This document shows positions 1-64,000 of a stretch of 64,000 nt of DNA, in pieces (within the stretch, counting starts at the first letter, position 1; every line of letters begins with the position of its first letter). Below the pieces are notes generated by a model that saw only the letters and a list, made by a program, of their open reading frames with translations, had not been told where the DNA came from and did not search any database. Made by a program: the position numbers and the translations under genes. This DNA comes from an uncultured Bacilli bacterium (GTDB taxonomy: Bacteria; Bacillota_I; Bacilli_A; RF39; UBA660): NCBI GenBank assembly GCA_944371315.1, contig CALVXN010000001.1, positions 2,838 to 66,837 of the forward strand. Reading direction: 5' to 3'.

Positions 1-1
1 G

Positions 2-658
2 TCAAAAGTATATTCTAAAAACAAAACATTCTCAAAACCAAGTGGAGTTATTGAAGTAGAAATAGAAAAAGAAACTATTCCACTTCAATTGGTTAGTGAA
101 TGGACTCCAGAAAATTTAAGATCTATAGAATTATTTAAGGAAGGAACAGAGCCTACTGAAATATCTACAAGATTTGCTAAATTAGATGCACCAACAAATG
201 GTAAATATACATTTAATGGAACAACAGTTAACTTAACATGGACAGGAATAAAAACTCCAGAAGCAATTGATACATCAAATTTACAAACATATTTCAATAC
301 ATACTTTGATAATCATGCAAGTAAATATTATGAACAAAGACTAAATTACAATAATAGTTACGTTGGTAAATTAGGTTATCAAATATTTAAAAAAGAAAGT
401 AATGGTAATTTAACATTTATTGGATCTACTGAAAATACAAATTATTCATTTAATATTAATCCCACAGATTCCGGAACAGTTACTTATGTAGTAAAATCAG
501 CATATACATTATTTACAAGCAATATGAGTGATGGATTAGAAATAAAAGTAAATTTAGGAATGGATTCCAATGTTGGAGACATTGTAGAAGATAATACCGA
601 TGATACAAATAATACAACAGAAAAACCTAATAATAAACCTAATACAGGTTTAGAATAA
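2..658 (+). CDS. C-terminal part of an N/T-rich surface or secreted protein; the ORF is open to the window start, so the 5' end lies outside the window
   Basis: Same frame as track ORF 89..658 with no in-frame stop between nt 2 and 89; track start is an internal TTG; extracellular-type low-complexity composition; hairpin terminator follows. Confidence 0.4.
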   Translation, partial: SKVYSKNKTFSKPSGVIEVEIEKETIPLQLVSEWTPENLRSIELFKEGTEPTEISTRFAKLDAPTNGKYTFNGTTVNLTWTGIKTPEAIDTSNLQTYFNTYFDNHASKYYEQRLNYNNSYVGKLGYQIFKKESNGNLTFIGSTENTNYSFNINPTDSGTVTYVVKSAYTLFTSNMSDGLEIKVNLGMDSNVGDIVEDNTDDTNNTTEKPNNKPNTGLE

Positions 659-662
659 AAAA

Positions 663-696
663 ATATAAGATTAAAATTTTCTTATATTTTTTTTAT
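663..696. terminator. Bidirectional rho-independent terminator between convergent genes
   Basis: ATATAAGA / TCTTATAT 8-bp stem with a 9-nt loop, flanked by A-run upstream and T-run downstream. Confidence 0.55.
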
Positions 697-706
697 TTTC
701 TATATT

Positions 707-2413
707 TTAATACTTTATTCTATATGGATCATTAAGTGAACCAGTGCCACTAACATAAGTAACTGGTGATTTTAAATAAAAAGTATATCTTTCATAATCC
801 GACGTAAAAGCCTCCCCAACTAGATTTATACCACCACTTCCACCAATCGAATAAACCAAACTCAAGCTGTCATTAACATAGCTAAAAGTTAAATCATTTA
901 TTCCCATATTAACCCAACTTCCACTACTTAAATCATTCCAGTTATCATAAGGAAAAGTATAAAAATATTCACTAACATAAATTTTTCCCAATTGACCAGT
1001 CGAATAAGAATTTGAAGGAGCATTAATACCAAACTCATTATCATACCATTCTTTTGCAGTATAACAATTTGAATTATTTAATCCACCAATATACCATTTA
1101 TGTTCAGAAACCATGTTATTATTGATTTCAAATTTTTCATCAGTTGGATAAACAGGCCCTTTTTCACTTAAATAACCCTCGATACGTAAACCATCCCAAG
1201 TTGGTCTCCCATCAACCTCTATATATTTATTTTTAGCAAATCCAATGTAAGAATTTAAAAGAAAAAATCCTCCATTAACAAGTGCATCTCCAAAATACGA
1301 ATCAGTCTTATAATCGTACTTTATCAATTTAATTTCATCATCAAAAACTCCAATAATTCGATATAAATTATCAACAGAGCAACTTTCATCATTTGTATCA
1401 AAACATACATAATTATTTATAAAATTTTCTTTTACATATCCATCGGCAACAGCTTGCATAATTGCATCCCTGTAAGAATTAAAATGAATATTATTATTAT
1501 ATTTTAAAACATAATAATGATCTATTTGTAAATCAATACAACTTAAAATATCGTCATTAGCAACGCAATCCACATTTGCAATGTCAAATACAGTTGGATA
1601 TAAACTAGAATAATCTGGGTTAATTTCAAAGTCTAATCCACTAAATCTATAAGAATAATCTTGAGCTCCATTTAAAAGATTTGAATCATGATAATACAAA
1701 AAATCATCAGTTGTATAACTTTTTGCAACACGACAAGCCAATGTATTACTATTAGTTTCGTTACATATATCAGCAAAAGTAGTTTCATATGCTTTAAGTG
1801 CAATTCCAGCATTAAAAACTTGATTCATAGTATTATTACTAGCGGATTCATCAACCCATAAATATAAATCATAATCTTTAACATTACTATTTAATAATCC
1901 CCAATTCATAATAACATATATATTTGAATAGGAACCTTTAATACCAGACTCTAATTGTTTAATTTCTTCATTATTAAAATCATTTTTACCATCTGTTTGT
2001 TCACCTACAATTCCTTCAAATAAAGGAACTTTATCTCCTTTTAAAGTAATAGCATAATGAATATTTTTAGCATCCATTGTGCTATTTTTTAATACAGATA
2101 AATAAATTTTAAAACCTATATAACCTTGGCAAGAAGAACTTACAGTAAAAGAATAAGGAGTAGTATTTAACCCTCTATTTCTACTCATAGGAAAACTATT
2201 ATTTAAACTTATGGATTTATTCGTATCTGTTAATTTTATTTTAGCACAAGTTGATAAACTAACTTCAGTTACGGAGCTCGAATCTATTTTATTTGACATA
2301 AATGCATAACCAATTCCTAAAACTAATCCTAGAACAAAAAGAACACATATTATTAATAAAATTATAATTCTATATTTCTTACACATATTACTACTACCTA
2401 CTTTCTTTATCAA
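707..2413 (-). CDS. Hypothetical secreted or membrane-anchored protein, 568 aa
   Basis: N-terminal hydrophobic signal-anchor (IIILLIICVLFVLGLVLGIGYAF); Asn/Tyr/Ser-rich; no recognisable catalytic motif. Confidence 0.5.
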   Translation of the reverse strand: MIKKVGSSNMCKKYRIIILLIICVLFVLGLVLGIGYAFMSNKIDSSSVTEVSLSTCAKIKLTDTNKSISLNNSFPMSRNRGLNTTPYSFTVSSSCQGYIGFKIYLSVLKNSTMDAKNIHYAITLKGDKVPLFEGIVGEQTDGKNDFNNEEIKQLESGIKGSYSNIYVIMNWGLLNSNVKDYDLYLWVDESASNNTMNQVFNAGIALKAYETTFADICNETNSNTLACRVAKSYTTDDFLYYHDSNLLNGAQDYSYRFSGLDFEINPDYSSLYPTVFDIANVDCVANDDILSCIDLQIDHYYVLKYNNNIHFNSYRDAIMQAVADGYVKENFINNYVCFDTNDESCSVDNLYRIIGVFDDEIKLIKYDYKTDSYFGDALVNGGFFLLNSYIGFAKNKYIEVDGRPTWDGLRIEGYLSEKGPVYPTDEKFEINNNMVSEHKWYIGGLNNSNCYTAKEWYDNEFGINAPSNSYSTGQLGKIYVSEYFYTFPYDNWNDLSSGSWVNMGINDLTFSYVNDSLSLVYSIGGSGGINLVGEAFTSDYERYTFYLKSPVTYVSGTGSLNDPYRIKY

Positions 2414-2497
2414 TTATAGCAAAGAAAAAAATCGTATGCAACTGCACTTTATTTTTTTGTTATTTATTGATGAGAAAATAACGATGGTGACATTAAA

Positions 2498-2932
2498 ATG
2501 AATATAGAAAATTTTAAAAAAACTAGAATAAAAAAGGGGTTGACTCAAAAACAAATAGCTGACATTTTAAAAGTAAAAAGAGGCACATATGCAAATTGGG
2601 AATGCGGCAACGATTTAATACCAATAAAACAAATACATAATTTAAGTAATTTTTATAAATTGTCTATTGACTATTTACTTGGATTAAATACCAATAATAA
2701 AGTAATAATAATTAATAAAAATGAATTAAATCTTAAACAAATAAGCACAAATTTAAAATACATAAGAAAAAAAGCAAAATTGTCTCAAAAAAATTTTGCT
2801 GAATCTATAAATATAAATCAATCAACATGGTGGGCATATGAAAATGGAAAAACTTTAATTACAACACACACATTAATTGCTATTTATAATAAATATGGAT
2901 ACTCAATTGACTACATACTCAATAATAGTTAA
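2498..2932 (+). CDS. XRE-family transcriptional regulator with two tandem HTH domains
   Basis: Two HTH_3-like segments (LTQKQIADILKVKRGTYANWE and LSQKNFAESININQSTWWAYE). Confidence 0.6.
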   Translation: MNIENFKKTRIKKGLTQKQIADILKVKRGTYANWECGNDLIPIKQIHNLSNFYKLSIDYLLGLNTNNKVIIINKNELNLKQISTNLKYIRKKAKLSQKNFAESININQSTWWAYENGKTLITTHTLIAIYNKYGYSIDYILNNS

Positions 2933-3543
2933 ATTTTTCTATATAAACAATTACCAAACGGACAATTTTTACAATCTGGATTTTGACTTTTACATATATA
3001 TCTACCAAATAAAACTAATTGATGATGAACTCTACTCCACTTATCTTTAGGAAAAAATTTCATTAAATCATTTTCTATTTTTAAAACGTCTTGTTCATTA
3101 GTAATACCTAATCTTTTTGCAACACGTTTAACATGAGTATCAACAGCAATTGCAGGAACATTATAAATATTAGATAAAACAACATTACAAGTTTTTCTTC
3201 CAACACCTGGTAAACTTTCTAAAAAAACTCTATCATTAGGAACAATACCATTATATTTTTCAACTAGTTCTTTAGCAACAATTTGTATATATTCAGCCTT
3301 ACGACGATAAGTTCCAACTGGATATATTATTTTTTCAATGTCTTTTAAATTAGCATTCTTTAGACTAAAAATATCATACTTACTAAATAATATAGAAGTT
3401 ACAGAATTTACTCTTTTATCAGTTGATTGAGCAGATAATATAGTTGCAATTAATAATTCATAATCCTTATTGTAATTTAATTCACAGCGAGCATCAGGAA
3501 ATAAAATATCTAAATTATTTAATATTTTTTTACTATTTTTCAT
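2929..3543 (-). CDS. nth: Endonuclease III, a DNA glycosylase/AP lyase
   Basis: HhH-GPD fold motifs (LPGVGRKTCNVVL) and a C-terminal 4Fe-4S cysteine cluster (CKSQNPDCKNCPFGNC). Confidence 0.85.
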   Translation of the reverse strand: MKNSKKILNNLDILFPDARCELNYNKDYELLIATILSAQSTDKRVNSVTSILFSKYDIFSLKNANLKDIEKIIYPVGTYRRKAEYIQIVAKELVEKYNGIVPNDRVFLESLPGVGRKTCNVVLSNIYNVPAIAVDTHVKRVAKRLGITNEQDVLKIENDLMKFFPKDKWSRVHHQLVLFGRYICKSQNPDCKNCPFGNCLYRKI

Positions 3544-4168
3544 TTAACCAATCAAAATTTAAGATACTAGGTTCAAAAACTTTTTCTTCTCTATCATCTT
3601 TTTTAAATCGATTATTTACTTCCTCAACTGTTTTATATCCTTTTCTATTCCATTCATATAACACTTTATCAATATAACGCATAGTAAAAACTCCATTATA
3701 TACAGCTTCTTTTAAAGCAGCAATTATTAATTCTTCACTAAAACCTTTATCAATCCAAGCATTAATAATCTCACAATCCATCATAGATAAAGTTCTACCA
3801 AACTCTTTTTCAAATATACTAAATATATCATCTTTACTATTTTCTTTCTCAATTAATTTTCTATCATTATTTATTTCATTATAAAAATTATCTAAACATA
3901 CTCTTTCAATAATTTTACCATAGCCATCTTTTTCAGCTTTTACTTTAATTAATTTTTTTTGCATTAAACTACTATATGCTTCTAAAACTTTATTTTCATC
4001 CATATTTAAAGTTTTAGCAATAATTCCAATATCAAAGACTAAATCAAAAGAATTATCAAAATAAAGTAATAATAAAAACTCGTTTAAAGATAAATTTTCT
4101 TTTAAAGCTTCTTTAATAAAAATTGATTCAGCTACAAGTTTTTTATTATCTTTAAACACAATTATCAC
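3533..4168 (-). CDS. dnaD: DnaD-domain replication initiation / membrane attachment protein
   Basis: DnaD-like C-terminal region (IINAWIDKGFSEELIIAALKEAV...YIDKVLYEWNRKG); conserved dnaD-nth adjacency as in Bacillus; 11-nt overlap with nth. Confidence 0.6.
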   Translation of the reverse strand: MIIVFKDNKKLVAESIFIKEALKENLSLNEFLLLLYFDNSFDLVFDIGIIAKTLNMDENKVLEAYSSLMQKKLIKVKAEKDGYGKIIERVCLDNFYNEINNDRKLIEKENSKDDIFSIFEKEFGRTLSMMDCEIINAWIDKGFSEELIIAALKEAVYNGVFTMRYIDKVLYEWNRKGYKTVEEVNNRFKKDDREEKVFEPSILNFDWLNEK

Positions 4169-5235
4169 TTCCTTTTTAATAAATATAATTTAATATCACT
4201 TTTCTTATTTTTCAATTTACCATTTAATATCTCTATGATTAATTGATCATATATTTTGTTAATAATATTTCCAGGTTTAATATTTAATAAGTCCATTATT
4301 TCATTTCCATTTATTTGAATATCTTTTCTATCTTTTATTGGCATTTTTTTATACATTTTATTTATTAATTTAGAATCGACATTTAATATTTCACCTGCTA
4401 CTAAATTAACATATAACCCATAATTAAATAATGTCCAATAATCAATTTTTTTATATTTAACTATCTCAGTAATACTAATTATAGTGCTTTTTTCATTATT
4501 TGTAAATGGTATATCACCGGTTTTTATTTGAGCATAAATTCCCATTAAATCTTTAGTATAATTAAAATCGTTAAATATAATACCTAAATGCTTATCTAAT
4601 TCAAACTCCTTTAATAACTTTACTCCCTCCATATAATTTTCATTTAACAAAATTTTATCTAATTCTTCTCTAATTTTATTTTTTGATACACTATTAATTA
4701 AATTAGCATTTTCTTTAATTCCATTTTTTAATTCATCATTTAAATTAAACTTTAATACTGTAGCAAACCTAATAGCTCGAATAATTCTAGATGGATCTTC
4801 TTTTAAACGTTCATTAGTATTACCTATCATTTTTATAGTTCTATTATTTAAATCATTAATGCCATTTAATAAATCTATTATCTTACCCTTTTTATCCATA
4901 CAAATAGCATTTATAGTAAAATCTCTTCTAATTAAATCTTCTTTTAAATTTTTTACATAATTAATTTTTATGGGTTTTCCATTATTATATTCTTTTTCTT
5001 CTCTGAATGTTGTAATATCTATGTTATAATTATTAATAATTAAATTAACTCCACCATATTTATTAGCATCAACATTAAATATGTTATATATATCTTTAGG
5101 CAAAGCTGAAGTGCAAATATCAACATCAAGAGATTTAACTCCAAGTAATAAATCTCTTACATACCCACCTACTAAATAAGCTTCATAACCATTATATTCT
5201 ATTTTTTCTAATATTTTTTTTATAATTTTATCCAT
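4165..5235 (-). CDS. cca: CCA-adding tRNA nucleotidyltransferase
   Basis: Pol-beta nucleotidyltransferase head motif GGYVRDLLLG...DVDI; 4-nt overlap with dnaD. Confidence 0.75.
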   Translation of the reverse strand: MDKIIKKILEKIEYNGYEAYLVGGYVRDLLLGVKSLDVDICTSALPKDIYNIFNVDANKYGGVNLIINNYNIDITTFREEKEYNNGKPIKINYVKNLKEDLIRRDFTINAICMDKKGKIIDLLNGINDLNNRTIKMIGNTNERLKEDPSRIIRAIRFATVLKFNLNDELKNGIKENANLINSVSKNKIREELDKILLNENYMEGVKLLKEFELDKHLGIIFNDFNYTKDLMGIYAQIKTGDIPFTNNEKSTIISITEIVKYKKIDYWTLFNYGLYVNLVAGEILNVDSKLINKMYKKMPIKDRKDIQINGNEIMDLLNIKPGNIINKIYDQLIIEILNGKLKNKKSDIKLYLLKRK

Positions 5236-5306
5236 TAAATATCACACTTAAATTATATCATAAATATATTTAATTATAATTAAAAATGAATCTTATCACC
5301 TAAGAT

Positions 5307-6221
5307 TCACTTTTTTACTGAAGCATCATATATTTGTTTAATAGTATTACTTAAAATATCAGAATATTCTTCATCATTTTGATTAATACTTAATCCCTCT
5401 AGTAATGCTCTAGAAAAACTAGCAATCATATTTTTATTTAGTTTAAGCAATTCACATGCTTTATTTCTATCATATCCACCAGATAACGCTACTATTCTTA
5501 AAACATTTTTATATTTTAATAAAGGATCATAAAAATTAGGTATATCTGGTAAAGTAAATTTAAAAATAATATAATCTTCTTTATTCATTTTATCCAAATG
5601 CATTAATAATTCTTTTTTTAAATATGTTTCGATATTTTTTTTATCTTTAGAATTAATATCAACTTCTGGTTCTATTATTGGAATTAATCCATAAGAAATT
5701 ATTTTTTTAGCTAACTTAAATTGTTGTTCTACAACTTTTTTAATGCCATATTCATTATATTCTTTAATTACTGAACGCATTTTTGTTCCAACAATTCCAT
5801 AATCTTTTGCTTCTTTTAAAATGTCATCTAAATTATCAATGTCTTTTAATAATTGAACTCCATCAGATTCTTCATCTAACCCCAAATCAATTTTTAAAAA
5901 CGAAACAATTCCTTTATCACTCAAATATTTAACAGTATTTATACCATTAATTTGGCCTTTCATAGTTTTATTAAATAATATAACTCCTAAGATATGTTTA
6001 CTATCAAAATACTTATTACTAATTAATCTACTACGCATTTGATGAATAAAATCAAACATTACATCATCATTAATAATATCTTTTTCTAAAAATCCATAAT
6101 TAACTAATGTTTTTTTGCTACTACCACCACTTTGATCTAATGCAGCAATAAAACCTTTACCTTTTCTTAATCTTTCAATTATATCCACAATTCCACCTTC
6201 TAAACAGTTAAATCTATACAT
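5307..6221 (-). CDS. fda: Fructose-bisphosphate aldolase, class I
   Basis: Strong resemblance to Staphylococcus-type class I FBA (GKGFIAALDQSGGS...IGTKMRS...IIEPEV...LSGGY). Confidence 0.75.
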   Translation of the reverse strand: MYRFNCLEGGIVDIIERLRKGKGFIAALDQSGGSSKKTLVNYGFLEKDIINDDVMFDFIHQMRSRLISNKYFDSKHILGVILFNKTMKGQINGINTVKYLSDKGIVSFLKIDLGLDEESDGVQLLKDIDNLDDILKEAKDYGIVGTKMRSVIKEYNEYGIKKVVEQQFKLAKKIISYGLIPIIEPEVDINSKDKKNIETYLKKELLMHLDKMNKEDYIIFKFTLPDIPNFYDPLLKYKNVLRIVALSGGYDRNKACELLKLNKNMIASFSRALLEGLSINQNDEEYSDILSNTIKQIYDASVKK

Positions 6222-6727
6222 ATTTTTTTGTTTTTCTCTACTATTAATTCTCTGTATTTTACATTACATTTATCAAATAATATTTTTGATGCTTTAAAAT
6301 TATCTTGATCTTTATATTTATCACTTAAATAAATTACTTCTTTTATACCTGATTGTATTATTGCCTTTGCACATTCATTACAAGGAAATAATGCAACATA
6401 AATTTTAGCCCCTTCAAAGTCTCTTTTATGACCTCTAAAATTTAAAATAGCATTAAGTTCAGCATGACAAACATATAAATATTTGGTATTCAAAGCATGC
6501 CCTTCTCTATCCCAAGGAAAATCTTGATCATCAAATCCATTCGGAGTTCCATTATATCCCATAGATAAAATTCTATTATCACTACTTACAATACAAGCAC
6601 CAACTTGTGTTGAAGGATCTTTACTTCTTAAAGCAGATAACTTTGCAATTCCCATAAAATATTCATCCCAAGATAAATAATCTTTTCTATGTTTATTTAT
6701 ACTCACTATATCACATCCTACATACAT
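6200..6727 (-). CDS. comEB: dCMP deaminase (ComEB-type zinc deaminase)
   Basis: Cytidine/deoxycytidylate deaminase zinc motifs HAELNAI and PCNECAKAI; 22-nt overlap with fda. Confidence 0.75.
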   Translation of the reverse strand: MYVGCDIVSINKHRKDYLSWDEYFMGIAKLSALRSKDPSTQVGACIVSSDNRILSMGYNGTPNGFDDQDFPWDREGHALNTKYLYVCHAELNAILNFRGHKRDFEGAKIYVALFPCNECAKAIIQSGIKEVIYLSDKYKDQDNFKASKILFDKCNVKYRELIVEKNKKICIDLTV

Positions 6728-6770
6728 TCTAACAAAATTATTAAATTAAATCTATGTATTTTTCTAAATA

Positions 6771-7784
6771 TTACACTATATCTTCGATTTCTTCTACATA
6801 CGCATATTTATAATCTTTAAACTTATTTAATTTTTCATAAATTTCTTTTGCATAATTAGATATTTCATTAATTCGAATAATTTTATTGTTACATTTAACT
6901 AATGGTATAGTGTTTCTTTTTTTAGTTTCAAAAGATATATAAAAATTATTTAAAGGTTTATTTTCACTATTTTTAATACTTGTAGCATTATTAAAATAAT
7001 TCCATGATTTAAAGTTTTTTGAAAAAATACTACACAAATCATCTTCTTTTTTATTATATAAATCTTCTAATATAATAAGTTTATTGTTGCATGCATTTTT
7101 TACTATTTCAGAAACATATTTCATAACAAATTTATCAGTATTACCTTGTAACTCTTTAGCATAATTAAATACCATATCAACAAAGTTTTCAGCTATTTCA
7201 ACATCATTAAAGCCAATTTCTAATTTACCATCTTCATTTTTTAAAACAATGATATTGTCATAAACATTTTTTATGGCATCTAATGAATGTGTGTGTAACC
7301 AAATATAACAAGTATGTAAAACTCCATCTAATCTATCTGTGCATAACTTTGGTGATTTATTTTCTAAAATATTATAATTATCTAAACAATTTAAATCTTC
7401 TAATGTAATTTTATCATCTTTTAAATAATCGTATAATTCTTCATCCTTTTTTATAATATCAATAATATTTTTTTCAGAAGATTCTTGATTAAGATAATCT
7501 CCAAAAACATAATCAATTGTATGAGCAAAACAAGGTGTTCCTATATCATGAAGTAAAGCCGCAATTGTCTCTTTTTTATTGTGAGTAAAATGCCAAGTCA
7601 TATGAGCAACTACTAAGCTATGATCAAATCTAGTATATAAAAATAATGGTGAATACAATTGCGTATAATCACAACCACAAAATTGAGTTATATGTTTTAA
7701 ACGCTCTAATGTTTTTGTATTTAAATATTTATCAATAAATTTGGGATAATCTTCATCAATAAATAAATTAAGATATTCTTGCAT
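6771..7784 (-). CDS. HD-domain phosphohydrolase, function unknown
   Basis: HD motif H...LLHDIG...D; no HD-GYP or other specialised signature seen. Confidence 0.5.
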   Translation of the reverse strand: MQEYLNLFIDEDYPKFIDKYLNTKTLERLKHITQFCGCDYTQLYSPLFLYTRFDHSLVVAHMTWHFTHNKKETIAALLHDIGTPCFAHTIDYVFGDYLNQESSEKNIIDIIKKDEELYDYLKDDKITLEDLNCLDNYNILENKSPKLCTDRLDGVLHTCYIWLHTHSLDAIKNVYDNIIVLKNEDGKLEIGFNDVEIAENFVDMVFNYAKELQGNTDKFVMKYVSEIVKNACNNKLIILEDLYNKKEDDLCSIFSKNFKSWNYFNNATSIKNSENKPLNNFYISFETKKRNTIPLVKCNNKIIRINEISNYAKEIYEKLNKFKDYKYAYVEEIEDIV

Positions 7785-7891
7785 ACTAACATCTCCATTA
7801 ATATAAATTATTTTATCAAAAATAAAGTAAAATTAAAACTTGAAACATAAAGATTGGAGTTTAATCAATTATATAAGAAACCAAATAACTT

Positions 7892-8632
7892 TTATACTAT
7901 AATCGCTTTAGGGTGATTTATCAAATAAAAATAAATTGCAACACAAATAAAGTCAGCTGCCAAGCCTGCATAATTATTACACTCATCTATAATCGAATTA
8001 TAAGCAATTATGGAAATTTCAAGCAAATTTCCATCTTCATAATTATCTTCTAAAATTGAATATGCTTTTTTTATTCTTTTAAATCCTGTTATATATTCTT
8101 TATGAACATTATTTTCCAATTCTTCTTTTTTTAATTTATAGTAATCAAACAAATTAGCAACTTTATAATTTATGATATTAGGAAACTGTTTTGAAACACT
8201 ATGTGCTATTTTTCTAAATTTATAATGGTATACTACATCTTTATATGTAGTATGTTTTAATAAATTTTCTACTTCATCTAATACATTGATATCAAATTTA
8301 TTAGTAGTTATTTGCGTGCTAACAATTGGTATTAACAATTCTATAATTCCAAAATTTATTTTTCCACCATTTCTATTATCAAAACTTCTTTTTTGGGCTT
8401 TATAAGCTAAATCATATAATAATTTAGGTTGTTTATAATTATTATTTTTTATTCTTTCAGATAATTCATAAAATATTTGTCCAATGTTAACACCAGATAT
8501 AAGAAAATATTCTAATTTAGATTTTTCTTGCCAATCTTTTTTTCTAGAAGTGCACCCTTCCTTTTCAGGAATTGGCTCTAATACACTTGCTAAAATAATA
8601 TAATGCATAATATCAAAAGAATTATAACTCAT
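7892..8632 (-). CDS. Hypothetical protein, 246 aa
   Basis: Intact ORF upstream of the HD gene; glycine-rich segment GGKINFG followed by acidic FDINVLDEVE; no confident family assignment. Confidence 0.4.
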   Translation of the reverse strand: MSYNSFDIMHYIILASVLEPIPEKEGCTSRKKDWQEKSKLEYFLISGVNIGQIFYELSERIKNNNYKQPKLLYDLAYKAQKRSFDNRNGGKINFGIIELLIPIVSTQITTNKFDINVLDEVENLLKHTTYKDVVYHYKFRKIAHSVSKQFPNIINYKVANLFDYYKLKKEELENNVHKEYITGFKRIKKAYSILEDNYEDGNLLEISIIAYNSIIDECNNYAGLAADFICVAIYFYLINHPKAIIV

Positions 8633-8673
8633 AAAACCCCCTAATTAAAGCACAACATAATTTTAAATATATT

Positions 8674-8700
8674 AAAACTCGAAACTAAAAGTTCGAGTTT
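8674..8700 (-). terminator. Possible intrinsic terminator downstream of tRNA-Leu
   Basis: AAACTCGAA / TTCGAGTTT 9-bp stem with a 6-nt loop; only a short T-run on the minus strand. Confidence 0.3.
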
Positions 8701-8710
8701 ACTATCAATC

Positions 8711-8797
8711 TGGTGCCCGGGATCGGACTTGAACCGATATGGTATTACTACCAACGGATTTTGAGTCCGCCGCGTCTACCAATTCCGCCACTCGGGC
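8711..8797 (-). tRNA. tRNA-Leu, anticodon CAA
   Basis: 87-nt cloverleaf: GCCCGAGTGGCGGAATTGGTAGACGCG..ctCAAaa..long variable arm..GGTTCAAGTCCGATCCCGGGCACCA with encoded CCA. Confidence 0.85.
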
Positions 8798-8856
8798 ACA
8801 ACTAGATTATAACATAATATATTAAATTTGCATACTAAAAATAAATAAAATATAAA

Positions 8857-9387
8857 TTAATTCTTTGAAGGTATCCCATAAACTAACTTAACTTCATCAA
8901 AAAACAAATAATTATGTCTTGGAAAGTAAGTTAATAAACCAAACAAAATATAACACAAAACTATTAATATCACAGGCATAATATTAATATTTAATTCATC
9001 TAAATTAAGTATTTTATAGCCCAAAAATTCTACAAATACATATGTAATAAACATTAGAGAAATTGATATAAACATATTCTTTCCAATTAATTTATACAAA
9101 GGTATAAATAATAATAAATAAAAGATAACTCCAATAATAGCTTTAATAATAATTTCAACATAAAAATTATTATGTTTAATTTTAAATTTATTCATTAATA
9201 TTAAACTAATTAAGGAACCAAATATAATTACACCAAATATTATTTTCATGTGTTCCCAAATACTTTCATTAACTGGGAAAAATATAGAAGTTAAAAAACA
9301 AGGTAACCAATCATACATAAAATGCCATAAAAAAGATAACAAGAAAAAAATAACTACATTAATTATTTTAATTTTCTTTAAAGTCAT
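8857..9387 (-). CDS. Integral membrane protein, 176 aa, about 5 TM helices
   Basis: Multiple hydrophobic helices; no catalytic motif recognised. Confidence 0.45.
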   Translation of the reverse strand: MTLKKIKIINVVIFFLLSFLWHFMYDWLPCFLTSIFFPVNESIWEHMKIIFGVIIFGSLISLILMNKFKIKHNNFYVEIIIKAIIGVIFYLLLFIPLYKLIGKNMFISISLMFITYVFVEFLGYKILNLDELNINIMPVILIVLCYILFGLLTYFPRHNYLFFDEVKLVYGIPSKN

Positions 9388-9411
9388 ATAATCACCTACT
9401 AATAATATGAC

Positions 9412-10077
9412 TTATTCATGTAAAATTATCCCAAAATTTACTATAAAATCCAAAATTTGTTCCATAGATAGTGAAACACCCTTTAAATTTTTTATATCAC
9501 CTTTTACACTTAATATTTTCGATGAAAATAAAAAAGTATTAACACAATTAGAATTAACAAACTCTATTTCATCTATATTACAACTATGAAAATCTACGTT
9601 GTTTAAATTAGAATTTTTTATTAAAATATAAATTATTTTAGAAATGTTATAAATTATATCTTCAAATTTAACCTTACTAAAACTTACATAAGTAAGACAA
9701 GAATCTTCATATTTTATTTTTTTTAATATACATTCATCAAAACTGACCCCAATTAATTTTGAATTTGTATAATTAATATTTTTTAATACCACATTATCAA
9801 AGACACAGTTTTCAAATTTGCATTTAGAAAAAGTTACATTTAAAAATTGCATATTACTAAAATTAATATTGGAAAAATTGCAATTTTTAAAATTAACATT
9901 ATCTATATTATTAAAATCAACATTTTCACAATTAAAAGAGTAATCAATAATATCTTTTTTATCTTCCAATACTTCTAATAAACTATTCTTCATCTGGTTT
10001 CTCTTTATATATTGATGAAAATAATTCTTGTGTTTCATCATCACTTTTTTTTGTGGAAGGCAATTCTGGTAAATCAT
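9412..10077 (-). CDS. Pentapeptide-repeat protein, Qnr/MfpA-like size; the true start is probably the internal Met at 9993, overlapping the scpB stop by 11 nt
   Basis: Tandem A(D/N)LxX-like pentapeptide repeats (NVDFNNIDNVNFKNCNFSNINFSNMQFLNVTFSKCKFENCVF...). Confidence 0.55.
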   Translation of the reverse strand: MIYQNCLPQKKVMMKHKNYFHQYIKRNQMKNSLLEVLEDKKDIIDYSFNCENVDFNNIDNVNFKNCNFSNINFSNMQFLNVTFSKCKFENCVFDNVVLKNINYTNSKLIGVSFDECILKKIKYEDSCLTYVSFSKVKFEDIIYNISKIIYILIKNSNLNNVDFHSCNIDEIEFVNSNCVNTFLFSSKILSVKGDIKNLKGVSLSMEQILDFIVNFGIILHE

Positions 10078-10555
10078 TTAACGTTGCAAGTCCAAAATAA
10101 TCTAAAAATTCACTAGTAGTTCTATAAAGATTAGGTTTACCAGGTAAAGAGCTTTTTCCACTTATTTTGATTAAGTCTTTTGCCATTAACTTTCTAATAA
10201 CATTGATACTAGATATTCCTCTTAATTCATCTATTTCTACTCTAGTAATAGGTTGATTATATGCAATAATTGCAAGCGTTTCTAAAGCTGCCTGACTTAA
10301 AGTATTGTTATTACTACTAGTTATTAATTTTTGATAATATTCTTTATGTTCTTGTTTAGTAGTTAATTTAAAATTTTCTCCAATAAAACTTATCCTAATT
10401 CCCCTATTTTCATTATTATATTCTTCTCTTAATTGTTTTAATAAATCTTGACTTTCTTTTTTATTAATACTCATTATATTAGATATTTCATCTAAAGAAA
10501 TTCCTTCATCACCTACAACAAATAATAAACCTTCTAATATAGCTAATTTATTCAT
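9983..10555 (-). CDS. scpB: Segregation and condensation protein B
   Basis: ScpB winged-helix pattern (LEGLLFVVGDEGISLDEIS...NQPITRVEIDELRGISS...); directly downstream of scpA. Confidence 0.75.
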   Translation of the reverse strand: MNKLAILEGLLFVVGDEGISLDEISNIMSINKKESQDLLKQLREEYNNENRGIRISFIGENFKLTTKQEHKEYYQKLITSSNNNTLSQAALETLAIIAYNQPITRVEIDELRGISSINVIRKLMAKDLIKISGKSSLPGKPNLYRTTSEFLDYFGLATLNDLPELPSTKKSDDETQELFSSIYKEKPDEE

Positions 10556-10557
10556 TA

Positions 10558-11271
10558 TTACACCTTTTCTATTAAAATATCGCCAAAATTTTCTTTTTGA
10601 CTTAATATAATTTCATTATTTTTACACATATCTAAAATTGATAAAAATGTTACAATTACTACTTCTTTTGACCAATCATCAAACAAATCTGTAAACTTAA
10701 TACTATGATGATTACTTAAAAAATCGCGAATAAAACCTTTTCTTTCTTCTACTCCCAATTCTTTTTTTGTAATCCTTGTATTGATAGGTTTTTGATAATC
10801 CATTCTTTTTTGTAATTCTAATAATGCATTTTTTAAAAGTTGAGGCTCTAAATTTCCTTCTAATACGACGCAATTATCAACTATTTTTTGTAAATTTTCA
10901 GGACTTTTTGTAAAAAATTCACTTCTTTTTTCTTCAAGTTGTTTAAATATATCGGTAATATTTTGATATTTTTCATATTCAATTAACTTATTTTTTAAGT
11001 CCTCTTCACTATTTATATTAAAATCACTTTCTTCTTCATTATCATCATCTAAATTTAAGAGCATTCTACTTTTTAAATGTATTAACTCAGATGCCATAAC
11101 TAAATACTCACTGGAGCCATCTAAATCATTTTTATCTAAACTATTAATAAAAGCTAAATATTTATCAATAATATATTTTGTATCAATTTCATATATATCC
11201 ATTTTTGATGTTTTAACTAAATGCAAAAGCAAATCCAATGGACCTTCAAAATCATTAATACATAAATTCAT
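10558..11271 (-). CDS. scpA: Segregation and condensation protein A
   Basis: ScpA N-terminal signature (FEGPLDLLLHLVKTSKMDIYEIDTKYIIDKYLAFI). Confidence 0.75.
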   Translation of the reverse strand: MNLCINDFEGPLDLLLHLVKTSKMDIYEIDTKYIIDKYLAFINSLDKNDLDGSSEYLVMASELIHLKSRMLLNLDDDNEEESDFNINSEEDLKNKLIEYEKYQNITDIFKQLEEKRSEFFTKSPENLQKIVDNCVVLEGNLEPQLLKNALLELQKRMDYQKPINTRITKKELGVEERKGFIRDFLSNHHSIKFTDLFDDWSKEVVIVTFLSILDMCKNNEIILSQKENFGDILIEKV

Positions 11272-11280
11272 AAATACCCC

Positions 11281-12195
11281 CTAATTACATTTATATCCAT
11301 TCGATTCCAATTCAAAATTCATTACCTTTGCATCTGTATCTTTTGAATAATATATTTTATTATTAAACATATCATTACTTACAACATCTAAATTTATAAT
11401 AGTTTTAAAAGTTAAAATATTATTTGCAACGCTAACACTAGAATTTATTCCATTGATAGAATTATAAGTAGTAGCAAGAGCTTGGAAACTACTATAATAA
11501 GTAGAATAATCAGGATCATTAGCACTAACTACAAATTCATCTTCAATTGAATAAACTTTATTATCTTTAAGTAAATATTTAACTGTTTCATTATCTTTTT
11601 CACATATTAAAGTAGCATTACCATCTTGATTTGGAGTAATAACATGACTAGGATAATCATCAACTAAGATTTCTAAGAAAGACAATACACTAACATTTGC
11701 ATCATCTAATAAGTAACTAACATTTTTTGTTTCACTTGGGGAAATTATAACATCGTCAATCATTATTCTTTGTAAAAGCATTTTATTATTATTATATAAA
11801 TTTAAAAAGTAATGTAATGAAGAAAAATCTAACATTGTATTGGTTTTACTTATAATATCAAAAGTTAATATATTATTTTCCACTTTAAAATTAGTTAAAT
11901 CAAATTTTTCCATTTCAATTTTTAAAGTATCACTTAAAGTATACTCTATTACATCAACATCTTCATTATCTTCTTCATCAGAGTTATCATCGTCAGAATC
12001 ATTATCAATTATAATTGCCGTTGGATTTAAATAAGCATTAATATAATTAACAATATCAGGCAAATTCAAAACAACATATATAAATGCAGCAAACATTAAA
12101 ACTAACCAAATTAATCCTCCACGTCTTTTCTTTTTAGTATATAAAACAGTTGGAGTTAACTCATTATCATTAATTATTACTTTCTTTCGTGCCAC
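11281..12195 (-). CDS. Membrane-anchored hypothetical protein, 304 aa
   Basis: Basic N-terminus, then one TM helix (LIWLVLMFAAFIYVVL), an acidic D/E-rich linker and an extracytoplasmic domain. Confidence 0.45.
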   Translation of the reverse strand: MARKKVIINDNELTPTVLYTKKKRRGGLIWLVLMFAAFIYVVLNLPDIVNYINAYLNPTAIIIDNDSDDDNSDEEDNEDVDVIEYTLSDTLKIEMEKFDLTNFKVENNILTFDIISKTNTMLDFSSLHYFLNLYNNNKMLLQRIMIDDVIISPSETKNVSYLLDDANVSVLSFLEILVDDYPSHVITPNQDGNATLICEKDNETVKYLLKDNKVYSIEDEFVVSANDPDYSTYYSSFQALATTYNSINGINSSVSVANNILTFKTIINLDVVSNDMFNNKIYYSKDTDAKVMNFELESNGYKCN

Positions 12196-12282
12196 TTATT
12201 ACCATCCCATTTCATTCTATAACTAAATTATACTATATTTAGATTTTCATAACAAGAAAAAAGCTCTAAGAAAAAACTTAAT

Positions 12283-12969
12283 TTATATAGATTTAATTAC
12301 TTCAATATAATTATTTTTTAACTTTTCTTGAGCTTCACTATCTAATTTTTTATAATAATCGTCTTCATTGCCAATAATATCATCATAAATTTTTACTAGT
12401 TTTCCATCACTTACTGAAATAAAAGTTGGAGAATTAAGTCTCTTTACACCAGTATCATATAAATTACCATTTGAATCAGGAACATAATATTCTTCTAATT
12501 CTTTCTTTAAAAAATCTATTATATCATAATAAGCATTAGTTCCATCCTTTATCTTTTCGGGTATTAAAGTCCCTGCATATTTATATTCATCCCTCATATC
12601 TTTAATATCAACGTAATATATCTTACTAACATTTTCTTCTTTAGCCGCCTCCAATAAAGGTTCTATAGCATTTCTAGTAAAAGCACATGTTGAGTAACCA
12701 AAAAAAACAAAAGCATTTTCATTTTCTAAAACATCTAATATTTCTTTACCTGTTTTATAAATCATTGGATTATCTTCATTAATTACAACATCAATTATTT
12801 CTTTATCAATATCACTATATTTTAATCCATTATAGCTTTCAAATTCATTTTTAAATTTTAAAGCATCACTTATCTTTTCTTCTTTATGATTTATTATTAA
12901 AAATAAACATAAACCCCCAACTAACAAAACACAAAAACAAATAATAATTATATTAATTTTATTTTTCAT
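12283..12969 (-). CDS. Membrane-anchored thioredoxin-fold protein lacking a CxxC pair
   Basis: N-terminal TM helix; FFGYSTCAFTRNA segment has thioredoxin-like spacing but only a single Cys. Confidence 0.35.
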   Translation of the reverse strand: MKNKINIIIICFCVLLVGGLCLFLIINHKEEKISDALKFKNEFESYNGLKYSDIDKEIIDVVINEDNPMIYKTGKEILDVLENENAFVFFGYSTCAFTRNAIEPLLEAAKEENVSKIYYVDIKDMRDEYKYAGTLIPEKIKDGTNAYYDIIDFLKKELEEYYVPDSNGNLYDTGVKRLNSPTFISVSDGKLVKIYDDIIGNEDDYYKKLDSEAQEKLKNNYIEVIKSI

Positions 12970-13028
12970 ATAACACCCTAATAAAGAATATCACAAAGAA
13001 AAAATATAAGCAACAATTTACTTAAATT

Positions 13029-13700
13029 TTAGTATTCTTTAGAATTATCAAAATCCTTATCCATTAAAAACTCATGAATTATTTCTTCTTCGTTTTCTAC
13101 ACTTACTTCTTCAATTCTATCAACACGTAATTTTTCACTAATTAAAATTGCTTCAACTTTTTTTACAGCCTCTTCCAAATCATCATTAACTACAACATAA
13201 TTATAATTATTAATTTGATTTATTTCATTATAAGCAACTTTAAATCTAGCAATAATTTGTTCATTATTTTCATCACCACGTAATTTAATGCGTCTTTTAA
13301 CCTCACTCATTGATGGAGCCATTATAAAAATCAATATCGTTTCTGGATATAACTTTTTAATTTGCATAGCACCTTGAACATCTATTTCTAAAATAACATC
13401 TTTTCCTTTGTTAAGTTGTTCTAAAACTTCTTTTTTAGGAGTTCCATAATATGCCCCATATTGAACCTGTGCATATTCTAAGAAATCTCCATTATTGATT
13501 TTTTCTTTAAATTCACTATCACTAACAAAATAATAATCAATACCATTAATTTCCGAATCTCTTTTTGGCCTAGAAGTGTAAGACACAGATAAAGTTATAT
13601 CATTATGATTAGATAATAACTTTTTTATAACAGATCCTTTACCTGCACAAGTTGTTCCAGAAATAATTATTAAATCCCCTTGTTTTTTTAATTTTATCAT
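13029..13700 (-). CDS. gmk: Guanylate kinase
   Basis: P-loop GTTCAGKGS; GMP-binding SVSYTSRPKR...E.NGIDYYFVS...F.EYA.V.G.YYGT. Confidence 0.8.
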   Translation of the reverse strand: MIKLKKQGDLIIISGTTCAGKGSVIKKLLSNHNDITLSVSYTSRPKRDSEINGIDYYFVSDSEFKEKINNGDFLEYAQVQYGAYYGTPKKEVLEQLNKGKDVILEIDVQGAMQIKKLYPETILIFIMAPSMSEVKRRIKLRGDENNEQIIARFKVAYNEINQINNYNYVVVNDDLEEAVKKVEAILISEKLRVDRIEEVSVENEEEIIHEFLMDKDFDNSKEY

Positions 13701-13743
13701 ATTTTCCTCACTTTTGCCTATTATAACAAAAAAGAAAGAAGAA

Positions 13744-14646
13744 TCAAACCTCTTTCAAATAATTTATTGCATTTATCGCAGCATTGGTTCCATCACTTAC
13801 AGCAGTTGTAAGTTGTCTAACTTCCTTTTTTCTTACATCTCCTGCTACAAATATACCATCTATATTTGTTATGCAATCTTCTGATGCTAAAACATAGTTA
13901 TTTTCATCAACCTTTATCAAATCGTTTAAATAATCAATTTCTGGGCTTTGACCAATTGCTAAAAACACACCTTCTACATCCAATCTTTTTTCACATTCAT
14001 TACTTTTTACTTCTACACCTACTAATTCATCATTATCTAAAATATATTTATTAACTGTAGTATTATATAAAACCTCTACATTACTTAATGATAAAACATT
14101 ATCAATTACTTTTTTATCGCCTTTTAATTTAGGACCTCTAACAACTAAATATACTTTATTACATAATTTTGATAAATATAAAACACTATTTAAAGCACTA
14201 TTAGCTCCACCAACAACACAAACATCTTTATTTTTATAAAAAGATCCATCACAAACTGTGCAAAAAGATATTCCATTACCTATTAATTCTTCTTCATTAT
14301 CTAAGTTTAAAGTTTTATATTTAGACCCACTTGCTATAATAATACTTTTAGTTTCATAAGTATTTTCATCAGTAATAACTTTTTTTACTTTTCCATTTTC
14401 TATCGATAAAACTTCTTCAATATTTATTTCTCCCCCCAAATCAATTATTTGTTCATATAAATTATTAGCAAAATCCATACCACTTATAGATTTAAATCCG
14501 GGATAATTTTCAACTTTAGAAGAGGAGGTAATTTTACCTCCTATAGTTTCTTTTTCTAATATAACAACTTTTTTTTCTTCTCTTAAAGCATATATTGCAG
14601 CTGTTAATCCAGCAGGACCAGCTCCAACAATAACAATATCATACAT
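13744..14646 (-). CDS. trxB: Thioredoxin reductase, FAD/NAD(P)H type; start overlaps the nrdD stop (TAATG)
   Basis: IVGAGPAGLTAA FAD motif, redox-active CTVCDG, NADPH motif VVGGANSALNS. Confidence 0.8.
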   Translation of the reverse strand: MYDIVIVGAGPAGLTAAIYALREEKKVVILEKETIGGKITSSSKVENYPGFKSISGMDFANNLYEQIIDLGGEINIEEVLSIENGKVKKVITDENTYETKSIIIASGSKYKTLNLDNEEELIGNGISFCTVCDGSFYKNKDVCVVGGANSALNSVLYLSKLCNKVYLVVRGPKLKGDKKVIDNVLSLSNVEVLYNTTVNKYILDNDELVGVEVKSNECEKRLDVEGVFLAIGQSPEIDYLNDLIKVDENNYVLASEDCITNIDGIFVAGDVRKKEVRQLTTAVSDGTNAAINAINYLKEV

Positions 14647-17036
14647 TATTTGTTACTACCTATATATTTTTTTATATTAGAAACATTAGAATATTTATCT
14701 ATATTTTCACCATTTATTGCTAATAATGTTGGAGCTTGCTTAATACCTAATTTTTTACTTAAATCAGCATTTTCTTCTGCATCAATTATTTCATATTTTA
14801 AATTAGCTTTATCTAAAATACTTTTAGCACTTTTACAATTAGGACAATTCTTTCTTGTAAATAAATATAATCCATCTTTTAAATTATCGTTACATTCACA
14901 ATTATCACATTTGCAATCATCACATTTACAATCATCGCTTTCACATTTTTCATGTTTCAAATGAGATTTACTTAAATCATATACTTTACGATTCTTATAT
15001 TCTTCAGCCTTACCATCATTCCAATTTTTAACTGGACGATAATAACCTGTTATTCTACTATAAACTTCTGTTTCTTTATCACAAATTGGACATTTATATA
15101 CTTCTCCATTTATATATCCATGAGTTTGACAGACTGAATATGTCGGAGACATAGTATAATATGGTAATTTATAATTTTCAGCAATTTTTCTAACTAAATT
15201 AGCAGCTGCCTTCCAGTCAGTTAATCTTTCACCTAAAAATGCATGAAATACAGTTCCTGATGTATATAATGTTTGCAATTCGTCTTGAATATCTAATGCT
15301 GCAAAAATATCATCAGTAAAATCAACTGGTAAATGAGAACTATTTGTATAATATGGTGTATGATCAGGTTCACTAGCAGTTATAATATCAGGATATTGTG
15401 CTTTATCATGTTTAGCAAAACGATAAGTAGTAGATTCTGCTGGTGTTGCTTCTAGATTATACAAATCCCCATATTCTTCTTGATAATCACTAAGTTTTTC
15501 TCTCATAAAGTTTAATACATCTTTAGCAAATTTTTGTGTTTTTTCATGAGTTAAATCAGCACGTAACCATTTTGCATTTAATCCTACTTCATTCATACCT
15601 ATTAAACCAATAGTAGAAAAATGATTATTAAATGAACCTAAATACCGTTTAGTATAAGGATATAAACCTTCATTAAGCAATTTAGTTATAACGTTTCTTT
15701 TTATTTTTAATGAACGTGCAGCTATATCCATTAATTTTTCTAGTCTTTCATAAAAATCTTGTTCATCTTTAGCTAAATAAGCAATTCTTGGTAAATTAAT
15801 AGTTACAACACCTATAGATCCAGTAGATTCACCACTACCAAAGAAACCACCAGATTTTTTACGAAGTTCCCTTAAATCAAGACGCAAACGACAACACATA
15901 CTTCTTACATCACTAGGTTCCATATCACTGTTAATATAGTTTGAAAAATAAGGAGTTCCATATTTTGCAGTCATTTCAAATAATAATTTATTATTTTCTG
16001 TTTCACTCCAATCAAAATCTCTTGTAATAGAATATGTTGGAATAGGATATTGAAATCCTCTACCATTAGCATCTCCTTCAATCATTATTTCAATGAATGC
16101 TTTATTAATCATATCCATTTCTTTTTGACAATCTTTATATTTAAAATCTACTTCTTTTCCTCCAATGATAGCATTTAATTCAGCTAAATCATTTGGAACC
16201 GTCCAATCTAAAGTAATATTAGTAAATGGTGCTTGAGTTCCCCACCTACTTGGAGTGTTAACCCCATAAATAAAAGATTGAATACATTGTTTAACTTCAT
16301 GATAATCTAAATTATCAATCTTAACAAAAGGAGCTAAATAAGTATCAAATGATGAGAATGCTTGAGCACCAGCCCATTCATTTTGCATAATACCTAAAAA
16401 ATTTACCATTTGATTACATAAAGTAGATAAATGCTTTGCAGGTGCAGAAGTAATTTTGCCTGGAACACCACCTAAGCCTTCTTGAATTAATTGTTTTAAA
16501 CTCCATCCAGCACAATATCCTGTTAACATAGATAAGTCATGTAAATGAATAGCAGCACTTCTATGAGCATTAGCAATTTCTTCATCATAAACTTCACTTA
16601 ACCAATAATTTGCAGTAATTGCTCCACTATTACTTAAAATTAATCCACCAACTGAATATGTAACAGTTGAATTTTCTTTAACACGCCAATCAGTTACATT
16701 AATATAACTATTTACAACATCTTTATAATCCAAAACCGTTGATTTCATATTACGCATTTTTTCATGTAACTTACGATATAAGATATATGATTTTGCAACA
16801 TCAGAATACCCAGCTTTAGATAAAACTTCTTCTACACAATCTTGAATATCTTCAACTGAAATTATATTGTCTTTTAACTTTGATTCAAATTCAGAAGTCA
16901 CTTTTAGTGCCAAAAAATCAATAACATTATCATCGTATGTTCTTTCTACTGAATCAAACGCTTTTTTAATTGCTTCCTTAATTTTTAAAATATCAAACCC
17001 TACTATTTTTCCTTCTCTTTTTCTTACTTTATACAT
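14646..17036 (-). CDS. nrdD: Anaerobic (class III) ribonucleoside-triphosphate reductase with N-terminal ATP-cone, C-terminal Cys-rich linker and a fused NrdH/glutaredoxin-like domain
   Basis: ATP-cone (VRKREGKIVGFDILKI...); core motifs AHRSAAIHLHDL, MCCRLRLD; Zn ribbon CQTHGY...CPICD; glycyl radical motif RITGYYRPV; then CESDDCKCDDCKCDNCEC and LYLFTRKNCPNCKSAKSIL...APTLLA. Confidence 0.85.
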   Translation of the reverse strand: MYKVRKREGKIVGFDILKIKEAIKKAFDSVERTYDDNVIDFLALKVTSEFESKLKDNIISVEDIQDCVEEVLSKAGYSDVAKSYILYRKLHEKMRNMKSTVLDYKDVVNSYINVTDWRVKENSTVTYSVGGLILSNSGAITANYWLSEVYDEEIANAHRSAAIHLHDLSMLTGYCAGWSLKQLIQEGLGGVPGKITSAPAKHLSTLCNQMVNFLGIMQNEWAGAQAFSSFDTYLAPFVKIDNLDYHEVKQCIQSFIYGVNTPSRWGTQAPFTNITLDWTVPNDLAELNAIIGGKEVDFKYKDCQKEMDMINKAFIEIMIEGDANGRGFQYPIPTYSITRDFDWSETENNKLLFEMTAKYGTPYFSNYINSDMEPSDVRSMCCRLRLDLRELRKKSGGFFGSGESTGSIGVVTINLPRIAYLAKDEQDFYERLEKLMDIAARSLKIKRNVITKLLNEGLYPYTKRYLGSFNNHFSTIGLIGMNEVGLNAKWLRADLTHEKTQKFAKDVLNFMREKLSDYQEEYGDLYNLEATPAESTTYRFAKHDKAQYPDIITASEPDHTPYYTNSSHLPVDFTDDIFAALDIQDELQTLYTSGTVFHAFLGERLTDWKAAANLVRKIAENYKLPYYTMSPTYSVCQTHGYINGEVYKCPICDKETEVYSRITGYYRPVKNWNDGKAEEYKNRKVYDLSKSHLKHEKCESDDCKCDDCKCDNCECNDNLKDGLYLFTRKNCPNCKSAKSILDKANLKYEIIDAEENADLSKKLGIKQAPTLLAINGENIDKYSNVSNIKKYIGSNK

Positions 17037-17054
17037 TTTAATCCTCCTCCAATA

Positions 17055-17744
17055 CTAAGATAAAGCACGAATTTCCATATTGGGAAAACTACCTTTCAAA
17101 TTATCATTTATCATCAAAAGCTCATCATGAGAAAACCCATGCAAACTATGATTAATAACATCATCACTATCTTCAAAATTTTGTAAATAATATTTACATT
17201 TATTTCCAATATATTCACATATTTTTCTTAAATCATCAATTGTATGTAATTCTTTTACTATTGTAGTTCTAAACTCATAATCAATATTACTATTTTTTAA
17301 AATATTTATACTTTCTTCAATATTTTTTAATAATACATTTTTACCTACAGTCATTTTATATTTTAAAAATATATTTTTTATATCCATAGCAACATAATCA
17401 ATTAAATTTTCATCAATTAGTTCTTTTAGAACTTTTGGATTGCTGCCATTAGTATCAAGTTTAACAAGTAAACCTAAATCTTTTATTTTTTTTATAAAGC
17501 ACTTAATATCTTTTTGAACTAATGGTTCACCCCCAGTAATAACAACACCATCTAAAATATTTTTTCTTTTATTTAAGTATTCAAATATTTCAGCTTCACT
17601 AATTTTACCCTTATCACATGGTATTAAACTAGAATTTTGACAAAACGAACAATTAAAATTACAACCCTTAGTAAAAATGGTGCAAGCCACCTTTTTAGGA
17701 AAATCTAATAATGTAACTTTTTGTAATCCTTCAATATAAATCAC
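17055..17744 (-). CDS. nrdG: Anaerobic RNR activating enzyme (radical SAM)
   Basis: Radical-SAM cluster CNFNCSFCQN; size and position immediately upstream of nrdD. Confidence 0.8.
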   Translation of the reverse strand: MIYIEGLQKVTLLDFPKKVACTIFTKGCNFNCSFCQNSSLIPCDKGKISEAEIFEYLNKRKNILDGVVITGGEPLVQKDIKCFIKKIKDLGLLVKLDTNGSNPKVLKELIDENLIDYVAMDIKNIFLKYKMTVGKNVLLKNIEESINILKNSNIDYEFRTTIVKELHTIDDLRKICEYIGNKCKYYLQNFEDSDDVINHSLHGFSHDELLMINDNLKGSFPNMEIRALS

Positions 17745-19717
17745 TTTACCACCACCTTTACTACTTTTACCTTTTCTTTTTCTAATTCCTTTATATAATC
17801 TTTTATTTTAGTTTTATTTCTATCAACATTTAATACTAAATTCAAACTACAAATTTTTTGATATTTTACTATATATTGATATAAAGCTTTATTACTTAAA
17901 TCATTAAACAAACTACTTAAACTAGAATAAAAATCTTTTTTCAAAATCTCTATATTTCCAACCATAGCTTTATCTAATGCTAATAAATTTTTATTTACTG
18001 TTTTTGAACTTTCCTCTGCTAAAATAAAATTTAATTTTAAATCAGATTTATATCTATTTGTTTTTTCTTTCATAAACTCAACAATTTTTAAACCAAAATC
18101 CAATTTAACAACAGCTTTTTCAGAAACATCAAATAAAGCATCTAAACATTCTACCAAACCAGAAAAATTAATACATAAAACCCCATTTTTTAGAACTTTC
18201 CTTACTTTTTGATTACAATCAAGTTTTTTAGAGTCAAACAATATATTATTTTCAAAAATACCATTAAAATTCTCTTTATATAAACTAGATTGAAAATCAT
18301 ATCTTTGTATTAATTCATTTTTAGATAATTCTAATAAATCATCAAGTTCAGCAAAAAAGTCATTTATACTTTCCTTATTATATTTTAATCCTAGCCTAGC
18401 CAAGTTAATTGTAATTGATGAATTAAGTATTCTACCTCGAGATGTTTGTAAATCATTATTAACATTTTCATTAATTATAATTTGATTACTAAACGTTTCT
18501 AAATCATCATCATATTCATTATTATCTAAATATAAAATAATAATATTATTTTTGTTGTAAACCTCATCAACTATATAATCTAATGAAGTATTTTTTTTCA
18601 CCTTACAAATAGTAGCAATATTTTTAAAACTAATTTTGTTTAAAATCTCAAAATATTTTTCTTTAAAATACATTGATTCAAAATCATCCATTTCACTTAA
18701 ACTAATTGACAAAGAAGTATCACTATATTTTAAATAATTATCATTAAAGTTTTTTAATAAAAGTTCAATATTTTTTAACAATTTAGCTTCTATATAATCA
18801 TTAGTTATTCTATATATATCCCAAAAATAATTTTTTATTTTTTCATTTGGTAAAATTGCATCAAAAGCATCAATATTTATTTTAATAGTATTATTCTCAA
18901 CTAATATATTTTTTAAATCATTAAAATCAAAGAATTCATATATTCCTAATACTTTAAAAAAACACTTTAAATTATCCAAAAATTTATTATTAAAATCAGA
19001 AATCATTACATTTTTGTATATTTGATCTAAATTTGAAATAGTTTGTTCACCATATTGTTCACTTTTAAATCTATTTACTATATTTAATATTTTTAAAGTA
19101 ATTTCATCAATATCATTTGATTCGATACTACTAAAATCTAAATGAGATGAAGAAGTGGTTTTTAATGCATAAGATTTTAAATCATCAATATAAATCCTTC
19201 CCTCTTCATGGGCACGAACATATTTTGATTCTAAAAGATAAGCTTTGGCAAATTCCTGAGAAATGGTCTTTCCAAAATTTAACAACAAATCGTCAGGATT
19301 AGCATTCTTAGAATTTTTAGCAGTCAATCCTATTTTTTCAATAGCTTTAACAAACTTATGTTGTTCTTTTACCGAAAAAGCTTCTCTTGAAGCGGCTCTA
19401 CGCAACCGATATTCATTAAATTTTTTATATACATCATGATATCCGGTTTTTTTAAGCACATTTTCAATAATGTCTTGTATATCTTCAACATTAATGGTTT
19501 TTCTATTTTCATAAGATTCAACTATAAATTTTAAAACTTGATTATAAACTCTATTTATTTTTTTTTCATTATTTATTTCGTTTTCATCACTACTATCAAA
19601 AGCTTGTTTAATAGCAACAGCTATTTTAACACTATTAAATGATACTCGTTGACCACTACGTTTAACTACTACTAAATTTTCTAAAACTGTGCTATTTTCC
19701 ATTTCTCTTAACCTCAA
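17741..19717 (-). CDS. NrdD-like paralog: ATP-cone and N-terminal NrdD core homology are retained, but the catalytic Cys pair, Zn ribbon and glycyl-radical motif are absent
   Basis: VVKRSGQRVSFNSVKIAVAIKQAF (ATP cone), EDIQDIIENVL, AHEEGRIYIDDL aligns with nrdD AHRSAAIHLHDL; no CC, CxxC or RxxGY motifs in the remaining 450 aa; ATGA overlap with nrdG. Confidence 0.6.
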   Translation of the reverse strand: MRLREMENSTVLENLVVVKRSGQRVSFNSVKIAVAIKQAFDSSDENEINNEKKINRVYNQVLKFIVESYENRKTINVEDIQDIIENVLKKTGYHDVYKKFNEYRLRRAASREAFSVKEQHKFVKAIEKIGLTAKNSKNANPDDLLLNFGKTISQEFAKAYLLESKYVRAHEEGRIYIDDLKSYALKTTSSSHLDFSSIESNDIDEITLKILNIVNRFKSEQYGEQTISNLDQIYKNVMISDFNNKFLDNLKCFFKVLGIYEFFDFNDLKNILVENNTIKINIDAFDAILPNEKIKNYFWDIYRITNDYIEAKLLKNIELLLKNFNDNYLKYSDTSLSISLSEMDDFESMYFKEKYFEILNKISFKNIATICKVKKNTSLDYIVDEVYNKNNIIILYLDNNEYDDDLETFSNQIIINENVNNDLQTSRGRILNSSITINLARLGLKYNKESINDFFAELDDLLELSKNELIQRYDFQSSLYKENFNGIFENNILFDSKKLDCNQKVRKVLKNGVLCINFSGLVECLDALFDVSEKAVVKLDFGLKIVEFMKEKTNRYKSDLKLNFILAEESSKTVNKNLLALDKAMVGNIEILKKDFYSSLSSLFNDLSNKALYQYIVKYQKICSLNLVLNVDRNKTKIKDYIKELEKEKVKVVKVVVK

Positions 19718-19917
19718 ATTAATTATAACAAACCGTCATATAATTGCAATGTTTTTTTTTGCCATTTTTTTAACATTTTTTTATTTTTTTAAATTTTATC
19801 TTTAATTTTTAGTAAAAAAAACATTTTAAATATATTGTAAATCTATGTAAATATTATACAAATAAATTACATATTTTAACAAATAATAAAATTCAAATAA
19901 CTTACAAAAAATTTTAC

Positions 19918-19946
19918 TTGTCAAAATAAACAATTTATGTTAATAT
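19918..19946 (+). promoter_or_regulatory. Sigma-70-type promoter for tRNA-Met
   Basis: TTGTCA - 17 nt - TAATAT, about 18 nt upstream of the tRNA 5' end. Confidence 0.45.
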
Positions 19947-19964
19947 ATTAATACAAATTGACAT

Positions 19965-20041
19965 GGCGATGTAGCTCAGTTGGCTAGAGCATCCGGTTCA
20001 TACCCGGCAGGTCGTGTGTTCGAATCACACCGTCGCTACCA
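19965..20041 (+). tRNA. tRNA with CAT anticodon (Met, initiator or Ile-lysidine not distinguishable)
   Basis: GGCGATGTAGCTCAGTTGGCTAGAGCATCCGGTTCATACCCGG..GTGTGTTCGAATCACACCGTCGCTACCA, 77 nt with encoded CCA. Confidence 0.85.
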
Positions 20042-20052
20042 AATTAAAATTT

Positions 20053-20076
20053 ACTAGACATATGTCTAGTTTTTTA
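20053..20076 (+). terminator. Intrinsic terminator after tRNA
   Basis: Perfect palindrome ACTAGACATATGTCTAGT followed by TTTTT. Confidence 0.7.
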
Positions 20077-20179
20077 TTTATAAAAATTTCTATAAAATGT
20101 TAAATTTTATTACCTAAATGTAACTTTAATTGATAGACAGTATTAAAAAAAACAATTATAATGTAAAAAAGGTGATAAA

Positions 20180-20644
20180 ATGAATTTTGGGAAAAAAATA
20201 TTAGATGCAAGAAAAAAAGCTAATTTATCTCAAGAAGAAATAGCAGAAAAATTAAATATTACAAGACAAACCGTATCAAAATGGGAATCAAATGAAACAG
20301 TCCCAAACATTAACCAAGTTAAATTATTAGCAAAAATATATAAAATTTCATTAGAAGAATTATTAAACTATAATAAAATAGATGAAGAAATAGAAAGCAT
20401 AATAAAAAAAACTAATACAAAAACTCAAGATAAAATAAATTGGACAAAAGTATGGAGTAAAAAATATCCTATTTTAGAAACATATCAAAATAAAGTAAAC
20501 ATAAAAAAATACGAAAATTATTTAAATAATATATTAACTGAACTACAAACAAAATATAATTATAACCGTTTAGATGCAATGTTAGTATTAAAAGATATTT
20601 TAGCACATTCATGGAATAAAAATAATGGTGAGAAAAATGATTAA
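20180..20644 (+). CDS. XRE-family HTH protein with a C-terminal extension
   Basis: N-terminal HTH_3 (LSQEEIAEKLNITRQTVSKWES); good RBS AAAAGGTGATAAA before the ATG. Confidence 0.6.
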   Translation: MNFGKKILDARKKANLSQEEIAEKLNITRQTVSKWESNETVPNINQVKLLAKIYKISLEELLNYNKIDEEIESIIKKTNTKTQDKINWTKVWSKKYPILETYQNKVNIKKYENYLNNILTELQTKYNYNRLDAMLVLKDILAHSWNKNNGEKND

Positions 20645-21092
20645 AGATGAAATTCTTACATTAAATAATATTAATTATATAGATGAAATACTAGATATAT
20701 TAGATAATTGGCAAAACATTAATAAAACACAAATTAAAAAAGAAATAATAAAAGGAATAACTGAAAATAAAATGCCAATAACAATATTATTAACAAACGA
20801 AAAAGAATTAATAGGTTTTTATCAAATTGTAGAACATGATAATGATAATACTATATATACTCCGTGGATTGCTAACTTAATAATTAAAGAACATTATAGA
20901 AATAAAGGCTATGGTAAAATATTAATTAACACAATAACTAAATATATGAAAAAATATAATATTTCAAAAATCTATTTACATTCTAGACACAAAAATTTCT
21001 ATGAAAAGTTTGGATTTAAAATATATAAAAAGCTTAATTTAAATGACAATATAGAAAGAAACATATATTTATTAGAAAAAAATACCCAATAA
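20637..21092 (+). CDS. GNAT-family N-acetyltransferase; start taken at the ATG at 20637 (RBS GGTGAG), overlapping the upstream stop by 8 nt
   Basis: GNAT motif A region HYRNKGYGKILI; track ORF begins at 20625. Confidence 0.6.
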   Translation: MIKDEILTLNNINYIDEILDILDNWQNINKTQIKKEIIKGITENKMPITILLTNEKELIGFYQIVEHDNDNTIYTPWIANLIIKEHYRNKGYGKILINTITKYMKKYNISKIYLHSRHKNFYEKFGFKIYKKLNLNDNIERNIYLLEKNTQ

Positions 21093-21095
21093 ACA

Positions 21096-21974
21096 TTAGG
21101 TATTTTTTTTCCTTATTAAATTTAACAATTCACTATTATGCACTATATTTATTTTAGATGCAGAAGAATCAATAACAAAATTATCACTTTCAATTATCAC
21201 TCCATCAACATTACCTATTATAGGAAAATCTAAAGCTATTTCTACTTTAGAAGCATCTAAATTCAAATAATTTTGAAACCTATCCTGTTTACCAGATAAG
21301 ATAGCTTTTACAAAAAATAGCATTTGATATCTTTTTAAAGCTTCTACCATTATCAAGTTAGATCCTTTATTTTCTATACAAGCATTAGGATTAACAGGAT
21401 AACCATTCTCACAATATTTTCCATTACAAATAGCTACCATACTCATTGAAGGACTATAAAAATTTTTTTCATCAGCTTTAACTAAAACTGGAAAATCTTT
21501 ATGTTTAAAAAAAGTATATGCTATACTCCAATTATAAATTTGACCTCTGGGAATATCAAACTTTTTCATTTTTTCTGCATTTTCACATATTTCAGCATCA
21601 ATTCCTAAACTAAAAATGTTTAAACAATACAAGTCATTTACTCTCATGACATTACAAATAGTAGATTCATTACCACTTTCATTTAAAAATCTAAATAAAT
21701 CATTACTAGCACCATTTGGAACAATGCCTAAAAAAGCACTACCACCTACAATGCCATTTAAAACAGCATTAACTGTCCCATCACCGCCTACTGCATAAAT
21801 AATAGCATTTTCATTTTTAAAAGTTGAAGCTAATTTTATAGTTTTTTCCCTACTATCAACACATCGAATATTATAATTTACTTTTAATGACCTACAAATT
21901 TCAATAATTCTTTCTATTAAATTAAGTGTTTCTAAAGGATAAGAAGTGGTATTTACAATAAAAATATGCTTCAT
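21096..21974 (-). CDS. Lipid kinase with a diacylglycerol-kinase catalytic domain (YegS/BmrU/DagK-like)
   Basis: DAGK_cat motif AVGGDGTVNAVLNG; 4-nt overlap with miaB. Confidence 0.65.
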   Translation of the reverse strand: MKHIFIVNTTSYPLETLNLIERIIEICRSLKVNYNIRCVDSREKTIKLASTFKNENAIIYAVGGDGTVNAVLNGIVGGSAFLGIVPNGASNDLFRFLNESGNESTICNVMRVNDLYCLNIFSLGIDAEICENAEKMKKFDIPRGQIYNWSIAYTFFKHKDFPVLVKADEKNFYSPSMSMVAICNGKYCENGYPVNPNACIENKGSNLIMVEALKRYQMLFFVKAILSGKQDRFQNYLNLDASKVEIALDFPIIGNVDGVIIESDNFVIDSSASKINIVHNSELLNLIRKKNT

Positions 21975-23371
21975 ATTACTTCTCCATCTAAACTAAAACT
22001 TTTAGCATCAATTATTTTTACCTTTACTATTTTACCTATTAAATCTTTACTACCTACTATATTAACTAATTTCATAGTATCAGTATAACCACAAACTTTA
22101 TTATCTCCTCTATCACTAGTTCCTATAACTAAAACTTCTACAATTTTATTTAAATACTTTTGATTACTTTCTAACGAATATTTATTAACTAATTCGTTTA
22201 ACTTGTGTAATCTTTTTTCCTTTTCTTCAAAAGAAATTTTATCTTCCATTAAAGAAGCAACAGTTCCTACTCTTTTAGAAAATATAAAAGTATAAGCACC
22301 ATCAAACTTACAATAATTAACAATATCTAAAGTTTTTTGAAAGTCTTCTTCAGTTTCGTTAGGAAATCCTACAATAATATCAGTTGTAATACTTACATTT
22401 GGCACTTTATTTTTTATACTATCAAATAATTTTTTATATTCAGAAATAGTATATCTTCTATTCATTTTTTTAAGTATCTCATCACTACCAGATTGAATTG
22501 GCAAATGAATATACGGCATAATGTTTTCATATTTAGCTATTACATCAATCATTTTTTCTGTAAAATTCCAAGGATGACTAGTTACAAACCTTATTCTAGG
22601 AATTCCAATTTTTGCAGTTTCTTCTAAAAGTGTAGCAAAATCATAACCTAAATTTAAATCTTTCCCATAAGCATTAACATTTTGACCTAATAAAGTAATT
22701 TCTAAATAACCTTTTTCTTTTAATTCTTTTACTTCTTTTAAAATTTCTTCAATTTTTCTACTACGTTCTCTTCCTCTAGTAAATGGAACTATACAATAAG
22801 TGCAAAATTTATCACATCCAAGTTGTATATTAATCCAAGCCGAAATTTTCGAATCTCTACTATATTTTACATTTTCAAAAACTTTATCACTATTTGAATA
22901 TACATCAACTTCTTGTTTACCACTACATTGTAAAATTTTATATGGTAATTCCGATAAATTATGAGTTCCAATAACAATATCTATATACTTATGATTTTTT
23001 ATAATTTCTTCTACTTCACTAGGTTGCTGAACTAAACAACCGCATACACAAATTATTAAATCCTTTTTTGTCTTTTTTAAATGTTTACAACGGCCTAAAT
23101 AACCAAATACTTTATCTTTAGCATTTTCTCTAATAGCACATGTATTTAAAACAACTATATCAGCATCTTCTAAGACATCAACACTATTAAAACCTAATTG
23201 TTCTAAATAATATTTTATTTCTTCTGAATCATGAACATTCATTTGACAACCATAAGTTCTCAAAAAATATTTTTTTCCTTTAAAAACAGGCTTTAAGTTT
23301 AAATCTAAATTAATATATTTAATATCTACTTTTTCTCTATTCTTAGCAACGCATAAATCCGGCTTATTCAT
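21971..23371 (-). CDS. miaB: tRNA-i6A37 methylthiotransferase
   Basis: MTTase N-terminal Cys motifs (TYGCQMN, NTCAIRE), radical-SAM CDKFCTYC, C-terminal TRAM region; RBS AAGGGAGG. Confidence 0.8.
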   Translation of the reverse strand: MNKPDLCVAKNREKVDIKYINLDLNLKPVFKGKKYFLRTYGCQMNVHDSEEIKYYLEQLGFNSVDVLEDADIVVLNTCAIRENAKDKVFGYLGRCKHLKKTKKDLIICVCGCLVQQPSEVEEIIKNHKYIDIVIGTHNLSELPYKILQCSGKQEVDVYSNSDKVFENVKYSRDSKISAWINIQLGCDKFCTYCIVPFTRGRERSRKIEEILKEVKELKEKGYLEITLLGQNVNAYGKDLNLGYDFATLLEETAKIGIPRIRFVTSHPWNFTEKMIDVIAKYENIMPYIHLPIQSGSDEILKKMNRRYTISEYKKLFDSIKNKVPNVSITTDIIVGFPNETEEDFQKTLDIVNYCKFDGAYTFIFSKRVGTVASLMEDKISFEEKEKRLHKLNELVNKYSLESNQKYLNKIVEVLVIGTSDRGDNKVCGYTDTMKLVNIVGSKDLIGKIVKVKIIDAKSFSLDGEVI

Positions 23372-23618
23372 GAATATGCCTCCCTTAAAAACTTATTTTA
23401 TCACACTAACCAAAATTATGAAAGCGGAATTTGGATAAGTGTGAAATAAAGTTAAGTAGAAAGGTTTATATAGAATGGATTTACCATTTAGGATAGAAAA
23501 AAGTATAAGTATTGTAATAAATTTTAATATTTTTAATAACCAAAACCCGCTTTCAACAATCATTTTACACATATCTATTTTAATTGCAAGTAAATCGACA
23601 AAACTAGTCAAAACTTTT

Positions 23619-23652
23619 AAAAAAAGCTTCAACCAATATTGATTAAAGCTTT
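23619..23652 (-). terminator. Intrinsic terminator after serS
   Basis: AAGCTT-containing 7-bp stem around a 16-nt loop, followed by a T-run on the minus strand. Confidence 0.4.
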
Positions 23653-23656
23653 AAAA

Positions 23657-24946
23657 TTATTTATTTTTTGGTATTAATTTTTCAATATTTCCCATATAAG
23701 GTTGTAATACTTTTGGAATTAAAACACTACCATCTTCTTGATAATTATTTTCAAGTAATGCAATTATTGCTCTACTTGATGCTAAAACAGTATTATTTAA
23801 AGTATTAACAAAATATGTTCCATTTTCACCCTTAGTTCTAATTCCTAAACGTCTAGCTTGAGCATCTCCAAGTAAAGAACAAGAACCAACTTCAAAATAC
23901 TTTTGTTGTCTAGGGCTCCATGCTTCAACATCACAAGATTTAACTTTTAAATCAGCTAAATCTCCGCTACAACATTCTAATGTTCTAACAGGAATATCTA
24001 AACTTCTAAATAGTTCTACTGTCCATTTCCACATTTTATTATACCAATCCATTGCTTCTTCTTTTTTACATAAAACAATCATTTCTTGTTTTTCAAATTG
24101 ATGAACACGATATATTCCTCTTTCTTCAATACCGTGAGCACCCACTTCCTTTCTAAAACAAGGAGAATAAGAAGTCATAGTTATTGGTAAACTATCTTCT
24201 TTTATAATTTGATCTTTAAAACGTCCAATCATAGAATGTTCACTAGTTCCAATTAAATATAAATCTTCACCTTCGATTTTATACATCATTGCATCCATTT
24301 CAGAAAAAGACATAACACCATTAACAACATCACTTCTTATCATAAATGGTGGAATACAATAAGCAAAACCTTTATTTATCATAAAATCTCTAGCATAAGA
24401 AAGTAATGCACTATGTAAACGAGCAATATCCTCAATTAAATAATAAAAACCATTACCACTAGTTCTACCTGCACTTTCCTTATCCCAACCATTAAAACTT
24501 TCCATTATATCAGCATGATACGGTATTTCATAATTTGGAACAAAAGGTTCACCAAATTTTTCATTTTCTACATTTTCAGAATCATCTTTTCCAATTGGAA
24601 CACTATCATCAATAATATTTGGAATAACCATCATTCTACTTTTAATTTCATGTTCTAAATTTTCTTCACTTATTTCTAATGTATCAATTTCATCATTAAT
24701 GCTAACAACTTCTTTTTTAACTTTTTCTGCTTCAGCTTTCTTTCCATTACGCATTAATTCTCCAATTTGACTACTCAAACTATTTCTTTTAGCACGCAAA
24801 CTATCAATTTTTTGTTTATATTCACGATAAGTTTTATCATATTCATAAACTTCATCAACTAATCCTACTTTTTCTTCTTGAAATTTTTTTCTAATATTTT
24901 CTTTTACTAACTCACTATTTTCTCTAATTAAATTAATATCTATCAT
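23657..24946 (-). CDS. serS: Seryl-tRNA synthetase
   Basis: N-terminal coiled-coil arm plus class II core motifs (FRKEVGAHG..RVHQFEKQE, GRTSGNGFY). Confidence 0.85.
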   Translation of the reverse strand: MIDINLIRENSELVKENIRKKFQEEKVGLVDEVYEYDKTYREYKQKIDSLRAKRNSLSSQIGELMRNGKKAEAEKVKKEVVSINDEIDTLEISEENLEHEIKSRMMVIPNIIDDSVPIGKDDSENVENEKFGEPFVPNYEIPYHADIMESFNGWDKESAGRTSGNGFYYLIEDIARLHSALLSYARDFMINKGFAYCIPPFMIRSDVVNGVMSFSEMDAMMYKIEGEDLYLIGTSEHSMIGRFKDQIIKEDSLPITMTSYSPCFRKEVGAHGIEERGIYRVHQFEKQEMIVLCKKEEAMDWYNKMWKWTVELFRSLDIPVRTLECCSGDLADLKVKSCDVEAWSPRQQKYFEVGSCSLLGDAQARRLGIRTKGENGTYFVNTLNNTVLASSRAIIALLENNYQEDGSVLIPKVLQPYMGNIEKLIPKNK

Positions 24947-24956
24947 TTTACTACTC

Positions 24957-25877
24957 CTAACTAAACAACTTATTTTTTATATTTGTTTCTAACATTTTAT
25001 TTATTTCTTCATCACTATATTTAGTTTTTAAAAGCTTAACTAAATCTTTCTTTAAATGTTCATAAGGAAAAATTATTTTTTCAATTGGATTATTAAAAAG
25101 AACATTATCATAACTCATATCATCAGTAGAAATACCTACTCCATCAATACCTAATATTTGAATAACTGTATCAATATGTTTTAAATACTTTTGTTTTAAA
25201 ATTTTTATATCTTCATCATCCTTAGTTAAGAAAAATGAATAACTTACTAATCCAATAACAGGATTAAATTTTTTTATTGCTTCAATTTGTTTAACAGTAA
25301 TATTTCTAGGATGATTGTATAAATCATATACATTGGAGTGACTCACAATAACTTTTGGATTTAAGCCTTGATTTTTAGCATCATTTAATAATGAAACTGT
25401 ATCATAATATGTTTCTTCATTCATATGAGATAAATCAATACATATTCCAAGATCAATTGCTTTTTTAATAAATACTTTTCCTTCATTTGTTAATCCGCCT
25501 TTAAAAAAGGTTCCTCCACCATATTTATTTTTATTATTCCAAACTAACAAAATACTTGATAAACCAAGTTTTTTTAATTTTTCAAGTTCATTAATATCTT
25601 TAATATAGTCGCATCCCTCAATACTAAATAAAGCTTTTAAATTCGGGAAAAATTTTTTAAACAAACTCGTAGATATTTTAAACATTTCAACTACATCAAT
25701 CTTTTTGCCAAGCATTTCATCTTTCATTTCTTCTTCACTCATAAAATAAAGATTAGCTATAACCCCATTAACATTATTATCATTAAAATTTTTCCTTAAT
25801 GTTTCTATATACCTAAAATCATTACGTAAATAACAATAATATAAAATGGATAATAAATCATAATGCATATCAATCAT
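24957..25877 (-). CDS. Membrane dipeptidase, peptidase family M19-like
   Basis: N-terminal MIDMHYDLLS (M19 HxD metal site), later IDLSHMNE; first gene of the T-box-controlled operon with serS. Confidence 0.55.
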   Translation of the reverse strand: MIDMHYDLLSILYYCYLRNDFRYIETLRKNFNDNNVNGVIANLYFMSEEEMKDEMLGKKIDVVEMFKISTSLFKKFFPNLKALFSIEGCDYIKDINELEKLKKLGLSSILLVWNNKNKYGGGTFFKGGLTNEGKVFIKKAIDLGICIDLSHMNEETYYDTVSLLNDAKNQGLNPKVIVSHSNVYDLYNHPRNITVKQIEAIKKFNPVIGLVSYSFFLTKDDEDIKILKQKYLKHIDTVIQILGIDGVGISTDDMSYDNVLFNNPIEKIIFPYEHLKKDLVKLLKTKYSDEEINKMLETNIKNKLFS

Positions 25878-25891
25878 TTAACCATCTCCCT

Positions 25892-26094
25892 AAAAAATAA
25901 AAAGGGATTGCTACCAAGGAGTGCTTAATGCACGGTGCCATCCCTTTATTTTACTTTATTAATATAACGGTTATAAACCGAGGTATAATACCTAACTCAA
26001 AAGGTAGATTCATTATACTTACATTATTAGTTTCCATCAACCACTAACTTTCTATAAATTAAGTTATAATTACTAATCCTTTATCTTCGTTGAT
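25892..26094 (-). promoter_or_regulatory. T-box riboswitch leader with a Ser UCU specifier and a terminator/antiterminator
   Basis: Minus-strand AATAAAGGGATGGCACCGTG matches the T-box consensus AAUUAGGGUGGNACCGCG; terminator AAAGGGATGGC...GCAATCCCTTT + TTATTTTTT; specifier-like GAAUCUA adjacent to basal helix AAAGG/CCTTT; RBS GGGAG before the ATG. Confidence 0.6.
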
Positions 26095-26100
26095 ATCAAT

Positions 26101-26130
26101 AATATAGCACAAAAAAGCTTATTTATGCAA
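26101..26130 (-). promoter_or_regulatory. Promoter for the T-box leader
   Basis: Minus strand TTGCAT - 18 nt - TGcTATATT (extended -10). Confidence 0.45.
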
Positions 26131-26354
26131 TAAATTTTAATATAAAACAATTTTTTATATAATTAACTAAACTATATATTTTTATTAATCTATTATTAAT
26201 TTAAGATATTCTATAAAGAAGTAAATAAAAAAAGAGGTTGGTGTGCAAAACTTGAAGGAGGAATAACTAATATAACTCTTGATACATTTTTAAAATTAGC
26301 TGAAATAAATGAAATTGATGTAATAATAAAAGAAAAAGAAAAAAGATAGTAAAT

Positions 26355-26759
26355 CTATCTTTCCAAAATCTTTTTAATCGCATCATATGGAAGCCAAGCA
26401 CAAGTTTTTCGACTTGTGTTTTTTGTATCTTCATAAACAACAGCTTCTTTTAATAAAGATGCATCATAAATCTCGTTATTTAGCATTGATTCAAAATTAT
26501 TAATATATTTTTTTGCTTCTTCCACACTTTTACCAATTAAATTACAACTCATAACTGAAGCAGAAGAAATACTTATAGCGCATGCTTCTCCATTAAAAGC
26601 AATGTCCTCAATAACATTATCTTTTATTTTTACATATATATCTAAATTATCAATACAAGAAGTATTTCTAGTATTTTCTTTTATATACTTAGAATCATTT
26701 ATATCTTTTTTATTACGAGGATTACTATAATGATCTAGTATAATTTCTCTTTTATCCAA
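26355..26759 (-). CDS. sufU: SufU/IscU-like Fe-S cluster scaffold / sulfurtransferase
   Basis: Conserved Cys-containing segments NTSCID, GEACAISISSAS, KTCAWLP; immediately downstream of sufS. Confidence 0.7.
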   Translation of the reverse strand: MDKREIILDHYSNPRNKKDINDSKYIKENTRNTSCIDNLDIYVKIKDNVIEDIAFNGEACAISISSASVMSCNLIGKSVEEAKKYINNFESMLNNEIYDASLLKEAVVYEDTKNTSRKTCAWLPYDAIKKILER

Positions 26760-27974
26760 TTAAATCATCTCTTCCATAATTTTATCTTTATTTTTAATTA
26801 ATTCAACAAATTCATCTATTTCTGATTCAGTATTATAAAAATATAAGCTTACACGTAAAGAATTATTAACCCCAGTAGCATTTTTTAATATCTTTGCACA
26901 ATGATTACCTGCACGGACACATATATTATATTTATTTAAAAAATAAGCAACATCTTGTGAAAATATATTATCGATATTAAATGCTACTATGCCACTATCA
27001 GCTTCTAAATTTATTATATCTACATGAGGAATTTTTACTAATTTATCAACTAAATATTCTCTTAAATGTCTTTCTCTTTCTTGGATGTTATCCATTCCAA
27101 TTTTTTGTAAATATCTTATTGCTTCCCCTAAACCTATAACACCAGCTATATTTGGAGTTCCTGCTTCTAATCTAGTAGGTAAATCTTTTAAATAAACTTC
27201 ATTTGGATTATCAAAGGAATCATTCATACCACCACCAAGATTAATAGGTTCTAAATTTTCTAAAAGTTCTTTTTTTCCATATAAAACACCAACCCCAGTT
27301 GGTCCCAACATTTTATGAGCAGAAAAAGCTAAAAAATCCACATCTAAATCTTGAACATCTACTTTCATATGAGGAACACTTTGAGCGCCATCAACAACTA
27401 CAAAAATATTATTTTCATGAGCAAACTTTGTAATTTCTTTAATTGGTCGAACATCCCCTACAACATTTGTAATTTGTGCTAAAGCTATTATTTTAGTTTT
27501 TGAAGTAATACTTTTTTTTACATTATCTAAAGTTACATGCAAATTATCATCTAAAGGGATAAAATTAACAACACAACCATAATCAGTAACTAATTTAAAC
27601 CAAGGTAATACATTTGAAGCATGCTCACTAGTAGTTATTAAAATTTCATCACCAGGTTCAACAATAAATGAAAAAAATCCATTAGCTATCATATTTAAAG
27701 ATTCAGTAGCTCCACTTGTAAAAATTACTTCCTCCTTAGATTTAGCATTAATAAAATCAACTACTAAATCACGAGCATTTTCATATTCTACATCAACTTT
27801 ATATGATATATCATAATCTCCCCGATGAGCATTAGCACTATAATTTTCATAATAATCTGTCATTTTATCAATAACACATTGAGGCTTCAAACTAGTAGCA
27901 CCATTATCAAAATATATAATATCTTTTTTTAACATTGGAAAATCATCTCTATTCATATATATCACCACCTTCAA
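26760..27974 (-). CDS. sufS: Cysteine desulfurase (class V aminotransferase)
   Basis: PLP lysine region FLAFSAHKMLGPTGVGVLYGK; catalytic Cys loop RAGNHCA; RBS AAGGTGGTGA. Confidence 0.8.
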   Translation of the reverse strand: MKVVIYMNRDDFPMLKKDIIYFDNGATSLKPQCVIDKMTDYYENYSANAHRGDYDISYKVDVEYENARDLVVDFINAKSKEEVIFTSGATESLNMIANGFFSFIVEPGDEILITTSEHASNVLPWFKLVTDYGCVVNFIPLDDNLHVTLDNVKKSITSKTKIIALAQITNVVGDVRPIKEITKFAHENNIFVVVDGAQSVPHMKVDVQDLDVDFLAFSAHKMLGPTGVGVLYGKKELLENLEPINLGGGMNDSFDNPNEVYLKDLPTRLEAGTPNIAGVIGLGEAIRYLQKIGMDNIQERERHLREYLVDKLVKIPHVDIINLEADSGIVAFNIDNIFSQDVAYFLNKYNICVRAGNHCAKILKNATGVNNSLRVSLYFYNTESEIDEFVELIKNKDKIMEEMI

Positions 27975-28090
27975 TATTAGAAATTCACTATTAATTTATT
28001 CTGACTATAAAATTACAATTATAGCAAAGGCCTTGTCCAATAAAAAATTTTTATTATTTTACCACATTTATTTAATTTTTACAAAATATG

Positions 28091-28119
28091 TTGACTTAGA
28101 ATAAATTTTTATATATAAT
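28091..28119 (+). promoter_or_regulatory. Near-consensus sigma-70 promoter on the plus strand
   Basis: TTGACT - 17 nt - TATAAT. Confidence 0.45.
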
Positions 28120-28125
28120 CAACTT

Positions 28126-28222
28126 GTAAAGCAATATCCATTTTCATATTTTTACTAAAAGTATTTATTTACTTTTGATATTGCTTTACGCAAAAGCACA
28201 AGAACTAATCTTGTGCTTTTTT
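28126..28222 (+). ncRNA. Candidate small RNA of about 97 nt with a 13-bp inverted repeat and an intrinsic terminator
   Basis: GTAAAGCAATATC (28126-28138) / GATATTGCTTTAC (28177-28189) around a 38-nt structured loop, then AAAGCACAAGA-ACTAA-TCTTGTGCTTT + TTT terminator that overlaps the convergent AI-2E gene end. Confidence 0.35.
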
Positions 28223-29320
28223 ATCTTGTAAACGATATTTGACATTAGTAGAAATGATACTATAAATAATAGAACATATAGGAACACTTAAAAGCATACC
28301 TAAAATACCATTTAAACTAGCACCAACAGTAACAGCAACTAATACCCAAATTGCAGGAAGACCTACATATTTACCTACAACTTTTGGATAAATTAAATTG
28401 CCTTCTAATTGTTGTAAAACTAAAATAAATAAAACAAAAATTATAGCTTGTAAAGGATTTACCATTAAAATTAAAAATGCTCCGATAATTGTTCCAATAA
28501 ATGCTCCAAATACTGGAATTAAAGCTGTAAATCCTACTAATACTGATATAGTAGTAGCATAAGGCAATCTTAAAATAATCATACCTAAAAAGCATAGTAT
28601 TCCAATAATTATCGCTTCAATACATTGCCCACCTACAAAATGAGAAAAAACCTCATTAGACAACTTAGCAATGTCTTTTATTTTTAAAACCATTTTTTTA
28701 GGTAAATATGCATCCATTATTTTTTTTGTTTGTTCAGTAATTTGTTCTTTTTGCGCTATAAAATAAATAGCAAACACTAAACCAATTAGTGCATTAATAA
28801 ATCCAGTAACAACATTTGAAGCAATACCCAAAGTAGTCTCTAATACTTGATTACTATTTTCTTTAATATAATTACTAGCACTATCACCTAAACTTTTTAA
28901 TATTTCTATTATTTCATTAATAATGTTAGAATCAATTCCCATTCTATCTAAAACAAGTCTTAAATTTTCATTATATAAAGGTATATTGTCCGCAAAAATT
29001 GCAATAGTCTTTTGTAAATTAGGAATTATTAAAAATAATAAAAACACAATAAATCCAATAACGATTGTTAATGCAATCAATATACTAACTATTCTTTTTG
29101 TAGCAATACTAGTATTCCATTTTTTTAACCATTTTTTTTCAATAACATTTATTAAAACATTTAAAACAAAAGCAATGGCTATACCAACAATAAAGGGCAT
29201 AAAAACATTAATAATATATCCAACAATATTAATTATATCTTTAATATATATGCCAACAAAAACTAAAACTATTGTCCATAAAATTAAATATTTAGCTTGC
29301 TTAACACTAATATTTTTCAT
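28205..29320 (-). CDS. AI-2E family transporter (PerM/TqsA-like permease)
   Basis: 371 aa, 7-8 TM helices with a typical AI-2E family hydrophobic profile. Confidence 0.6.
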   Translation of the reverse strand: MKNISVKQAKYLILWTIVLVFVGIYIKDIINIVGYIINVFMPFIVGIAIAFVLNVLINVIEKKWLKKWNTSIATKRIVSILIALTIVIGFIVFLLFLIIPNLQKTIAIFADNIPLYNENLRLVLDRMGIDSNIINEIIEILKSLGDSASNYIKENSNQVLETTLGIASNVVTGFINALIGLVFAIYFIAQKEQITEQTKKIMDAYLPKKMVLKIKDIAKLSNEVFSHFVGGQCIEAIIIGILCFLGMIILRLPYATTISVLVGFTALIPVFGAFIGTIIGAFLILMVNPLQAIIFVLFILVLQQLEGNLIYPKVVGKYVGLPAIWVLVAVTVGASLNGILGMLLSVPICSIIYSIISTNVKYRLQDKKAQD

Positions 29321-29330
29321 TTTTTCCTCC

Positions 29331-30047
29331 TTAATTCATTAAGCTTTCTAAAAAAGCAGAAACATTATCTATTTCATATACTGCAAATTGAGATACACCT
29401 CGATAATTTTTAACAATTAATAATTGATTTACATTAAAATCTTTAAAAGTCAAGGTATAAGTTTCATCTTCTATTGCACAAATTACTTCAATACTAGTTT
29501 GACTTTCATAATTATCATCAATAACAGGATTATTAATTCTTGTAGATTCATATACTTTTAATATTAAATCATTCATTTTATTAGATTCAATATCACCTTT
29601 TACATATTTACTTATTGTATTATATTCATACACCCACATATCGCTTAATATGTAATCATCACTACAATAATTATCATAAGCATATTTTATATTTATGGTT
29701 CTATAATAATCATTATCTAAAATATTATAATTTAAAATTGTTATATCATTACTTTCATCATAATAATATTTTCCATAACAAAATTCTAAATCATTTAAAT
29801 AATCTTCTTTATATTTTTCTAAATATTTAGCATTCAAAGGAGATATAAAATTAGCATTTAAATCTGAGCTTAATTTAGTAAAATACATAAATCTACTAAT
29901 TGGAATGCCTTCCCCTTTCATATCTACTTCGCTATAAGCTTCATAAATAAAAGTTTTATTTATTAAAATCACAAATGCCACTGCCATAAATACAAAAATA
30001 AAGGCAATTTTAATTAAATTAAATATCAATTTCATTTTATTCCTCAA
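29331..30047 (-). CDS. Membrane-anchored hypothetical protein, 238 aa
   Basis: N-terminal TM helix (IAFIFVFMAVAFVILI); Tyr/Asn/Asp-rich ectodomain; 11-nt overlap with the tex stop. Confidence 0.45.
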   Translation of the reverse strand: MRNKMKLIFNLIKIAFIFVFMAVAFVILINKTFIYEAYSEVDMKGEGIPISRFMYFTKLSSDLNANFISPLNAKYLEKYKEDYLNDLEFCYGKYYYDESNDITILNYNILDNDYYRTINIKYAYDNYCSDDYILSDMWVYEYNTISKYVKGDIESNKMNDLILKVYESTRINNPVIDDNYESQTSIEVICAIEDETYTLTFKDFNVNQLLIVKNYRGVSQFAVYEIDNVSAFLESLMN

Positions 30048-32178
30048 TTAAAGATAAATTTACTCTACCTTTTTCTTTTTCGATTCCACAAATATTAACT
30101 TTTATAATATCCCCAACTTTTAATATTTCACTTGGATGTTTTACAAAATTTTTGCTCATTTTAGAAATATGTATTAAAGCATCATCATGTAATCCAATAT
30201 CAACAAAAGCCCCAAAAGCAGTAACATTTCTAACTGTTCCTTCTAAAGACATACCTAATTCTAAATCATCAATAGTTAAAATGTCACTTCTTAACTCCAT
30301 TTGCTTAATTTCATCACGTGGATCAATTACACCATTAACCAAATTGTTTTTAAACATTTCCCATTTTTCACTAGATAAATTATAATTTTCTAAAATACTT
30401 TTACTATTTAAATTATCAAGCATATTTTTCATATTATCTGTTCCAACTAAATTAACATCTATATTATTATCACTTAGTATTTTATTAACAATATTATAAT
30501 CTTCGGGATGAATATTAGTTTTATCTAAAGGATTATCACCATTAAATATTCTAAGAAACCCAGCAGATTGTTCAAATGCCTTATCATTTCCTTCAACACT
30601 TTTTAATTCTTCCCTAGATTTAATAATTCCTTTTTTCTTACGATAATCAAGAATCTTTTTAATAATACTTTTGTTTAACCCAGAAATATAACTTAAAATA
30701 CTTTCACTAGCATTATTTAAATTGACACCGACTTTATTTACTACTTTACTAACAACAAAACCTAATTCTTCATCAAGTTCTTTTTGTTTTAAATCATGTT
30801 GATATAAACCTACACCAATACTTTTAGGATCTATTTTAACCAACTCTGATAATGCATCTTGTAATCTTCTTCCTATACTTACCGCACTTCTTTGTTCAAC
30901 AGAATAATCAGGAAATTCTTTTTTTGCCAAAGGTGAAGCAGAATACACACTAGCTCCAGCTTCACTAACAATTATATATTTAACATCTAAATTATATTTT
31001 TTAATCAAATTAGCAACAAAAGCTTCACTTTCTCGAGATGCAGTTCCATTACCAATAGCAATAATTTTTACATTATGTTTTTGAATTAAAGCAAGCATAA
31101 TTTTTTCAGCCATATCTACTTCTTTTTTAGGTTCATGAGGATAAATTACTCCAATTTCTAACACATCCCCACTACTTGATAAAACCGCAAGCTTACATCC
31201 AGTTCTAAACGCTGGATCAAATCCCATTACCACTTGACCTTTAATCGGAGGAGTTAATAATAAATTTTCTAAATTATTTCCAAACTCTTTTATACCAAAT
31301 TCACTAGCATTATCAAATAATTCTGCTTTAATATCACGTTCTAAACTAGGTTCTAAAAGTCTTTTCCATGCATCATTAATAAATTCTTGCATATCAGCTA
31401 TTAATGGACTCTTTTTATTCCCTATTACTTCATTATTTAGATATTCTATCACTTTTTTACTATCAACACTTAAACTATATGTAATAACTTTTTCTTTTTC
31501 TGCCCTTGACAATGCTAATACTTGATGAGGTTTAATATGAGTTATTTTTTGTTCAAAATCATAATATATTTCATATATTTTATTTTCATCAACAGCATTC
31601 TTTTTTAATTTTCCTTTAACAATACCATTATACCAATAATAATTTCTAATATATTTTCTATATTTTGGTCTATCACTTATCCAATCAGCAATAATATAAC
31701 CAGCATTAGTAATAGCATCATCTATAGTTTTTACTTGTTCATTTAAAAAGTCTTTTGCTATTTCATCACGACTTTTATTAGGTAAAGTCATAATAATTTT
31801 AGCTAGTGGTTCAAGACCTAATTTAATTGCTTCTGTTCCTTTAGTTTTTCTCTTTTCCTTATATGGAGTATAAATATCTTCAACTTCACTTAACTTTTCT
31901 GCATCATCTATAGCTTTAATTATTTCAGGAGTAAGCATTCCTTTTTCATCAATTAATCTTTTTACATCATCTTTACGAGTTTTAAGATTAACAGCATAAT
32001 TATATTCTGTTTCAATTAATCTTAATTCTTCTTCGTTTAAGTTACCAGTAAGTTCTTTTCTATATCTAGCAATAAAAGGAATAGTTGCTCCTTCATTTAA
32101 TAAATTAATTACATTTTTAATTTGATATTCTTTTAAATTTATTTTATTACTAACTTTATTAATTACTTCTTCGTTCAT
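30037..32178 (-). CDS. tex: Tex transcription accessory protein (YqgF/HhH/S1 domains)
   Basis: 713 aa; N-terminal LKEYQIKNVINLLNEGATIPFIARYRKE, C-terminal S1 domain GTVRNVTAFGAFVDIG. Confidence 0.8.
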   Translation of the reverse strand: MNEEVINKVSNKINLKEYQIKNVINLLNEGATIPFIARYRKELTGNLNEEELRLIETEYNYAVNLKTRKDDVKRLIDEKGMLTPEIIKAIDDAEKLSEVEDIYTPYKEKRKTKGTEAIKLGLEPLAKIIMTLPNKSRDEIAKDFLNEQVKTIDDAITNAGYIIADWISDRPKYRKYIRNYYWYNGIVKGKLKKNAVDENKIYEIYYDFEQKITHIKPHQVLALSRAEKEKVITYSLSVDSKKVIEYLNNEVIGNKKSPLIADMQEFINDAWKRLLEPSLERDIKAELFDNASEFGIKEFGNNLENLLLTPPIKGQVVMGFDPAFRTGCKLAVLSSSGDVLEIGVIYPHEPKKEVDMAEKIMLALIQKHNVKIIAIGNGTASRESEAFVANLIKKYNLDVKYIIVSEAGASVYSASPLAKKEFPDYSVEQRSAVSIGRRLQDALSELVKIDPKSIGVGLYQHDLKQKELDEELGFVVSKVVNKVGVNLNNASESILSYISGLNKSIIKKILDYRKKKGIIKSREELKSVEGNDKAFEQSAGFLRIFNGDNPLDKTNIHPEDYNIVNKILSDNNIDVNLVGTDNMKNMLDNLNSKSILENYNLSSEKWEMFKNNLVNGVIDPRDEIKQMELRSDILTIDDLELGMSLEGTVRNVTAFGAFVDIGLHDDALIHISKMSKNFVKHPSEILKVGDIIKVNICGIEKEKGRVNLSLIEE

Positions 32179-32247
32179 TTTTAACCTCTATTTAATTATA
32201 AGAGATTTTCCCACTTAAAACAAGTATTATAAAAAGTAACCTCATAG

Positions 32248-33246
32248 TTACTTTCTAGTTTTTAAATCATCCAATAAATTATTAAAAAAATTATAATTTA
32301 TACTAAAAACATTTATATAATATCTTTTTATATTTGGTGGTATTTCACAATTTATTTGTTCTTCAATTAATTTAAAAATTTTATTAATATTTTCTTCTCC
32401 TATAACCCATAAATAATTAGGCAAAATATCACTAAATTCACTACTACTTACACTCAAAAATTCTTGAATCATTTTATCATTTTCTGATATGCTATTACCC
32501 TCCAAAGATAAACCATAATATACAAATTTTGGATCATCTTCTAAACTTCTTGAGTTATCAAAAATTGGTTGTAAATCAACATCTCCATTTTCATATATTA
32601 CTACACCCCAATTTTCTTCATGGCGATCTTCCTGACCTGTAACTAAGTCAAATATAAATAATTTCACAATTTTCATCATTAACTTTGCTACTATTTCTTG
32701 CATATTAGGATAATCTTTAAAATAAACTTCTAAACAATGCCAAATACCTCTTAAATTATTATATTTATATGCATCAACCATTTTATCAACAGAATTGATT
32801 ATCTCTTCTCCACTAATATATTTTGCATTCTTTACTTTATAATCTTTTGATAAATTACCAGTAAAACCACCAATCATAGCTAAATCATAAAATACAGAAT
32901 CAAGCCCCATATCTTTTGCAATATAATAACAAATTAATTCATTTAAAGGATTAGATAACGAATCAAATTTAAAATAATAAGTTAATCCATTATATTCAAA
33001 ACTAAATACAAATTGGTCAATAGAATTTTCAAAAATATCACTTTGTCCGGAATAAAAATTTACCTTTTTAACGCTTGAATCATTTTCTTTTAAATAAGCT
33101 ATAACTTCATCATGTTTACTGCAAAACTTCACAACTTTAACACTTGAATTATTTTCTTTTAAATAAGCTAAAAATTCATCAATATCATCGCTTTTCTTTA
33201 CATTTAAAATACTTGTTAAATCTAAATATCCATTTATTCTTTCCAT
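32248..33246 (-). CDS. HipA-like / PI3-PI4-kinase-fold putative protein kinase, 332 aa, with an internal 22-aa tandem repeat near the N-terminus
   Basis: Catalytic-loop-like GQEDRHEENWG (DxHxxN) followed by PIFDNSRS; N-terminal repeat DEFLAYLKENNSSVKVVKFCSK / DEVIAYLKENDSSVKKVNFYS encoded by a 66-bp tandem DNA duplication (about 33070-33200). Confidence 0.5.
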   Translation of the reverse strand: MERINGYLDLTSILNVKKSDDIDEFLAYLKENNSSVKVVKFCSKHDEVIAYLKENDSSVKKVNFYSGQSDIFENSIDQFVFSFEYNGLTYYFKFDSLSNPLNELICYYIAKDMGLDSVFYDLAMIGGFTGNLSKDYKVKNAKYISGEEIINSVDKMVDAYKYNNLRGIWHCLEVYFKDYPNMQEIVAKLMMKIVKLFIFDLVTGQEDRHEENWGVVIYENGDVDLQPIFDNSRSLEDDPKFVYYGLSLEGNSISENDKMIQEFLSVSSSEFSDILPNYLWVIGEENINKIFKLIEEQINCEIPPNIKRYYINVFSINYNFFNNLLDDLKTRK

Positions 33247-33266
33247 AATTATACCTCTAACATATA

Positions 33267-34448
33267 CTATTTATAATATTTTATCTTAAATTTAGTTCCT
33301 TTATCAAGTTTAGAACTAACAATAATTTTTCCATTATCTTTTAAAATAATTTCTTTTGCTAAAGCTAAACCTATACCAAAGCTATTATTAGAACTATTTT
33401 TTCCTTTATAAAATCTTTCAAATATATGATTTACTTCACTAGAAGCTATACCCAATCCTTCATCAATAATTTCAATCTGTGTATAAAAGTTATTTTCCTT
33501 AAATTCAATATAAATACTTTTATTATCAGGAATATAATCAATACAATTTTTAATTATATTGGATAATGCTTCAAACTCCCATTGATAATCTCCAATAAAA
33601 GAAACATTATTTTTTCCATTTACATGAATATTAATATTTTTTAAATCAATTAAAGGATCAACATATTTTAATACCTCAAAAATAATATTTTTAACATTAA
33701 TATTTTCTTTTTTAAAAACAACTACATTTGCATCAAACTTAGATAGTTTTAATAATTGAATTATTAAATAATTTATATTTTTAACTTGAAATTTTATATC
33801 TTCTAAAAATTCTTTTTGAATTTCAGGAGAAACATTATTATCACATAAATTATCTACCAGCAAAGATATAGAAGTTAAAGGAGTTTTTAATTGATGAGAA
33901 ATATTAGTTAAAGAATCCTTAACACTTAATTTTTCTTTTAATTCATTTTCTGCTTTTTCTTTTAACATAACCGTTGTAGTATATATTTCATTTTTCAAAA
34001 TACTATACATACTTTCTTTATTATTTGTTAATTTTAAGTCATAATTTCCTCTATTGATATCTTTAATATATTCAACAATTTCATCTAGTTCTTTTTTCTC
34101 TTTTTTTCTATTAAATAGTATTACTATAAAAAATATTAAAGAAATTATACCAATAAATATTGAATTTAAAAATAAAGAATGTATAAAACTATTTTTAAAT
34201 GAATACAATACACTAATATCACTTTTACTAATTCCATAATTATTTAATAATGTATTATCGTATTCACTTAAATTAATTAATTTTATAATTTTACTTTCAT
34301 CATAATCCGGATAATCTTTTTTTATTTCATAAATAACAGTATTAACAAAACCATTAACCAAATTACTATATTTAGCATAATCAAAATAAGTAATAATACC
34401 AACTGAAAATAGTAATACAACATAATTAATAATAATTATTTTTTTCAT
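33267..34448 (-). CDS. Sensor histidine kinase with 2 TM helices and an extracytoplasmic loop of about 70 aa
   Basis: HisKA H-box SLTNISHQLKTPLTSI; HATPase N/G boxes (NIIKNCIDY, GLGIASS, GIGLALAKEI). Confidence 0.75.
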   Translation of the reverse strand: MKKIIIINYVVLLFSVGIITYFDYAKYSNLVNGFVNTVIYEIKKDYPDYDESKIIKLINLSEYDNTLLNNYGISKSDISVLYSFKNSFIHSLFLNSIFIGIISLIFFIVILFNRKKEKKELDEIVEYIKDINRGNYDLKLTNNKESMYSILKNEIYTTTVMLKEKAENELKEKLSVKDSLTNISHQLKTPLTSISLLVDNLCDNNVSPEIQKEFLEDIKFQVKNINYLIIQLLKLSKFDANVVVFKKENINVKNIIFEVLKYVDPLIDLKNINIHVNGKNNVSFIGDYQWEFEALSNIIKNCIDYIPDNKSIYIEFKENNFYTQIEIIDEGLGIASSEVNHIFERFYKGKNSSNNSFGIGLALAKEIILKDNGKIIVSSKLDKGTKFKIKYYK

Positions 34449-35092
34449 TTATCCACCCTATAACCGATACCTTTTATTGTTTTAATAATTGAATCATTAT
34501 TTAATTTTTCTCTAATTCTTTTTATATAAACACTTAAAGTATTATCATTAACTATTTTACCAGTAATATCCCAAATTCTATCAATTAATATATCTCTTGT
34601 AATAACTCTATTAAAATTTTGAAATAACAAAATTAATATTTTATATTCTAAACTTGTAAAATAAACTTCATTATTATTAACAAAAACTTGACTAGAATCC
34701 AAATTTATAATTATATTATCTTTTTGAATAATATTTTTTTCTTCTTTTTTTCTTATAATTTTATTTATTCTTGATACTAACTCTTTAGCTCTAAAAGGCT
34801 TGATAATATATTCATCAACACCAGAATCAATAGCATCAACAACAATATCTTCATCATCTTTTGCAGTTAATATAATTGTGTGTTTATTTTTTAAATGTGT
34901 TTTATAAAATACCAACCCATCACCATCAGGTAGCATCAAATCCAAAATAACTACATCAATATCACTAGATAAATAATTTAAAGAATCACTCAAATTATTT
35001 GATACTACCACATCAAAATTATTTTGTTTAAGTAAATAAACTATAGCTTTAACAATCATATAATTATCTTCTATTAATAATATTTTATTCAT
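34445..35092 (-). CDS. OmpR-family response regulator; start taken at the ATG at 35092 with RBS AAGGGG
   Basis: Receiver domain (KILLIEDN...DVVILDLMLPDGDG) plus winged-helix C-terminus; track ORF extends to 35152 through a non-RBS region. Confidence 0.75.
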   Translation of the reverse strand: MNKILLIEDNYMIVKAIVYLLKQNNFDVVVSNNLSDSLNYLSSDIDVVILDLMLPDGDGLVFYKTHLKNKHTIILTAKDDEDIVVDAIDSGVDEYIIKPFRAKELVSRINKIIRKKEEKNIIQKDNIIINLDSSQVFVNNNEVYFTSLEYKILILLFQNFNRVITRDILIDRIWDITGKIVNDNTLSVYIKRIREKLNNDSIIKTIKGIGYRVDK

Positions 35093-35138
35093 AACACATC
35101 CCCTTAAATTATAACAAAAAATCATCCAAAGATGATTT

Positions 35139-37739
35139 TTAAATGTTATCATTTCTTATTGTTTCAATAATATTTTGTTTATTAATTTTTTTAACAGACA
35201 CATGCATTATTATAAATATAAGTAAGAATACAACAACAATAGAAATTATTATTGCTTGAATTGGTAACATAAAACCTAAGTCATTTCCCACTTGAAAACC
35301 TTTATAAATTGCATATGAGCCCAAAATACCTAAAGGAATACCAATAAGTAAAGATTTTGTTCCATAAAATATACTTTCTAAACGAATTAAACGATTAAAC
35401 TCGCGCTTTGTCATACCAATAGATTTTAACATTGCAAATTCTTTACTTCTTAAATTCATATTAGTAGTTATTGTATTAAATATATTAGTTATACCTATTA
35501 AACTAATAACTATTATAAAACCATATAAGAAGATTGCTACAAGTAGTAATATAGATTTTTGAGCATTTACCTCTTTTTCAACATTAAATAAATAATAATC
35601 ATAATCGATATTTTTTAAGTAGTCATTAATATCACTTTCTAACTTAGTAGCATTACTACTATTTATATAAAGTCCATCATAATCATAATCTAATTTATCC
35701 ATTAAAGAATCAGGTATAATTAAATATCCGCTAGAATTATAATTACTTTCTAATCCCATTGGCCTTATATCAGTTCTATTTGCAATTTTAATTTGATAAT
35801 TATTACCATTTTCAAATTTACCAGTTACAACATCCCCCAAAGATAAATTATAAATGTTAAAGTGTTCATACCGATCATTTCTATAATAAATAAAATCATC
35901 AATTAATATACCACAATCTTTATAATCATCAATATTACCATCGATAGCTTCAACATACCTTTTATATTCGGCATCTCCTAAAGCAACAATTTGCAAGTAT
36001 GATTTTGCATCGTCTGTGTAATTTTCTTTTTCTTCACCATAATAATTAAAAAATCCTTTATCAGACATATATTTTTTCATATCAACTTCTAATAAAATAC
36101 TACGATGTAGCGAATACTTGTCGATTGTGCCAAGTGATAAAATATTGTCATATGCTGCTTTAATTTCATCATTAGAAATTTTATCTGCCTCAGTTGCTTT
36201 AGGATAAATAGATAATTGTATGTTATATTTAATATCTTTATAATATTGGCCTGCTAGACCAAAACCATAATTTAAAAGTGATGATAAAGATATAAAAACA
36301 GAAACGCTAACTACTAATGATATTACAGTAGTTCTATATTTTTTTCGACTCCGTTTTAAATTTTTATAAGCAATTTCACCACCAACACCAAAAAGCTTAC
36401 TAATTATTTTAGGAGTTTTTAATTTTTTAGCATTAATTTTTATTTCATTATTATTTCTAATTGCCTCAATTGGAGAAATTTTACTAGATTTACGAGCAGC
36501 ACTAATAACAGATAAGTAAATAGTTATTACTCCTAATAATATACTTAAACAAATTGGTAAAATAGGAATACTAAAAATAAATTTTGTATCATTAATGAAT
36601 TCTGGTATTAAAAGATTAACAATATTACATAAAATAAAATCCGCAAATATTCCAGATAATATACCAATAGGAATACCTATTAATCCAAGAATAGATCCTT
36701 CATACAAAACATTTTTCTTAATTTGTTTACTTGTAGCCCCAACACTTGCAAGCATACCATATTGTTTAGTTTTTTCAGTTATAGATATATTAAAACTATT
36801 TCGAATTACAAAAACACTAGTTAAAATAATTATACTTACCACAACACTAGCAACAGTATATATCATATCTTGATTAGAATCACTTAAACCCACTCCTTGC
36901 CAACGGAGTAAGTCACTATTTAAATTATAACTATAATCCTTTAATTCACTACTATTTATTAAATTATTTAAAAAATCTTTATAATATCCAGGATCTTTAA
37001 ATAATAATGAAACATCATATGTATCACTAGTTAATGTATCAGCATATGTAATTACAGTATAACCAGGTGCATTGTATGGTTCAAAGTTATAATCTAACCT
37101 TTCCATGATACCTACTACAGTATATTCTTTAGAATACTTATACTCTAATTTTTCATTACATTCATCAACTTCATTATATCCTTCTTCGTAAACAAAAGTT
37201 GGATTTTTTTGATTTAATGTAGAACCATCACTACATATACGATTACTAATATCTAAAGTTATTCTATCACCAATATTTATTTCAACTTCTGCATTATCTA
37301 TAACACTTTTAGAAATAATTATTTCAGAAGAATTTTGAGGTAACCTACCATCTTCTAAATTTATCGAAGTATTTTTAAAAGCTTCTTTTGTATAACCTAA
37401 AACATATAAATATGGTTTATAAGGATTTTGACTTCCATTTAAAGGAGCATACCCCAAATTTTCTATTAAATACATAAGCTCAACATGACGATTATTTTCA
37501 AAATATTTTAAATCTTTTTTTAAAACTGATTCTATTGTTATATGTCTATTTCCAGAATTTTCTTTAGCATTTTCAATTAATGTGGCTTGCAAACTACTAA
37601 CCATACCAGCAACAGCACAAATTAATGCAGTAGATAATATAATACCAATTATTGTTACAATTGTTCTTTTTTTATTTAATTTTAAATTTTTTAAAGTAAG
37701 TTTATTTAATATATTCATATTATTACTTCCGAACATCAC
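35139..37739 (-). CDS. ABC transporter permease of the FtsX family, 866 aa, duplicated FtsX modules with large extracytoplasmic domains (BceB/MacB-like)
   Basis: Multiple FtsX-type 3-4 TM clusters separated by large soluble loops; overlaps the upstream ATPase gene. Confidence 0.65.
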   Translation of the reverse strand: MMFGSNNMNILNKLTLKNLKLNKKRTIVTIIGIILSTALICAVAGMVSSLQATLIENAKENSGNRHITIESVLKKDLKYFENNRHVELMYLIENLGYAPLNGSQNPYKPYLYVLGYTKEAFKNTSINLEDGRLPQNSSEIIISKSVIDNAEVEINIGDRITLDISNRICSDGSTLNQKNPTFVYEEGYNEVDECNEKLEYKYSKEYTVVGIMERLDYNFEPYNAPGYTVITYADTLTSDTYDVSLLFKDPGYYKDFLNNLINSSELKDYSYNLNSDLLRWQGVGLSDSNQDMIYTVASVVVSIIILTSVFVIRNSFNISITEKTKQYGMLASVGATSKQIKKNVLYEGSILGLIGIPIGILSGIFADFILCNIVNLLIPEFINDTKFIFSIPILPICLSILLGVITIYLSVISAARKSSKISPIEAIRNNNEIKINAKKLKTPKIISKLFGVGGEIAYKNLKRSRKKYRTTVISLVVSVSVFISLSSLLNYGFGLAGQYYKDIKYNIQLSIYPKATEADKISNDEIKAAYDNILSLGTIDKYSLHRSILLEVDMKKYMSDKGFFNYYGEEKENYTDDAKSYLQIVALGDAEYKRYVEAIDGNIDDYKDCGILIDDFIYYRNDRYEHFNIYNLSLGDVVTGKFENGNNYQIKIANRTDIRPMGLESNYNSSGYLIIPDSLMDKLDYDYDGLYINSSNATKLESDINDYLKNIDYDYYLFNVEKEVNAQKSILLLVAIFLYGFIIVISLIGITNIFNTITTNMNLRSKEFAMLKSIGMTKREFNRLIRLESIFYGTKSLLIGIPLGILGSYAIYKGFQVGNDLGFMLPIQAIIISIVVVFLLIFIIMHVSVKKINKQNIIETIRNDNI

Positions 37740-38400
37740 TTATAATTTTACCATCTTCTATGGTAATTATTCTATTTGCTTCATTTGCAATTTCTAAATC
37801 ATGAGTAATAACAATAATTGTTTGATTATATTTTTGATTAGACTTTTTAAGCAAAGATATTATTTCATCACTAGCTTTTGAATCTAAATTGCCAGTTGGT
37901 TCATCCGCTAAAACTAAAGCAGGATTATTTATTATAGCTCTTCCAATAGACACTCTTTGTTGTTGTCCCCCAGATAGTTCATTAGGTAAATGATTTTTTC
38001 TATTTTCTAAACTTAAAGTTTTTAACAAATCATTTAAATGCTTTTCATCAACACTTTTATTATCTAATTTACATGGTAAAGTAATATTTTCTACAACATT
38101 TAAAATAGGTATTAAATTATAAAACTGATAAATTAAACCTACTTGTCTTCTTCTAAATATTGCAAGAGCATCATTATTCATAGCATAAATATCAACACCA
38201 TCTATAAATACTTTTCCACTAGTTGGTCGATCAACACCCCCTATTAAATGTAATAAAGTAGATTTACCAGAACCAGATGCTCCAACTATTGCAACAAATT
38301 CACCCTTAGAAACGCTAAAAGAAATATTATCAACAGCATTTATTTTAGTTTCCCCTTTTCCATAAACCTTGGATAATTTTTCTACTTTTAAAATTTCCAT
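37723..38400 (-). CDS. ABC transporter ATP-binding protein (BceA/MacB-type ATPase)
   Basis: Walker A GASGSGKST, Q-loop, signature LSGGQQQRV, Walker B LVLADEPTGNLD. Confidence 0.85.
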   Translation of the reverse strand: MEILKVEKLSKVYGKGETKINAVDNISFSVSKGEFVAIVGASGSGKSTLLHLIGGVDRPTSGKVFIDGVDIYAMNNDALAIFRRRQVGLIYQFYNLIPILNVVENITLPCKLDNKSVDEKHLNDLLKTLSLENRKNHLPNELSGGQQQRVSIGRAIINNPALVLADEPTGNLDSKASDEIISLLKKSNQKYNQTIIVITHDLEIANEANRIITIEDGKIISDVRK

Positions 38401-38456
38401 ATAATCATTCCTTTCAAAATAATTATATTTTTTTAAAGTGACTATTAAATGACTTT

Positions 38457-39188
38457 TTATAAAATACTTTCTTGATTATTATATCCAATATTTTCAATAA
38501 CCTTAATTAAACGATTATATTCATTGGTTAAAGAATCATTATCAAATATAATATAATTTCCATCATAAATCCAATGACTACTATTATCATTTAAAAATGA
38601 ATAATAATTAATGAAGCCATCAATTACATCAATTACATATTTTAAATCATTATCAATATCTTGTTGATAATCACTTAACCCAGTCATAATATTTTTATAA
38701 TAATCTATATAATATGAATCTAGTTTATATTCTTTTATTCTATTATTAATATTATCTTCATCAAACAACAGATAAAAACTATCCTTAAAATTTTGGGTTT
38801 TTAATTTTACATTTTCTAAATAATTTATATTATCGTTAATATATTTATAATTTTCATCAAAATATTCAAAATTTATTATTTTTAAAAATTTATCATCATT
38901 ATAAGTTTTATCAAAATCTCTTAAAACATCAATAACTTCTTTTAAATAATTCTTTACTACTTCTTCAACAATTTTATAATCTCCATTACTAACAGTTTCA
39001 TTTAATTTGATATCAATTAAATCATTATGAATATCACTATTAGTAAGTAAATTATCTATTTCATCAAACTCATTAGATAATTTTTTTTCATTCAAACTAT
39101 CTTGATAAATATAATAAATTGCCAAAGACATAAACCCCACAACCAATGCAATACCTACTCCAATTAATATTTTTTTTAAAGTTTTCAT
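38457..39188 (-). CDS. Membrane-anchored hypothetical protein, 243 aa
   Basis: N-terminal TM helix, Asn/Asp/Tyr-rich ectodomain; first ORF of the ABC/TCS gene string. Confidence 0.4.
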   Translation of the reverse strand: MKTLKKILIGVGIALVVGFMSLAIYYIYQDSLNEKKLSNEFDEIDNLLTNSDIHNDLIDIKLNETVSNGDYKIVEEVVKNYLKEVIDVLRDFDKTYNDDKFLKIINFEYFDENYKYINDNINYLENVKLKTQNFKDSFYLLFDEDNINNRIKEYKLDSYYIDYYKNIMTGLSDYQQDIDNDLKYVIDVIDGFINYYSFLNDNSSHWIYDGNYIIFDNDSLTNEYNRLIKVIENIGYNNQESIL

Positions 39189-39266
39189 TTAATCACCTAA
39201 TTAATTATACCAAATAATACCAGCTTATAAAACAAATAATTGATAATACTATTAAGGGAGGTAAAT

Positions 39267-39482
39267 ATGAAAAATATACCAGAAATGATATCTACAAAAG
39301 ATATTGCATACATTAAAGATATGTTTAATTGGAATTACATATTATTCAAAAAATATGATAATTACCTAGAAAATATAGAAGACGAAGAAATTTGTAAATT
39401 AACAAATGAATTGTCAAATTTGCATTTTAACAATTGCAATGAATTACTAAACTTATTAGAAGGAAGTGATAACTGTGAATGA
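39267..39482 (+). CDS. Small hypothetical protein, about 71 aa, possibly Coat-F-like; start at the ATG with RBS AAGGGAGG
   Basis: Strong RBS TTAAGGGAGGTAAAT-ATG; track ORF begins earlier at 39240. Confidence 0.45.
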   Translation: MKNIPEMISTKDIAYIKDMFNWNYILFKKYDNYLENIEDEEICKLTNELSNLHFNNCNELLNLLEGSDNCE

Positions 39483-39753
39483 TAAAGAATATATAATGGA
39501 TATATTAGAATCTGAAAAAAATTTATCAGTTAATATGACATACGCATTAAATGAAGCAAGTTGCGACAAATTATATAAATCTTATTTAAAGATGTTTGAA
39601 AATATAAATAAAAAAGTTAAAGAAATATTTGATTTATCATATAAATTAGATTTTTACAAATTAGAAAAAGAAGAAGGGAAAAAAATAAAGTCTACAATTA
39701 AGACTTTAACTCAAGACTTGAATTCTTCTTCATCAGATGAATCAACAAAATAA
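39475..39753 (+). CDS. Coat F domain-like small protein; GTG start at 39475 assumed (track ORF from GTG at 39466)
   Basis: MDILESEKNLSVNMTYALNEASCDKL...Y pattern matches the Coat_F family signature; overlaps the upstream small ORF. Confidence 0.45.
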   Translation: MNDKEYIMDILESEKNLSVNMTYALNEASCDKLYKSYLKMFENINKKVKEIFDLSYKLDFYKLEKEEGKKIKSTIKTLTQDLNSSSSDESTK

Positions 39754-40208
39754 ATTCTAGCTTTTGCATATTGTTTAAGACGATATATATAAATATAATC
39801 TCTTTTAGAATCCGTTAAAAAACTATAAACAGATTCCCAAATTGAAAGCCAACCTAGAATTAAAATAATTTCTTTAATAATATTAACAAAGGAAAAATAA
39901 TATATAATAATTAAAACTATTCCTATTAAAAAAAGGATAGTTTTTTTAAATTTAGATTTTTTATAATAATAAAGTTCATCTTGAACTTTTAAACCAAAGG
40001 TTCTTCTAATAGTATCAATCATTTTATTTTTTTCATTATTAGTTAATTTTAATTTAGTATAAATATTAATAACTATTTTATTTTTATAATCATCACCATA
40101 ACATGCATCAAATAAATAACTGCGCAACTCAGGATTTAAAATATAATTAGAATATTTACAATAAAAATCCTCTTTCTTTTTTAAATTTAATTTAATTATT
40201 GTTTGCAC
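39711..40208 (-). CDS. Hypothetical protein with a C-terminal 2-TM segment, 165 aa
   Basis: Intact ORF convergent with the Coat-F pair; hydrophobic IGIVLIIIYYFSFVNIIKEIILILGWL. Confidence 0.4.
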   Translation of the reverse strand: MQTIIKLNLKKKEDFYCKYSNYILNPELRSYLFDACYGDDYKNKIVINIYTKLKLTNNEKNKMIDTIRRTFGLKVQDELYYYKKSKFKKTILFLIGIVLIIIYYFSFVNIIKEIILILGWLSIWESVYSFLTDSKRDYIYIYRLKQYAKARIYFVDSSDEEEFKS

Positions 40209-40325
40209 ACTAAAACTCCTTTTTAATATTGCTAAATTTTTATTATTTATTATATATTATCATAAAATTTATAAATTTAAAATAAAAAGCAAACCCATTT
40301 TTGTGTTTACTTTTATCCTTTTGAT

Positions 40326-41846
40326 TTATTCAATTAAGCCACTTATATCACTTATTTTTTCTTCTAAATTATTAATTTTATCTTCAAGGTCGTTAATTAT
40401 TACATCTTTTTCATAAATTTCCTCTTCAAGTTCATAAACTCTATTTTCATAATATTCAAATTTGTTATATTCTTCTTCTTTATCTTTATAATATTTTTCT
40501 AAATTGTTTTTAATAATATTTATATTTTTTTCTGATGTTTCAATTTTCACATCCATATTCATTAATAAATTATAATTGTATAATTTTTTCTTTTTCAAAT
40601 CATTTTTTATTAAATCAATATAATTTAAAGTTTTATCAAAAGAAACATATTTATAAATACCTAAAAAATTATTATTTAAGTCTATATTAACATTTAAATA
40701 GTCATCGTAATAATTAACAACAATATTTACATCATCTTTTAGATCATTATTTATTACATAATTAGTATTAAAATAATCAAAAAAAACTAAATCATCTCGC
40801 ATTTTAAATGTATATTCATAAGTATCTGCTGAAACACTAGTAGGTAATTCATCTTTATAATCAACTTTAGATATTTCATAAGTTGATATACCTATTCCTA
40901 CACCTAAGGTAATTAAAGAACCTAAAAAAATTAAAAACATTCTTTTGTTAATTAAATTGGCATTTAAAAGAATTTTTATAAGTAATTCTATAATTACCAG
41001 CAAAAATAATACCGCACCTAGTAAAGCTATAAAAATGCCAATAAAATGAATTCCAATAAATTGCATTATTAAAGTTAATGTAGTAATTATAACTAATATT
41101 ATAAATGAAATAATAATAGGTAATAAAATCAAAATTATACACATTTTTAAAAATATATTAAATATTTTAGCTAAAATATCAAATAAGAAAAAGTTATGTT
41201 TTTCTTTTTTATTATTTAAAATGAGATCATTATTATCTTCAGTAAATTTTACATTATTATCATTATCATCTTTAATTTTAATACCTTCACTTCTATTAAA
41301 TTTATCTAAAAATCTTATTTTATAAACATAAACAAAAATTGCAATAAATAAAATTAAATAAATTGTATTAGAAATAAAATACCAAATACTAGATAAAATA
41401 TCATACGTTTTTGAAGAAAAATTAATAAATATTTTAATAATAGAATTATTTATAAAATTAAATGGTATTTTAAAAATGAGTAAAATTATAAATAAAATAA
41501 ATAATTCAATAATACATTTTCCTTTTTCTTTAGATGTCATACTTTTAAACATTTCAAAACTTTTATTTATTATATCTAAAATAGAATAAAATAAATTACT
41601 AAAATTATTTTTAGATCTTTCTTTAATATTTTTATCAGTTACATTGTCATTAGTTAAATCATCTAAAGTAACGTTAAATATTTTACACAAGCTTAATAAT
41701 TTATCCATTTCAGGATAAGTAGTTCCAGATTCCCATTTAGAAACGGATTGCCGAGAAACCTCTAACAAATCTGCCAATTGTTCTTGAGAATACCCTCTGT
41801 CTTTTCTTAATTTTTGTAGTTTTTCACAAAACTTCATTTTTATCAC
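40326..41846 (-). CDS. Membrane-bound XRE-family regulator: N-terminal HTH, about 4 TM helices and an extracytoplasmic coiled-coil C-terminus
   Basis: HTH_3 at the N-terminus (LRKDRGYSQEQLADLLEVSRQSVSKWE); several TM helices; C-terminal heptad-like EEEIYEKDVIINDLEDKINNLEEKI. Confidence 0.6.
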   Translation of the reverse strand: MIKMKFCEKLQKLRKDRGYSQEQLADLLEVSRQSVSKWESGTTYPEMDKLLSLCKIFNVTLDDLTNDNVTDKNIKERSKNNFSNLFYSILDIINKSFEMFKSMTSKEKGKCIIELFILFIILLIFKIPFNFINNSIIKIFINFSSKTYDILSSIWYFISNTIYLILFIAIFVYVYKIRFLDKFNRSEGIKIKDDNDNNVKFTEDNNDLILNNKKEKHNFFLFDILAKIFNIFLKMCIILILLPIIISFIILVIITTLTLIMQFIGIHFIGIFIALLGAVLFLLVIIELLIKILLNANLINKRMFLIFLGSLITLGVGIGISTYEISKVDYKDELPTSVSADTYEYTFKMRDDLVFFDYFNTNYVINNDLKDDVNIVVNYYDDYLNVNIDLNNNFLGIYKYVSFDKTLNYIDLIKNDLKKKKLYNYNLLMNMDVKIETSEKNINIIKNNLEKYYKDKEEEYNKFEYYENRVYELEEEIYEKDVIINDLEDKINNLEEKISDISGLIE

Positions 41847-41880
41847 CTCGAATAAATTTTATTAAATAAATAATAAAGTA

Positions 41881-42140
41881 ACTACCAACTTTTAGTTGTT
41901 TTTTGTTAAATTTAAGTTGCATATACTGTTTTGCAACTTAGTTGCATATTTTTTAAAGACCAATTATTTTAATTAACATAATTATAACAATTATAGTAAT
42001 CAATACAAATATAACATATAAAATAACTTTTAACCATGTAATAAAATTATCTAACAATTTAACCACCTAAATAAATAATAAAAAAATTGGTTAAAAAATC
42101 TACCAACTCTTAGTTTCTTAAGGTAAGTTTTAAGTTGCAT
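41881..42140. promoter_or_regulatory. Intergenic repeat motifs: probable promoter/operator region between the GntR-ABC operon and the XRE-membrane gene
   Basis: Palindrome AAGTTGCA-N10-TGCAACTT (41917-41940), AGTTGCAT occurring 3 times, and direct repeat CTACCAACT(T/C)TTAGTT at 41882 and 42100. Confidence 0.4.
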
Positions 42141-42143
42141 AAC

Positions 42144-42500
42144 CTACAGATTCAACTTATTTAATATATCTTTTTTATTTAAACCAATTTTTTGTAATTC
42201 TTTTATTTTATTATTTATTACATTTATAGTATCATCTATTTTTTTATTTTTTACTTTAGTAACATCATCTACAATAAATGTTCCTTTAGTTGATTTAGAT
42301 ATAATAACATTTAATTGTTCTAAAATATCATAAGCTTTTTTTACAGTATTAGGATTTACACTTAAATTACAAGCTAAATCTCTAATTGAAGGAATTTGAC
42401 TACCTGGAGACAAAATATCTAAAGCAACAAGTTTTTCTATTTCACTAACTATTTGCTCATAAATAGGTATTCTACTTTGGTAATCAATATTAATATTCAT
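42144..42500 (-). CDS. GntR-family (YtrA-like, short) transcriptional regulator
   Basis: Winged HTH (IPSIRDLACNLSVNPNTVKKAYDILE), 118 aa; last gene of the ABC operon. Confidence 0.65.
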   Translation of the reverse strand: MNINIDYQSRIPIYEQIVSEIEKLVALDILSPGSQIPSIRDLACNLSVNPNTVKKAYDILEQLNVIISKSTKGTFIVDDVTKVKNKKIDDTINVINNKIKELQKIGLNKKDILNKLNL

Positions 42501-44296
42501 TCCTTAAACACTCCATAATCTCCATACTCCTTCAATAGTATTTTTGAATCTATAATATAGTTGCATGAACCACTAGAAAATATTATAGCATAATCTTGAA
42601 TTTTATCATACTTATGGTTATCTAAAAAAGTTAAAAAATTACTTTTATTGCCATTAATATAGTCTAAAAACTCAATTTTAATATTACTACAAAATATATC
42701 ATTATCATTATTAAAATTAGTAACAAAATCTTCATTAACATATTTTTTAACATAATTTAAAAGATCTTTATTTTTACCAACATTTATTGTCATTTTTTTT
42801 AATGAATGATTTTCATATTTATAAACATTTAAGTAAAACGATGTATAACTGTCTTCTTTATAAGTATCAATATGACTAATAACATTATTTAAAAAATTAT
42901 CATTTAATGGAATATTTATATAATTATTAGAATCAGCAGTAATAAATATAATATTTTTATTAGTAACTTTTTCATTTAATTTATTATTATTAATATATTT
43001 TTTTAATTCCTGAAAAGTATAATTATTTATATAATAATTTTTATAATAATTATTATCAATATAAACAACAACATTATTTTGACTATCAGAAACATTATTA
43101 TCTTTTATTATTTTTTTAATTATATCTTGGTTATTTAATAAAACTTTAGAACTAACATTTAAAATGTTATCATAATATTCAATTATTATTTCTGAAGGAA
43201 TATCAATTATTTTATTATTATTTTTATAATAATAATTAATTGCAAAATAACTACAAAAAATAACAACAGAAACTACCATAAATTCAAACAAAGTTTTTAT
43301 TGGATTAATAAATTCTTTTTTCATTATTAAATCAAATACAAAATAATAACCTAAGCAAATAATAATACTAATCATTAAAAAACTAATACTATCCATAAAC
43401 ATCATAAAACATATAAATGAAATAGGCAAATAAGTTATAAATTTTAACAATTTATAAGCATAAACATTTTGAATTGAAGATTCAGAATATTCCATTTTAT
43501 GATTCTTAAAAGCATAATAGCTTAAAATTAAATAAATAACATTTAAACAAATAGTTTTTAATAAACTTTGATTTTTATACCCATAAACATAATAATTTAT
43601 TAATGAATTTAAATTGTTTGAATAATAATGTTTAATTTCATAATAATATTCATTATCATTATTACCTAAATTTACTTCATTAGGCATACACGATGAATCA
43701 TTACATCTTATTAAAACTTTTTCATTTCTATATTTAAAATTGTAATTAATTAAGGTAATACAAGGATAAATTAACAGTATTATAAGATATACAAGAATAA
43801 ATGAACTCCAATTATGTGATAAACATAAAGCCAAAGAAGAAACTAGAAAAACAAAGAAATAAGTTATTAACCAATAAACAAAATAATCAAGTAGGACTTC
43901 AAAAGGAATAAATATTTTAGTAAACAAAGATAATAAATATAATCCCAAAGTATTTAACAGAATAATAAAAATAATAATAATAAATCCTCCTAAAACATTA
44001 GTAAAAAATATTTTTTTTCTACTAATAGGTTTAGAAATTACAAAATCAATAACATTTTTTTTAAGTAAAAAACCAAACAAGATATAAGATAAAATTAAAG
44101 GAAAAATAAAAGCTATAATGGATGTAATCTTACTAATCTCAATAAAATCCAAAACATAATTATTTTTAAATAAATTAAGGTATATCATCCAAATATTAAT
44201 AAAAGGAATGATACAACATAAAAATATTAATAATACTTTCGATTTTTTAAAGTTTTGATACAAAAAATTAAAATTAAATAACATTTTTAAATTCAT
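42497..44296 (-). CDS. ABC-2 type polytopic permease, 599 aa
   Basis: At least 8 TM helices in the N-terminal half plus a large Asn/Tyr-rich C-terminal extracytoplasmic region; overlaps the ATPase gene. Confidence 0.5.
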   Translation of the reverse strand: MNLKMLFNFNFLYQNFKKSKVLLIFLCCIIPFINIWMIYLNLFKNNYVLDFIEISKITSIIAFIFPLILSYILFGFLLKKNVIDFVISKPISRKKIFFTNVLGGFIIIIFIILLNTLGLYLLSLFTKIFIPFEVLLDYFVYWLITYFFVFLVSSLALCLSHNWSSFILVYLIILLIYPCITLINYNFKYRNEKVLIRCNDSSCMPNEVNLGNNDNEYYYEIKHYYSNNLNSLINYYVYGYKNQSLLKTICLNVIYLILSYYAFKNHKMEYSESSIQNVYAYKLLKFITYLPISFICFMMFMDSISFLMISIIICLGYYFVFDLIMKKEFINPIKTLFEFMVVSVVIFCSYFAINYYYKNNNKIIDIPSEIIIEYYDNILNVSSKVLLNNQDIIKKIIKDNNVSDSQNNVVVYIDNNYYKNYYINNYTFQELKKYINNNKLNEKVTNKNIIFITADSNNYINIPLNDNFLNNVISHIDTYKEDSYTSFYLNVYKYENHSLKKMTINVGKNKDLLNYVKKYVNEDFVTNFNNDNDIFCSNIKIEFLDYINGNKSNFLTFLDNHKYDKIQDYAIIFSSGSCNYIIDSKILLKEYGDYGVFKE

Positions 44297-45170
44297 AACC
44301 CAATGCCTCCATTTGATAAATAAATATCTCTTCTAAAGTTAAAGGTAAAAATTCAATAAATATTGAATCTAAACTATTTAAATATTTTTTTGCTTTTTTA
44401 CTATCTTTAACAATTAAGGTAATTACTTTACCTACTTTTTTATAAGATAAAATATTTAATTTTGAAAATGCATCTTTATCAAATTCATTTTTTAAAGATA
44501 TTTGAACTTTACATATATCACTTTTCAAGCTGTTTATGTCACTTTCAAAAAAAATTTTAGAATCATGTATTAAACCTAAATTATCACAAATATCTTCAAG
44601 TTCTCTTAAATTATGAGAAGTCATAATAATCGTAGTATCCTGCTTTGCCATTTGATTAATTATTAGTTTTTTAAAATAATTTCTGATAATTGGATCAATA
44701 CCATCAAACGTTTCGTCAAAAAACATGTATTTTACATTCGTAGCTAATGCACATATAATTGCACACTGACGTTTCATGCCTTTAGAAAAAGAACTAATAT
44801 TTTTATTTATATCTAATTTTAGATTATTAGCAAGTTCATAAACAAAAGACATATCAAAATTATTATACATGCTTTTATAAAAAGAAGCTAAATCCTTCAA
44901 AGTATATCCAGAATAAAAATATAAATCATCTGGAACAAATACCATTTCTTTTTTTATTTTTTCATTATCATAGACATTTACATTATCAACTAATACTTTT
45001 CCATTATCAGGTTTATAAATGCTAGTAATTATTCTAAGCAAAGTTGATTTACCTGACCCATTTGTTCCTACCAAACCATAAATAATATTATCAGGTATAT
45101 TACAACTTAAATTCATCAAAACATCTTTTTTTCCATTAAAACTTTTACTAATGTTTTTTATTTCAATCAT
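44274..45170 (-). CDS. ABC transporter ATP-binding protein
   Basis: Walker A GTNGSGKST, signature FSKGMKRQ, Walker B MFFDETFDGIDP. Confidence 0.8.
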   Translation of the reverse strand: MIEIKNISKSFNGKKDVLMNLSCNIPDNIIYGLVGTNGSGKSTLLRIITSIYKPDNGKVLVDNVNVYDNEKIKKEMVFVPDDLYFYSGYTLKDLASFYKSMYNNFDMSFVYELANNLKLDINKNISSFSKGMKRQCAIICALATNVKYMFFDETFDGIDPIIRNYFKKLIINQMAKQDTTIIMTSHNLRELEDICDNLGLIHDSKIFFESDINSLKSDICKVQISLKNEFDKDAFSKLNILSYKKVGKVITLIVKDSKKAKKYLNSLDSIFIEFLPLTLEEIFIYQMEALGYEFKNVI

Positions 45171-45240
45171 AAATCCTCCGTTGTATTATTTGTAATAATA
45201 CAATTAAAATATATCATAAAATGAAATTTATGACAATAAA

Positions 45241-45270
45241 AAAATGTAAAAAATATTTTTTACATTTTCC
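45241..45270 (-). terminator. Intrinsic terminator overlapping the SDR gene end
   Basis: Palindrome AAATGTAAAAAATATTTTTTACATTT followed by a T-run on the minus strand. Confidence 0.5.
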
Positions 45271-46018
45271 CTAATTTTCTGCCTTGAATATGATAAGCAA
45301 TTAATAACTGTAATCTATATGGAATAAATCTTGAAAAAAACAAAGTCAATTTCATTTTAAAAGTTGGAATTATTATCATTTTTCTTTTAAACATTTTATC
45401 TATTCCATACTTAGCAACATATTTCGGAGAAATTTCTTTTATAGAAAATTCTCCTTTTGCTACTTTATTAAAATTAGTATTAACAGGTCCAGGACATAAC
45501 GCAGAGACAGAAACTTTACTTTTAATATGACGTAATTCTTCATTAATTGCCATCGTAAGCTTTGTAACATAATTTTTCGTTGCATAATAAGTGCTTAATC
45601 TAGGACCAGCCATAAACCCTGCACTAGAACAAACATTTAAAATATATCCTGAATCTTTTTTTATAAAATCTTGTAAAAATAACTTAGTTAAAATATGATA
45701 AGTTTTTATATTCAAATTAATCATTTCTAATTCTCTATTTAAATCTGTTTTATCAAAAGTTCCAAACAAACCAAAGCCAGCATTATTGATTAATATATCA
45801 ATATCATCATTTTTAACTAATTCATATAACTTAAATACATTTTTTTCATCAATTAAATCTAAAGAAATAATTTTTACATCAACACTAACATCATCTTTTA
45901 TTTCATTTAATTTTTCTTTATTTCTTGCCACCAATATTAAATCAATATTTAATTTTGCTAAATAATAAGCCATTTCTAATCCAATACCACTTGATGCACC
46001 AGTTATTAAAGCTTTCAT
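45260..46018 (-). CDS. Short-chain dehydrogenase/reductase
   Basis: TGASSGIG Rossmann motif, NNAG, catalytic S..YxxxK (YYATK). Confidence 0.75.
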   Translation of the reverse strand: MKALITGASSGIGLEMAYYLAKLNIDLILVARNKEKLNEIKDDVSVDVKIISLDLIDEKNVFKLYELVKNDDIDILINNAGFGLFGTFDKTDLNRELEMINLNIKTYHILTKLFLQDFIKKDSGYILNVCSSAGFMAGPRLSTYYATKNYVTKLTMAINEELRHIKSKVSVSALCPGPVNTNFNKVAKGEFSIKEISPKYVAKYGIDKMFKRKMIIIPTFKMKLTLFFSRFIPYRLQLLIAYHIQGRKLGKM

Positions 46019-47634
46019 TAATCACCTTCTAATACACTAATTATATTTGGTTGTATTTGTTTTTTTCTAGATACAATTTTTGGTAAAAACATACCTTGAT
46101 AAATATCATCTAATCCAAAACTATCTTTAATAATATCAATAGATTTATCATTATAAATTACATAAGACCCATTTTTTAGTATATCAGTTATAAAAATAAC
46201 TACAACACTATAACTAGCCTCAACCATTTCATTTAAAATTCTAATATATTCATTTATATTCTCTTTTATAGTATCAAAGTCCATAGTCATTATTTGACTT
46301 ATTCCTAAAACTTTATTACCAACAACATATGATTTAAAATCAGTTTTTATTAATTCTGGAATAGATTTTCCTTCAATAGAACTTGCTGCCTTTAACATTT
46401 CAAGTCCATATTTATCTATATCCACTTTTGCTAGTTTAGCAAGCTTTATAGCAACAAATTTATCATCTTCAGTAGTAGTTGGACTAGTTAAAAGTAAAGT
46501 ATCAGATATTATCGCAGATAACATTAACCCAGCAATATTACGTGGAATAGGAACTTTATTTTTTACAAACTTTTCATAAATAATTGTTGCTGTGCATCCA
46601 ACAGGCTTAGATTGAAAATTAATAGGAACTTTTGTCCCAATAGTTCCAAGATTATGATGATCAATTATTTCTAATATCTCTGCTTCTTCGATTCCATCAA
46701 CAGATTGAGCTAAATTATTATGATCTACTAAAATTACTTTTTGTTTTTCATAATCATTTGGACCAGTTAATCTAATTAAACCTAAACACTCATTTTTATT
46801 ATTAACTATTGGATAATTAGTATGATTAATCTTATGAGTCATTGTTTTAAAATCTTCATAGTAATCATCATTATTAATTGTTACAGGATTTTTATTAACA
46901 TTTATGCTTTTTATATAATTACTTAATAAAATTTTACTAGCTATTTGGAAACTATCAAATTCAGAAGCAATAATGTTTATCTTATTTTTTTCTGCTTTTT
47001 TTATTAACCTTTTTTCTATATTAATATTTAAAGGAAGAATAATTAATTTAACTTTAGAATTAATTGCATATTCCAAAACTTTATGTCTATCCCCAACTAT
47101 TAATATATCTTTTTCAGATAATTCAATTTCCTTTTGTATAGTTTTACTTTGCAAACCAGCAATTAAAATATCACCACTAATATAATCATCAAATTTTGTA
47201 ATAACTTTAGCATTCAATGTATCAATTATATTATCAAATTTTGTGTGAACTATTTCTTTATTGCCATTAATAAGATATCTTGCAATTTCTTTTAATGTAA
47301 CATAACCTGTTAATTTCTTTTTTTCATCTATTAAAGGAATAGCAGTAATATTTTGTTTTTGCATCAATTTAAAAGCAGAATCAATTGAAGCATTTTCATT
47401 AATATAAGCTTTTTTATCATATTTTATATTTTTTATTCTAACTCGAACATCATTTAAATAACTAGGAACAGGTTCATTAAAATAATTTAAAACAAATTTT
47501 GTTTCATTATTAATATTACCTAAAACTTTAGGAACAGTTTTAGCTCCCAAAGCATTTTTCAAATATGATAATGCAATACTAGAACACACAGTATCAGTAT
47601 CTGGATTTTTATGTCCAAAAATAAATATAGCCAT
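46018..47634 (-). CDS. ppaC: CBS-domain-containing family II (DHH/DHHA2) inorganic pyrophosphatase
   Basis: DHH N-terminus (IFIFGHKNPDTDTVCSS), CBS pair insertion, DHHA2 C-terminus (VDHNN...DHHNLG..); start taken at MAIFIFGH (track ORF starts 15 nt upstream). Confidence 0.65.
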   Translation of the reverse strand: MAIFIFGHKNPDTDTVCSSIALSYLKNALGAKTVPKVLGNINNETKFVLNYFNEPVPSYLNDVRVRIKNIKYDKKAYINENASIDSAFKLMQKQNITAIPLIDEKKKLTGYVTLKEIARYLINGNKEIVHTKFDNIIDTLNAKVITKFDDYISGDILIAGLQSKTIQKEIELSEKDILIVGDRHKVLEYAINSKVKLIILPLNINIEKRLIKKAEKNKINIIASEFDSFQIASKILLSNYIKSINVNKNPVTINNDDYYEDFKTMTHKINHTNYPIVNNKNECLGLIRLTGPNDYEKQKVILVDHNNLAQSVDGIEEAEILEIIDHHNLGTIGTKVPINFQSKPVGCTATIIYEKFVKNKVPIPRNIAGLMLSAIISDTLLLTSPTTTEDDKFVAIKLAKLAKVDIDKYGLEMLKAASSIEGKSIPELIKTDFKSYVVGNKVLGISQIMTMDFDTIKENINEYIRILNEMVEASYSVVVIFITDILKNGSYVIYNDKSIDIIKDSFGLDDIYQGMFLPKIVSRKKQIQPNIISVLEGD

Positions 47635-47680
47635 AAGACACCTCTTCACGTTTTAGATTTTAACATAATATCTTATTTTT

Positions 47681-49624
47681 TTAAATACCTTTTAATTCAA
47701 ACAATATATCTCTAAGTTCCATAGCTCTTTCAAAATCCATTTTACTTGCAGCTTCCTTCATTTCTTCTTCAATTTGTAAAATCATCTTTTGTTTATCTTT
47801 AGCACTCATCTTCTTTTTCTTTTCTTCTTTTATTTCATTAGACACAACATCTTTTATTTCTTTAATTATAGTTTTTGGAATAATATTATGTTCTTTATTA
47901 TAATGTTCTTGTATTTCTCTTCTTCTTTTAGTTTCTGCTATTGCTTCTTTCATAGCATCACTAATAGTATCAGCATACATTATAACTTTACCAGATGAAT
48001 TTCTAGCACATCTACCAATAGTTTGGATTAAACTTCTACTACTACGTAAAAATCCTTGTTTATCAGCATCTAAAATACATATTAAGCTTACTTCGGGAAT
48101 ATCTAAACCTTCTCTTAAAAGATTAATTCCAACTACACAATCATATATACCTTTTCTTAAATCATGAATAATTTTTAATCTTTCCAAAGTTTTAATTTCA
48201 CTATGTAAATATGCAACTTTTATATTTAATTCTTTTAAATAATTTGTTAGTTCCTCACTCATTCGTATAGTAAGAGTAGTTATTAAAACACGTTCATTTT
48301 TATCAATTCTATCTCTTATTTCATTTATTATATCATCAATTTGACCTTCAGTAGGACGAACTTCAATTAAAGGATCAAGTAAACCAGTTGGTCTTATTAT
48401 TTGTTCTACAAATTTACCATCAGTTTTTTCTAATTCATAATCCCCTGGAGTTGCAGAAACGTATATAGCTTGATTAATATGTTCTTCAAATTCACTAAAA
48501 GTTAAAGGCCTATTATCAAGGGCACTTGGCAAACGAAAACCATAATCAACTAATGTTTGTTTACGCATTCTATCTCCATTATACATACCTCTAACTTGAG
48601 GCAATGTAACATGAGATTCATCAACAACTAATAAAAAATCTTTAGGGAAAAAGTCAATCAAACAGCTTGGAGTTTCTCCTTCATCTCGTAATGCTAAATG
48701 TCTAGAATAGTTTTCTACACCATTACAAAATCCTGTTTCACGTAACATTTCAATATCATAATTTGTTCTTTCTCTAAGGCGTTGTTCTTCAATTAATTTA
48801 TTTTCATTTTTTAATTCTGCTAATCTATTTTTTAATTCTTCTTCAATTCTAGTAATAGCTATTTCCAACTTATCTTTACTAGTCACAAAGTGTGATGCAG
48901 GAGAAATAGTTATACTTTTTTTATTATTAGTTACTACACCAGTCAAAGGATCAAAAATAGCTATAGATTCAATTTTGTCATCATCTAAAGATATTCTTAT
49001 TCCACTAACCTTTTCATTTACAGGAATTATATCTATATTATTCCCTCTAACACGAAAAGTCCCTCTATGAAAATCCAAATCACTTCTTTCATAAGTCATA
49101 TCAATTAATCTATTTAATATTTTATTACGAGTAATACTATCTCCAACAGTTAAAATAAGCATATTTTTTTCATATTCGGACTTTTCGCCAATACCATAAA
49201 TACAAGATACAGAAGCAACAACTATTACATCTTTGTAATTTATTAAAGCACTTGTCGCTGCGTGCCTTAATTCATCTATCTCATCATTTATTGATGCATC
49301 TTTTTCAATATATGTATCACTACTAGGAACATATGCTTCAGGTTGATAATAATCATAATAAGATACAAAATACTCAACATGATTTTCGGGAAAAAACTCT
49401 TTTAATTCTGCATAAAGTTGCCCAGCTAAAGTTTTATTATGTGCTAAAACTAACGTAGGTTTATTTACTTCTTTAATTACATTAGCAATAGTAAATGTTT
49501 TACCTGTTCCAGTTGCTCCCAATAATACTTGTTCTTTTACACCATTATTAATTCCTTCAACTAACTTATTAATAGCATCTGGTTGGTCCCCACTCGGTTT
49601 AAATTTTGATACTAACTTAAACAT
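47681..49624 (-). CDS. uvrB: Excinuclease ABC subunit B
   Basis: Walker [13 protein letters not shown] helicase motifs, C-terminal UVR domain ([12 protein letters not shown]). Confidence 0.9.
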
Positions 49625-49752
49625 AACTAACTCCCTTTCTTTACGTCAACATTTAATAAATATATAAAATACTTCAAATAATTTTTTATATAAAAAATAA
49701 ATCTTATTCTTATTATTAGTATTATTTATTTTAAAATACTATTATATTTTCA

Positions 49753-50247
49753 TCAATTTTTTTCATTTAATCTTTTCAAAACACAACTATTTGCCATTTT
49801 AAAATTAGTTAAACTCACTTCATCATCTGGAGTATAAAAAGTAGATAAAATATGTCTATTTAAGTTTTTTTCGTCATCTTCTAAATAAAGACCTAAACCA
49901 ATACTTTCTAATAATAGCTTTAAAAGAGTTAAACAAACTCTAGAATTTCCATCATAAAATGGCTGATACAAAAAAATAATAGCAATTAAACGTAGTGCAT
50001 TTAAAATAAATTCATCAGAATTTTTAATGCTTGTTAATAATCTTATATATCTTTGCATAACTTGCTCTATTTCTTTATATTCTAAATCATCTGGTTTATA
50101 TCTTAAAATTTCACCATCTTCACAATCATTAAATAAATGATAATGAATATTTTCTAATAGAGATATATCAAAATTATTAAGTAATATTAATAAACAATTA
50201 ATGTTCCTATACTTTTCCAAAAATTCACTATGTTTCATAACCCCCAC
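49753..50247 (-). CDS. Fic/Doc-fold protein with a degenerate active-site motif (Gln in place of the catalytic His)
   Basis: Motif QPFYDGNSRV in place of HPFx(D/E)GNGR; codon CAG confirmed on the minus strand. Confidence 0.55.
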   Translation of the reverse strand: MGVMKHSEFLEKYRNINCLLILLNNFDISLLENIHYHLFNDCEDGEILRYKPDDLEYKEIEQVMQRYIRLLTSIKNSDEFILNALRLIAIIFLYQPFYDGNSRVCLTLLKLLLESIGLGLYLEDDEKNLNRHILSTFYTPDDEVSLTNFKMANSCVLKRLNEKN

Positions 50248-50307
50248 CTAAACATATTATTGTATTTTTAAATCTTATTTTTTAAAAAATAAAATCACAT
50301 TAATAGA

Positions 50308-50688
50308 TTATAATATACTTTCTAAGAAAAATAAACCTTTCGGAACAAAAATAATTAAGCCAATAACTAAAGACGCAATAGCCATTACTAAAACTCCACC
50401 AGCAGCTACATCTTTTACAAATTTTGCTCTTGGATCTTTTTCTGGCATAGCAATATCAACCATTTGTTCAAATGCAGTATTAAACATTTCAGCACTTATT
50501 ACTATTGCAAAACAAATAATACAAACAAACCATTCTCCAACACTAATATTTAGTATTAATCCAAAGATAATTACTAGTGCCATTATATTAACATGAATCT
50601 TCATGTTTCTTTCAGATAATAATGCAGAGATAATTCCTTTAAAAGCATATTTAAAAGAATTTATTAATTTTTTATTTTTCATAAGCAA
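50308..50688 (-). CDS. dgkA: Diacylglycerol / undecaprenol kinase, small integral membrane DgkA family
   Basis: 126 aa, 3 TM helices, EMFNTAFEQMVD motif. Confidence 0.7.
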   Translation of the reverse strand: MLMKNKKLINSFKYAFKGIISALLSERNMKIHVNIMALVIIFGLILNISVGEWFVCIICFAIVISAEMFNTAFEQMVDIAMPEKDPRAKFVKDVAAGGVLVMAIASLVIGLIIFVPKGLFFLESIL

Positions 50689-50763
50689 TCACAAGTTTAT
50701 TTTAACATTAATAAAATTAAATAACAATCAATTATATATTTTTATTTAACTAACTTTTTTCTG

Positions 50764-50796
50764 ATAATAAAAAACTGCTATAAAATATAACAGTTA
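50764..50796 (-). terminator. Intrinsic terminator after the DUF362 gene
   Basis: AACTGTTATA / TATAGCAGTT stem (one G-T) + TTTTTTATT on the minus strand. Confidence 0.45.
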
Positions 50797-50803
50797 TTCT
50801 TAA

Positions 50804-51688
50804 TTATTCAACTATTATTAAATCATAATCCCTAGAACCAATTTCCAGTTCACTAGCAGCTTCAATTGTATGAATTCCATGTAAAGATTCTATTCTTTTA
50901 ATTAGCTTTTCTTTACCTAAATCATTTGAATTATAAACTAAATCTAAACATGCTTGATCAACGGCAACAGGATCAATACTTGCAAGAATTCCTATATCAT
51001 TCATACATGGAAGACTAGCATTACCATCACAATCACAATCTATAGAAATATTTTTCATAATATTAATATATACAATATTACCATTAAAATAATTAACAAC
51101 ACTACTAGCAGCATCAGCCATAGCTTCTAAAAATTTATCTTGTTCAGGTAAATTATTAAATAATTCATATTGATTATCAGTAACACCAGCAGTATGAATT
51201 AGCGTTTTACCTTTAGATGATGCACAACCAATACTAAGTTGTTTTAAAGCACCACCATATCCTCCCATAGCATGTCCCTTAAAATGCGATAAAACTAACA
51301 TTGAATCATAATTTGCCAAATTTTTACCAACATAATTTTTCTTTAAAACTTTACCGTTTGGAACATCAAGTTCTAAATCTGGTCCCAAAGCATCCATTAA
51401 ATCAAATGAAAAATACTTTTCCCATTCATGTTCTTCGATTAATTTACGGTGTTTTTCAGTTGTATTTCTGGCCCCTTCATATGCAGTATTACATTCCACC
51501 ACTGTCCCATTAACATATTTTACAATATCCTTTACAAATTCAGGTTTCAAATAATTTCTATTTCCTTTTTCACCAGAATGCAATTTAACAGCAACATTTC
51601 CTTCAAGTTTTTTTCCTAAAGCATTATAAATTTTAATAATATTTTCTGATGTTATTTTTTTAATAAAATAAACTTTTGATTTTTTCAT
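50804..51688 (-). CDS. DUF362-family protein (associated with ferredoxin/flavodoxin)
   Basis: 294 aa; Cys-containing segments SIDCDCDG and CMND; adjacent flavodoxin gene. Confidence 0.45.
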   Translation of the reverse strand: MKKSKVYFIKKITSENIIKIYNALGKKLEGNVAVKLHSGEKGNRNYLKPEFVKDIVKYVNGTVVECNTAYEGARNTTEKHRKLIEEHEWEKYFSFDLMDALGPDLELDVPNGKVLKKNYVGKNLANYDSMLVLSHFKGHAMGGYGGALKQLSIGCASSKGKTLIHTAGVTDNQYELFNNLPEQDKFLEAMADAASSVVNYFNGNIVYINIMKNISIDCDCDGNASLPCMNDIGILASIDPVAVDQACLDLVYNSNDLGKEKLIKRIESLHGIHTIEAASELEIGSRDYDLIIVE

Positions 51689-51702
51689 TTTTTCTCCTTT
51701 TC

Positions 51703-52182
51703 TTATATATTATTTATCCAATTTTTAATTGTCTCAATTGGAGTTACTAATTCATTTTTATTATAATCACTAGTAAATACAATATTAAATTCATTTACTA
51801 CTTTTGAATTTGAGCATAAACTTTTAATTTCATTAAATGTTTTACCCAACCATCCAGCATTAGTAGCATAAGGAATAATTATTTTATTTGATAAATCATA
51901 TTTTTTTAAAAATGCTCTAATAACTGGGGCACTACGATACCACCATACTGGAGTTCCAATAATAATTGTATCATATAAATCCAAATCAATATTAATATCT
52001 TTAATTTCAGGAATTTTATCACTGCTTTCTTGATTTTGCTCATCATTAACAACTTTATTATAATCATTTGAATATGAAATAACTGGTTCTAAACGAATTA
52101 CATCACAATTAATATTTTGTTTAATGATTTCAGCAATATACTTTGTATGTCCTGTATAACTAAAATAAACTAATAATTTCAT
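51703..52182 (-). CDS. Flavodoxin
   Basis: N-terminal FMN phosphate-binding loop YFSYTGHTK, IIIGTPVWW. Confidence 0.65.
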   Translation of the reverse strand: MKLLVYFSYTGHTKYIAEIIKQNINCDVIRLEPVISYSNDYNKVVNDEQNQESSDKIPEIKDINIDLDLYDTIIIGTPVWWYRSAPVIRAFLKKYDLSNKIIIPYATNAGWLGKTFNEIKSLCSNSKVVNEFNIVFTSDYNKNELVTPIETIKNWINNI

Positions 52183-52190
52183 AAATCCTC

Positions 52191-53084
52191 CTAATCAATA
52201 ACATTTTTTATAACATTTTTAGATTTTTCAAATAATATTTTTTCTTCATCATTTAAGTCAATTTCCAATCTTTTTCTAATTCCATTTTTATTAATAATAC
52301 ATGGCTTGCTTATATAGACATCATTAGCTAATGAAGAAACAGTAATTATAGCATTTTCATCATTTAAAATTGCATTAGTAATTCTAACTAAACACATTCC
52401 AATACCATATGAAGTATTACCTTTTTTATTAATAATGTCATAAGCAGATTCTCTTACTTCAATTTCTATTTCCTTTTTTTCATCATCACTTAACATAGAA
52501 TCAATTTTTAAACTACCTACCATTGCACTACTCCACGCAATAAACTCTGAATCTCCATGTTCTCCTAAAACATAGGCATGAACATTTTTAGGATAAATAT
52601 TAAACCTTTTAGATAGTGAATATCTTAACCTAGCAGTATCCAAACTAGTTCCTGTCCCTATCACTTGTCTATTATCCAATTTAGAGCATTTATAAGTAAT
52701 ATAGCTCATAGCATCAACTGGATTAGTAGCTATTAAAAATATGCCATTAAAACCAGTAGCCATTATTTTATCTATTATTTCCTTAAAAATAACTTCATTT
52801 TTTTTAATTAAATCAAGTCTTGTTTCACCAACATTTTGATTAGCACCAGCAGATATTACAACAATTTTAGCATCCCCACAATCATTATAATCACCCGCTT
52901 TGACATTCATTGTATTTAATGAATAAGGAATACTATGATTTAAATCCATTGCTTCCCCTAAAGCTTTATCAGTATTTTTATCAATTAAAATTAATTCATC
53001 AACACTACATTTTTGATTTATTAAAGCATAAGCATAACTCATACCAACATTACCACAACCAACAATAACTACTTTATTCATCAT
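52191..53084 (-). CDS. ldh: L-lactate dehydrogenase
   Basis: NAD motif VVIVGCGNVGMSYAY; LDH active-site signature GEHGDS. Confidence 0.85.
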   Translation of the reverse strand: MMNKVVIVGCGNVGMSYAYALINQKCSVDELILIDKNTDKALGEAMDLNHSIPYSLNTMNVKAGDYNDCGDAKIVVISAGANQNVGETRLDLIKKNEVIFKEIIDKIMATGFNGIFLIATNPVDAMSYITYKCSKLDNRQVIGTGTSLDTARLRYSLSKRFNIYPKNVHAYVLGEHGDSEFIAWSSAMVGSLKIDSMLSDDEKKEIEIEVRESAYDIINKKGNTSYGIGMCLVRITNAILNDENAIITVSSLANDVYISKPCIINKNGIRKRLEIDLNDEEKILFEKSKNVIKNVID

Positions 53085-53168
53085 CTACCTCCATACATTA
53101 ACTAATATTATCTATATTTATTCTGATATTCTAAAAAAATTATATCAAAAAATAAAGAAAGAAAATAG

Positions 53169-54344
53169 TTATTTACGTTTTTTCTTTCTTTTCTTAAATA
53201 AAATTAATTTTAATAATATAATAAGTGTAATAGTAATTAAAATAATTGATAATAAAGATGGATAATAATCTATATCAGAATTTAAATAAGCACTTGTTGA
53301 ATATATTAACTCACCATTGCTATAAATTTTCACTTTACCTATTTCACTTCCAAATTTAACATCTTTATTAATTTCTTTTATACCAACAAATTCATATTCT
53401 AAATTTTCACTTGTTCCATTTTCCAAATACATTTTTACTTCATCATTTACTGCAATATCATAACTTTTTACTTTACTCCATTTTACAGGCAATGTTGAAA
53501 TAATTTTACTATCATCCAAAATTACTTGATAACTATAATTATCATTAAAATAATCATAAATTGTTAAAGTATCTTTGACAGCACTATAATTATAATCCAA
53601 ACTTGAATTTATAACTACTAATAAATAATTTACATCATTCAAATTTGTAATTGAAGCCAAACATCTACCAGCTTCTTTTGTAAAACCACTTTTAGAGCCA
53701 TCTATTTTATTAATATCTAAAATATTTTTATAAGGCATTAAAGTTGATTTCAAAATAATACCATTACTAGTTGTATATTCTTTTGCTGTAAAAACTTCTT
53801 TAAAAGTATCATTATTTAAAGCATATTTTAACATTTTAGCAATATCACTAGCAGTAGAATAATTATTAGTGTCATCTTTACCAATAGGATTTGAAAATTT
53901 AGTATTTGAAAGTCCTATTTCTTTTGTCTTTTCATTCATAGCAGTAATAAAATTATCATAACCCAAAGTATTGTTTACTAATGCATTTATAGCATCAGCA
54001 CCACTTGGAAGTAAAACCCCATATAACAAATCTTCATAAGTTACAATATCACCAATAGAAAAACCTGCTTTTGAATATCCTTCGGTTCCAATAAAATCAT
54101 TAGCAGTAATAGTTACAGTTTCATTTAAATCATCAATATTATCAAGAGCAACCAAAGCACTCATTATTTTTGTTAAACTAGCAATACTTGTTTTTTCATC
54201 ACTATTTTTTTCATATAAAATATTATTATCATTTAAATTATATAAAATAACATTTTCACCAGTTATATCAAAACCTTCTGCTAAACAAGAAATGGGAATA
54301 CAAAAAGAAAAAAGAATAATAAATAAATATAATATTCTTTTCAT
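53169..54344 (-). CDS. dacA: D-alanyl-D-alanine carboxypeptidase (PBP5-type, class A low-MW PBP) with a C-terminal membrane anchor
   Basis: Signal peptide; SxxK (SLTK); SGAD (SxN-like); KSG triad (GSKSGFT); C-terminal TM + KKRKKKRK. Confidence 0.75.
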   Translation of the reverse strand: MKRILYLFIILFSFCIPISCLAEGFDITGENVILYNLNDNNILYEKNSDEKTSIASLTKIMSALVALDNIDDLNETVTITANDFIGTEGYSKAGFSIGDIVTYEDLLYGVLLPSGADAINALVNNTLGYDNFITAMNEKTKEIGLSNTKFSNPIGKDDTNNYSTASDIAKMLKYALNNDTFKEVFTAKEYTTSNGIILKSTLMPYKNILDINKIDGSKSGFTKEAGRCLASITNLNDVNYLLVVINSSLDYNYSAVKDTLTIYDYFNDNYSYQVILDDSKIISTLPVKWSKVKSYDIAVNDEVKMYLENGTSENLEYEFVGIKEINKDVKFGSEIGKVKIYSNGELIYSTSAYLNSDIDYYPSLLSIILITITLIILLKLILFKKRKKKRK

Positions 54345-55732
54345 TATTTTAATTCGTATGTAGTCCCTTCTCTAGTATCTTTTAAAACAATTCCTTTTTC
54401 TAATAATTCATTTCTAATTTTATCAGCAGTTTCATAATCTTTGTTCTTTTTTGCTTCATTTCTTTTGTTAATCATTTCCATAATATAATCTTCATTTTCA
54501 ACTTTTTCCTTATTTTTGGCAAGCAAATCTAAACTTAATACTTCATCCCACTTATCAACTAAATTGTATTTTGTATCATTATCAACATCACTTTTTAATA
54601 AATCATATAAAACAGTTATTGCATTAGCAGTATTTAAGTCATCTTCCAAACAAGATTTAAATTTATCATTCCAAAGATTATAAACATCATTATTAATATT
54701 GTCACCAAATTTTAAACTATAAGTTTTATTTAATAATTTTTTATAAGCATTTTCAGCACCATCTAATGAATTATAAGTAAATACCAATTGCCTACGATAA
54801 TGACTCATTAAACACATATATCTAAAACTTAATGGATTATATCCTTTTTCTTTTAAAACACTTACAGTTAAAATTGAACCATGACTTTTACTCATTTTAC
54901 CAGATTCATCATTTAAATGTTCATTATGAAACCAATAATTACACCATTTATGTCCCAAATAAGATTCACTTTGAGCAATTTCATTGGTATGATGTGGAAA
55001 TATATTATCAACACCACCGCCATGAATATCTAAATATTCTCCTAAATATTTAATGCTTATTCCAGAACATTCTATATGCCATCCAGGATATCCTAAACCC
55101 CAAGGACTATTCCATTTTAATTCTTGATCTTCAAACTTTGATTTTGTAAACCATAAAACAAAATCATTTTGATTTCTTTTAGATGCATCTTCTTCAACAC
55201 CTTCGCGAACACCTACAACCATATCATCAGCTCTATGGTTAGTAAGTTGATAGTAATCATTTAATTTAGTAGTATCAAAATATATATTTCCCCCAGCTTG
55301 ATAAGCATAACCATTTTCTAATAATTTAGTTATAATTTTAATATACTCATCAATATTACCAGTTGCAGGACTTACAATATCTGGCACCCTATTATTAAGT
55401 AATTCAAAATCATGAAAAAATGCATCAGTATAAAATCTAGCAATATCCATAACTGTTTTATTTTCTTTTTTTGCACTGCTTACCATTTTATCATCACCAG
55501 TATCAGAATCACTAGTTAAATGTCCAACATCTGTAATATTCATTACTCTTTTTACATTATATCCCAAATATCTTAAAGTTTTATCTAAAATATCATGACC
55601 TATATAATTACGCATATTACCAATATGAGCATAATGATAAACTGTTGGTCCACAAGTATAAAACCCTACTTCATTCTTATTCCAAGGAACAAATTCCTCA
55701 ATACTTCTTGTTAACGTATTATATAATTTCAT
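54344..55732 (-). CDS. cysS: Cysteinyl-tRNA synthetase
   Basis: HIGN (HYAHIGNMRNY) and KMSKS motifs; Zn-binding CGPT. Confidence 0.9.
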   Translation of the reverse strand: MKLYNTLTRSIEEFVPWNKNEVGFYTCGPTVYHYAHIGNMRNYIGHDILDKTLRYLGYNVKRVMNITDVGHLTSDSDTGDDKMVSSAKKENKTVMDIARFYTDAFFHDFELLNNRVPDIVSPATGNIDEYIKIITKLLENGYAYQAGGNIYFDTTKLNDYYQLTNHRADDMVVGVREGVEEDASKRNQNDFVLWFTKSKFEDQELKWNSPWGLGYPGWHIECSGISIKYLGEYLDIHGGGVDNIFPHHTNEIAQSESYLGHKWCNYWFHNEHLNDESGKMSKSHGSILTVSVLKEKGYNPLSFRYMCLMSHYRRQLVFTYNSLDGAENAYKKLLNKTYSLKFGDNINNDVYNLWNDKFKSCLEDDLNTANAITVLYDLLKSDVDNDTKYNLVDKWDEVLSLDLLAKNKEKVENEDYIMEMINKRNEAKKNKDYETADKIRNELLEKGIVLKDTREGTTYELK

Positions 55733-55739
55733 AATTCTC

Positions 55740-56138
55740 CTAACTATTTTTATTTATTCTTAAAGTAGCACTTTTACCATCGTCATTAATTCTTATTAAT
55801 TCAAGTGTATATTCTAAACTAATTTTATCTAACTCAACTAAAGTTGGTTCAAGTGTTCCCAAATCTACAAATGTAAACTTATGTTGATTAATTAACAATA
55901 ACTTTACTTTAAATTGACCTTCTCTGTCACATGATACATCCAAACATCGATCATCTTTTATATTTATTAATTTTACAATAACCTCATCATCAACAACTGC
56001 ATAGTCCATTTCTTCTAATGTAAAATATTTATCATAAGTAGTATTATACTTTTCAACGTCTATAAAAAATTTATATATTCCAAATCCTAGTAAACCCAAA
56101 ATTATAACCCCTACTAAAATTCTTCTTATTTTTTTCAT
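55740..56138 (-). CDS. Small membrane-anchored hypothetical protein, 132 aa
   Basis: N-terminal TM helix; sits between gltX and cysS with 4-nt overlap to gltX. Confidence 0.4.
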   Translation of the reverse strand: MKKIRRILVGVIILGLLGFGIYKFFIDVEKYNTTYDKYFTLEEMDYAVVDDEVIVKLINIKDDRCLDVSCDREGQFKVKLLLINQHKFTFVDLGTLEPTLVELDKISLEYTLELIRINDDGKSATLRINKNS

Positions 56139-57568
56139 TTCAATCTTTCAACAATTACATCCTTACCAATTAAATATAATGTATCTGCAAGTTCTGGTCC
56201 ATGCATAAATCCACTTGCTTTAATTCTAATTGGCATATATAGTAATTTACCCTTTACTCCTAAATTATTTTTAACATTATTAATAGCATTGTTAATATTT
56301 TCTATATTCCATTCGTTAATATTTAAAACTTCATCTCTAAATGATTTAATAACATCATCTATTATTGGATCACTATCCATAAATTCTTTAGCTTCAGTAT
56401 TTAACTCTATTTTATCGATAAAAAAGTGTTCAGTTAGCTCATTTATTTCTTCACCATAATTTAAATGATTTTTATAAATTAATAACAATTTGTTTATCCA
56501 ATCAATAGATTTATTACTAACATCTCTTTTAAAATATTGTTTTACCCATTCTAAATATTCATCATCTGGCATTTTTTTAATATATTGAGCATTAAACCAT
56601 CTAAGTTTCATTATATCATATTGACTTGAAGACTTACTTATTCTATTTTCATCAAAGTTTTTAATTAATTCATCTAAAGTAAATACTTCTTGATTTATAC
56701 TAGGGCTCCATCCAAGCAAACATAAATAATTAACAATTGCATCAGGTAAATAACCAACATTGTATAAATCCATAAAAGATGCATCACCATTACGCTTAGA
56801 TAATTTATTACCATCTTCACCTAAGACCATTGCAACATGAGCATAAATAGGTTTTTCCCAACCAAATGCTTCATACAACAAATTATATTTAGCTGTTTGA
56901 TCTAAATATTCTTTACCTCTTATTACATGAGTAATTTCCATTAAATGATCATCAATAACATTAGCAAAGTTATATGTTGGAAAACCATCACTTTTAAGTA
57001 ATATTTGATCATCCAAAATACTATTATCAATTTTTACTTTACCATAAACTATATCATCAACTTCAGTAACACCAGTTTTAGGCATTTTTTGTCTAATAAC
57101 ATAAGGAACATTATTAGCTAAATTTTCTTTTATTTTCTCTTTACTTAACCTAGAACAGCGTCCATCATAATGAAAAGGCCTTTTGCGCATTTCTGCTTTT
57201 TTACGCATTTCCTCAAGTTCATCTTCAGTGCAAAAACAATAATAAGCCTTACCCATTTCAACTAACTCTAACGCATATTTTTTATATATTTCTTTTCTTT
57301 CACTTTGAATATATGGCCCATATCCTTTATCATTCATTGGCCCTTCATCTATTTTAAAACCACATAAACTTAATGTTTTATATATAAATTCTATTGCACC
57401 GTCTACTTGTCTTTCTTGATCAGTATCTTCAATTCTTAAAATAAAACTTCCATTATATTTTTTTGCAAGTAAATATTCAAATATAGCAGTTCTTAAATTT
57501 CCAATATGCATATATCCAGTTGGACTAGGTGCAAAACGTGTTCTAACTTTCATAACATTCAACTCCAC
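56135..57568 (-). CDS. gltX: Glutamyl-tRNA synthetase
   Basis: HIGH-class motif PTGYMHIGNLRTA and KLSKR. Confidence 0.9.
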   Translation of the reverse strand: MELNVMKVRTRFAPSPTGYMHIGNLRTAIFEYLLAKKYNGSFILRIEDTDQERQVDGAIEFIYKTLSLCGFKIDEGPMNDKGYGPYIQSERKEIYKKYALELVEMGKAYYCFCTEDELEEMRKKAEMRKRPFHYDGRCSRLSKEKIKENLANNVPYVIRQKMPKTGVTEVDDIVYGKVKIDNSILDDQILLKSDGFPTYNFANVIDDHLMEITHVIRGKEYLDQTAKYNLLYEAFGWEKPIYAHVAMVLGEDGNKLSKRNGDASFMDLYNVGYLPDAIVNYLCLLGWSPSINQEVFTLDELIKNFDENRISKSSSQYDIMKLRWFNAQYIKKMPDDEYLEWVKQYFKRDVSNKSIDWINKLLLIYKNHLNYGEEINELTEHFFIDKIELNTEAKEFMDSDPIIDDVIKSFRDEVLNINEWNIENINNAINNVKNNLGVKGKLLYMPIRIKASGFMHGPELADTLYLIGKDVIVERLK

Positions 57569-57601
57569 CCATATTTTATCAAACTATAAAAAAATTGTCC
57601 A

Positions 57602-57838
57602 TTATTCCTCAAAAAAATATTTAAGAGAATAAATTAAAACTTTAACATTTCTTTTTAAATCATTTTTAGACATTTTAAATTCTTTAGAATAATAATTTAA
57701 GTTATTGTTAATATCTTTCAAATACACTAACATTTCATCATAATTACAAAATTTTAAAAAATCACTCATCCATATAATTCCATCTAAAAATCCATTTTTG
57801 TATCCTTTTTTATATTTTTTATTAAACATAAATATCAC
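57602..57838 (-). CDS. Small hypothetical protein of about 74-78 aa, downstream of the HExxH protein
   Basis: Intact short ORF, Lys/Asn/Tyr-rich; no motif recognised. Confidence 0.3.
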   Translation of the reverse strand: MIFMFNKKYKKGYKNGFLDGIIWMSDFLKFCNYDEMLVYLKDINNNLNYYSKEFKMSKNDLKRNVKVLIYSLKYFFEE

Positions 57839-57864
57839 TTAATTTAAATTTATGTATATAAAAA

Positions 57865-59568
57865 TTAATTATTAAAATAACTTGAAAAATATAACTCTGG
57901 AAAATTAGATAATATAACACTTTTTAAATAATCAATTTTAGCATTAAGATTAGGATATTTACTATAATCTTCCCCTCTACATATTGTTTCAAAAGTTCTT
58001 GCTCTATCTTCTAAAACATTACTTCTTGCATAGTTATCTACAAAATAAACATCTTCATTAAACTTATAAGAATCTAAAGTATCATTAAAAACTCGATTTG
58101 TATAATATACTCCACTATACATAAAATTAATTGGATTATAACTATTCCATTCACTAAAATAAACCTTCTTATTATTTAAATAATATTCTATTGCATGCAT
58201 AGTTTCATGACAAGCAATAGTTTTAATATCTTCAATATCACTTACATCTATAGCTATGATATATTTATTATTTTTTAAAGTAAATAAACCAACTACATCT
58301 ACACTATTGTAATTAGAATTATTCACATTAATTCCACTAACGAAATATATTTCAAACCCATTAAAATTATTTTTATTAAATCTATTAAAAAAATCATAAT
58401 TAAATATTTTAAAATAATCTTCTAACTCTTCTAAAGCATTAATAATATCATTATAGTTATTTAATTTATACACATTATATTGATCATCCAAATAACTAGG
58501 ATTATCATATATATTTATATAAACACCGTAATTATTTTTATATTCATTTATTTTATCATTAATCAATCTTTCTTCATAAACAAATGAACTTTCAACATTA
58601 TTGCCTTCAATATTAAAAATATCATATACATATAATAAACTATCAGTAAATACATATAAATTATTATAATTAACTACAATCTCATTTATATTATAATCTG
58701 TATTTAAAGTTATATTTTCAATAATTTCATCTGTATATAAATTATATACATTTATTTTATTACCATTTAAAACATACAAATAATAATTAGTTCCCAAAGT
58801 AATTAATTTATTAGATAAGTTATTGATTGGACTATTAAATTCTTTATATTCATCATTTACTACATCATGTATCTTAATTTTATTTTCATTATAAGTAAAA
58901 ATTCCTTTTTCAAATAAACCATAATTACTAATATTAGTTTCTAAAAGATTAGTATCATCATATAAACTAATTAATTGATTTAAATCATTATATCTTATAT
59001 ATAAACAATAATCATCACAAAATATATCCTTAGTATATGGTGTTTCTAACTCAACATATTTTTTTATAGTATTTTTATAATAACCATTAATATACTGATA
59101 ACTATAATTATAATCTCCAATTTCAAAACTTAAATTACTTCCATCAGTATTAATTACATAGTTATAATTGCTTTTAATATTTTGATTAATTAATTTATTA
59201 AATTTTATATCATAAATAGTTACATAATTACTATCACTACAATAAATATAAGGATAATTATCTTCATTTTGTAATTTACAATCTTTATTTAAAGCTTTTG
59301 AATAATTATTAACTTTATTGTTTAAAATATCTATTTCTTTAACTAAAAAATAATCATCCAAATTATATAATAAATAAACTTTTTCATTATTAATAACTTT
59401 ATTAACAAAATTAAAATTTGAAACATCAATTTCATAAGTTGATAAAGCATAATTTGAATATTCTTCTTTATTGTTTATAAAAAAGTTATCATAATTAACC
59501 CAACATAAAACTCCAATTAAAATTATAATTAACAAGCATAATATCTTTAAATTAGTATTTTCTTTCAT
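57865..59568 (-). CDS. Membrane-anchored/secreted protein with a C-terminal HExxH zincin-like motif
   Basis: N-terminal TM/signal (ILCLLIIILIGVLCWV); IACHETMHAIEYY near the C-terminus; Asn/Tyr-rich. Confidence 0.45.
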   Translation of the reverse strand: MKENTNLKILCLLIIILIGVLCWVNYDNFFINNKEEYSNYALSTYEIDVSNFNFVNKVINNEKVYLLYNLDDYFLVKEIDILNNKVNNYSKALNKDCKLQNEDNYPYIYCSDSNYVTIYDIKFNKLINQNIKSNYNYVINTDGSNLSFEIGDYNYSYQYINGYYKNTIKKYVELETPYTKDIFCDDYCLYIRYNDLNQLISLYDDTNLLETNISNYGLFEKGIFTYNENKIKIHDVVNDEYKEFNSPINNLSNKLITLGTNYYLYVLNGNKINVYNLYTDEIIENITLNTDYNINEIVVNYNNLYVFTDSLLYVYDIFNIEGNNVESSFVYEERLINDKINEYKNNYGVYINIYDNPSYLDDQYNVYKLNNYNDIINALEELEDYFKIFNYDFFNRFNKNNFNGFEIYFVSGINVNNSNYNSVDVVGLFTLKNNKYIIAIDVSDIEDIKTIACHETMHAIEYYLNNKKVYFSEWNSYNPINFMYSGVYYTNRVFNDTLDSYKFNEDVYFVDNYARSNVLEDRARTFETICRGEDYSKYPNLNAKIDYLKSVILSNFPELYFSSYFNN

Positions 59569-59629
59569 AACCCCTGCACCATAAATGATATATTACCATA
59601 TTTTTTTATAAAAAACAAATTTAAAAAAT

Positions 59630-60501
59630 TTAACGACGCCTTACTAATCGCTTTTCATAAATATCTCTTAAACTTGAAATTGCCAAAATATCTTCTTCAC
59701 TAATATTTGCAATTTTACCTAGTTCACTTATATCGGTTATACCGGTCTTTTTAGAGATTTCTATTAAAGCAAAAATTATCTTTTTAAAATTAATAGCAAT
59801 ATTAGGGTCTTCTAACAATCCATAATCTAAACAAGTAGCATCTGTATAACTTGACTCAATAACATAAGGATGTAATTTTTCTCCTTTTAATTGTTTTGCT
59901 TTTTTATATAATCTGATTATTTCATCTAACCACGCATTTGCAAACATAATTAAATTTTCTTTTTGCATTTTTCCTTTTGAAAATAATGAAAAATCTTGTG
60001 GATCAAGCGGATTTCCATAAATGACTAAATTATTTTGGCCTAATTTTTTAGAAGCTTTTACAGCAATATAAAAAGCACCAAAAGGAATAGTATTTAAATG
60101 ATAATCTTTAAAATTTAACATAACTTCTGGATCAACATGTCTTCCTTGGGGAAAAATTATTAAAGAATGATTAGGGTCTTTTAATTTTCTTATTTCATTA
60201 AGAATTTCATCTATTTTAACAGAATCTCTTGTAATAGGATAAACATTGAAATATGGCAACAATTTAGCAATTGTAGGAAAATTATCCCAAAATTCTTTAT
60301 ACATAAATGTATCAATGTCATAATCTTTAGCTAATAAAGACCAAATAATATAACCATCTAAATTATTTGTATGATTTGGTGCAAAAATATATTATTTATC
60401 TTCAAGTAATTCTTTTTGATATTCCGTTACTTGGAATAGTATTTTAGCATATAGTGTATGCATTAAAATTGCTAGTTTAGGATTTATTTTATGTGATTCC
60501 A
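59630..60501 (-). pseudogene. plsC: Disrupted 1-acyl-sn-glycerol-3-phosphate acyltransferase (plsC-like): in-frame TAA plus a 1-nt deletion
   Basis: ATG at 60501..60499 gives MESHK...ELLEDK, then TAA (60391-93), then YIFAPNHTNN, then TAG (60358-60); in the -1 frame it continues LDGYIIWSLLAKDYD...; the acyltransferase HX4D motif (NHTNNLD) spans the frameshift. Confidence 0.55.
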
Positions 60502-60633
60502 TATATAATGCCTCCCTTTTTATTAAGGCATACTATAACATAAATTTTAAAAACAAACAATTAGATTTTTCAATAAATAAAAAATAAGCTTTTTTTATTT
60601 AACAAGCTTATTTAACTAAATTTTTAAATAATT

Positions 60634-61512
60634 CTAATCTTTCATATCATAAATAACTCTAGCACCATCTGATGTAGCAGTTACTAATTGATAAACATCC
60701 TTTTTAATTACATCCCCAATTGCATATACATTTTTAATCGGAGTTTCTAAATTTTCATTTACTATAACGTAACCATTTTCATCTAATATTTTCTTATCAA
60801 CAATCTCAGTTGCTGGTCTATAACCAATATAAATAAATACACCAGAAACATCAATAGAATTACCATTATCTAATGTAATAGATTTTAATTTACCATCAAC
60901 CTCATTCATATTTTTTATATTGGCATTATAAATTATTTCAACTTTAGGATTATTTTTAACTTCTTCAACAAGCATTTCTTCTCCCCGAAATCCATCACGA
61001 CGATTTATTAAATAAATTTTATTAGCAATATTGGATAAATACATTGTTTCTTGTAAAGCACTGTTACCAGTTCCAACAACAGCTATATCTTTATCTTTAT
61101 AAAAAAAGGCATCACACATAGCACAAGTTGATAAGCCATGACCTAATAAATCTTTTTCATTATCTAACCCTAAATATTTCGGCTTTCTTCCCATAGCTAA
61201 TATAACTTTTTTAGATTTATATTCATTATTTGTAGTTTTAATAATCTTTTCTTCTTTATCTAAATCTAAATTTACAACTTCTTCTAAGACATATGGTATA
61301 TCAAATGATTCTACCTGTTCTAATAATTTTTGAGCAAAATCTGGCCCAGTAATATCAATAAGTCCTGGATAATTACTAATCTTATCTATGCTATTTAATA
61401 ATCCTCCAGGCATACCTTTATCAATGATTAAAACCTTTTTATTACTTCTTTTAGCATAAATAGCAGCAGTAATTCCACTAATACCCATACCTATAATTAT
61501 AATATCATACAT
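60634..61512 (-). CDS. Second thioredoxin-reductase-like flavoprotein
   Basis: IIGMGISGITAA FAD motif, CAMCDA redox CxxC, VVGTGNSALQE NAD(P)H motif. Confidence 0.7.
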   Translation of the reverse strand: MYDIIIIGMGISGITAAIYAKRSNKKVLIIDKGMPGGLLNSIDKISNYPGLIDITGPDFAQKLLEQVESFDIPYVLEEVVNLDLDKEEKIIKTTNNEYKSKKVILAMGRKPKYLGLDNEKDLLGHGLSTCAMCDAFFYKDKDIAVVGTGNSALQETMYLSNIANKIYLINRRDGFRGEEMLVEEVKNNPKVEIIYNANIKNMNEVDGKLKSITLDNGNSIDVSGVFIYIGYRPATEIVDKKILDENGYVIVNENLETPIKNVYAIGDVIKKDVYQLVTATSDGARVIYDMKD

Positions 61513-61524
61513 ATTATTTCTCCT

Positions 61525-62346
61525 TTAAAATCTAACTGTTTCCTCAACATCTTGATTATATAAATCCTCATAACGACCTTTTCTACTTGTAATCATTACA
61601 ATTAATACACCAATTACAATCATTATAATTGATACTATTTGAGCCATTTTAAAGCCACCTAACATTAATGAATCAGTTCTCATAGATTCTATAAAAAATC
61701 TTCCTAAACCATACCACATTAAATATAATGCAGTTACTTGACCAACCTTAGTTATTTTAATTCTTCTAATTATTAAAATTAAAATAAAGCCAATTATACA
61801 CCATAGCGATTCATAAAAAAATGTCGGCTCATAATAAACTCCCCCAATATTCATACCATCAATTATGAATTGAGGAATATGAAGATTTTGTAAATGTTGC
61901 AAACTAGTTACAGCACCATGAGCTTCTTGATTAAAAAAATTTCCCCATCTTCCTATTGCTTGAGCAAGTAATAAAGAAGGAACAATAAAATCCAACATTC
62001 TTATAGTTCTAATATTGTATTTTTTACAATAAATTATGCAAGTAATTAGACCAAAAATTATTCCTCCATGGATTGCAAGTCCACCTTCCCAAATTTTAAA
62101 TATATCTAAAAAATTAGAATAAAGATTTAAATTAAATAATACATAATAAACTCTTGCTCCTATTATACCCATAATAATAGTCCAAAAACACAAATTAAAT
62201 ACAAAATCAGTAGGATATTTATAACGTTTTGCTTCTTTTAGAATCATATAAATACCCAAAGTTGCTCCAATAACTATTAAAAGAGAGTACCACTCTAATT
62301 TAAAATTACCTATTGTTAAAATATAACGACTCATAAGCATCACCAT
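61525..62346 (-). CDS. lgt: Prolipoprotein diacylglyceryl transferase
   Basis: Lgt signature GRWGNFFNQEAHG; 7 TM helices. Confidence 0.85.
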   Translation of the reverse strand: MVMLMSRYILTIGNFKLEWYSLLIVIGATLGIYMILKEAKRYKYPTDFVFNLCFWTIIMGIIGARVYYVLFNLNLYSNFLDIFKIWEGGLAIHGGIIFGLITCIIYCKKYNIRTIRMLDFIVPSLLLAQAIGRWGNFFNQEAHGAVTSLQHLQNLHIPQFIIDGMNIGGVYYEPTFFYESLWCIIGFILILIIRRIKITKVGQVTALYLMWYGLGRFFIESMRTDSLMLGGFKMAQIVSIIMIVIGVLIVMITSRKGRYEDLYNQDVEETVRF

Positions 62347-62378
62347 CCAAATATTTTATATACTGATTATAACATACT

Positions 62379-64000
62379 TTATAATATTTTTTTTAAAAAT
62401 TCACCAGTATAAGATTTAGAACAATTAGCAACTTCTTCCGGAGTTCCGACAGTAACTATTTTTCCACCATTTTTCCCCCCATCTGGGCCTAAATCTATTA
62501 TATAATCTGCTACTTTAATTACATCTAAATTATGTTCAATTACAATAACAGTATCCCCATTATCTACAATTCTATTTAAAATAACCAGTAATTTTTTTAT
62601 ATCATCAGTATGTAAACCAGTAGTTGGTTCATCTAATATAAATATTGATTTACCAGTAGCTTTTTTTTGCAACTCTTTAGCAAGTTTAACCCTACCAGCC
62701 TCACCACCAGATAAAGTTGGTGCTGATTGACCTAATTTAATATATGAAAGACCTACATCCATCATCACTTTAAGTTTATTATATATTTTAGGAACATTTT
62801 GAAAAAATTCTATGGCTTCACTAACACGCATATCCAATACTTCACTTATATTTTTACCTTTATATTTTATTTGTAAAGTTTCTTTATTATACCTTTTTCC
62901 GTGACAAACATCACATGGAACATATACATCAGCTAAAAAATGCATTTCAATTTTTTTTACACCATCACCCCAACAGTTTTCACATCTTCCTCCTTTTACA
63001 TTAAAAGAAAAACGACTTTTATCATAACCTCTTAATTTTGCTTCCTTAGTAGTAGCAAATAAATCTCTAATATCATCAAAGACACCAACATAAGTTGCTG
63101 GATTACTTCTTGGAGTTCTTCCAATAGCATCTTGGGTGATTTGAACAACTTTATCTATGTTTTCAAGTCCTAATATTTCTTTATGTTTACCAGGAACAAC
63201 TTTACTTTTATATAAATTATTTGCTAACGTTTTATAAAGTATTTCATTAATTAAAGACGATTTACCTGAACCAGATACCCCAGTTACAACAACTAATTTA
63301 TTTAAAGGAATATCTACATTTATATTCTTTAAATTATTTTCCTTTGCACCTTTAATACTTATTTTCAAGCCATTGCCTTTTCTTCTTATTTTAGGAACAT
63401 CAATTTTTTCAATACCACTTAAATATTTTCCTGTTAAACTATTAGGATTTTTCATAACTTCTTCTGGAGTTCCTGCAGCCATTACTTGACCTCCAAACTC
63501 TCCAGCACCAGGACCAATATCTATTAAATAATCAGATGCAAGCATAGTATCAGTATCATGCTCTACAACAATTAATGAATTACCTAAATCACGCATTTCT
63601 TTTAAAGAATTAATTAATTTTTCATTATCTTTTTGATGTAAACCTATACTTGGTTCATCTAATACATATAAAACTCCAGATAATCTTGAACCAATTTGTG
63701 TTGCTAACCTAATTCTTTGTGCTTCACCACCAGACAAAGTTCCAGCACTTCTAGTTAAAGTTAAATATGATAAACCTACATTATTTAAAAATTCCAATCT
63801 AGATATAATTTCTTTTAATATAAGTCCACTTATTTCTTTTTCACTTTCACTTAATTTTAACTTTTTTAAAAAAGATAATAAATCTCCAATTGACATATTT
63901 GTCATATCATAAATATTCTTGTCATTGATATATATAGATAAAACTGATTTTTGCAATCTTTTTCCTTTACACACAGGGCATTCAGTTTCAACCATATAGC
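62379..64000 (-). CDS. uvrA: Excinuclease ABC subunit A, C-terminal portion; the 5' end lies outside the window
   Basis: Two ABC signature/Walker regions ([46 protein letters not shown]) and Zn-finger CxxC pairs; ORF open at the window end. Confidence 0.9.

Follow-up and report, generated by a model that had tools for sequence, protein, structure and literature searches.

An anaerobic ribonucleotide reductase with a fused C-terminal redoxin domain, encoded beside a thioredoxin-reductase-like paralogue in an uncultured Bacilli bacterium

A four-gene operon in an uncultured Bacilli bacterium of the gut encodes an oxygen-sensitive class III ribonucleotide reductase (RNR), NrdD, that carries a redoxin domain fused at its C-terminus. 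The arrangement is real, occurs in at least 79 species, and is almost unstudied. Judging from sequence, we put the probability at roughly two in three that the operon encodes a thiol-dependent, NrdD2-type enzyme with a tethered protein reductant. Because the fusion is conserved, the active site appears to be of the thiol type, and a thioredoxin reductase (TrxR) paralogue appears to be dedicated to it, the best reading is a relay in which this TrxR would reduce the fused redoxin, and the redoxin in turn the disulfide of the active site. The whole stretch of DNA analysed, 64 kb long, is called the window below.

Results

Domain architecture of the fusion protein and its operon

The operon encodes, in order, an NrdD-like paralogue predicted to be dead, nrdG, nrdD::redoxin, and the trxR paralogue (Table 1). 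The fusion reading frame begins at an ATG, with GGAGGAGG located upstream of this start, and its 796-residue product consists of an ATP-cone, the NrdD core, a low-complexity linker of about 34 residues, and a 76-residue thioredoxin-fold domain with a CPNC motif. The core matches Pfam model PF13597 (NRDD) along the entire profile (positions 1-562, E-value 3.9e-192), and the protein scores above the curated cut-offs of NCBIfam NF006126 (1152 bits vs. 548) and TIGR02487 (526 vs. 326), all of which place it in the NrdD family at full length. The C-terminal glycyl-radical motif, the zinc ribbon, and an nrdG activase gene directly upstream agree with this assignment, and the closest solved structure for the core is Thermotoga maritima NrdD (4coi/4u3e). 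A preliminary description of this DNA had reported an NrdD with an ATP-cone, a full core, a CC pair, and the RITGYYRPV sequence, followed by a gene whose start codon overlaps the NrdD stop codon; Pfam matches and motif positions confirm the former, and the TAATG shared by the fusion gene and the TrxR-like gene confirms the latter.

Table 1. Features of the operon, with coordinates in the window.
Feature	Position	Strand	Basis
NrdD-like paralogue, ATP-cone and NrdD-like barrel, first operon gene	17741..19717	-	Pfam, hhalign
nrdG, radical-SAM activase of class III RNR	17055..17744	-	TIGR02495, Pfam
nrdD::redoxin fusion gene	14646..17036	-	796 aa, class III RNR
ATP-cone, residues 3-92	16761..17030	-	Pfam PF03477, 6e-22
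NrdD catalytic core including glycyl-radical domain, residues 121-686	14979..16676	-	Pfam PF13597
Cys175, beta-A cysteine (T. maritima Cys125)	16512..16514	-	alignment; role from PMC4493059
Finger loop Met380-Cys381-Cys382-Arg383, MCCR type	15888..15899	-	motif classes from PMC9669993
Glu529, proposed proton donor (T. maritima Glu495)	15450..15452	-	alignment; column defined in PMC9669993
Zinc ribbon Cys636, His639, Cys649, Cys652	15081..15131	-	alignment with T. maritima NrdD
Gly664, glycyl-radical site in RITGYYRPV	15045..15047	-	motif at residues 661-669
Low-complexity acidic Cys-rich linker, residues 687-720	14877..14978	-	predicted disordered
15-nt tandem repeat, 3 copies, encoding (D-D/N-C-K/E-C) x3	14892..14936	-	TRF
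C-terminal redoxin domain, residues 721-796	14649..14876	-	PF00462, 2.6e-8; predicted fold
Redox-active Cys731-Pro-Asn-Cys734	14835..14846	-	invariant in family alignment
Low-Mr thioredoxin-reductase-like flavoprotein, putatively dedicated, 300 aa	13744..14646	-	TIGR01292, Pyr_redox_2
TrxR redox-active Cys129-Thr-Val-Cys132	14251..14262	-	motif position
Degenerate 2'-phosphate (NADPH) site, VYLVVRGPKLKG vs. VxxxHRRDxxR	14119..14154	-	motif from PMC5627308
Terminator-like hairpin and T-run at TrxR gene end	13734..13756	-	sequence

The NrdG protein scores 222 bits against TIGR02495 (NrdG2; cut-off 131) and matches Pfam families Radical_SAM and Fer4_12. The first gene of the operon, for which gene callers give 653 residues and whose true start is likely the ATG at 19702, encodes an ATP-cone (2.9e-14) followed by a match to NRDD (1e-27) that covers only profile positions 6-440 of 562; hhalign relates it to the NrdD family with 97.6% probability. 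It has neither the beta-A Cys nor the pair of Cys in the finger loop, and both the zinc ribbon and the glycyl-radical loop are missing, which marks it, on sequence grounds, as catalytically dead. In an alignment of its own family the ATP-cone is invariant and no Cys is. The hairpin at the TrxR gene end is likely where the operon stops. A search for NrdR boxes upstream of the operon returned 19 matches vs. 22.8 expected, with none in the promoter region. Neither a gene resembling PFL nor a further redoxin gene turned up in those ORFs of the window that were checked, and 64 kb is too small a stretch to settle formate metabolism.

The fusion is conserved across species

A frameshift or assembly error that joined nrdD with a separate small redoxin gene would produce the same architecture, and one locus of 80 (L061) does have a broken reading frame, while one variant (P0065) is truncated; we found nothing else to favor such an error. 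The identical 796-residue protein, however, occurs on 17 contigs from public assemblies, and the four places listed, from four different samples, all have the same four genes. A genome scan, using a profile built from a 7-sequence alignment, led to 591 confirmed matching stretches; among the best 80, each representing a species genome, 79 have the fusion in frame. The species include Mediterraneibacter gnavus, Faecalicatena, and Catenibacterium, and isolates are represented, for instance by M. gnavus and by Faecalicatena orotica DSM 1287. The fusion is therefore not an assembly error, and we regard the chance of an artefact as negligible.

Homology searches give the same picture. The same three domains recur in all of the top 120 homologues other than two truncated entries and P0040, for which PF00085 is given in place of PF00462, and 120 relatives of the Faecalicatena protein, M. 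gnavus included, are likewise fused. An exhaustive search with the tail yielded 502 matches at E<=1e-10, with full-length fusions among them, some containing inteins. In 46 of 77 fusion loci the start of a TrxR-like gene falls within the 200 nt downstream of the fusion gene, and 53 of 74 have nrdG upstream.

The active site and the choice of reductant

The CC pair, C381-C382 within SMCCRL, aligns with C329-C330 of T. maritima NrdD, and NLEATPAE aligns with NIEQVPAE, which places Glu529 at Glu495. The zinc ribbon is composed of three Cys and one His. RSMCCR, with Met380, is read in every one of the 78 loci whose ORF covers the finger loop, and the NLEATPAE pattern is matched in 79 of 80. The NrdD2 subtype is described, in the account of Wei et al. 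2014 given in PMC4493059, as thiol-dependent, with a third active-site Cys and a Glu; both are present here, the third Cys as part of the double-Cys finger loop. Formate-dependent NrdD1 has a single-Cys MGCR and no Glu, so that only the Met is common to both, and the methanogen-type NrdD3 has QCCR/A with neither the Met nor the Glu that are found here. By its residue set (Cys175, Met380-Cys381-Cys382, Glu529), then, the active site is of the thiol type, NrdD2. In the Neisseria bacilliformis enzyme, one finger-loop Cys pairs with the beta-A Cys as a disulfide, which thioredoxin reduces (PMC9669993). The preliminary description had inferred a thiol-dependent rather than a formate-dependent enzyme. 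Comparison with the two patterns bears out the thiol-type set; "rather than formate" was an overstatement, since Met380 is kept and formate chemistry may operate.

Two readings build on that Met. The redoxin could be a maintenance or activation factor that maintains reduced Cys residues in the glycyl-radical domain, zinc ribbon, or active site so that NrdG can place the radical, for example after oxygen exposure, with formate feeding catalysis through a Met380-Cys175 thiosulfuranyl radical. Thioredoxin is described as activating the formate-dependent class III RNR of E. coli (Padovani 2001, as reported in PMC4390871), and enzymes with MCCR, a motif conserved throughout our loci, hold components for either formate or thioredoxin chemistry (PMC9669993). 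We nevertheless find this role improbable: the third Cys and Glu529 define the thiol-dependent subtype, the nearest solved relative, T. maritima NrdD, showed no activity with formate and depended on a protein factor of more than 10 kDa (PMC4493059), and a stoichiometric tether plus a dedicated reductase would be costly for occasional repair. Alternatively, formate and the tethered redoxin might both support turnover, the choice being made by metabolic state. Met, Cys-Cys, and Glu do stand together in one active site, and dual use has been raised for those double-Cys enzymes, 83% of them, in which the Met occurs (PMC9669993), but no class III RNR is known to use both reductants and nothing within the window bears on formate supply; to this reading, too, we assign only a small share of the probability.

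The redoxin domain has a minimal thioredoxin fold of a generic kind

The C-terminal extension matches Pfam family PF00462 (Glutaredoxin) at residues 725-772 with 34.4 bits, above the gathering score of 22.9, and tails from eight further species' genomes, mostly those of cultured isolates, score 30-35 bits. An AlphaFold2 model of the domain alone (pLDDT 95.5) has the topology beta-alpha-beta-alpha-beta-beta-alpha, a minimal thioredoxin fold that lacks the N-terminal beta-alpha unit of thioredoxin, and places CPNC at the N-terminus of helix 1. CPNC occurs in 80 of 80 loci, and A-P-T (residues 768-770) is also invariant. Foldseek matches include thioredoxin-fold proteins, NrdH (4fiw, TM 0.69) among them, and the fold is no closer to NrdH than to thioredoxins or KaiB.

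Classical glutathione-dependent glutaredoxins have a CPYC-type site together with glutathione-binding TVP and GG-x-DD motifs. The fused domain has CPNC and APT, no GG-x-DD, and a GRX_bact score of 23 bits vs. a cut-off of 90. As a thioredoxin (PF00085) it scores 21.6 bits, below the gathering score of 23.5, and lacks WCGPC. It had been described as matching NrdH point for point, which is too strong: the NrdH-redoxin model TIGR02194 gives 29.1 bits vs. a cut-off of 85.75, and neither CVQC nor WSGFRP is present. The domain is thus of a generic, minimal thioredoxin type and not NrdH, and its partner specificity is not readable from family membership, because its score with each specific redoxin equivalog falls short of the cut-off. 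Three small proteins of 82-90 residues (P0248, P0250, and P0251) resemble the domain and could, by their sequences, be free-standing "split" redoxins or gene fragments. Probably because of a shallow, 28-sequence alignment, the full-length AlphaFold2 model (pLDDT 65.5, pTM 0.52) is too poor, with low-confidence stretches at the finger loop and glycyl-radical region, to bear on the reach and docking of the redoxin.

The Cys-rich linker is variable

Between core and redoxin, residues 698-715 (CESDDCKCDDCKCDNCEC) include seven Cys among 18 residues, and the preliminary description proposed an extra metal site. Across species Cys is more frequent in the linker (3.4%) than in the core (1.6%), and a CxC, CC, or CxxC pair occurs in the linkers of 23 of 80 species, as might be expected of a metal-binding site required for function. 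The Cys stretch is, however, the product of the tandem repeat (TRF: period 15, 3.0 copies, 86% matches), whose copy number varies among near-identical strains, variants P0033 and P0032 having two copies or a partial copy. The linkers range from 12 to 71 residues with 0-6 Cys (80 species), in 36 of 80 species the linker contains no Cys at all, and disorder is predicted, with pLDDT below 50 across residues 667-717 of the full-length model. The variable repeat and the Cys-less species rule out a conserved metal site as a feature of the family, and even for this protein we think such a site very unlikely.

The neighboring flavoprotein belongs to a distinct TrxR lineage

The flavoprotein of the operon scores 321 bits against TIGR01292, below the equivalog cut-off of 343.45, and matches Pfam family Pyr_redox_2 at 7e-44. 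It has the motifs of a low-Mr TrxR (GAGPAG, C129-TV-C132, and GIFVAGD), and its closest solved relatives are all TrxRs (E about 1e-62). The earlier label of a bona fide trxB thus stands as far as motifs and solved relatives go, and falters on the sub-threshold score and on the NADPH site. NADPH-dependent TrxRs carry GGGxxAxE and VxxxHRRDx[F/L]R (PMC5627308), for which this protein has GGANSALN and VYLVVRGPKLK. By comparison, a second TrxB, at 60634-61512 and adjoining lgt, is near-canonical, with GTGNSALQE and NRRDGFR. All 49 nrdD-adjacent TrxRs from other species are closer to the operon enzyme than to this second TrxB, which supports, at the level of sequence relationships, the view of the operon enzyme as a dedicated TrxR paralogue. 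NADPH as its electron source is unproven because the canonical motif is missing, and since the signature is degenerate across the lineage several donors are possible: NADPH, NADH, or a donor of the ferredoxin/flavodoxin type may serve.

Discussion

A proposed relay

From the domain content, the catalytic residue set, the conservation of the fusion, and the synteny with a distinct TrxR lineage, all of which were observed, we infer each electron-transfer step and the range of donors to TrxR. NrdG would place the radical on Gly664, and a thiyl radical would form on Cys381 or Cys382 of the finger loop. Cys175 and the other finger-loop Cys would then give two electrons and form a disulfide, with Glu529 acting as acid/base. 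The CPNC redoxin domain, swinging on its disordered linker of about 34 residues, could reduce that disulfide in its own or the partner subunit, and would be re-reduced by the TrxR paralogue through FAD and Cys129/Cys132. A complete relay from NADPH through TrxB and the redoxin to NrdD had been proposed; the fusion, the thiol-type site, and the dedicated TrxR speak for its framework, while its NADPH source is unsupported, with VRGPKLK in place of HRRDxxR, and its NrdH identity has to be given up. What counts against the relay is that a neighboring TrxR gene is missing for about 40% of the fused genes, that Met380 is retained, and that the NADPH motif is degenerate.

Class III RNRs with Met-Cys-Cys in the finger loop make up most of the double-Cys enzymes and have parts for both formate and thiol chemistry. 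The genomic evidence that a covalently attached redoxin and a co-inherited reductase provide for the thiol route is strong. NrdG, NrdD::redoxin, and TrxR make up a self-contained, three-protein test system that can be taken from abundant gut species open to cultivation, M. gnavus for one. A C-terminal redox shuttle, believed limited to classes I and II, appears to be present in class III, and RNR-dedicated TrxRs come to light as a lineage whose cofactor sites vary.

More tentatively, and as a combination that we hold to be on balance doubtful, the redoxin tail of a large class III clade may have evolved independently, together with loss of the TrxR NADPH site and recruitment of the dead paralogue as a regulatory subunit. 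The tethered redoxin, sometimes joined by a CxC dithiol in the linker, would then be the equivalent of the C-terminal tail of classes I and II, contradicting the view of class III as lacking a C-terminal electron shuttle. The co-inherited TrxR lineage would have lost its NADPH site repeatedly (VRGP, TLFD, and QDLP variants), so that dNTP synthesis in some anaerobes would draw on NADH or on ferredoxin/flavodoxin-type donors, and the dead NrdD paralogue of the Bacilli branch, in which only the ATP-cone is conserved, would be a separate allosteric or regulatory RNR subunit.

Comparison with known systems

The nearest relatives in chemistry are the NrdD2 enzymes of N. bacilliformis and T. maritima. 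As far as the accounts that draw on Wei et al. 2014 describe them, these share the beta-A Cys, the double-Cys finger loop, and the Glu, and their reductant is a thioredoxin-type protein and not formate, as it would be here by analogy. The fusion protein differs from them in its covalent C-terminal redoxin, in the TrxR paralogue of its operon, in having MCCR, with Met, where they have SCCR, and in its N-terminal ATP-cone.

A small glutaredoxin-fold redoxin dedicated to an RNR is also found in the NrdH-redoxin and TrxR pair of class Ib and in the NrdH-like redoxin of methanogen NrdD3, both reduced by a disulfide reductase and not by glutathione. The fused domain is set apart from NrdH by its profile score and missing motifs, and from NrdD3 in that the latter has QCCR, lacks Met and Glu, and uses a redoxin that is a separate protein.

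A glutaredoxin-fold domain is likewise part of an RNR polypeptide in the Grx::ATP-cone::NrdB protein of Facklamia ignava, where it was shown biochemically to be an efficient RNR reductant (PMC6187632). That fusion is N-terminal, is carried by the subunit that generates the radical in an aerobic class I RNR, and depends on glutathione, whereas the present one is C-terminal, lies on the anaerobic glycyl-radical catalytic subunit, and is linked to TrxR. The preliminary description knew of no described fused version; the architecture is common in public genomes, and the supplementary Table S1 of the same 2018 paper lists a Grx:NrdD fusion (NrdDd) from Lachnospiraceae bacterium TWA4, WP_082039398.1. 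It is the only published record of a glutaredoxin on NrdD that our literature search found, a single catalogue entry without analysis, and is possibly the same architecture.

Class I and II RNRs, finally, have a C-terminal Cys pair, and class II also a Cys-rich zinc-finger tail (PMC5704485); Lundin et al. 2015 describe such a C-terminal motif as absent from class III. The likeness lies in a flexible C-terminal element whose redox dithiol feeds the active-site disulfide, as we propose for the fusion protein. In classes I and II that element is a short peptide or zinc finger reduced by external thioredoxin or glutaredoxin, whereas here it is a folded redoxin.

A class III ribonucleotide reductase with a C-terminal redoxin domain

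The nrdD::redoxin gene encodes a 796-residue class III ribonucleotide reductase in which Pfam finds three domains within a single open reading frame: an ATP-cone (residues 3-92), a complete NRDD profile (residues 121-686, E 3.9e-192), and a Glutaredoxin match (residues 725-772) whose 34.4 bits exceed the gathering score of 22.9. The NCBIfam model NF006126 gives 1152 bits. All motifs quoted for this protein in the preliminary description were found in place, and the fusion claimed there is real, being conserved in other genomes. It does not reflect a sequencing or assembly error, since the identical protein is found in independent assemblies, on 17 contigs, and since the redoxin domain is in frame with the NrdD core in 79 of the best 80 loci of a genome scan. 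At all four places shown among the identical-protein contigs, from four different samples, the same four genes occur.

Among the 120 best homologs (81-100% identity), which include Candidatus Avacholeplasma faecigallinarum and "Bacilli bacterium" MAGs, every complete protein has an ATP-cone, NRDD, and a redoxin-family match, the last being PF00462 except in P0040, listed with PF00085. That 950-residue homolog carries an internal duplication of about 155 NrdD-core residues, and P0182 (790 residues) has a lipoprotein-like N-terminus in place of the ATP-cone; assembly chimerism probably explains both. Searched exhaustively with the last 157 residues, a set of 1.84 billion representatives yielded 502 matches at E<=1e-10, among which are fused proteins of full length; inteins break up some of these. 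Inteins were noted in many fused homologs (P0146, P0156, P0170, P0181, P0188, P0209, P0222, P0232, and P0186); one recurrent insertion lies at the finger-loop motif, with apparent boundaries SMC/PL...THN/CRLRL, and that of P0186, also at the finger loop, has apparent boundaries SM/AIM...THQ/CCRLRL.

With one genome per species, at least 600 pattern matches were found for the redoxin domain alone, and tblastn confirmed 591 of the 600 listed. Most are Clostridia or Bacilli from animal guts, and the cultured carriers include Catenibacterium mitsuokai, Faecalicatena orotica, F. faecalis, Extibacter muris, Ruminococcus turbiniformis, and Pseudobutyrivibrio; starting from the F. orotica protein, a further search added Mediterraneibacter gnavus, F. 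contorta, and Muricomes. In the genomes of eight further species, represented mostly by cultured isolates, the redoxin tail scores above the Pfam threshold. Database annotation calls the fused proteins just "ribonucleoside triphosphate reductase".

Gene order and an inactive NrdD paralog

Four minus-strand genes lie in tandem, either overlapping or separated by very short gaps. The fusion frame starts at an ATG with GGAGGAGG on its 5' side, and its TAA stop overlaps the ATG of the thioredoxin reductase-like gene (TAATG). Promoter-like hexamers lie 5' of the first gene, and the fourth gene ends precisely at a terminator-like hairpin. Read from these signals, the four genes look like one operon. 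G+C content of the window is about 24%. Nearby features include a tRNA-like sequence, read by eye, just 5' of the promoter region and, beyond the terminator, a guanylate kinase gene followed by a gene for a 228-residue protein.

Features of the operon and its surroundings
Feature	Position	Strand	Remarks
Inactive NrdD paralog ORF	17741-19717	-	658 aa
nrdG ORF	17055-17744	-	229 aa; TIGR02495 (NCBIfam)
nrdD::redoxin fusion ORF	14646-17036	-	796 aa
TrxR-like ORF	13744-14646	-	300 aa
Terminator-like hairpin	13756-13734		at end of TrxR-like gene
tRNA-like sequence	about 19965-20040	+	
Guanylate kinase gene	13029-13700	-	next after terminator
228-aa protein	12283-12969	-	N-terminal hydrophobic segment; weak PedC/BrcD-type disulfide isomerase match, 25 bits vs cut-off 120
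Second TrxB	60634-61512	-	292 aa; CAMC, GTGNSALQE, NRRDGFR; adjoins lgt
lgt	61525-62346		adjoins second TrxB

In the first gene product an NrdD-like barrel comes after an ATP-cone. This protein has neither the beta-A cysteine nor the cysteine pair, and no zinc ribbon or glycyl loop; by prediction, it is catalytically dead. Members of its family, about 640-670 residues long, have invariant ATP-cone residues and no conserved cysteine. Orthologs were found only in Bacilli-branch loci (L001-3, L010, L025, L058, L065, L072), always 5' of nrdG. Identity to the window's protein is 58% for the paralog (set of homologs about 650 residues long) versus 90% for NrdD (set of 785-residue homologs), each set including a 1,675,395-bp contig, so the paralog evolves much faster. 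A regulatory pseudo-enzyme or subunit is a reasonable guess for its role; our literature search found no published description of it.

The redoxin domain and its linker

An AlphaFold2 model of the redoxin domain alone (pLDDT 95.5) has the topology beta-alpha-beta-alpha-beta-beta-alpha, with CPNC at the start of helix 1. In Foldseek comparisons thioredoxins, KaiB, and NrdH proteins score alike against this model, C. glutamicum NrdH reaching a TM-score of 0.69. The domain had been likened to NrdH, an identity we reject: the specific models all score below cut-off (NrdH 29 vs 85.75, YruB 26 vs 88.55, Grx3 23 vs 90), and the NrdH signatures CVQC and WSGFRP are absent from the fusion sequence. Glutaredoxin glutathione-site motifs are absent from it as well. 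CPNC and the A-P-T of the cis-Pro loop are invariant across species. The most fitting description is a minimal thioredoxin-fold redoxin with CPNC, a type in its own right.

In the full-length structure model, which is of poor quality, the linker between core and redoxin domain is predicted to be disordered. Its segment CESDDCKCDDCKCDNCEC is encoded by three copies of a 15-nt unit, and near-identical strains have two copies or a partial copy (P0033, 791 residues; P0032, 793 residues). Across 80 species the linker is 12 to 71 residues long (median 30), with no cysteine in 36 species, one in 18, two in 20, and more in six. An extra metal site was suggested earlier for this Cys-rich segment; a conserved one is ruled out by the strain-variable repeat and by the varying length and cysteine count. 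Cysteine is about twice as frequent in these linkers as in the core (3.4% vs 1.6%), and linkers of 23 of the 80 species contain a close pair (CxC, CC, or CxxC; mostly CxC), among them L004, L005, L020-22, L026, L031, L045, L049, L052, L062, L066, L069, and L077. Such pairs may serve as an optional shuttle dithiol or may simply reflect compositional drift.

A thioredoxin reductase paralog beside nrdD

The fourth gene had been called a bona fide trxB. It does belong to the low-Mr thioredoxin reductase family, and its closest solved structures are thioredoxin reductases throughout, but TIGR01292 scores it at 321 bits, just below the cut-off of 343.45, and its NADPH motif is non-canonical: where the canonical signature is GGGxxAxE plus VxxxHRRDx[F/L]R (PMC5627308), it reads GGANSALN and VYLVVRGPKLK. 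The second TrxB, 41% identical to it, comes close to the canonical NADPH motif and probably serves as the housekeeping enzyme. Because the window holds this second copy near lgt, the operon gene is taken to be a dedicated paralog.

In 46 of 77 loci a thioredoxin reductase-like gene starts within 200 nt 3' of the fused nrdD. All 49 comparable nrdD-adjacent reductases are nearer to the operon copy (241-371 bits) than to the lgt-linked copy (159-219 bits), which suggests a lineage inherited together with the fused nrdD. In an alignment of 50 neighboring genes, HRRx is kept in 30, eight have TLFD..FFGD/A, and the remainder show QDLP, VRxx, YRGN, and further variants. This pattern indicates that the pyridine-nucleotide site was lost or altered repeatedly; since HRRx is kept in 30 of the 50, NADPH is probably the electron donor in many Clostridia. 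In one subgroup (L012, L021, L022, L027, L028, L045, L060, L062), GD[GA]NTALQY (GDANSALQY in L028) and TLFD(K/R)FFG(D)/A replace the NADPH motifs, and other nrdD-linked reductases have QDLP, QNLE, or QQFD.

Active site and source of electrons

The nearest solved relative of the fusion protein is T. maritima NrdD. Cys175 aligns with its Cys125, the universally conserved beta-A cysteine, Cys381-Cys382 with its Cys329-Cys330, and Glu529 (in NLEATPAE) with its Glu495, the column of the proton donor proposed by Burnim et al. (PMC9669993). RSMCCR is present in all 78 related loci with an open reading frame across the finger loop, and the NLEATPAE pattern matched in 79 of 80. A third cysteine and an active-site glutamate define subtype NrdD2 (PMC4493059), in which a disulfide between one finger-loop cysteine and the beta-A cysteine is reduced by thioredoxin (PMC9669993).

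The finger loop, MCCR, keeps the methionine of formate-dependent enzymes. Methionine-containing enzymes make up 83% of the double-cysteine class and have parts for either reductant (Burnim et al., PMC9669993); one main rival is accordingly that the enzyme uses both. Because the MCCR group is large and ambiguous between reductants, the covalent redoxin is informative and speaks for the thiol route. The best-supported reading is a relay, inferred at every electron-transfer step, in which the reductase paralog would pass electrons to the tethered redoxin, which would reduce a disulfide of Cys175 with Cys381 or Cys382, with Glu529 as putative acid/base and Gly664 as putative radical store. The other main rival, that the redoxin merely keeps the enzyme activatable, draws on thioredoxin having that effect on the formate-dependent E. 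coli enzyme (Padovani 2001, as cited in PMC4390871); against it, and in favor of the relay, T. maritima NrdD is inactive with formate and requires a protein factor (PMC4493059).

Comparison with known systems

A thioredoxin-dependent NrdD was reportedly already known in 2014. A glutaredoxin domain has been proven to act as a reductant when fused to class I NrdB (PMC6187632), and a 2018 RefSeq survey recorded one Grx:NrdD fusion only (PMC6187632 Table S1); under the current model, fused proteins of long-sequenced isolates (M. gnavus, Catenibacterium mitsuokai) score above the PF00462 threshold. Lundin et al. 2015 describe class III enzymes as lacking a C-terminal redox motif, and in reviews and phylogenetic treatments of ribonucleotide reductase extensions we found no other description of the fusion. 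The NrdD::redoxin arrangement is thus widespread in databases and functionally undescribed.

Follow-up and report, generated by a model that had tools for sequence, protein, structure and literature searches.

The locus examined here raises the question of what an intact NrdD-like gene without the catalytic motifs of a ribonucleotide reductase (RNR) does at the head of a class III RNR operon. The gene (psiD) and its product (psiNrdD) were examined within a 64,000-nt stretch of a contig from an uncultured Bacilli bacterium, hereafter the window, and in related genomes. An initial annotation of the same DNA had proposed a catalytically dead NrdD paralog, retained for a role such as nucleotide sensing through its ATP-cone.

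The psiD gene

An uninterrupted reading frame of 658 aa, as first described, was found on the minus strand at 17741..19717 when counted from the first TTG (19717). The likely start is the ATG at 19702, which gives a coding sequence at 17741..19702 (minus strand, stop TGA at 17741-17743) and a protein of 653 aa rather than 658. We placed the start there because GAGGT lies 8 nt 5' of this ATG and because 653 aa is the length of a 98%-identical protein (P0001) and of 14 of the 15 members listed for its cluster. Population variants of the protein from the same species were full length in 14 of the 15 listed. The part of the protein beyond the N-terminus had been called Asn/Lys-rich, and this held to a slight degree, since Asn plus Lys made up 22.5% of psiNrdD compared to 15-20% in neighboring genes of this ~23% GC genome.

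Domain architecture and predicted fold

Three parts were distinguished within psiD, all on the minus strand. The first is the ATP-cone (19397..19672; aa 16-107 in the 658-aa numbering), and its earlier recognition was supported by a Pfam PF03477 match well above threshold (53.8 bits, cut-off 25.8, 2.9e-14). The second (19163..19396; aa 108-185) comprises a connector, the first core helix (alphaA) and a degenerate HxHD strand (IYIDD), and it is here that the NxN flap has been deleted. The third is a dead NrdD alpha/beta barrel (17744..19162; aa 186-658), delimited from the motif table, the fold model and a dN/dS of ~0.22. The Pfam NRDD family (PF13597) matched aa 138-598 with 97.5 bits (cut-off 26.2), covering profile positions 6-440 of 562, and the missing C-terminal ~120 positions include the Zn ribbon and Gly-radical loop. 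The core block AHEEGRIYIDDL of psiD aligned with AHRSAAIHLHDL of NrdD as reported before. The likeness had been described for this N-terminal region but extends beyond it, as psiD is collinear with NrdD through the whole barrel to the point where a Zn ribbon would start, so that similarity by both profile and structure reaches far past the ATP-cone.

An AlphaFold (AF2) model of psiNrdD had a pLDDT of 86.6 and a pTM of 0.76, with a confidently modeled finger-loop region in the barrel. Foldseek searches with this model returned P. copri NrdD (8p27/8p39) as the top matches (E 1e-22 to 1e-29, TM up to 0.79). The Pfam match together with the AF2 and Foldseek results identified a homologous ten-stranded NrdD-type alpha/beta barrel, and psiNrdD is predicted to retain the NrdD fold. 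Scores against models of the functional enzyme were far lower than required, with the best NCBIfam equivalog (NF005497) reaching 186 bits against a cut-off of 764 and TIGR02487 reaching 91 bits against 326.

Loss of catalytic and specificity sites

Motif losses were read from an alignment to PRK07111-type NrdDs using P. copri numbering. The s-site (specificity-site) beta-hairpin has been deleted along with the NxN flap, HxHD has become YxD/H, TTTC has become TTSS with loss of the bottom Cys, and YMGCRTR has become FSNQI with loss of the thiyl Cys. Asn298, loop 2 and the TPAEG loop are gone as well. The substrate site (flap, HxHD, TPAEG) and the specificity-effector site (hairpin, loop 2) were therefore not recognizable in psiD. 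The C-terminus falls just short of the start of the four-Cys Zn ribbon, and neither this nor a glycyl-radical domain is present. Searches of the psiD protein for CxxC and RxxG[YF] found neither, and together with the alignment they turned up no Cys pair, Zn ribbon or glycyl-radical motif that had been overlooked earlier. No conserved Cys occupied the thiyl or bottom-Cys column among 80 orthologs or ~95 representatives. Nothing that radical chemistry or the binding of a substrate or specificity effector requires is thus left in psiNrdD. P. copri NrdD (PDB 8p23/8p27; PRK07111), the class III catalytic subunit with an ATP-cone whose domain order and fold match those of psiD, has the flap, HxHD, both active-site Cys, the s-site hairpin, loop 2, TPAEG, the Zn ribbon and the glycyl-radical domain, whereas psiD has none of them.

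We also observed, in the same lineage, an NrdD that is split, its glycyl-radical part being a separate peptide of 51 aa.

Ancestry

The alignments indicate that psiNrdD descends from the PRK07111 (P. copri-type) class III RNR lineage. Its connector and alphaA belong to the same sequence family as those of P. copri NrdD and were 59% identical to the PRK07111-type parent, compared to 17% for the adjacent NrdD. Against the PRK07111-type NrdD of the same species, identity was 56% in the cone, 59% in the connector plus alphaA and 26% in the barrel. A recent duplication of the adjacent nrdD was rejected, since the best family was PRK07111 and not PRK08270, and identity to the neighbor beyond the cone was 17-19%. 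It is no copy of the gene beside it but descends from another NrdD subfamily. Copies of psiD that adjoin other NrdD types showed no adaptation toward those NrdDs. A neighbor-joining tree of representatives was star-like with long branches and placed the window protein inside one large psiD clade.

Conservation and selection

Proteins resembling psiNrdD formed ~95 clusters at 50% identity, and all carriers were uncultured gut Bacilli/"Tenericutes". A scan of species genomes gave 257 matches; psiD was intact in 76 of 80 retained loci, and its length ranged from 635 to 690 aa across 64 complete cassettes. The ORF is therefore kept and intact in many related genomes, as its proposed retention would predict.

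The cone ligands K19, R20, Y103, R107 and R111 correspond to K7, R8, Y83, R87 and R91 of P. copri NrdD, where these residues hold two dATP. The first three lie inside the psiD cone, with R107 and R111 at or just past its end. All five were essentially invariant in the family alignment (A1), and nearly all representatives carried the ligand string 'KRYRR' while their catalytic signature was blank. By both its Pfam score and its Lys/Arg/Tyr/Arg/Arg contact residues, this domain is an ATP-cone, with the same ligands as the two-nucleotide cone of P. copri NrdD.

Estimates of dN/dS for psiD were ~0.16 overall, 0.08 in the cone, 0.04 in the connector and 0.22 in the barrel, and these values are approximate because dS exceeded 1 (saturation) in the majority of pairs and because these comparisons are not independent. 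The sole unsaturated pair, the window and L005, had a dS of 0.05 and an omega of 0.12 from few substitutions. The cassette partners had values of 0.15 (nrdG), 0.18 (trxR) and 0.06 (nrdD), so that psiD is constrained, less tightly than the functional nrdD, and its earlier description as retained and not decaying was well founded. The connector and alphaA (aa 108-185) were the slowest-evolving part. There were 92 columns with at least 90% conservation, 62 of them within the first 185 aa, and all 17 such columns in the connector/alphaA kept the parental residue. The N-terminal module, consisting of a two-nucleotide-type cone, the connector and the first core helix, is thus near-unchanged and under strong purifying selection.

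The barrel evolved much faster, with a mean identity of ~35% compared to 82% for nrdD, and psiD as a whole evolved at ~3 times the rate of nrdD. Purifying selection on the barrel and its confidently predicted fold could suggest a new ligand-binding or catalytic function apart from ribonucleotide reduction, as could the distant psiD-like proteins found in feoAB or lplA-gcv contexts. However, 24 of the 30 conserved barrel columns hold the parental residue, no conserved Cys, His or acidic cluster has been gained, and conservation is centered on the cone and connector, leaving such a function very improbable.

The faster evolution of psiD might also be taken as a sign of a functionless, decaying duplicate, and the presence of split NrdDs with a separate glycyl-radical peptide in this lineage could instead suggest a working reductase whose radical or Cys is supplied in trans. 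Decay is at odds with the many intact loci, the number of clusters and dN/dS values well below 1. A split reductase aided by a glycyl-radical peptide was rejected because genuine split large subunits keep all catalytic motifs, including NNHHDCNRQCRNTPE and the Zn-ribbon Cys residues, and psiD has none of these. We regard both possibilities as extremely improbable. Catalytic residues have been lost from a gene still held under purifying selection, as in an Rnr4-like pseudoenzyme, and psiNrdD is very probably a selected, non-catalytic, cone-centered derivative of NrdD. The cone stands out as the functional core because its nucleotide contacts do not vary even though the sites for catalysis and specificity have been erased, which strongly backs the original idea that the ATP-cone is the part retained for function.

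Operon organization

Downstream of psiD on the minus strand are three further genes. The first, nrdG (17055..17744), encodes an NrdG2-type activase of 229 aa (TIGR02495, 222 bits, cut-off 131). It is followed by a catalytic nrdD::Grx of the PRK08270 type (14646..17036; 796 aa; NF006126, 1152 bits, cut-off 548), which has its own ATP-cone, intact catalytic motifs including CxxC and RxxGY, a Cys-rich linker and a C-terminal glutaredoxin-like domain (CPNC; Pfam Glutaredoxin, aa 725-772). The last cassette gene, trxR (13744..14646), encodes a thioredoxin-reductase-like flavoprotein (TIGR01292, 321 bits, just below the cut-off of 343). A terminator-like hairpin with a T-run (13734..13756, minus strand) marks the end of the operon, and the only other site found by the same scan on this strand from psiD to trxR was a weak 5-pair stem (19393..19380) inside the psiD coding sequence. 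The order psiD-nrdG-nrdD::Grx-trxR was kept in 64 further loci, including trxR in the fourth position, in agreement with the first-cistron position originally assigned to psiD.

The psiD stop and nrdG start do overlap as noted before, with the sequence GTGA (nrdG GTG start at 17744) and not ATGA. A Shine-Dalgarno-like run, AAGGTGGTGG, is embedded in the 3' end of psiD upstream of nrdG, and the junction ranged from -77 to +7 nt (overlap or a gap of at most 7 nt) in 65 of 65 cassettes (64 loci and the window). This layout indicates that psiD heads a class III RNR operon of four genes and that its translation is coupled to that of nrdG. So close a coupling, the position of the nrdG Shine-Dalgarno run and the retention of a barrel with a confidently modeled finger-loop region would all suit a protein that is produced in step with NrdG and assists it, whether as scaffold, chaperone or gate, when the glycyl radical is installed on NrdD or on the separate 51-aa peptide. 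Against this, psiD lacks the glycyl-radical domain, the part that activases recognize, its adjacency to nrdG differs in three loci (L047, L087, L089), and the ATP-cone as the most conserved part would go unexplained; we consider such a role quite unlikely.

A conserved linkage of psiD to the upstream XRE-type HTH gene (20180..20644) was rejected, as it was only sporadic among the loci. No further ATP-cone or NrdR gene was found in the 64-kb window.

Promoter and shared operator

A conserved promoter/operator element lies upstream of psiD at 19747..19825 (minus strand), consisting of AATGTTTTTTTT (19825..19814), a fixed spacer and AAAAAAAAACATTG (19760..19747). The TTG of the second arm starts the -35 hexamer of a sigma-70-like promoter (19722..19749, minus strand) with TTGCAA, a 16-nt spacer and the extended -10 TGtTATAAT (consensus scan, 10/12 plus TG), and the -35/-10 positions were kept across 49 species. 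The pattern AATGT6-N50-64-A6CATT occurred once in the 64-kb window, where none was expected, and was present in 49 of 89 fetched loci; of 36 strict cases, 32 had an outer span of 78-79 bp. All matches were immediately 5' of psiD or of the split nrdD except five inside the psiD coding sequence (L013, L015-L018), and this second copy was dismissed as a coding coincidence (MFFK...EKT). The psiD operon thus has its operator in common with the operon of the split nrdD. This element is not an NrdR-box pair, and a search of the psiD upstream regions of 61 loci gave no canonical pair (at least 12/16, 30-33 bp spacing).

An inverted repeat with strict spacing over the -35, conserved 5' of both nrd operons and without NrdR-box pairs, raises the possibility that psiNrdD controls expression in the manner of NrdR, as a dATP/ATP-responsive factor acting at the AATGT8...A8CATTG operator or on mRNA. 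Divergent transcription is a typical regulator arrangement, and psiD is divergent from two other nrdD-nrdG types in two lineages (L087, L089). The ATP-cone is, moreover, also used by NrdR (PMC12051234). Profile searches, however, found in psiD neither a Zn ribbon nor an HTH, nor any other domain that binds nucleic acids, its net charge is 0, and outside the cone and connector it changes fast while the DNA motif is nearly invariant. Control of expression by psiNrdD is therefore distinctly improbable.

Other genomic contexts

In one locus (L047) psiD was observed immediately 5' of a PRK07111-type nrdD, and one MAG (CALVZO01) contained both the psiD cassette of this species (L006) and a split PRK07111-type nrdD (L084). 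These cases, together with the operator common to both operons and the PRK07111 ancestry with its higher identity in the cone, connector and alphaA than in the barrel, could indicate an obligate heterodimer in which psiNrdD is the inactive partner of a split PRK07111-type NrdD encoded elsewhere in the genome, much as yeast Rnr4 pairs with Rnr2. The two would be joined through alphaA and alphaB, with their cones paired. In class III enzymes the monomers meet at alphaA and alphaB (PMC4493059), and P. copri NrdD runs with one active monomer at a time (PMC11226230). Yet the translational coupling of psiD is, in most genomes, with the other system (NrdG2, NrdD::Grx), co-occurrence is limited to the one MAG and L047, and psiD no longer has the s-site hairpin or loop 2, through which the two sides of the dimer communicate. 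The N-terminal likeness could also simply reflect a common nucleotide-binding constraint. On balance we find this heterodimer unlikely.

Some psiD-like proteins had no adjoining nrd gene, one of them within the main clade (P0319) and two more distant (P0312, P0337), and more distant proteins occurred among unrelated genes, for example feoAB or lplA-gcv. The proteins away from nrd genes count against the role proposed below.

Proposed role of psiNrdD

From the combined evidence, psiNrdD probably senses nucleotides as an accessory protein of a kind not yet described, serving the synthesis of DNA precursors in uncultured gut bacteria. In the proposed model, ATP or dATP would be bound in the cone, as its ligand residues suggest, and the dATP/ATP ratio would change the oligomeric contacts of psiNrdD as in other ATP-cone proteins. 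These contacts may be cone-cone or cone-barrel, either with catalytic NrdD or between copies of psiNrdD, and the dead barrel would serve as a structural body holding the cone in position. Acting in trans, psiNrdD would then tune dNTP synthesis as a non-catalytic regulatory or accessory subunit. A precedent is provided by the NrdDs of P. copri and S. thermophilus, whose cones, when loaded with dATP, dimerize or dock on barrel helices 458-485 and 550-569 (PMC11226230, PMC12662201). The psiD counterpart of helix 458-485 is aa 448-477, in which F454, L458, K466, L469 and E474 were conserved at 90% or more.

Several observations weigh on this model. As nrdD::Grx has its own ATP-cone, a cone supplied in trans by psiD is not obviously needed. 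A barrel-barrel heterodimer with the NrdD of the same operon is doubtful because the connector and alphaA are PRK07111-like and because psiDs near other NrdDs are unadapted, and the fast evolution of the barrel counts against a large conserved interface on it. We consider the trans-regulatory mechanism itself possible, at somewhat less than an even chance. The best explanation overall, in which the much firmer reading of a selected, dead, cone-bearing NrdD is blended with this mechanism, is about evenly balanced. A broader version is more tentative still: that psiNrdD is an unrecognized type of RNR regulator whose two-nucleotide cone gives dATP/ATP control in trans by hetero-oligomerization to one or both class III reductases and which, with the split NrdD/glycyl-radical peptide and the shared non-NrdR operator, forms a lineage-specific dNTP-control module of reduced-genome gut Bacilli.

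Relation to known systems

RNR allostery is a textbook system, and to our knowledge every known ATP-cone belongs either to an RNR subunit that is itself active or to the NrdR repressor. If the proposed role is correct, psiNrdD would be a third way to couple dATP/ATP sensing to dNTP synthesis, with a whole family of dead NrdD barrels apparently kept only as carriers of a functional-looking cone and wired into a class III operon. It would also be the first described pseudoenzyme of the glycyl-radical enzyme superfamily within the literature searched.

Yeast Rnr4 is a paralog of Rnr2, the small subunit of class I RNR, that has no catalytic activity; its heterodimerization is proven, where that of psiNrdD is hypothetical. 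Like psiD it is a dead RNR-subunit paralog kept by selection, and both are presumed to need an active enzyme. Rnr4 differs in belonging to another RNR class and another subunit (the radical generator) and in having no ATP-cone. NrdR, the Zn-ribbon and ATP-cone nrd repressor, resembles psiD as a stand-alone non-catalytic ATP-cone protein, is dedicated to RNR control, and provides the paradigm of nucleotide-dependent oligomerization (PMC12051234). Unlike psiD it has a Zn ribbon/DNA-binding domain; psiD is ~4 times larger and matched no NrdR model. The radical-generating subunit NrdB of Leeuwenhoekiella blandensis (PMC5794259) can be likened to psiD in that its cone is borne by a polypeptide separate from the catalytic subunit and works by dATP-driven oligomerization, as proposed for psiNrdD, with the difference that its carrier is an active class I subunit and that of psiD a dead class III barrel.

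Proteins of the psiD type have been named 'NrdD' (JGI) or 'hypothetical' (NCBI) by annotation pipelines, so that the number of reductases in uncultured gut Bacilli may come out wrong when their metabolism is reconstructed.

Gene limits and operon structure

The long ORF of the initial annotation (17741..19717, minus strand), here called psiD, is intact. Its probable start is the ATG at 19702, with GAGGT 8 nt upstream, giving a protein of 653 aa, as long as a 98%-identical database entry and that entry's population variants (residues below are numbered on the 658-aa form). The ATP-cone and NrdD-like core claimed for it were recovered by Pfam as an ATP-cone (aa 16-107, 2.9e-14) and an NRDD domain (aa 138-598, 1e-27), the latter match ending at profile position 440 of 562. 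The best NCBIfam model was PRK07111, the P. copri-type NrdD family, with 186 bits versus a cut-off of 764. The ORF 3' of psiD (nrdG, 17055..17744, minus strand) encodes a genuine NrdG2-type activase (222 bits, cut-off 131), and the following nrdD (14646-17036, minus strand) a genuine catalytic NrdD (PRK08270, 1152 bits, cut-off 548) with its own ATP-cone, a linker rich in Cys (CESDDCKCDDCKCDNCEC) and, at the C-terminus, a glutaredoxin-like domain (CPNC). Together with the dedicated thioredoxin-reductase-like gene (trxR) 3' of nrdD (13744-14646, minus strand), this NrdD::Grx fusion would make up a class III RNR that is thiol-dependent and self-contained.

The psiD stop does overlap the nrdG start as first described, although the shared bases are GTGA rather than ATGA, nrdG beginning with GTG; the 3' end of psiD also contains an SD-like AAGGTGGTGG. 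A promoter-like TTGCAA-16-TGtTATAAT was observed upstream of psiD (19749-19722, minus strand) and the strongest terminator-like site of the minus strand on the 3' side of trxR, so the four genes look like one operon. The claim that psiD is the first gene of the nrdG-nrdD operon agrees with this placement and with the order psiD-nrdG-nrdD::Grx-trxR, observed in 64 fetched loci with contigs long enough. The NrdD-Grx fusion was kept in these 64 loci, and a Grx-less ortholog was observed in L087. The psiD/nrdG junction was always between -77 and +7 nt, with a 4-nt overlap at 25 junctions. These signals make psiD look co-expressed with, and translationally coupled to, the RNR operon.

A conserved operator-like inverted repeat, AATGTTTTTTTT ... 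AAAAAAAACATTG, lies at 19747-19825 (minus strand), with its outer span fixed at 78-79 bp, its second arm running into the -35 and a spacer that often contains AATGTAAA or AAATGTTCGnTTTACA. The 64-kb window has a single copy (0 expected); across loci it was found in 49 of 89, preceding both class III RNR operons: that of psiD (within L001-L084) and that of a split nrdD (L080, L083, L084). A reading of the repeat as an NrdR-box pair was rejected. A tRNA-Met (CAT; 19965-20041, plus strand) separates the psiD promoter region from an XRE-type HTH gene (20180..20644) and is followed by a palindrome ACTAGACATATGTCTAGT with a perfect 7-bp stem (20053-20070), probably a bidirectional terminator. The HTH gene was not a conserved neighbour of psiD in the fetched loci.

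Fold and loss of functional elements

The AlphaFold model of psiD (38 orthologs as input) was confident, with a pLDDT of 86.6 and a pTM of 0.76. Its best PDB matches were P. copri NrdD structures, with E values as low as 3e-29, a core TM of 0.79, an rmsd of about 4 A and 17-19% identity; next came the NrdDs of S. thermophilus, T4 and T. maritima. We aligned 80 psiD orthologs with five PRK07111-type NrdDs of the same bacterial lineage and transferred P. copri residue numbers to the alignment once the offset of the PDB chain from the paper's numbering (+4) had been checked. The alignment was collinear from the cone through the last barrel strand, and in it every functional NrdD element is erased from psiD. 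The NxN flap and the s-site beta-hairpin are deleted, the window has IYIDD for HxHD, TTTC has turned into TTSS with loss of the bottom Cys, Asn298 with loop 2 and the TPAEG phosphate loop are erased, and the thiyl-radical finger YMGCRTR has become FSNQI. The Zn ribbon and glycyl-radical domain are absent, the C-terminus falling just ahead of both. Only one Cys is semi-conserved: C524, the structural residue of GLAEC. By every catalytic criterion psiD is outside NrdD, though the fold is common to both.

The cone residues K19, R20, Y103, R107 and R111 are invariant and correspond to K7, R8, Y83, R87 and R91 of P. copri NrdD, which hold the two dATP molecules. psiD is a bona fide ATP-cone protein; being without a Zn ribbon, it was ruled out as an NrdR.

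Distribution and selection

Full-length relatives of 623-677 aa, with identity down to 39%, were found in a word-indexed search. When 1.84 billion representatives were searched exhaustively with a profile, 296 matches fell below 1e-30, about 95 of them psiD-like (560-730 aa). We read 25 diagnostic positions, 20 catalytic plus those of the cone, in all long representatives. True NrdDs carry the signature NNHHDCNRQCRNTPECCC(GY)+KRYRR, and psiD-like proteins carry KRYRR at the cone positions, whereas their 20 catalytic positions are gapped or filled by residues that are essentially random. Four exceptions were seen, each of a single residue. With each species represented by one genome, a scan gave 257 matches, and the 80 loci kept were almost all from MAGs of uncultured gut 'Bacilli/Tenericutes/Mollicutes', among them Mycoplasma sp. 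CAG:776, Clostridium sp. CAG:1193 and Ca. Avacholeplasma.

Mean pairwise amino-acid identity among 64 complete cassettes and the window was 42% for whole psiD (cone 61%; connector, aa 108-185 including the first core helix alphaA, 54%; barrel, aa 186-658, 35%), compared with 82% for nrdD and 56% for both nrdG and trxR. Nei-Gojobori dN/dS values, approximate because dS was saturated in most pairs and pairs were not independent, were all far below 1: 0.16 for whole psiD (cone 0.08, connector 0.04, barrel 0.22), 0.15 for nrdG, 0.18 for trxR and 0.06 for nrdD. The gene is fast-evolving yet clearly maintained, and purifying selection on it is concentrated in the cone, connector and alphaA. Retention in place of decay, as first proposed, is borne out by these ratios and the many full-length relatives, and overall both the observation and the interpretation in the initial annotation hold. 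Conservation at >=90% was observed in 92 columns, 62 of them within the first 185 residues. The parental PRK07111-type residue is kept in 84 of the 92 (cone 43/45, connector 17/17, barrel 24/30), so nothing in these columns points to a new active site.

As judged from sequence, psiD is an RNR-derived pseudoenzyme keeping only its allosteric domain, of a type widespread within one bacterial radiation (uncultured gut Bacilli/Tenericutes). Full-text literature searches found no description of an NrdD pseudoenzyme lacking the glycyl radical; an ortholog is named 'hypothetical protein' by NCBI and NrdD by JGI. The nearest functional analogies are yeast Rnr4, an RNR paralog that is dead as well, and the ATP-cone that L. 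blandensis carries on NrdB, a subunit without the catalytic site.

Origin and gene neighbourhoods

An origin of psiD as a copy of the neighbouring nrdD was rejected, since PRK07111-type NrdD is closer in all three regions. Identity to such an NrdD from the same species (L084, in the MAG of L006, a psiD locus 98% identical to the window) was 56% in the cone, 59% in the connector with alphaA and 26% in the barrel, versus 41%, 17% and 19% to the adjacent NrdD::Grx.

Some neighbourhoods varied. In L047 psiD is followed by an unsplit PRK07111-type nrdD and a short nrdG, while the deeper-branching psiD genes of L087 and L089 are divergent from, respectively, a Grx-less PRK08270-type nrdD-nrdG and a third type of nrdD with nrdG and dUTPase after it. 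The connector and alphaA of psiD are still PRK07111-like in these variants and have not moved closer to the neighbouring sequence; what recurs is thus an association with class III RNR operons at large, not with a single NrdD subtype.

Three proteins stand alone, outside nrd operons: psiD-like P0319 of the main clade (L088:2908-5046) and two more distant ones. P0312 (L085:5219-7411, 730 aa) keeps NxN and the Zn-ribbon Cys without the catalytic Cys and adjoins feoAB; P0337 (L086:6001-8091, 696 aa) keeps NxN and TP, overlaps lplA and lies upstream of glycine-cleavage (gcv) genes. All three may be intermediate or independent inactivations. In one relative, on a Ca. Avacholeplasma-like contig, several DDE transposase genes were observed on both cassette sides (L001:281-7169 and 14074-15384), so the four-gene cassette might be mobile as a unit.

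Proposed mechanism

ATP-cones make different oligomeric contacts according to ATP or dATP occupancy. The cones of P. copri NrdD pair when loaded with dATP and, within the tetramer, dock against helices 458-485 and 550-569 of the barrel (PMC11226230); in the S. thermophilus enzyme, cone dimerisation driven by dATP constrains the connector and flap (PMC12662201). The cis output of the cone in both enzymes runs via the NxN flap, which psiD has deleted while its cone is invariant, and we infer an output in trans. Cone-cone or cone-barrel contacts of psiD with a catalytic NrdD could tune its activity or activation; alternatively, psiD dimers could do so by contacting NrdD dimers. Several columns of psiD aa 448-477, equivalent to P. 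copri helix 458-485, are conserved at >=90%, which is compatible with an output in trans but not proof of it. Sequence kinship and the common operator point to the PRK07111-type enzyme as a possible partner, and operon position points to NrdG2 with NrdD::Grx.

Split and other unusual NrdDs

A split class III RNR was observed at L084:2085-5087 (MAG CALVZO01, as for L006) and also in L079, L080 and L083. The large subunit (756-766 aa, PRK07111-type, 994 bits, model positions 4-715 of 746) keeps all catalytic motifs, and its C-terminus lies within the Zn ribbon (...CPRCGRRDFEGVPVEVINHLDCNC*). Next come an RBS and a 51-aa ORF, MEAVKKVKTVGEGVGFEHIRRITGYLVGTTDRFNNAKRCEEKDRVKHTGVK, covering model positions 711-744 with the RxxGY glycyl-radical motif, and then a 184-aa NrdG. 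The best 120 relatives were all 753-765 aa (75-100% identity). A 2026 review places small glycyl-radical 'spare-part' proteins only in formate lyases (PMC13450708), so an NrdD split from a free glycyl-radical peptide appears undescribed. Ten further NrdD homologs of 850-1116 aa (P0327, P0342, P0347, P0361, P0364, P0369, P0375-P0377, P0381) have complete catalytic signatures. None ends in the usual glycyl-radical tail, five (P0327, P0342, P0347, P0375, P0377) having their C-terminus inside or just after the Zn ribbon, and they may be further split forms with large insertions, possibly inteins.

What the first reader, a model, noticed from the sequence alone, without database searches (positions are those of the whole stretch)
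32248..33246. Short HipA-like / PI3-4-kinase-fold protein with an internal tandem duplication, embedded in a Bce-type module
The 332-aa ORF immediately downstream of the histidine kinase carries a catalytic-loop-like GQEDRHEENWG (DxHxxN) and a following FDNSRS segment, the pattern of HipA_C / PI3-PI4 kinase catalytic cores. It is the size of the short HipT-type kinases that lack the HipA N-terminal domain. No HipB/HipS-like partner precedes it (20-bp gap to the kinase gene stop), so the mechanism that would restrain it, if any, is not evident. Near the N-terminus, a 66-bp stretch of DNA is tandemly duplicated, giving the repeat DEFLAYLKENNSSVKVVKFCSK / DEVIAYLKENDSSVKKVNFYS. This could be a recent slippage event or a duplicated regulatory segment.
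Basis: partly seen in the sequence, partly recalled or inferred. Interest (0 to 1): 0.55.

Follow-up and report, generated by a model that had tools for sequence, protein, structure and literature searches.

The report
Solo CtkA/HipA-like kinase with duplicated linker
The gene encodes a short protein kinase of the HipA/CtkA group that has no antitoxin partner and sits inside ordinary housekeeping operons of very AT-rich gut Bacilli. The 23-codon repeat is a strain-level length variant in a fast-evolving linker. It is a modestly interesting unnamed subfamily rather than a new kind of system.

Summary
The 332-aa ORF lies on the minus strand (33246→32248). It carries GQEDRHEENWG (204-214) and FDNSRS (229-234). 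The in-frame tandem repeat is 69 nt, not 66, and the copies are 78% identical, far beyond chance.

The kinase reading is supported:
- Pfam HipA_C matches just below threshold (26 vs 30.5 bits).
- A family profile hits H. pylori CtkA at E=1e-15, then HipT and HipA.
- An AlphaFold model (pLDDT 91.6) matches CtkA best, then HipT, HipA and PI3K.
- K93, E103, D207, N212 and D230 are 94-100% conserved across the representatives aligned (136, 89).
- The canonical Hip Gly-rich loop (GxQxK) is absent.

The "embedded in a Bce-type module" reading is not supported. The ABC/two-component cassette is specific to this lineage, is not canonical Bce, and is decaying in sister strains. Relatives down to 27% identity have tag–kinase–tex instead. 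More distant members sit in nusB–xseA, pcrA–ligA and yebC–rny contexts, often overlapping their neighbours. No HipB, HipS or HIRAN partner was found.

The gene is under purifying selection (ω 0.15-0.29). The duplication is polymorphic among near-identical alleles, lies in a hypervariable linker, and its second copy is modelled as disordered.

Best reading: an active, partner-less cellular Ser/Thr kinase of an unnamed CtkA-like subfamily. Its substrate is unknown.

The parts
32248..33246 (-). Gene for a 332-aa solo short kinase of the CtkA/HipA-like lineage (stop codon included).
   Evidence: ORF. HipA_C E=8.8e-6. PADLOC PDC-M03A E=4.9e-21. Family profile to CtkA E=9.7e-16. Models and fold matches.
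32599..32637 (-). Catalytic loop GQEDRHEENWGVV (residues 204-216). D207 is the proposed catalytic base and N212 a proposed Mg2+ ligand.
   Evidence: D207 is invariant and N212 is 97% conserved in the family. H209 is variable. This stretch aligns to GNFDRHNGNWGF of CtkA.
32545..32562 (-). FDNSRS (residues 229-234). D230 is the proposed Mg2+-binding Asp, equivalent to the DFG or HipA D332 position.
   Evidence: D230 is invariant and N231 is 89% conserved. It aligns to the FD of CtkA and the YD of HipT(Lp).
32938..33015 (-). N-lobe beta-hairpin FVFSFEYNGLTYYFKF (residues 78-95) followed by the start of helix C (to residue 103). It contains the proposed ATP-binding K93 and its partner E103.
   Evidence: K93 is 96% and E103 94% conserved. 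Strands 78-85 and 88-95 and helix 101-112 are modelled at pLDDT of about 96-98.
33123..33191 (-). Repeat copy 1 (about residues 19-41 at DNA level; peptide unit D23-H45). This is the ancestral helix-strand unit of the family-specific N-terminal element.
   Evidence: It is present in all orthologues and modelled confidently at pLDDT 94-96.
33054..33122 (-). Repeat copy 2 (peptide unit D46-Q68). This 23-codon in-frame insertion is specific to one lineage.
   Evidence: It is absent from the 308-311-aa alleles, which are 93-97% identical elsewhere. pLDDT is 46-73. The junction shares a TGATGA microhomology, read directly from the sequences.
33267..38400 (-). Upstream lineage-specific cassette: ABC ATPase (37723-38400), duplicated MacB/FtsX permease (35139-37739), OmpR-type response regulator (34445-35152, probably starting at 35092) and histidine kinase (33267-34448). 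It is adjacent to the kinase but not a conserved partner.
   Evidence: Pfam and NCBIfam results. Transmembrane layout. Present only in close relatives, and partly split there. Replaced by tag in other relatives.
30037..32178 (-). tex (713 aa, S1-domain transcription accessory protein). This is the conserved downstream neighbour of the kinase in this clade.
   Evidence: Pfam. Downstream of the kinase in L001-L006, L008-L013 and L025.

Best explanation
The ORF encodes an active cytoplasmic Ser/Thr protein kinase. It belongs to an unnamed, partner-less subfamily of the short HipA-homologous kinases, and its closest characterised relative is H. pylori CtkA.

Inferred mechanism:
- K93 on the N-lobe hairpin, paired with E103 on helix C, positions ATP.
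- D207 acts as the catalytic base.
- N212 and D230 hold Mg2+.
- A family-specific N-terminal element of about 45 residues (RxxG[FY][IL][DN]L, then a helix and a strand) packs on the N-lobe. It stands in for the missing HipA N-subdomain and the missing GxQxK loop.

The gene is a vertically inherited chromosomal gene, co-oriented with flanking housekeeping genes and, in several relatives, overlapping them. It is therefore most likely a resident regulatory or growth-control kinase rather than a toxin-antitoxin toxin. No linked antitoxin restrains it. Control would have to come from expression level, autophosphorylation or an unlinked factor. The substrate is unknown.

The 69-nt repeat arose by slippage or unequal exchange at a TGATGA microhomology. 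It occurred inside a hypervariable linker between the N-terminal element and the kinase core. It adds a floppy helix-loop and is probably tolerated rather than functional.
For: Shown:
- Homology and fold. The second model has pLDDT 91.6 and pTM 0.89.
- Catalytic residues: K93, E103, D207, N212 and D230 are 94-100% conserved across the representatives aligned, 136 and 89. The profile search found 1354 hits at E<=1e-3 and 136 at E<=1e-30.
- Selection: purifying, with omega 0.15-0.29 over the whole gene and about 0.10-0.12 outside the linker.
- Conserved synteny: tag-kinase-tex-(unknown)-AI-2E transporter-sufS-sufU in relatives down to 27% identity.
- Other members lie inside nusB-xseA, pcrA-(NTP transferase)-ligA, yebC-rny and NUDIX-cca-dnaD-nth operons. 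They overlap or abut a neighbouring gene: 8 nt, 13 nt, 11 nt, and a 1-nt gap.
- No HipB, HipS or HIRAN neighbour, no small ORF and no Rfam hit.
- No paralogue in the window.
- Duplication: long (332/334 aa) and short (308-311 aa) alleles occur in one 90% cluster. Copy 1 is confidently modelled and copy 2 is not. Variability is concentrated at residues 31-45 and 61-75.

Inferred: kinase activity, a protein substrate, co-transcription with neighbours, and neutrality of the insertion.
Against: - Pfam HipA_C is below its gathering score (26 vs 30.5 bits), and there is no NCBIfam hit.
- The canonical Hip Gly-rich loop GxQxK is absent. Only 1 of 137 family sequences has the pattern, and at a non-equivalent position. 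ATP handling may therefore differ.
- H209 of the DxHxxN motif is not conserved in the family.
- Fold-match TM-scores are moderate (0.53-0.62).
- The gene's dN is 6-9 times that of tex, and it has a hypervariable cassette. That pattern is more typical of conflict genes than of housekeeping regulators.
- The strongest library match is to PDC-M03A, a candidate phage-defence kinase.
- E. coli HipH/YjjJ shows that a solo Hip kinase can still be toxic (PMC8262856).
- No expression or biochemical data exist.
Confidence: 0.6

Rival explanations
1. It is a solo toxin kinase, comparable to HipH/YjjJ or a stripped-down HipT. It phosphorylates a translation factor such as an aminoacyl-tRNA synthetase to induce dormancy. 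It is restrained in cis, or by autophosphorylation, or by an unlinked antitoxin.
For: - It is homologous to HipT and HipA, whose targets are TrpS and GltX (PMC8262856).
- The catalytic residues are intact.
- Solo Hip kinases that inhibit growth are known: YjjJ/HipH (PMC8262856; PMC9948734 listed).
- The published Hip phylogeny excluded kinases without an adjacent antitoxin, so solo forms are under-described.
Against: - There is no Gly-rich loop with the autophosphorylated Ser that regulates HipA and HipT.
- No antitoxin candidate lies on either side in ten different genomic contexts.
- The position is syntenic and vertically inherited within housekeeping operons, with gene overlaps. It is not an autonomous autoregulated operon.
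- The N-terminal element is about 45 aa, too small for a HipS-like domain of about 100 aa.
Confidence: 0.2
2. It is an anti-phage abortive-infection kinase related to PDC-M03 (hipIN) that has lost or never had the HIRAN/HipS partner. The hypervariable, indel-prone linker would be a surface under arms-race selection.
For: - It matches nine PDC-M03A models in PADLOC, the best at E=4.9e-21.
- PDC-M03 is a HipA-like kinase plus a HIRAN protein (PMC13245101).
- It matches phrog_8728 at E=7.8e-8.
- It evolves faster than its neighbours, and the hot spot shows dN 0.18-0.65 and dS 0.6-1.3.
- Long and short alleles are polymorphic.
Against: - No PDC-M03B/HIRAN or other defence gene is adjacent.
- The genomic position is conserved between core genes across 27-98% identity. 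It is not in a variable island.
- In the hot spot both dN and dS are raised, and dN/dS stays below 1. This fits relaxed constraint or imported sequence as well as it fits selection, and only 18 codons are involved.
Confidence: 0.1
3. It is a host-directed effector kinase like CtkA, released by these gut-associated bacteria to act on host cells.
For: CtkA is the closest solved relative by both sequence profile and fold. The source organisms are uncultured, host-associated, low-GC Bacilli/Tenericutes MAGs.
Against: - There is no signal peptide or transmembrane segment.
- There is no long basic C-terminal tail like the CtkA translocation signal. The protein ends ...DDLKTRK, whereas the CtkA tail is described in PMC5536186.
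- No type IV secretion or ICE genes are nearby. The gene is chromosomal and among core genes, whereas ctkA is ICE cargo.
Confidence: 0.04
4. It is a small-molecule or lipid kinase, or a pseudokinase, rather than a protein kinase.
For: Family members score almost equally, and below threshold, against the PI3_PI4_kinase, Fam20C and HipA_C profiles. The GxxDRHxxN loop resembles the PI3K/PI4K catalytic loop (own knowledge). The Gly-rich loop is absent.
Against: The best sequence and fold matches are protein kinases (CtkA, HipT, HipA). PI3K matches rank lower, with a TM-score normalised to the target of about 0.18. All the catalytic residues needed for phosphotransfer are conserved, which argues against a pseudokinase.
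Confidence: 0.06

Closest known systems
CtkA (JHP0940), Helicobacter pylori cell-translocating Ser/Thr kinase (PDB 3AKJ/3AKK/3AKL)
   Same: - It is the best match by family profile (E=9.7e-16, covering profile positions 39-292 of 295) and by fold (Foldseek E=4.5e-10, TM 0.53/0.62).
- It has a similar size: short, with no HipA N-subdomain-1.
- The catalytic loop is very similar: GNFDRHNGNWGF versus GQEDRHEENWGV.
- It also lacks an adjacent antitoxin.
   Different: - Sequence identity is only 17-18%.
- CtkA is strain-variable cargo of the tfs3 conjugative element and depends on a basic C-terminal tail and a type IV secretion system for its host effect (PMC5536186).
- This gene is chromosomal, syntenic, lacks that tail, and has its own conserved N-terminal element.
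HipT of hipBST (E. coli O127, Legionella pneumophila) and the short Hip kinases HipG/I/J/M (Gerdes et al. 2021, PMC8262856)
   Same: - It is a short core-only Hip-type kinase.
- Profile hits: HipT(Lp) at E=6e-7 and PADLOC PDC-M03A (a HipI-type kinase) at E=4.9e-21.
- The catalytic DxHxxN motif and the Mg-binding Asp are present.
   Different: - Those kinases are defined together with an adjacent HipS, HipN (HipS-HIRAN), HipP or HipR partner.
- They carry a Gly-rich loop, usually with Ser/Thr, near the N terminus.
- Here no partner was found in any of about ten contexts, and the GxQxK motif is absent.
HipA (E. coli, Shewanella) of hipBA
   Same: Same kinase superfamily and fold. Pfam HipA_C is the top Pfam hit.
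   Different: - The Pfam score is below the gathering threshold.
- It lacks the ~100-aa N-subdomain-1, the P-loop with the autophosphorylated Ser150, and HipB.
- It is not organised as an autoregulated toxin-antitoxin operon.
HipH/YjjJ of E. coli (solo Hip kinase)
   Same: It is encoded without an adjacent antitoxin (PMC8262856).
   Different: HipH has an N-terminal HTH domain and conserved serines near a Gly-rich loop. This family has neither.

Membership tests
HipA-homologous kinases (four core Hip motifs, Gerdes 2021) | Catalytic motif DxHxxN | tested here: met
   The motif is D207-R-H209-E-E-N212. D207 is invariant and N212 is 97% conserved in the family, but H209 is replaced by N, E or Y in some members.
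HipA-homologous kinases (four core Hip motifs, Gerdes 2021) | Mg2+-binding Asp motif | tested here: met
   D230 (in FDN) is invariant. It aligns with the corresponding Asp of CtkA and HipT(Lp).
HipA-homologous kinases (four core Hip motifs, Gerdes 2021) | Gly-rich (P-) loop GxQxK, usually with an autophosphorylated Ser/Thr | tested here: not met
   The pattern G.Q.K occurs in 1 of 137 family sequences, at a non-equivalent position. The Pfam match starts only at profile position 23. A conserved N-terminal RxxG[FY][IL][DN]L (G6 in 126 of 137) may or may not be a counterpart.
HipA-homologous kinases (four core Hip motifs, Gerdes 2021) | Activation loop | not testable with these tools
Pfam HipA_C (PF07804) | Score at or above the gathering threshold of 30.5 bits | tested here: not met
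   The window protein scores 26.0 bits, E=8.8e-6. One distant family member, P0120, passes at 32.2 bits. Others score 18-28 bits and also give near-threshold PI3_PI4_kinase hits.
Type II toxin-antitoxin hip module (hipBA / hipBST / hipIN / hipJS) | An adjacent antitoxin gene (HipB HTH, HipS, HipS-HIRAN and so on) in the same operon | tested here: not met
   In the window the neighbours are a histidine kinase and tex. Elsewhere they are tag, nusB, xseA, yebC, rny, cca, ligA, a methyltransferase and a radical-SAM protein. No HTH, HipS or HIRAN hits were found, and the downstream ~190-aa ORFs in two loci are unrelated to each other.
PADLOC PDC-M03 candidate defence system | Two genes: a HipA-like kinase (A) plus a HIRAN-domain protein (B) | tested here: not met
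   The A component matches at E=4.9e-21. No B or HIRAN component is found among the neighbours. The composition of the system is taken from PMC13245101.
Bce-type antimicrobial-peptide detoxification module (the neighbouring cassette) | A BceB-type 10-TM permease with one large loop between TM7 and TM8, plus an intramembrane-sensing BceS kinase with a minimal external loop (definition from my own knowledge) | tested here: not met
   The permease is 866 aa, with two MacB-like halves (TM1, ~250-aa loop, TM2-4, repeated) and a MacB_PCD hit. The histidine kinase has transmembrane segments at 4-22 and 92-110, so its external loop is about 70 aa. The hydropathy scan is crude, so this is indicative only.
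Protein-kinase-like fold, CtkA/HipA/PI3K branch | A bilobal kinase fold with the conserved Lys-Glu pair, a catalytic Asp and metal-binding Asn/Asp | tested here: met
   The model has pLDDT 91.6 and pTM 0.89. The top 50 PDB matches are all CtkA, HipT, HipA or PI3K at probability 1.00.

The most novel reading that the evidence does not exclude
A core-genome, partner-less Hip/CtkA-like kinase family is the resident Ser/Thr signalling or growth-arrest kinase of reduced-genome gut Bacilli and Mollicutes-like bacteria. Its hypervariable, indel-prone linker next to the ATP-binding hairpin would be a selected interaction surface, for example for phage- or stress-derived triggers. If so, the 23-residue duplication would be an adaptive allele that changes how the kinase is switched on. 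This would be an antitoxin-free way of controlling a Hip-type kinase.
Probability: 0.12. Interest if true: 0.7.

Novelty: new variant of a known kind. Interest (0 to 1): 0.4.

Why it matters
Hip-type kinases are studied almost entirely as toxin-antitoxin toxins or defence components. The reference phylogeny even required an adjacent antitoxin for a kinase to be included.

This family has 136 clusters (50% identity) at E<=1e-30. It shows that short CtkA-like Hip kinases also exist as syntenic, purifying-selected, partner-less genes. They are embedded in housekeeping operons of nucleic-acid metabolism in very small, AT-rich genomes.

This gives CtkA, an orphan "virulence" kinase, a set of chromosomal bacterial relatives. 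It also raises a testable question: how is a Hip-type kinase kept harmless, or used productively, without HipB/HipS and without the autophosphorylated P-loop?

The natural pair of long and short alleles provides a ready-made experiment on the N-terminal linker.

Tried and rejected
- TRF did not report the repeat. The repeat finder and a period scan did.
- A single-sequence search against PDB sequences gave only noise. NCBIfam gave no hit.
It was replaced by a model from 89 sequences.
- The search for related loci on metagenome contigs failed twice because the alignments were too diverse.
- A second word-indexed protein search with the family alignment added few members and no source names.
- Truncated homologues P0175 and P0176 looked like possible pseudogenes. 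P0176 turned out to be a contig-end artefact; P0175 was not looked up.
- I tested whether tag had merely moved elsewhere in the window. It is not present there.
- I tested whether the ~190-aa ORFs downstream of two distant members, or the C-terminal extension of the 500-aa forms, represent a hidden common partner. They are unrelated to each other, and one tested extension has no PDB match.
- A literature search for HipA-like kinases in Mollicutes found nothing relevant.
- "YSGQS" in repeat copy 2 superficially resembles the HipT SGxQ loop. I rejected it as coincidence because it lies in the lineage-specific insertion.
Full report
**1. What is in the sequence**

The ORF is real and lies on the minus strand, from ATG at 33246 to the stop at 32248. 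It encodes 332 aa and has a GAGG ribosome-binding site upstream. GQEDRHEENWG occupies residues 204-214 and FDNSRS occupies 229-234.

The gene starts 20 bp after the stop of a histidine-kinase gene. It ends 69 bp before tex.

The internal repeat exists, but its unit is 69 nt (23 codons), not 66. The copies are at 33054-33122 and 33123-33191, and 54 of 69 bases are identical. TRF misses it. A period-69 scan of the whole window peaks exactly there. In 200 composition-preserving block shuffles the best score was 43/69 (mean 38.6, sd 1.3). The repeat is therefore not chance.

The window has 23.6% G+C and reads cleanly in genetic code 11.

**2. What the protein is**

Library searches with the single protein:
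- Pfam gives HipA_C as the only meaningful hit, at E=8.8e-6. Its 26 bits are below the 30.5-bit gathering score, and the match begins at profile position 23.
- NCBIfam gives nothing, and a single-sequence PDB search gives nothing.
- PADLOC matches nine PDC-M03A models, the best at E=4.9e-21. According to PMC13245101, PDC-M03 is a HipA-like kinase plus a HIRAN protein. I equate this with the hipIN type of Gerdes et al. 2021 (PMC8262856).

Size of the family:
- A word-indexed search of 5.8 billion proteins found only 22 relatives.
- A full profile search of 1.84 billion cluster representatives found 1354 at E<=1e-3 and 136 at E<=1e-30. Most are 270-330 aa.
- Members score weakly, and about equally, against HipA_C, PI3_PI4_kinase and Fam20C.

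Closest characterised relatives:
- A profile of 89 members hits H. pylori CtkA at E=9.7e-16 over almost the whole kinase core. It then hits Legionella HipT at 6e-7 and Shewanella HipA at 9e-5.
- AlphaFold with that alignment gives pLDDT 91.6 and pTM 0.89.
- Foldseek against the PDB ranks CtkA first (E=4.5e-10, TM 0.53/0.62), followed by HipT(Lp), HipA, HipT(Ec) and PI3K. The earlier, weaker model gave the same order.

Conserved residues across the family:

| Residue | Conservation |
|---|---|
| K93 | 96% |
| E103 | 94% |
| D207 | invariant |
| N212 | 97% |
| D230 | invariant |
| N231 | 89% |

This is the full set expected for phosphotransfer.

There are two departures from canonical Hip kinases. 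First, H209 is not conserved. Second, the GxQxK Gly-rich loop is absent: only 1 of 137 sequences has the pattern, and it is out of register. Instead the family has its own N-terminal element, M-x-R-x-x-G-[FY]-[IL]-[DN]-L followed by a helix and a strand. G6 is present in 126 of 137 sequences, and the element is modelled at pLDDT 94-97.

**3. Genomic context**

The upstream cassette does consist of an ABC ATPase, an FtsX-type permease, an OmpR-type response regulator and a histidine kinase. Three observations argue against a functional link:
- The cassette is not canonical Bce. The permease is an 866-aa tandem MacB-like protein, and the histidine kinase has a ~70-aa external loop.
- It is present only in the closest relatives, which are 82-98% identical. 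In several of those the histidine-kinase gene, and once the permease gene, is split, while the kinase gene remains intact.
- Relatives at 44-49%, 40% and 27% identity have 3-methyladenine DNA glycosylase I (tag) immediately upstream, in four loci overlapping the kinase start by 8 nt. tex lies downstream, followed by the same unknown-AI-2E-sufS-sufU run as in the window. tag is not in the window.

More distant members sit in other contexts:
- between nusB and xseA;
- between pcrA/an NTP-transferase gene and ligA;
- between yebC and rny;
- between a NUDIX gene and cca-dnaD-nth;
- after ruvX-yceG-methyltransferase;
- after a radical-SAM gene.

All are co-oriented with their neighbours and often overlap them.

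No HTH, HipS, HIRAN or other recurring partner appears on either side. Two ~190-aa downstream ORFs are unrelated to each other. There is no small ORF of note, no Rfam family and no terminator-like site around the gene. Promoter-like hexamers are no more frequent than in shuffled sequence.

All loci are 23-30% G+C. The named ones are uncultured Bacilli, Tenericutes or Mycoplasma MAGs.

**4. Selection and the duplication**

Against two sister alleles, whole-gene omega is 0.15-0.20 (0.29 between the two sisters), and dN is 6-9 times that of tex. Outside an 18-codon hot spot, omega is about 0.10-0.12.

The hot spot covers codons 37-54 of the short allele. There dN is 0.18-0.65 and dS is 0.6-1.3, compared with dS of 0.10-0.15 elsewhere. 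Amino-acid variability among near-identical alleles is concentrated at residues 31-45 and 61-75. The duplication lies exactly in this region.

Within a single 90%-identity cluster there are long alleles (332/334 aa) and short alleles (308-311 aa) that are otherwise 93-98% identical. Copy 1 is the ancestral unit and copy 2 is the insertion.

The junctions share TGATGA, which fits slippage or unequal exchange. This is read directly from the sequences.

The central 35 nt of the two copies are nearly identical, and the flanks have diverged. This matches the general hypervariability of the region. A divergent long allele (P0204) shows that the insertion has persisted, always in frame.

In the good model, copy 1 is confident. 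Copy 2 forms a low-confidence helix followed by a disordered loop, leading into the K93 hairpin.

**5. Interpretation**

The best-supported reading (about 0.6) is an active, partner-less cellular Ser/Thr kinase of an unnamed CtkA-like branch of the Hip kinases. It appears to be inherited vertically and expressed with housekeeping operons. The duplication is most likely a tolerated length variant of a floppy linker.

The rival readings are:
- a solo toxin of the HipH type (about 0.2);
- a stand-alone abortive-infection kinase related to PDC-M03 (about 0.1);
- a non-protein kinase or pseudokinase (about 0.06);
- a CtkA-like host effector (about 0.04).

Kinase activity, substrate class and co-transcription are inferred, not shown.

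**6. Novelty**

The fold and superfamily are known, and solo Hip kinases are known (HipH, CtkA, HipL). Three things are new:
- a sizeable subfamily that lacks the Hip P-loop;
- a distinct N-terminal element;
- placement without any antitoxin inside core operons of reduced-genome Bacilli.

The published Hip phylogeny excluded kinases without an adjacent antitoxin by design, and no paper in the library describes this family. I rate it a new variant of a known kind, with an interest score of 0.4.

Noticed in passing
L008:6800-7980, L009:3781-4961, L010:1273-5723 (orthologous to window 33267-37739): In sister strains the histidine-kinase gene upstream of the kinase is split into 120/110-aa and 247-aa ORFs. 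In L010 the FtsX permease is also split (522 + 313 aa). The ABC/two-component cassette seems to be decaying there, while the HipA-like gene stays intact.
   Followed up: partly
window 33084-33137 (codons 37-54 of the short allele; residues ~31-45 and 61-75 of the window protein): This is a hypervariable cassette. Between alleles that are ~96-97% identical in nucleotide sequence elsewhere, this 18-codon stretch has 11-25 differences in 54 nt. Both dN and dS are raised 5-10 fold or more. That suggests imported or old polymorphism, or a mutational hot spot, rather than simple positive selection.
   Followed up: partly
window 34445-35152 (-): The listed 235-aa response-regulator ORF overlaps the permease gene. 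Orthologues are called at 215 aa, so the true start is probably M21 (MNKILLIEDN) at about 35092.
   Followed up: partly
window 35139-37739 (-) and 33267-34448 (-): The permease is an 866-aa tandem MacB-like protein, with two large extracytoplasmic domains each followed by FtsX transmembrane bundles. The histidine kinase has a ~70-aa external loop. The cassette is therefore a MacB/FtsX exporter with a two-component system rather than a textbook BceAB-RS module.
   Followed up: partly
P0048, P0053, P0078 (about 500 aa) and P0156 (660 aa); locus L014:2184-3695: Some family members carry one (two in P0156) copies of an unannotated ~180-aa C-terminal module. Whole-protein Pfam scans of P0048, P0053, P0078 and P0156 showed no domain in the extension, and the P0053 extension has no PDB sequence match. 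In L014 the gene lies between yebC and rny. The module could be a cis-regulatory or targeting domain.
   Followed up: partly
window 39240-39753 (+): Two small adjacent ORFs (80 and 95 aa) lie on the opposite strand to the flanking genes, upstream of the ABC cassette. The gene at the apparently corresponding position in L008 carries a Pfam Coat_F (spore coat protein F) hit. That is unexpected for a genome otherwise resembling wall-less or reduced Bacilli.
   Followed up: no
window 40326-41846 (-) and 42144-45170 (-): There is a 506-aa membrane protein with an N-terminal XRE-type HTH-like sequence and a coiled-coil tail. Next to it is a second ABC unit: a 118-aa GntR-like regulator, a 599-aa multi-pass membrane protein and a 298-aa ATPase. 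These assignments are judged from the sequences only.
   Followed up: no
L003:7460-8008/8001-8903, L018:2663-3577/3565-4407, L007:7806-8753/8743-9951: The kinase gene overlaps its housekeeping neighbours: tag by 8 nt, an NTP-transferase gene by 13 nt and xseA by 11 nt. This suggests translational coupling with unrelated DNA-repair genes in different lineages.
   Followed up: partly
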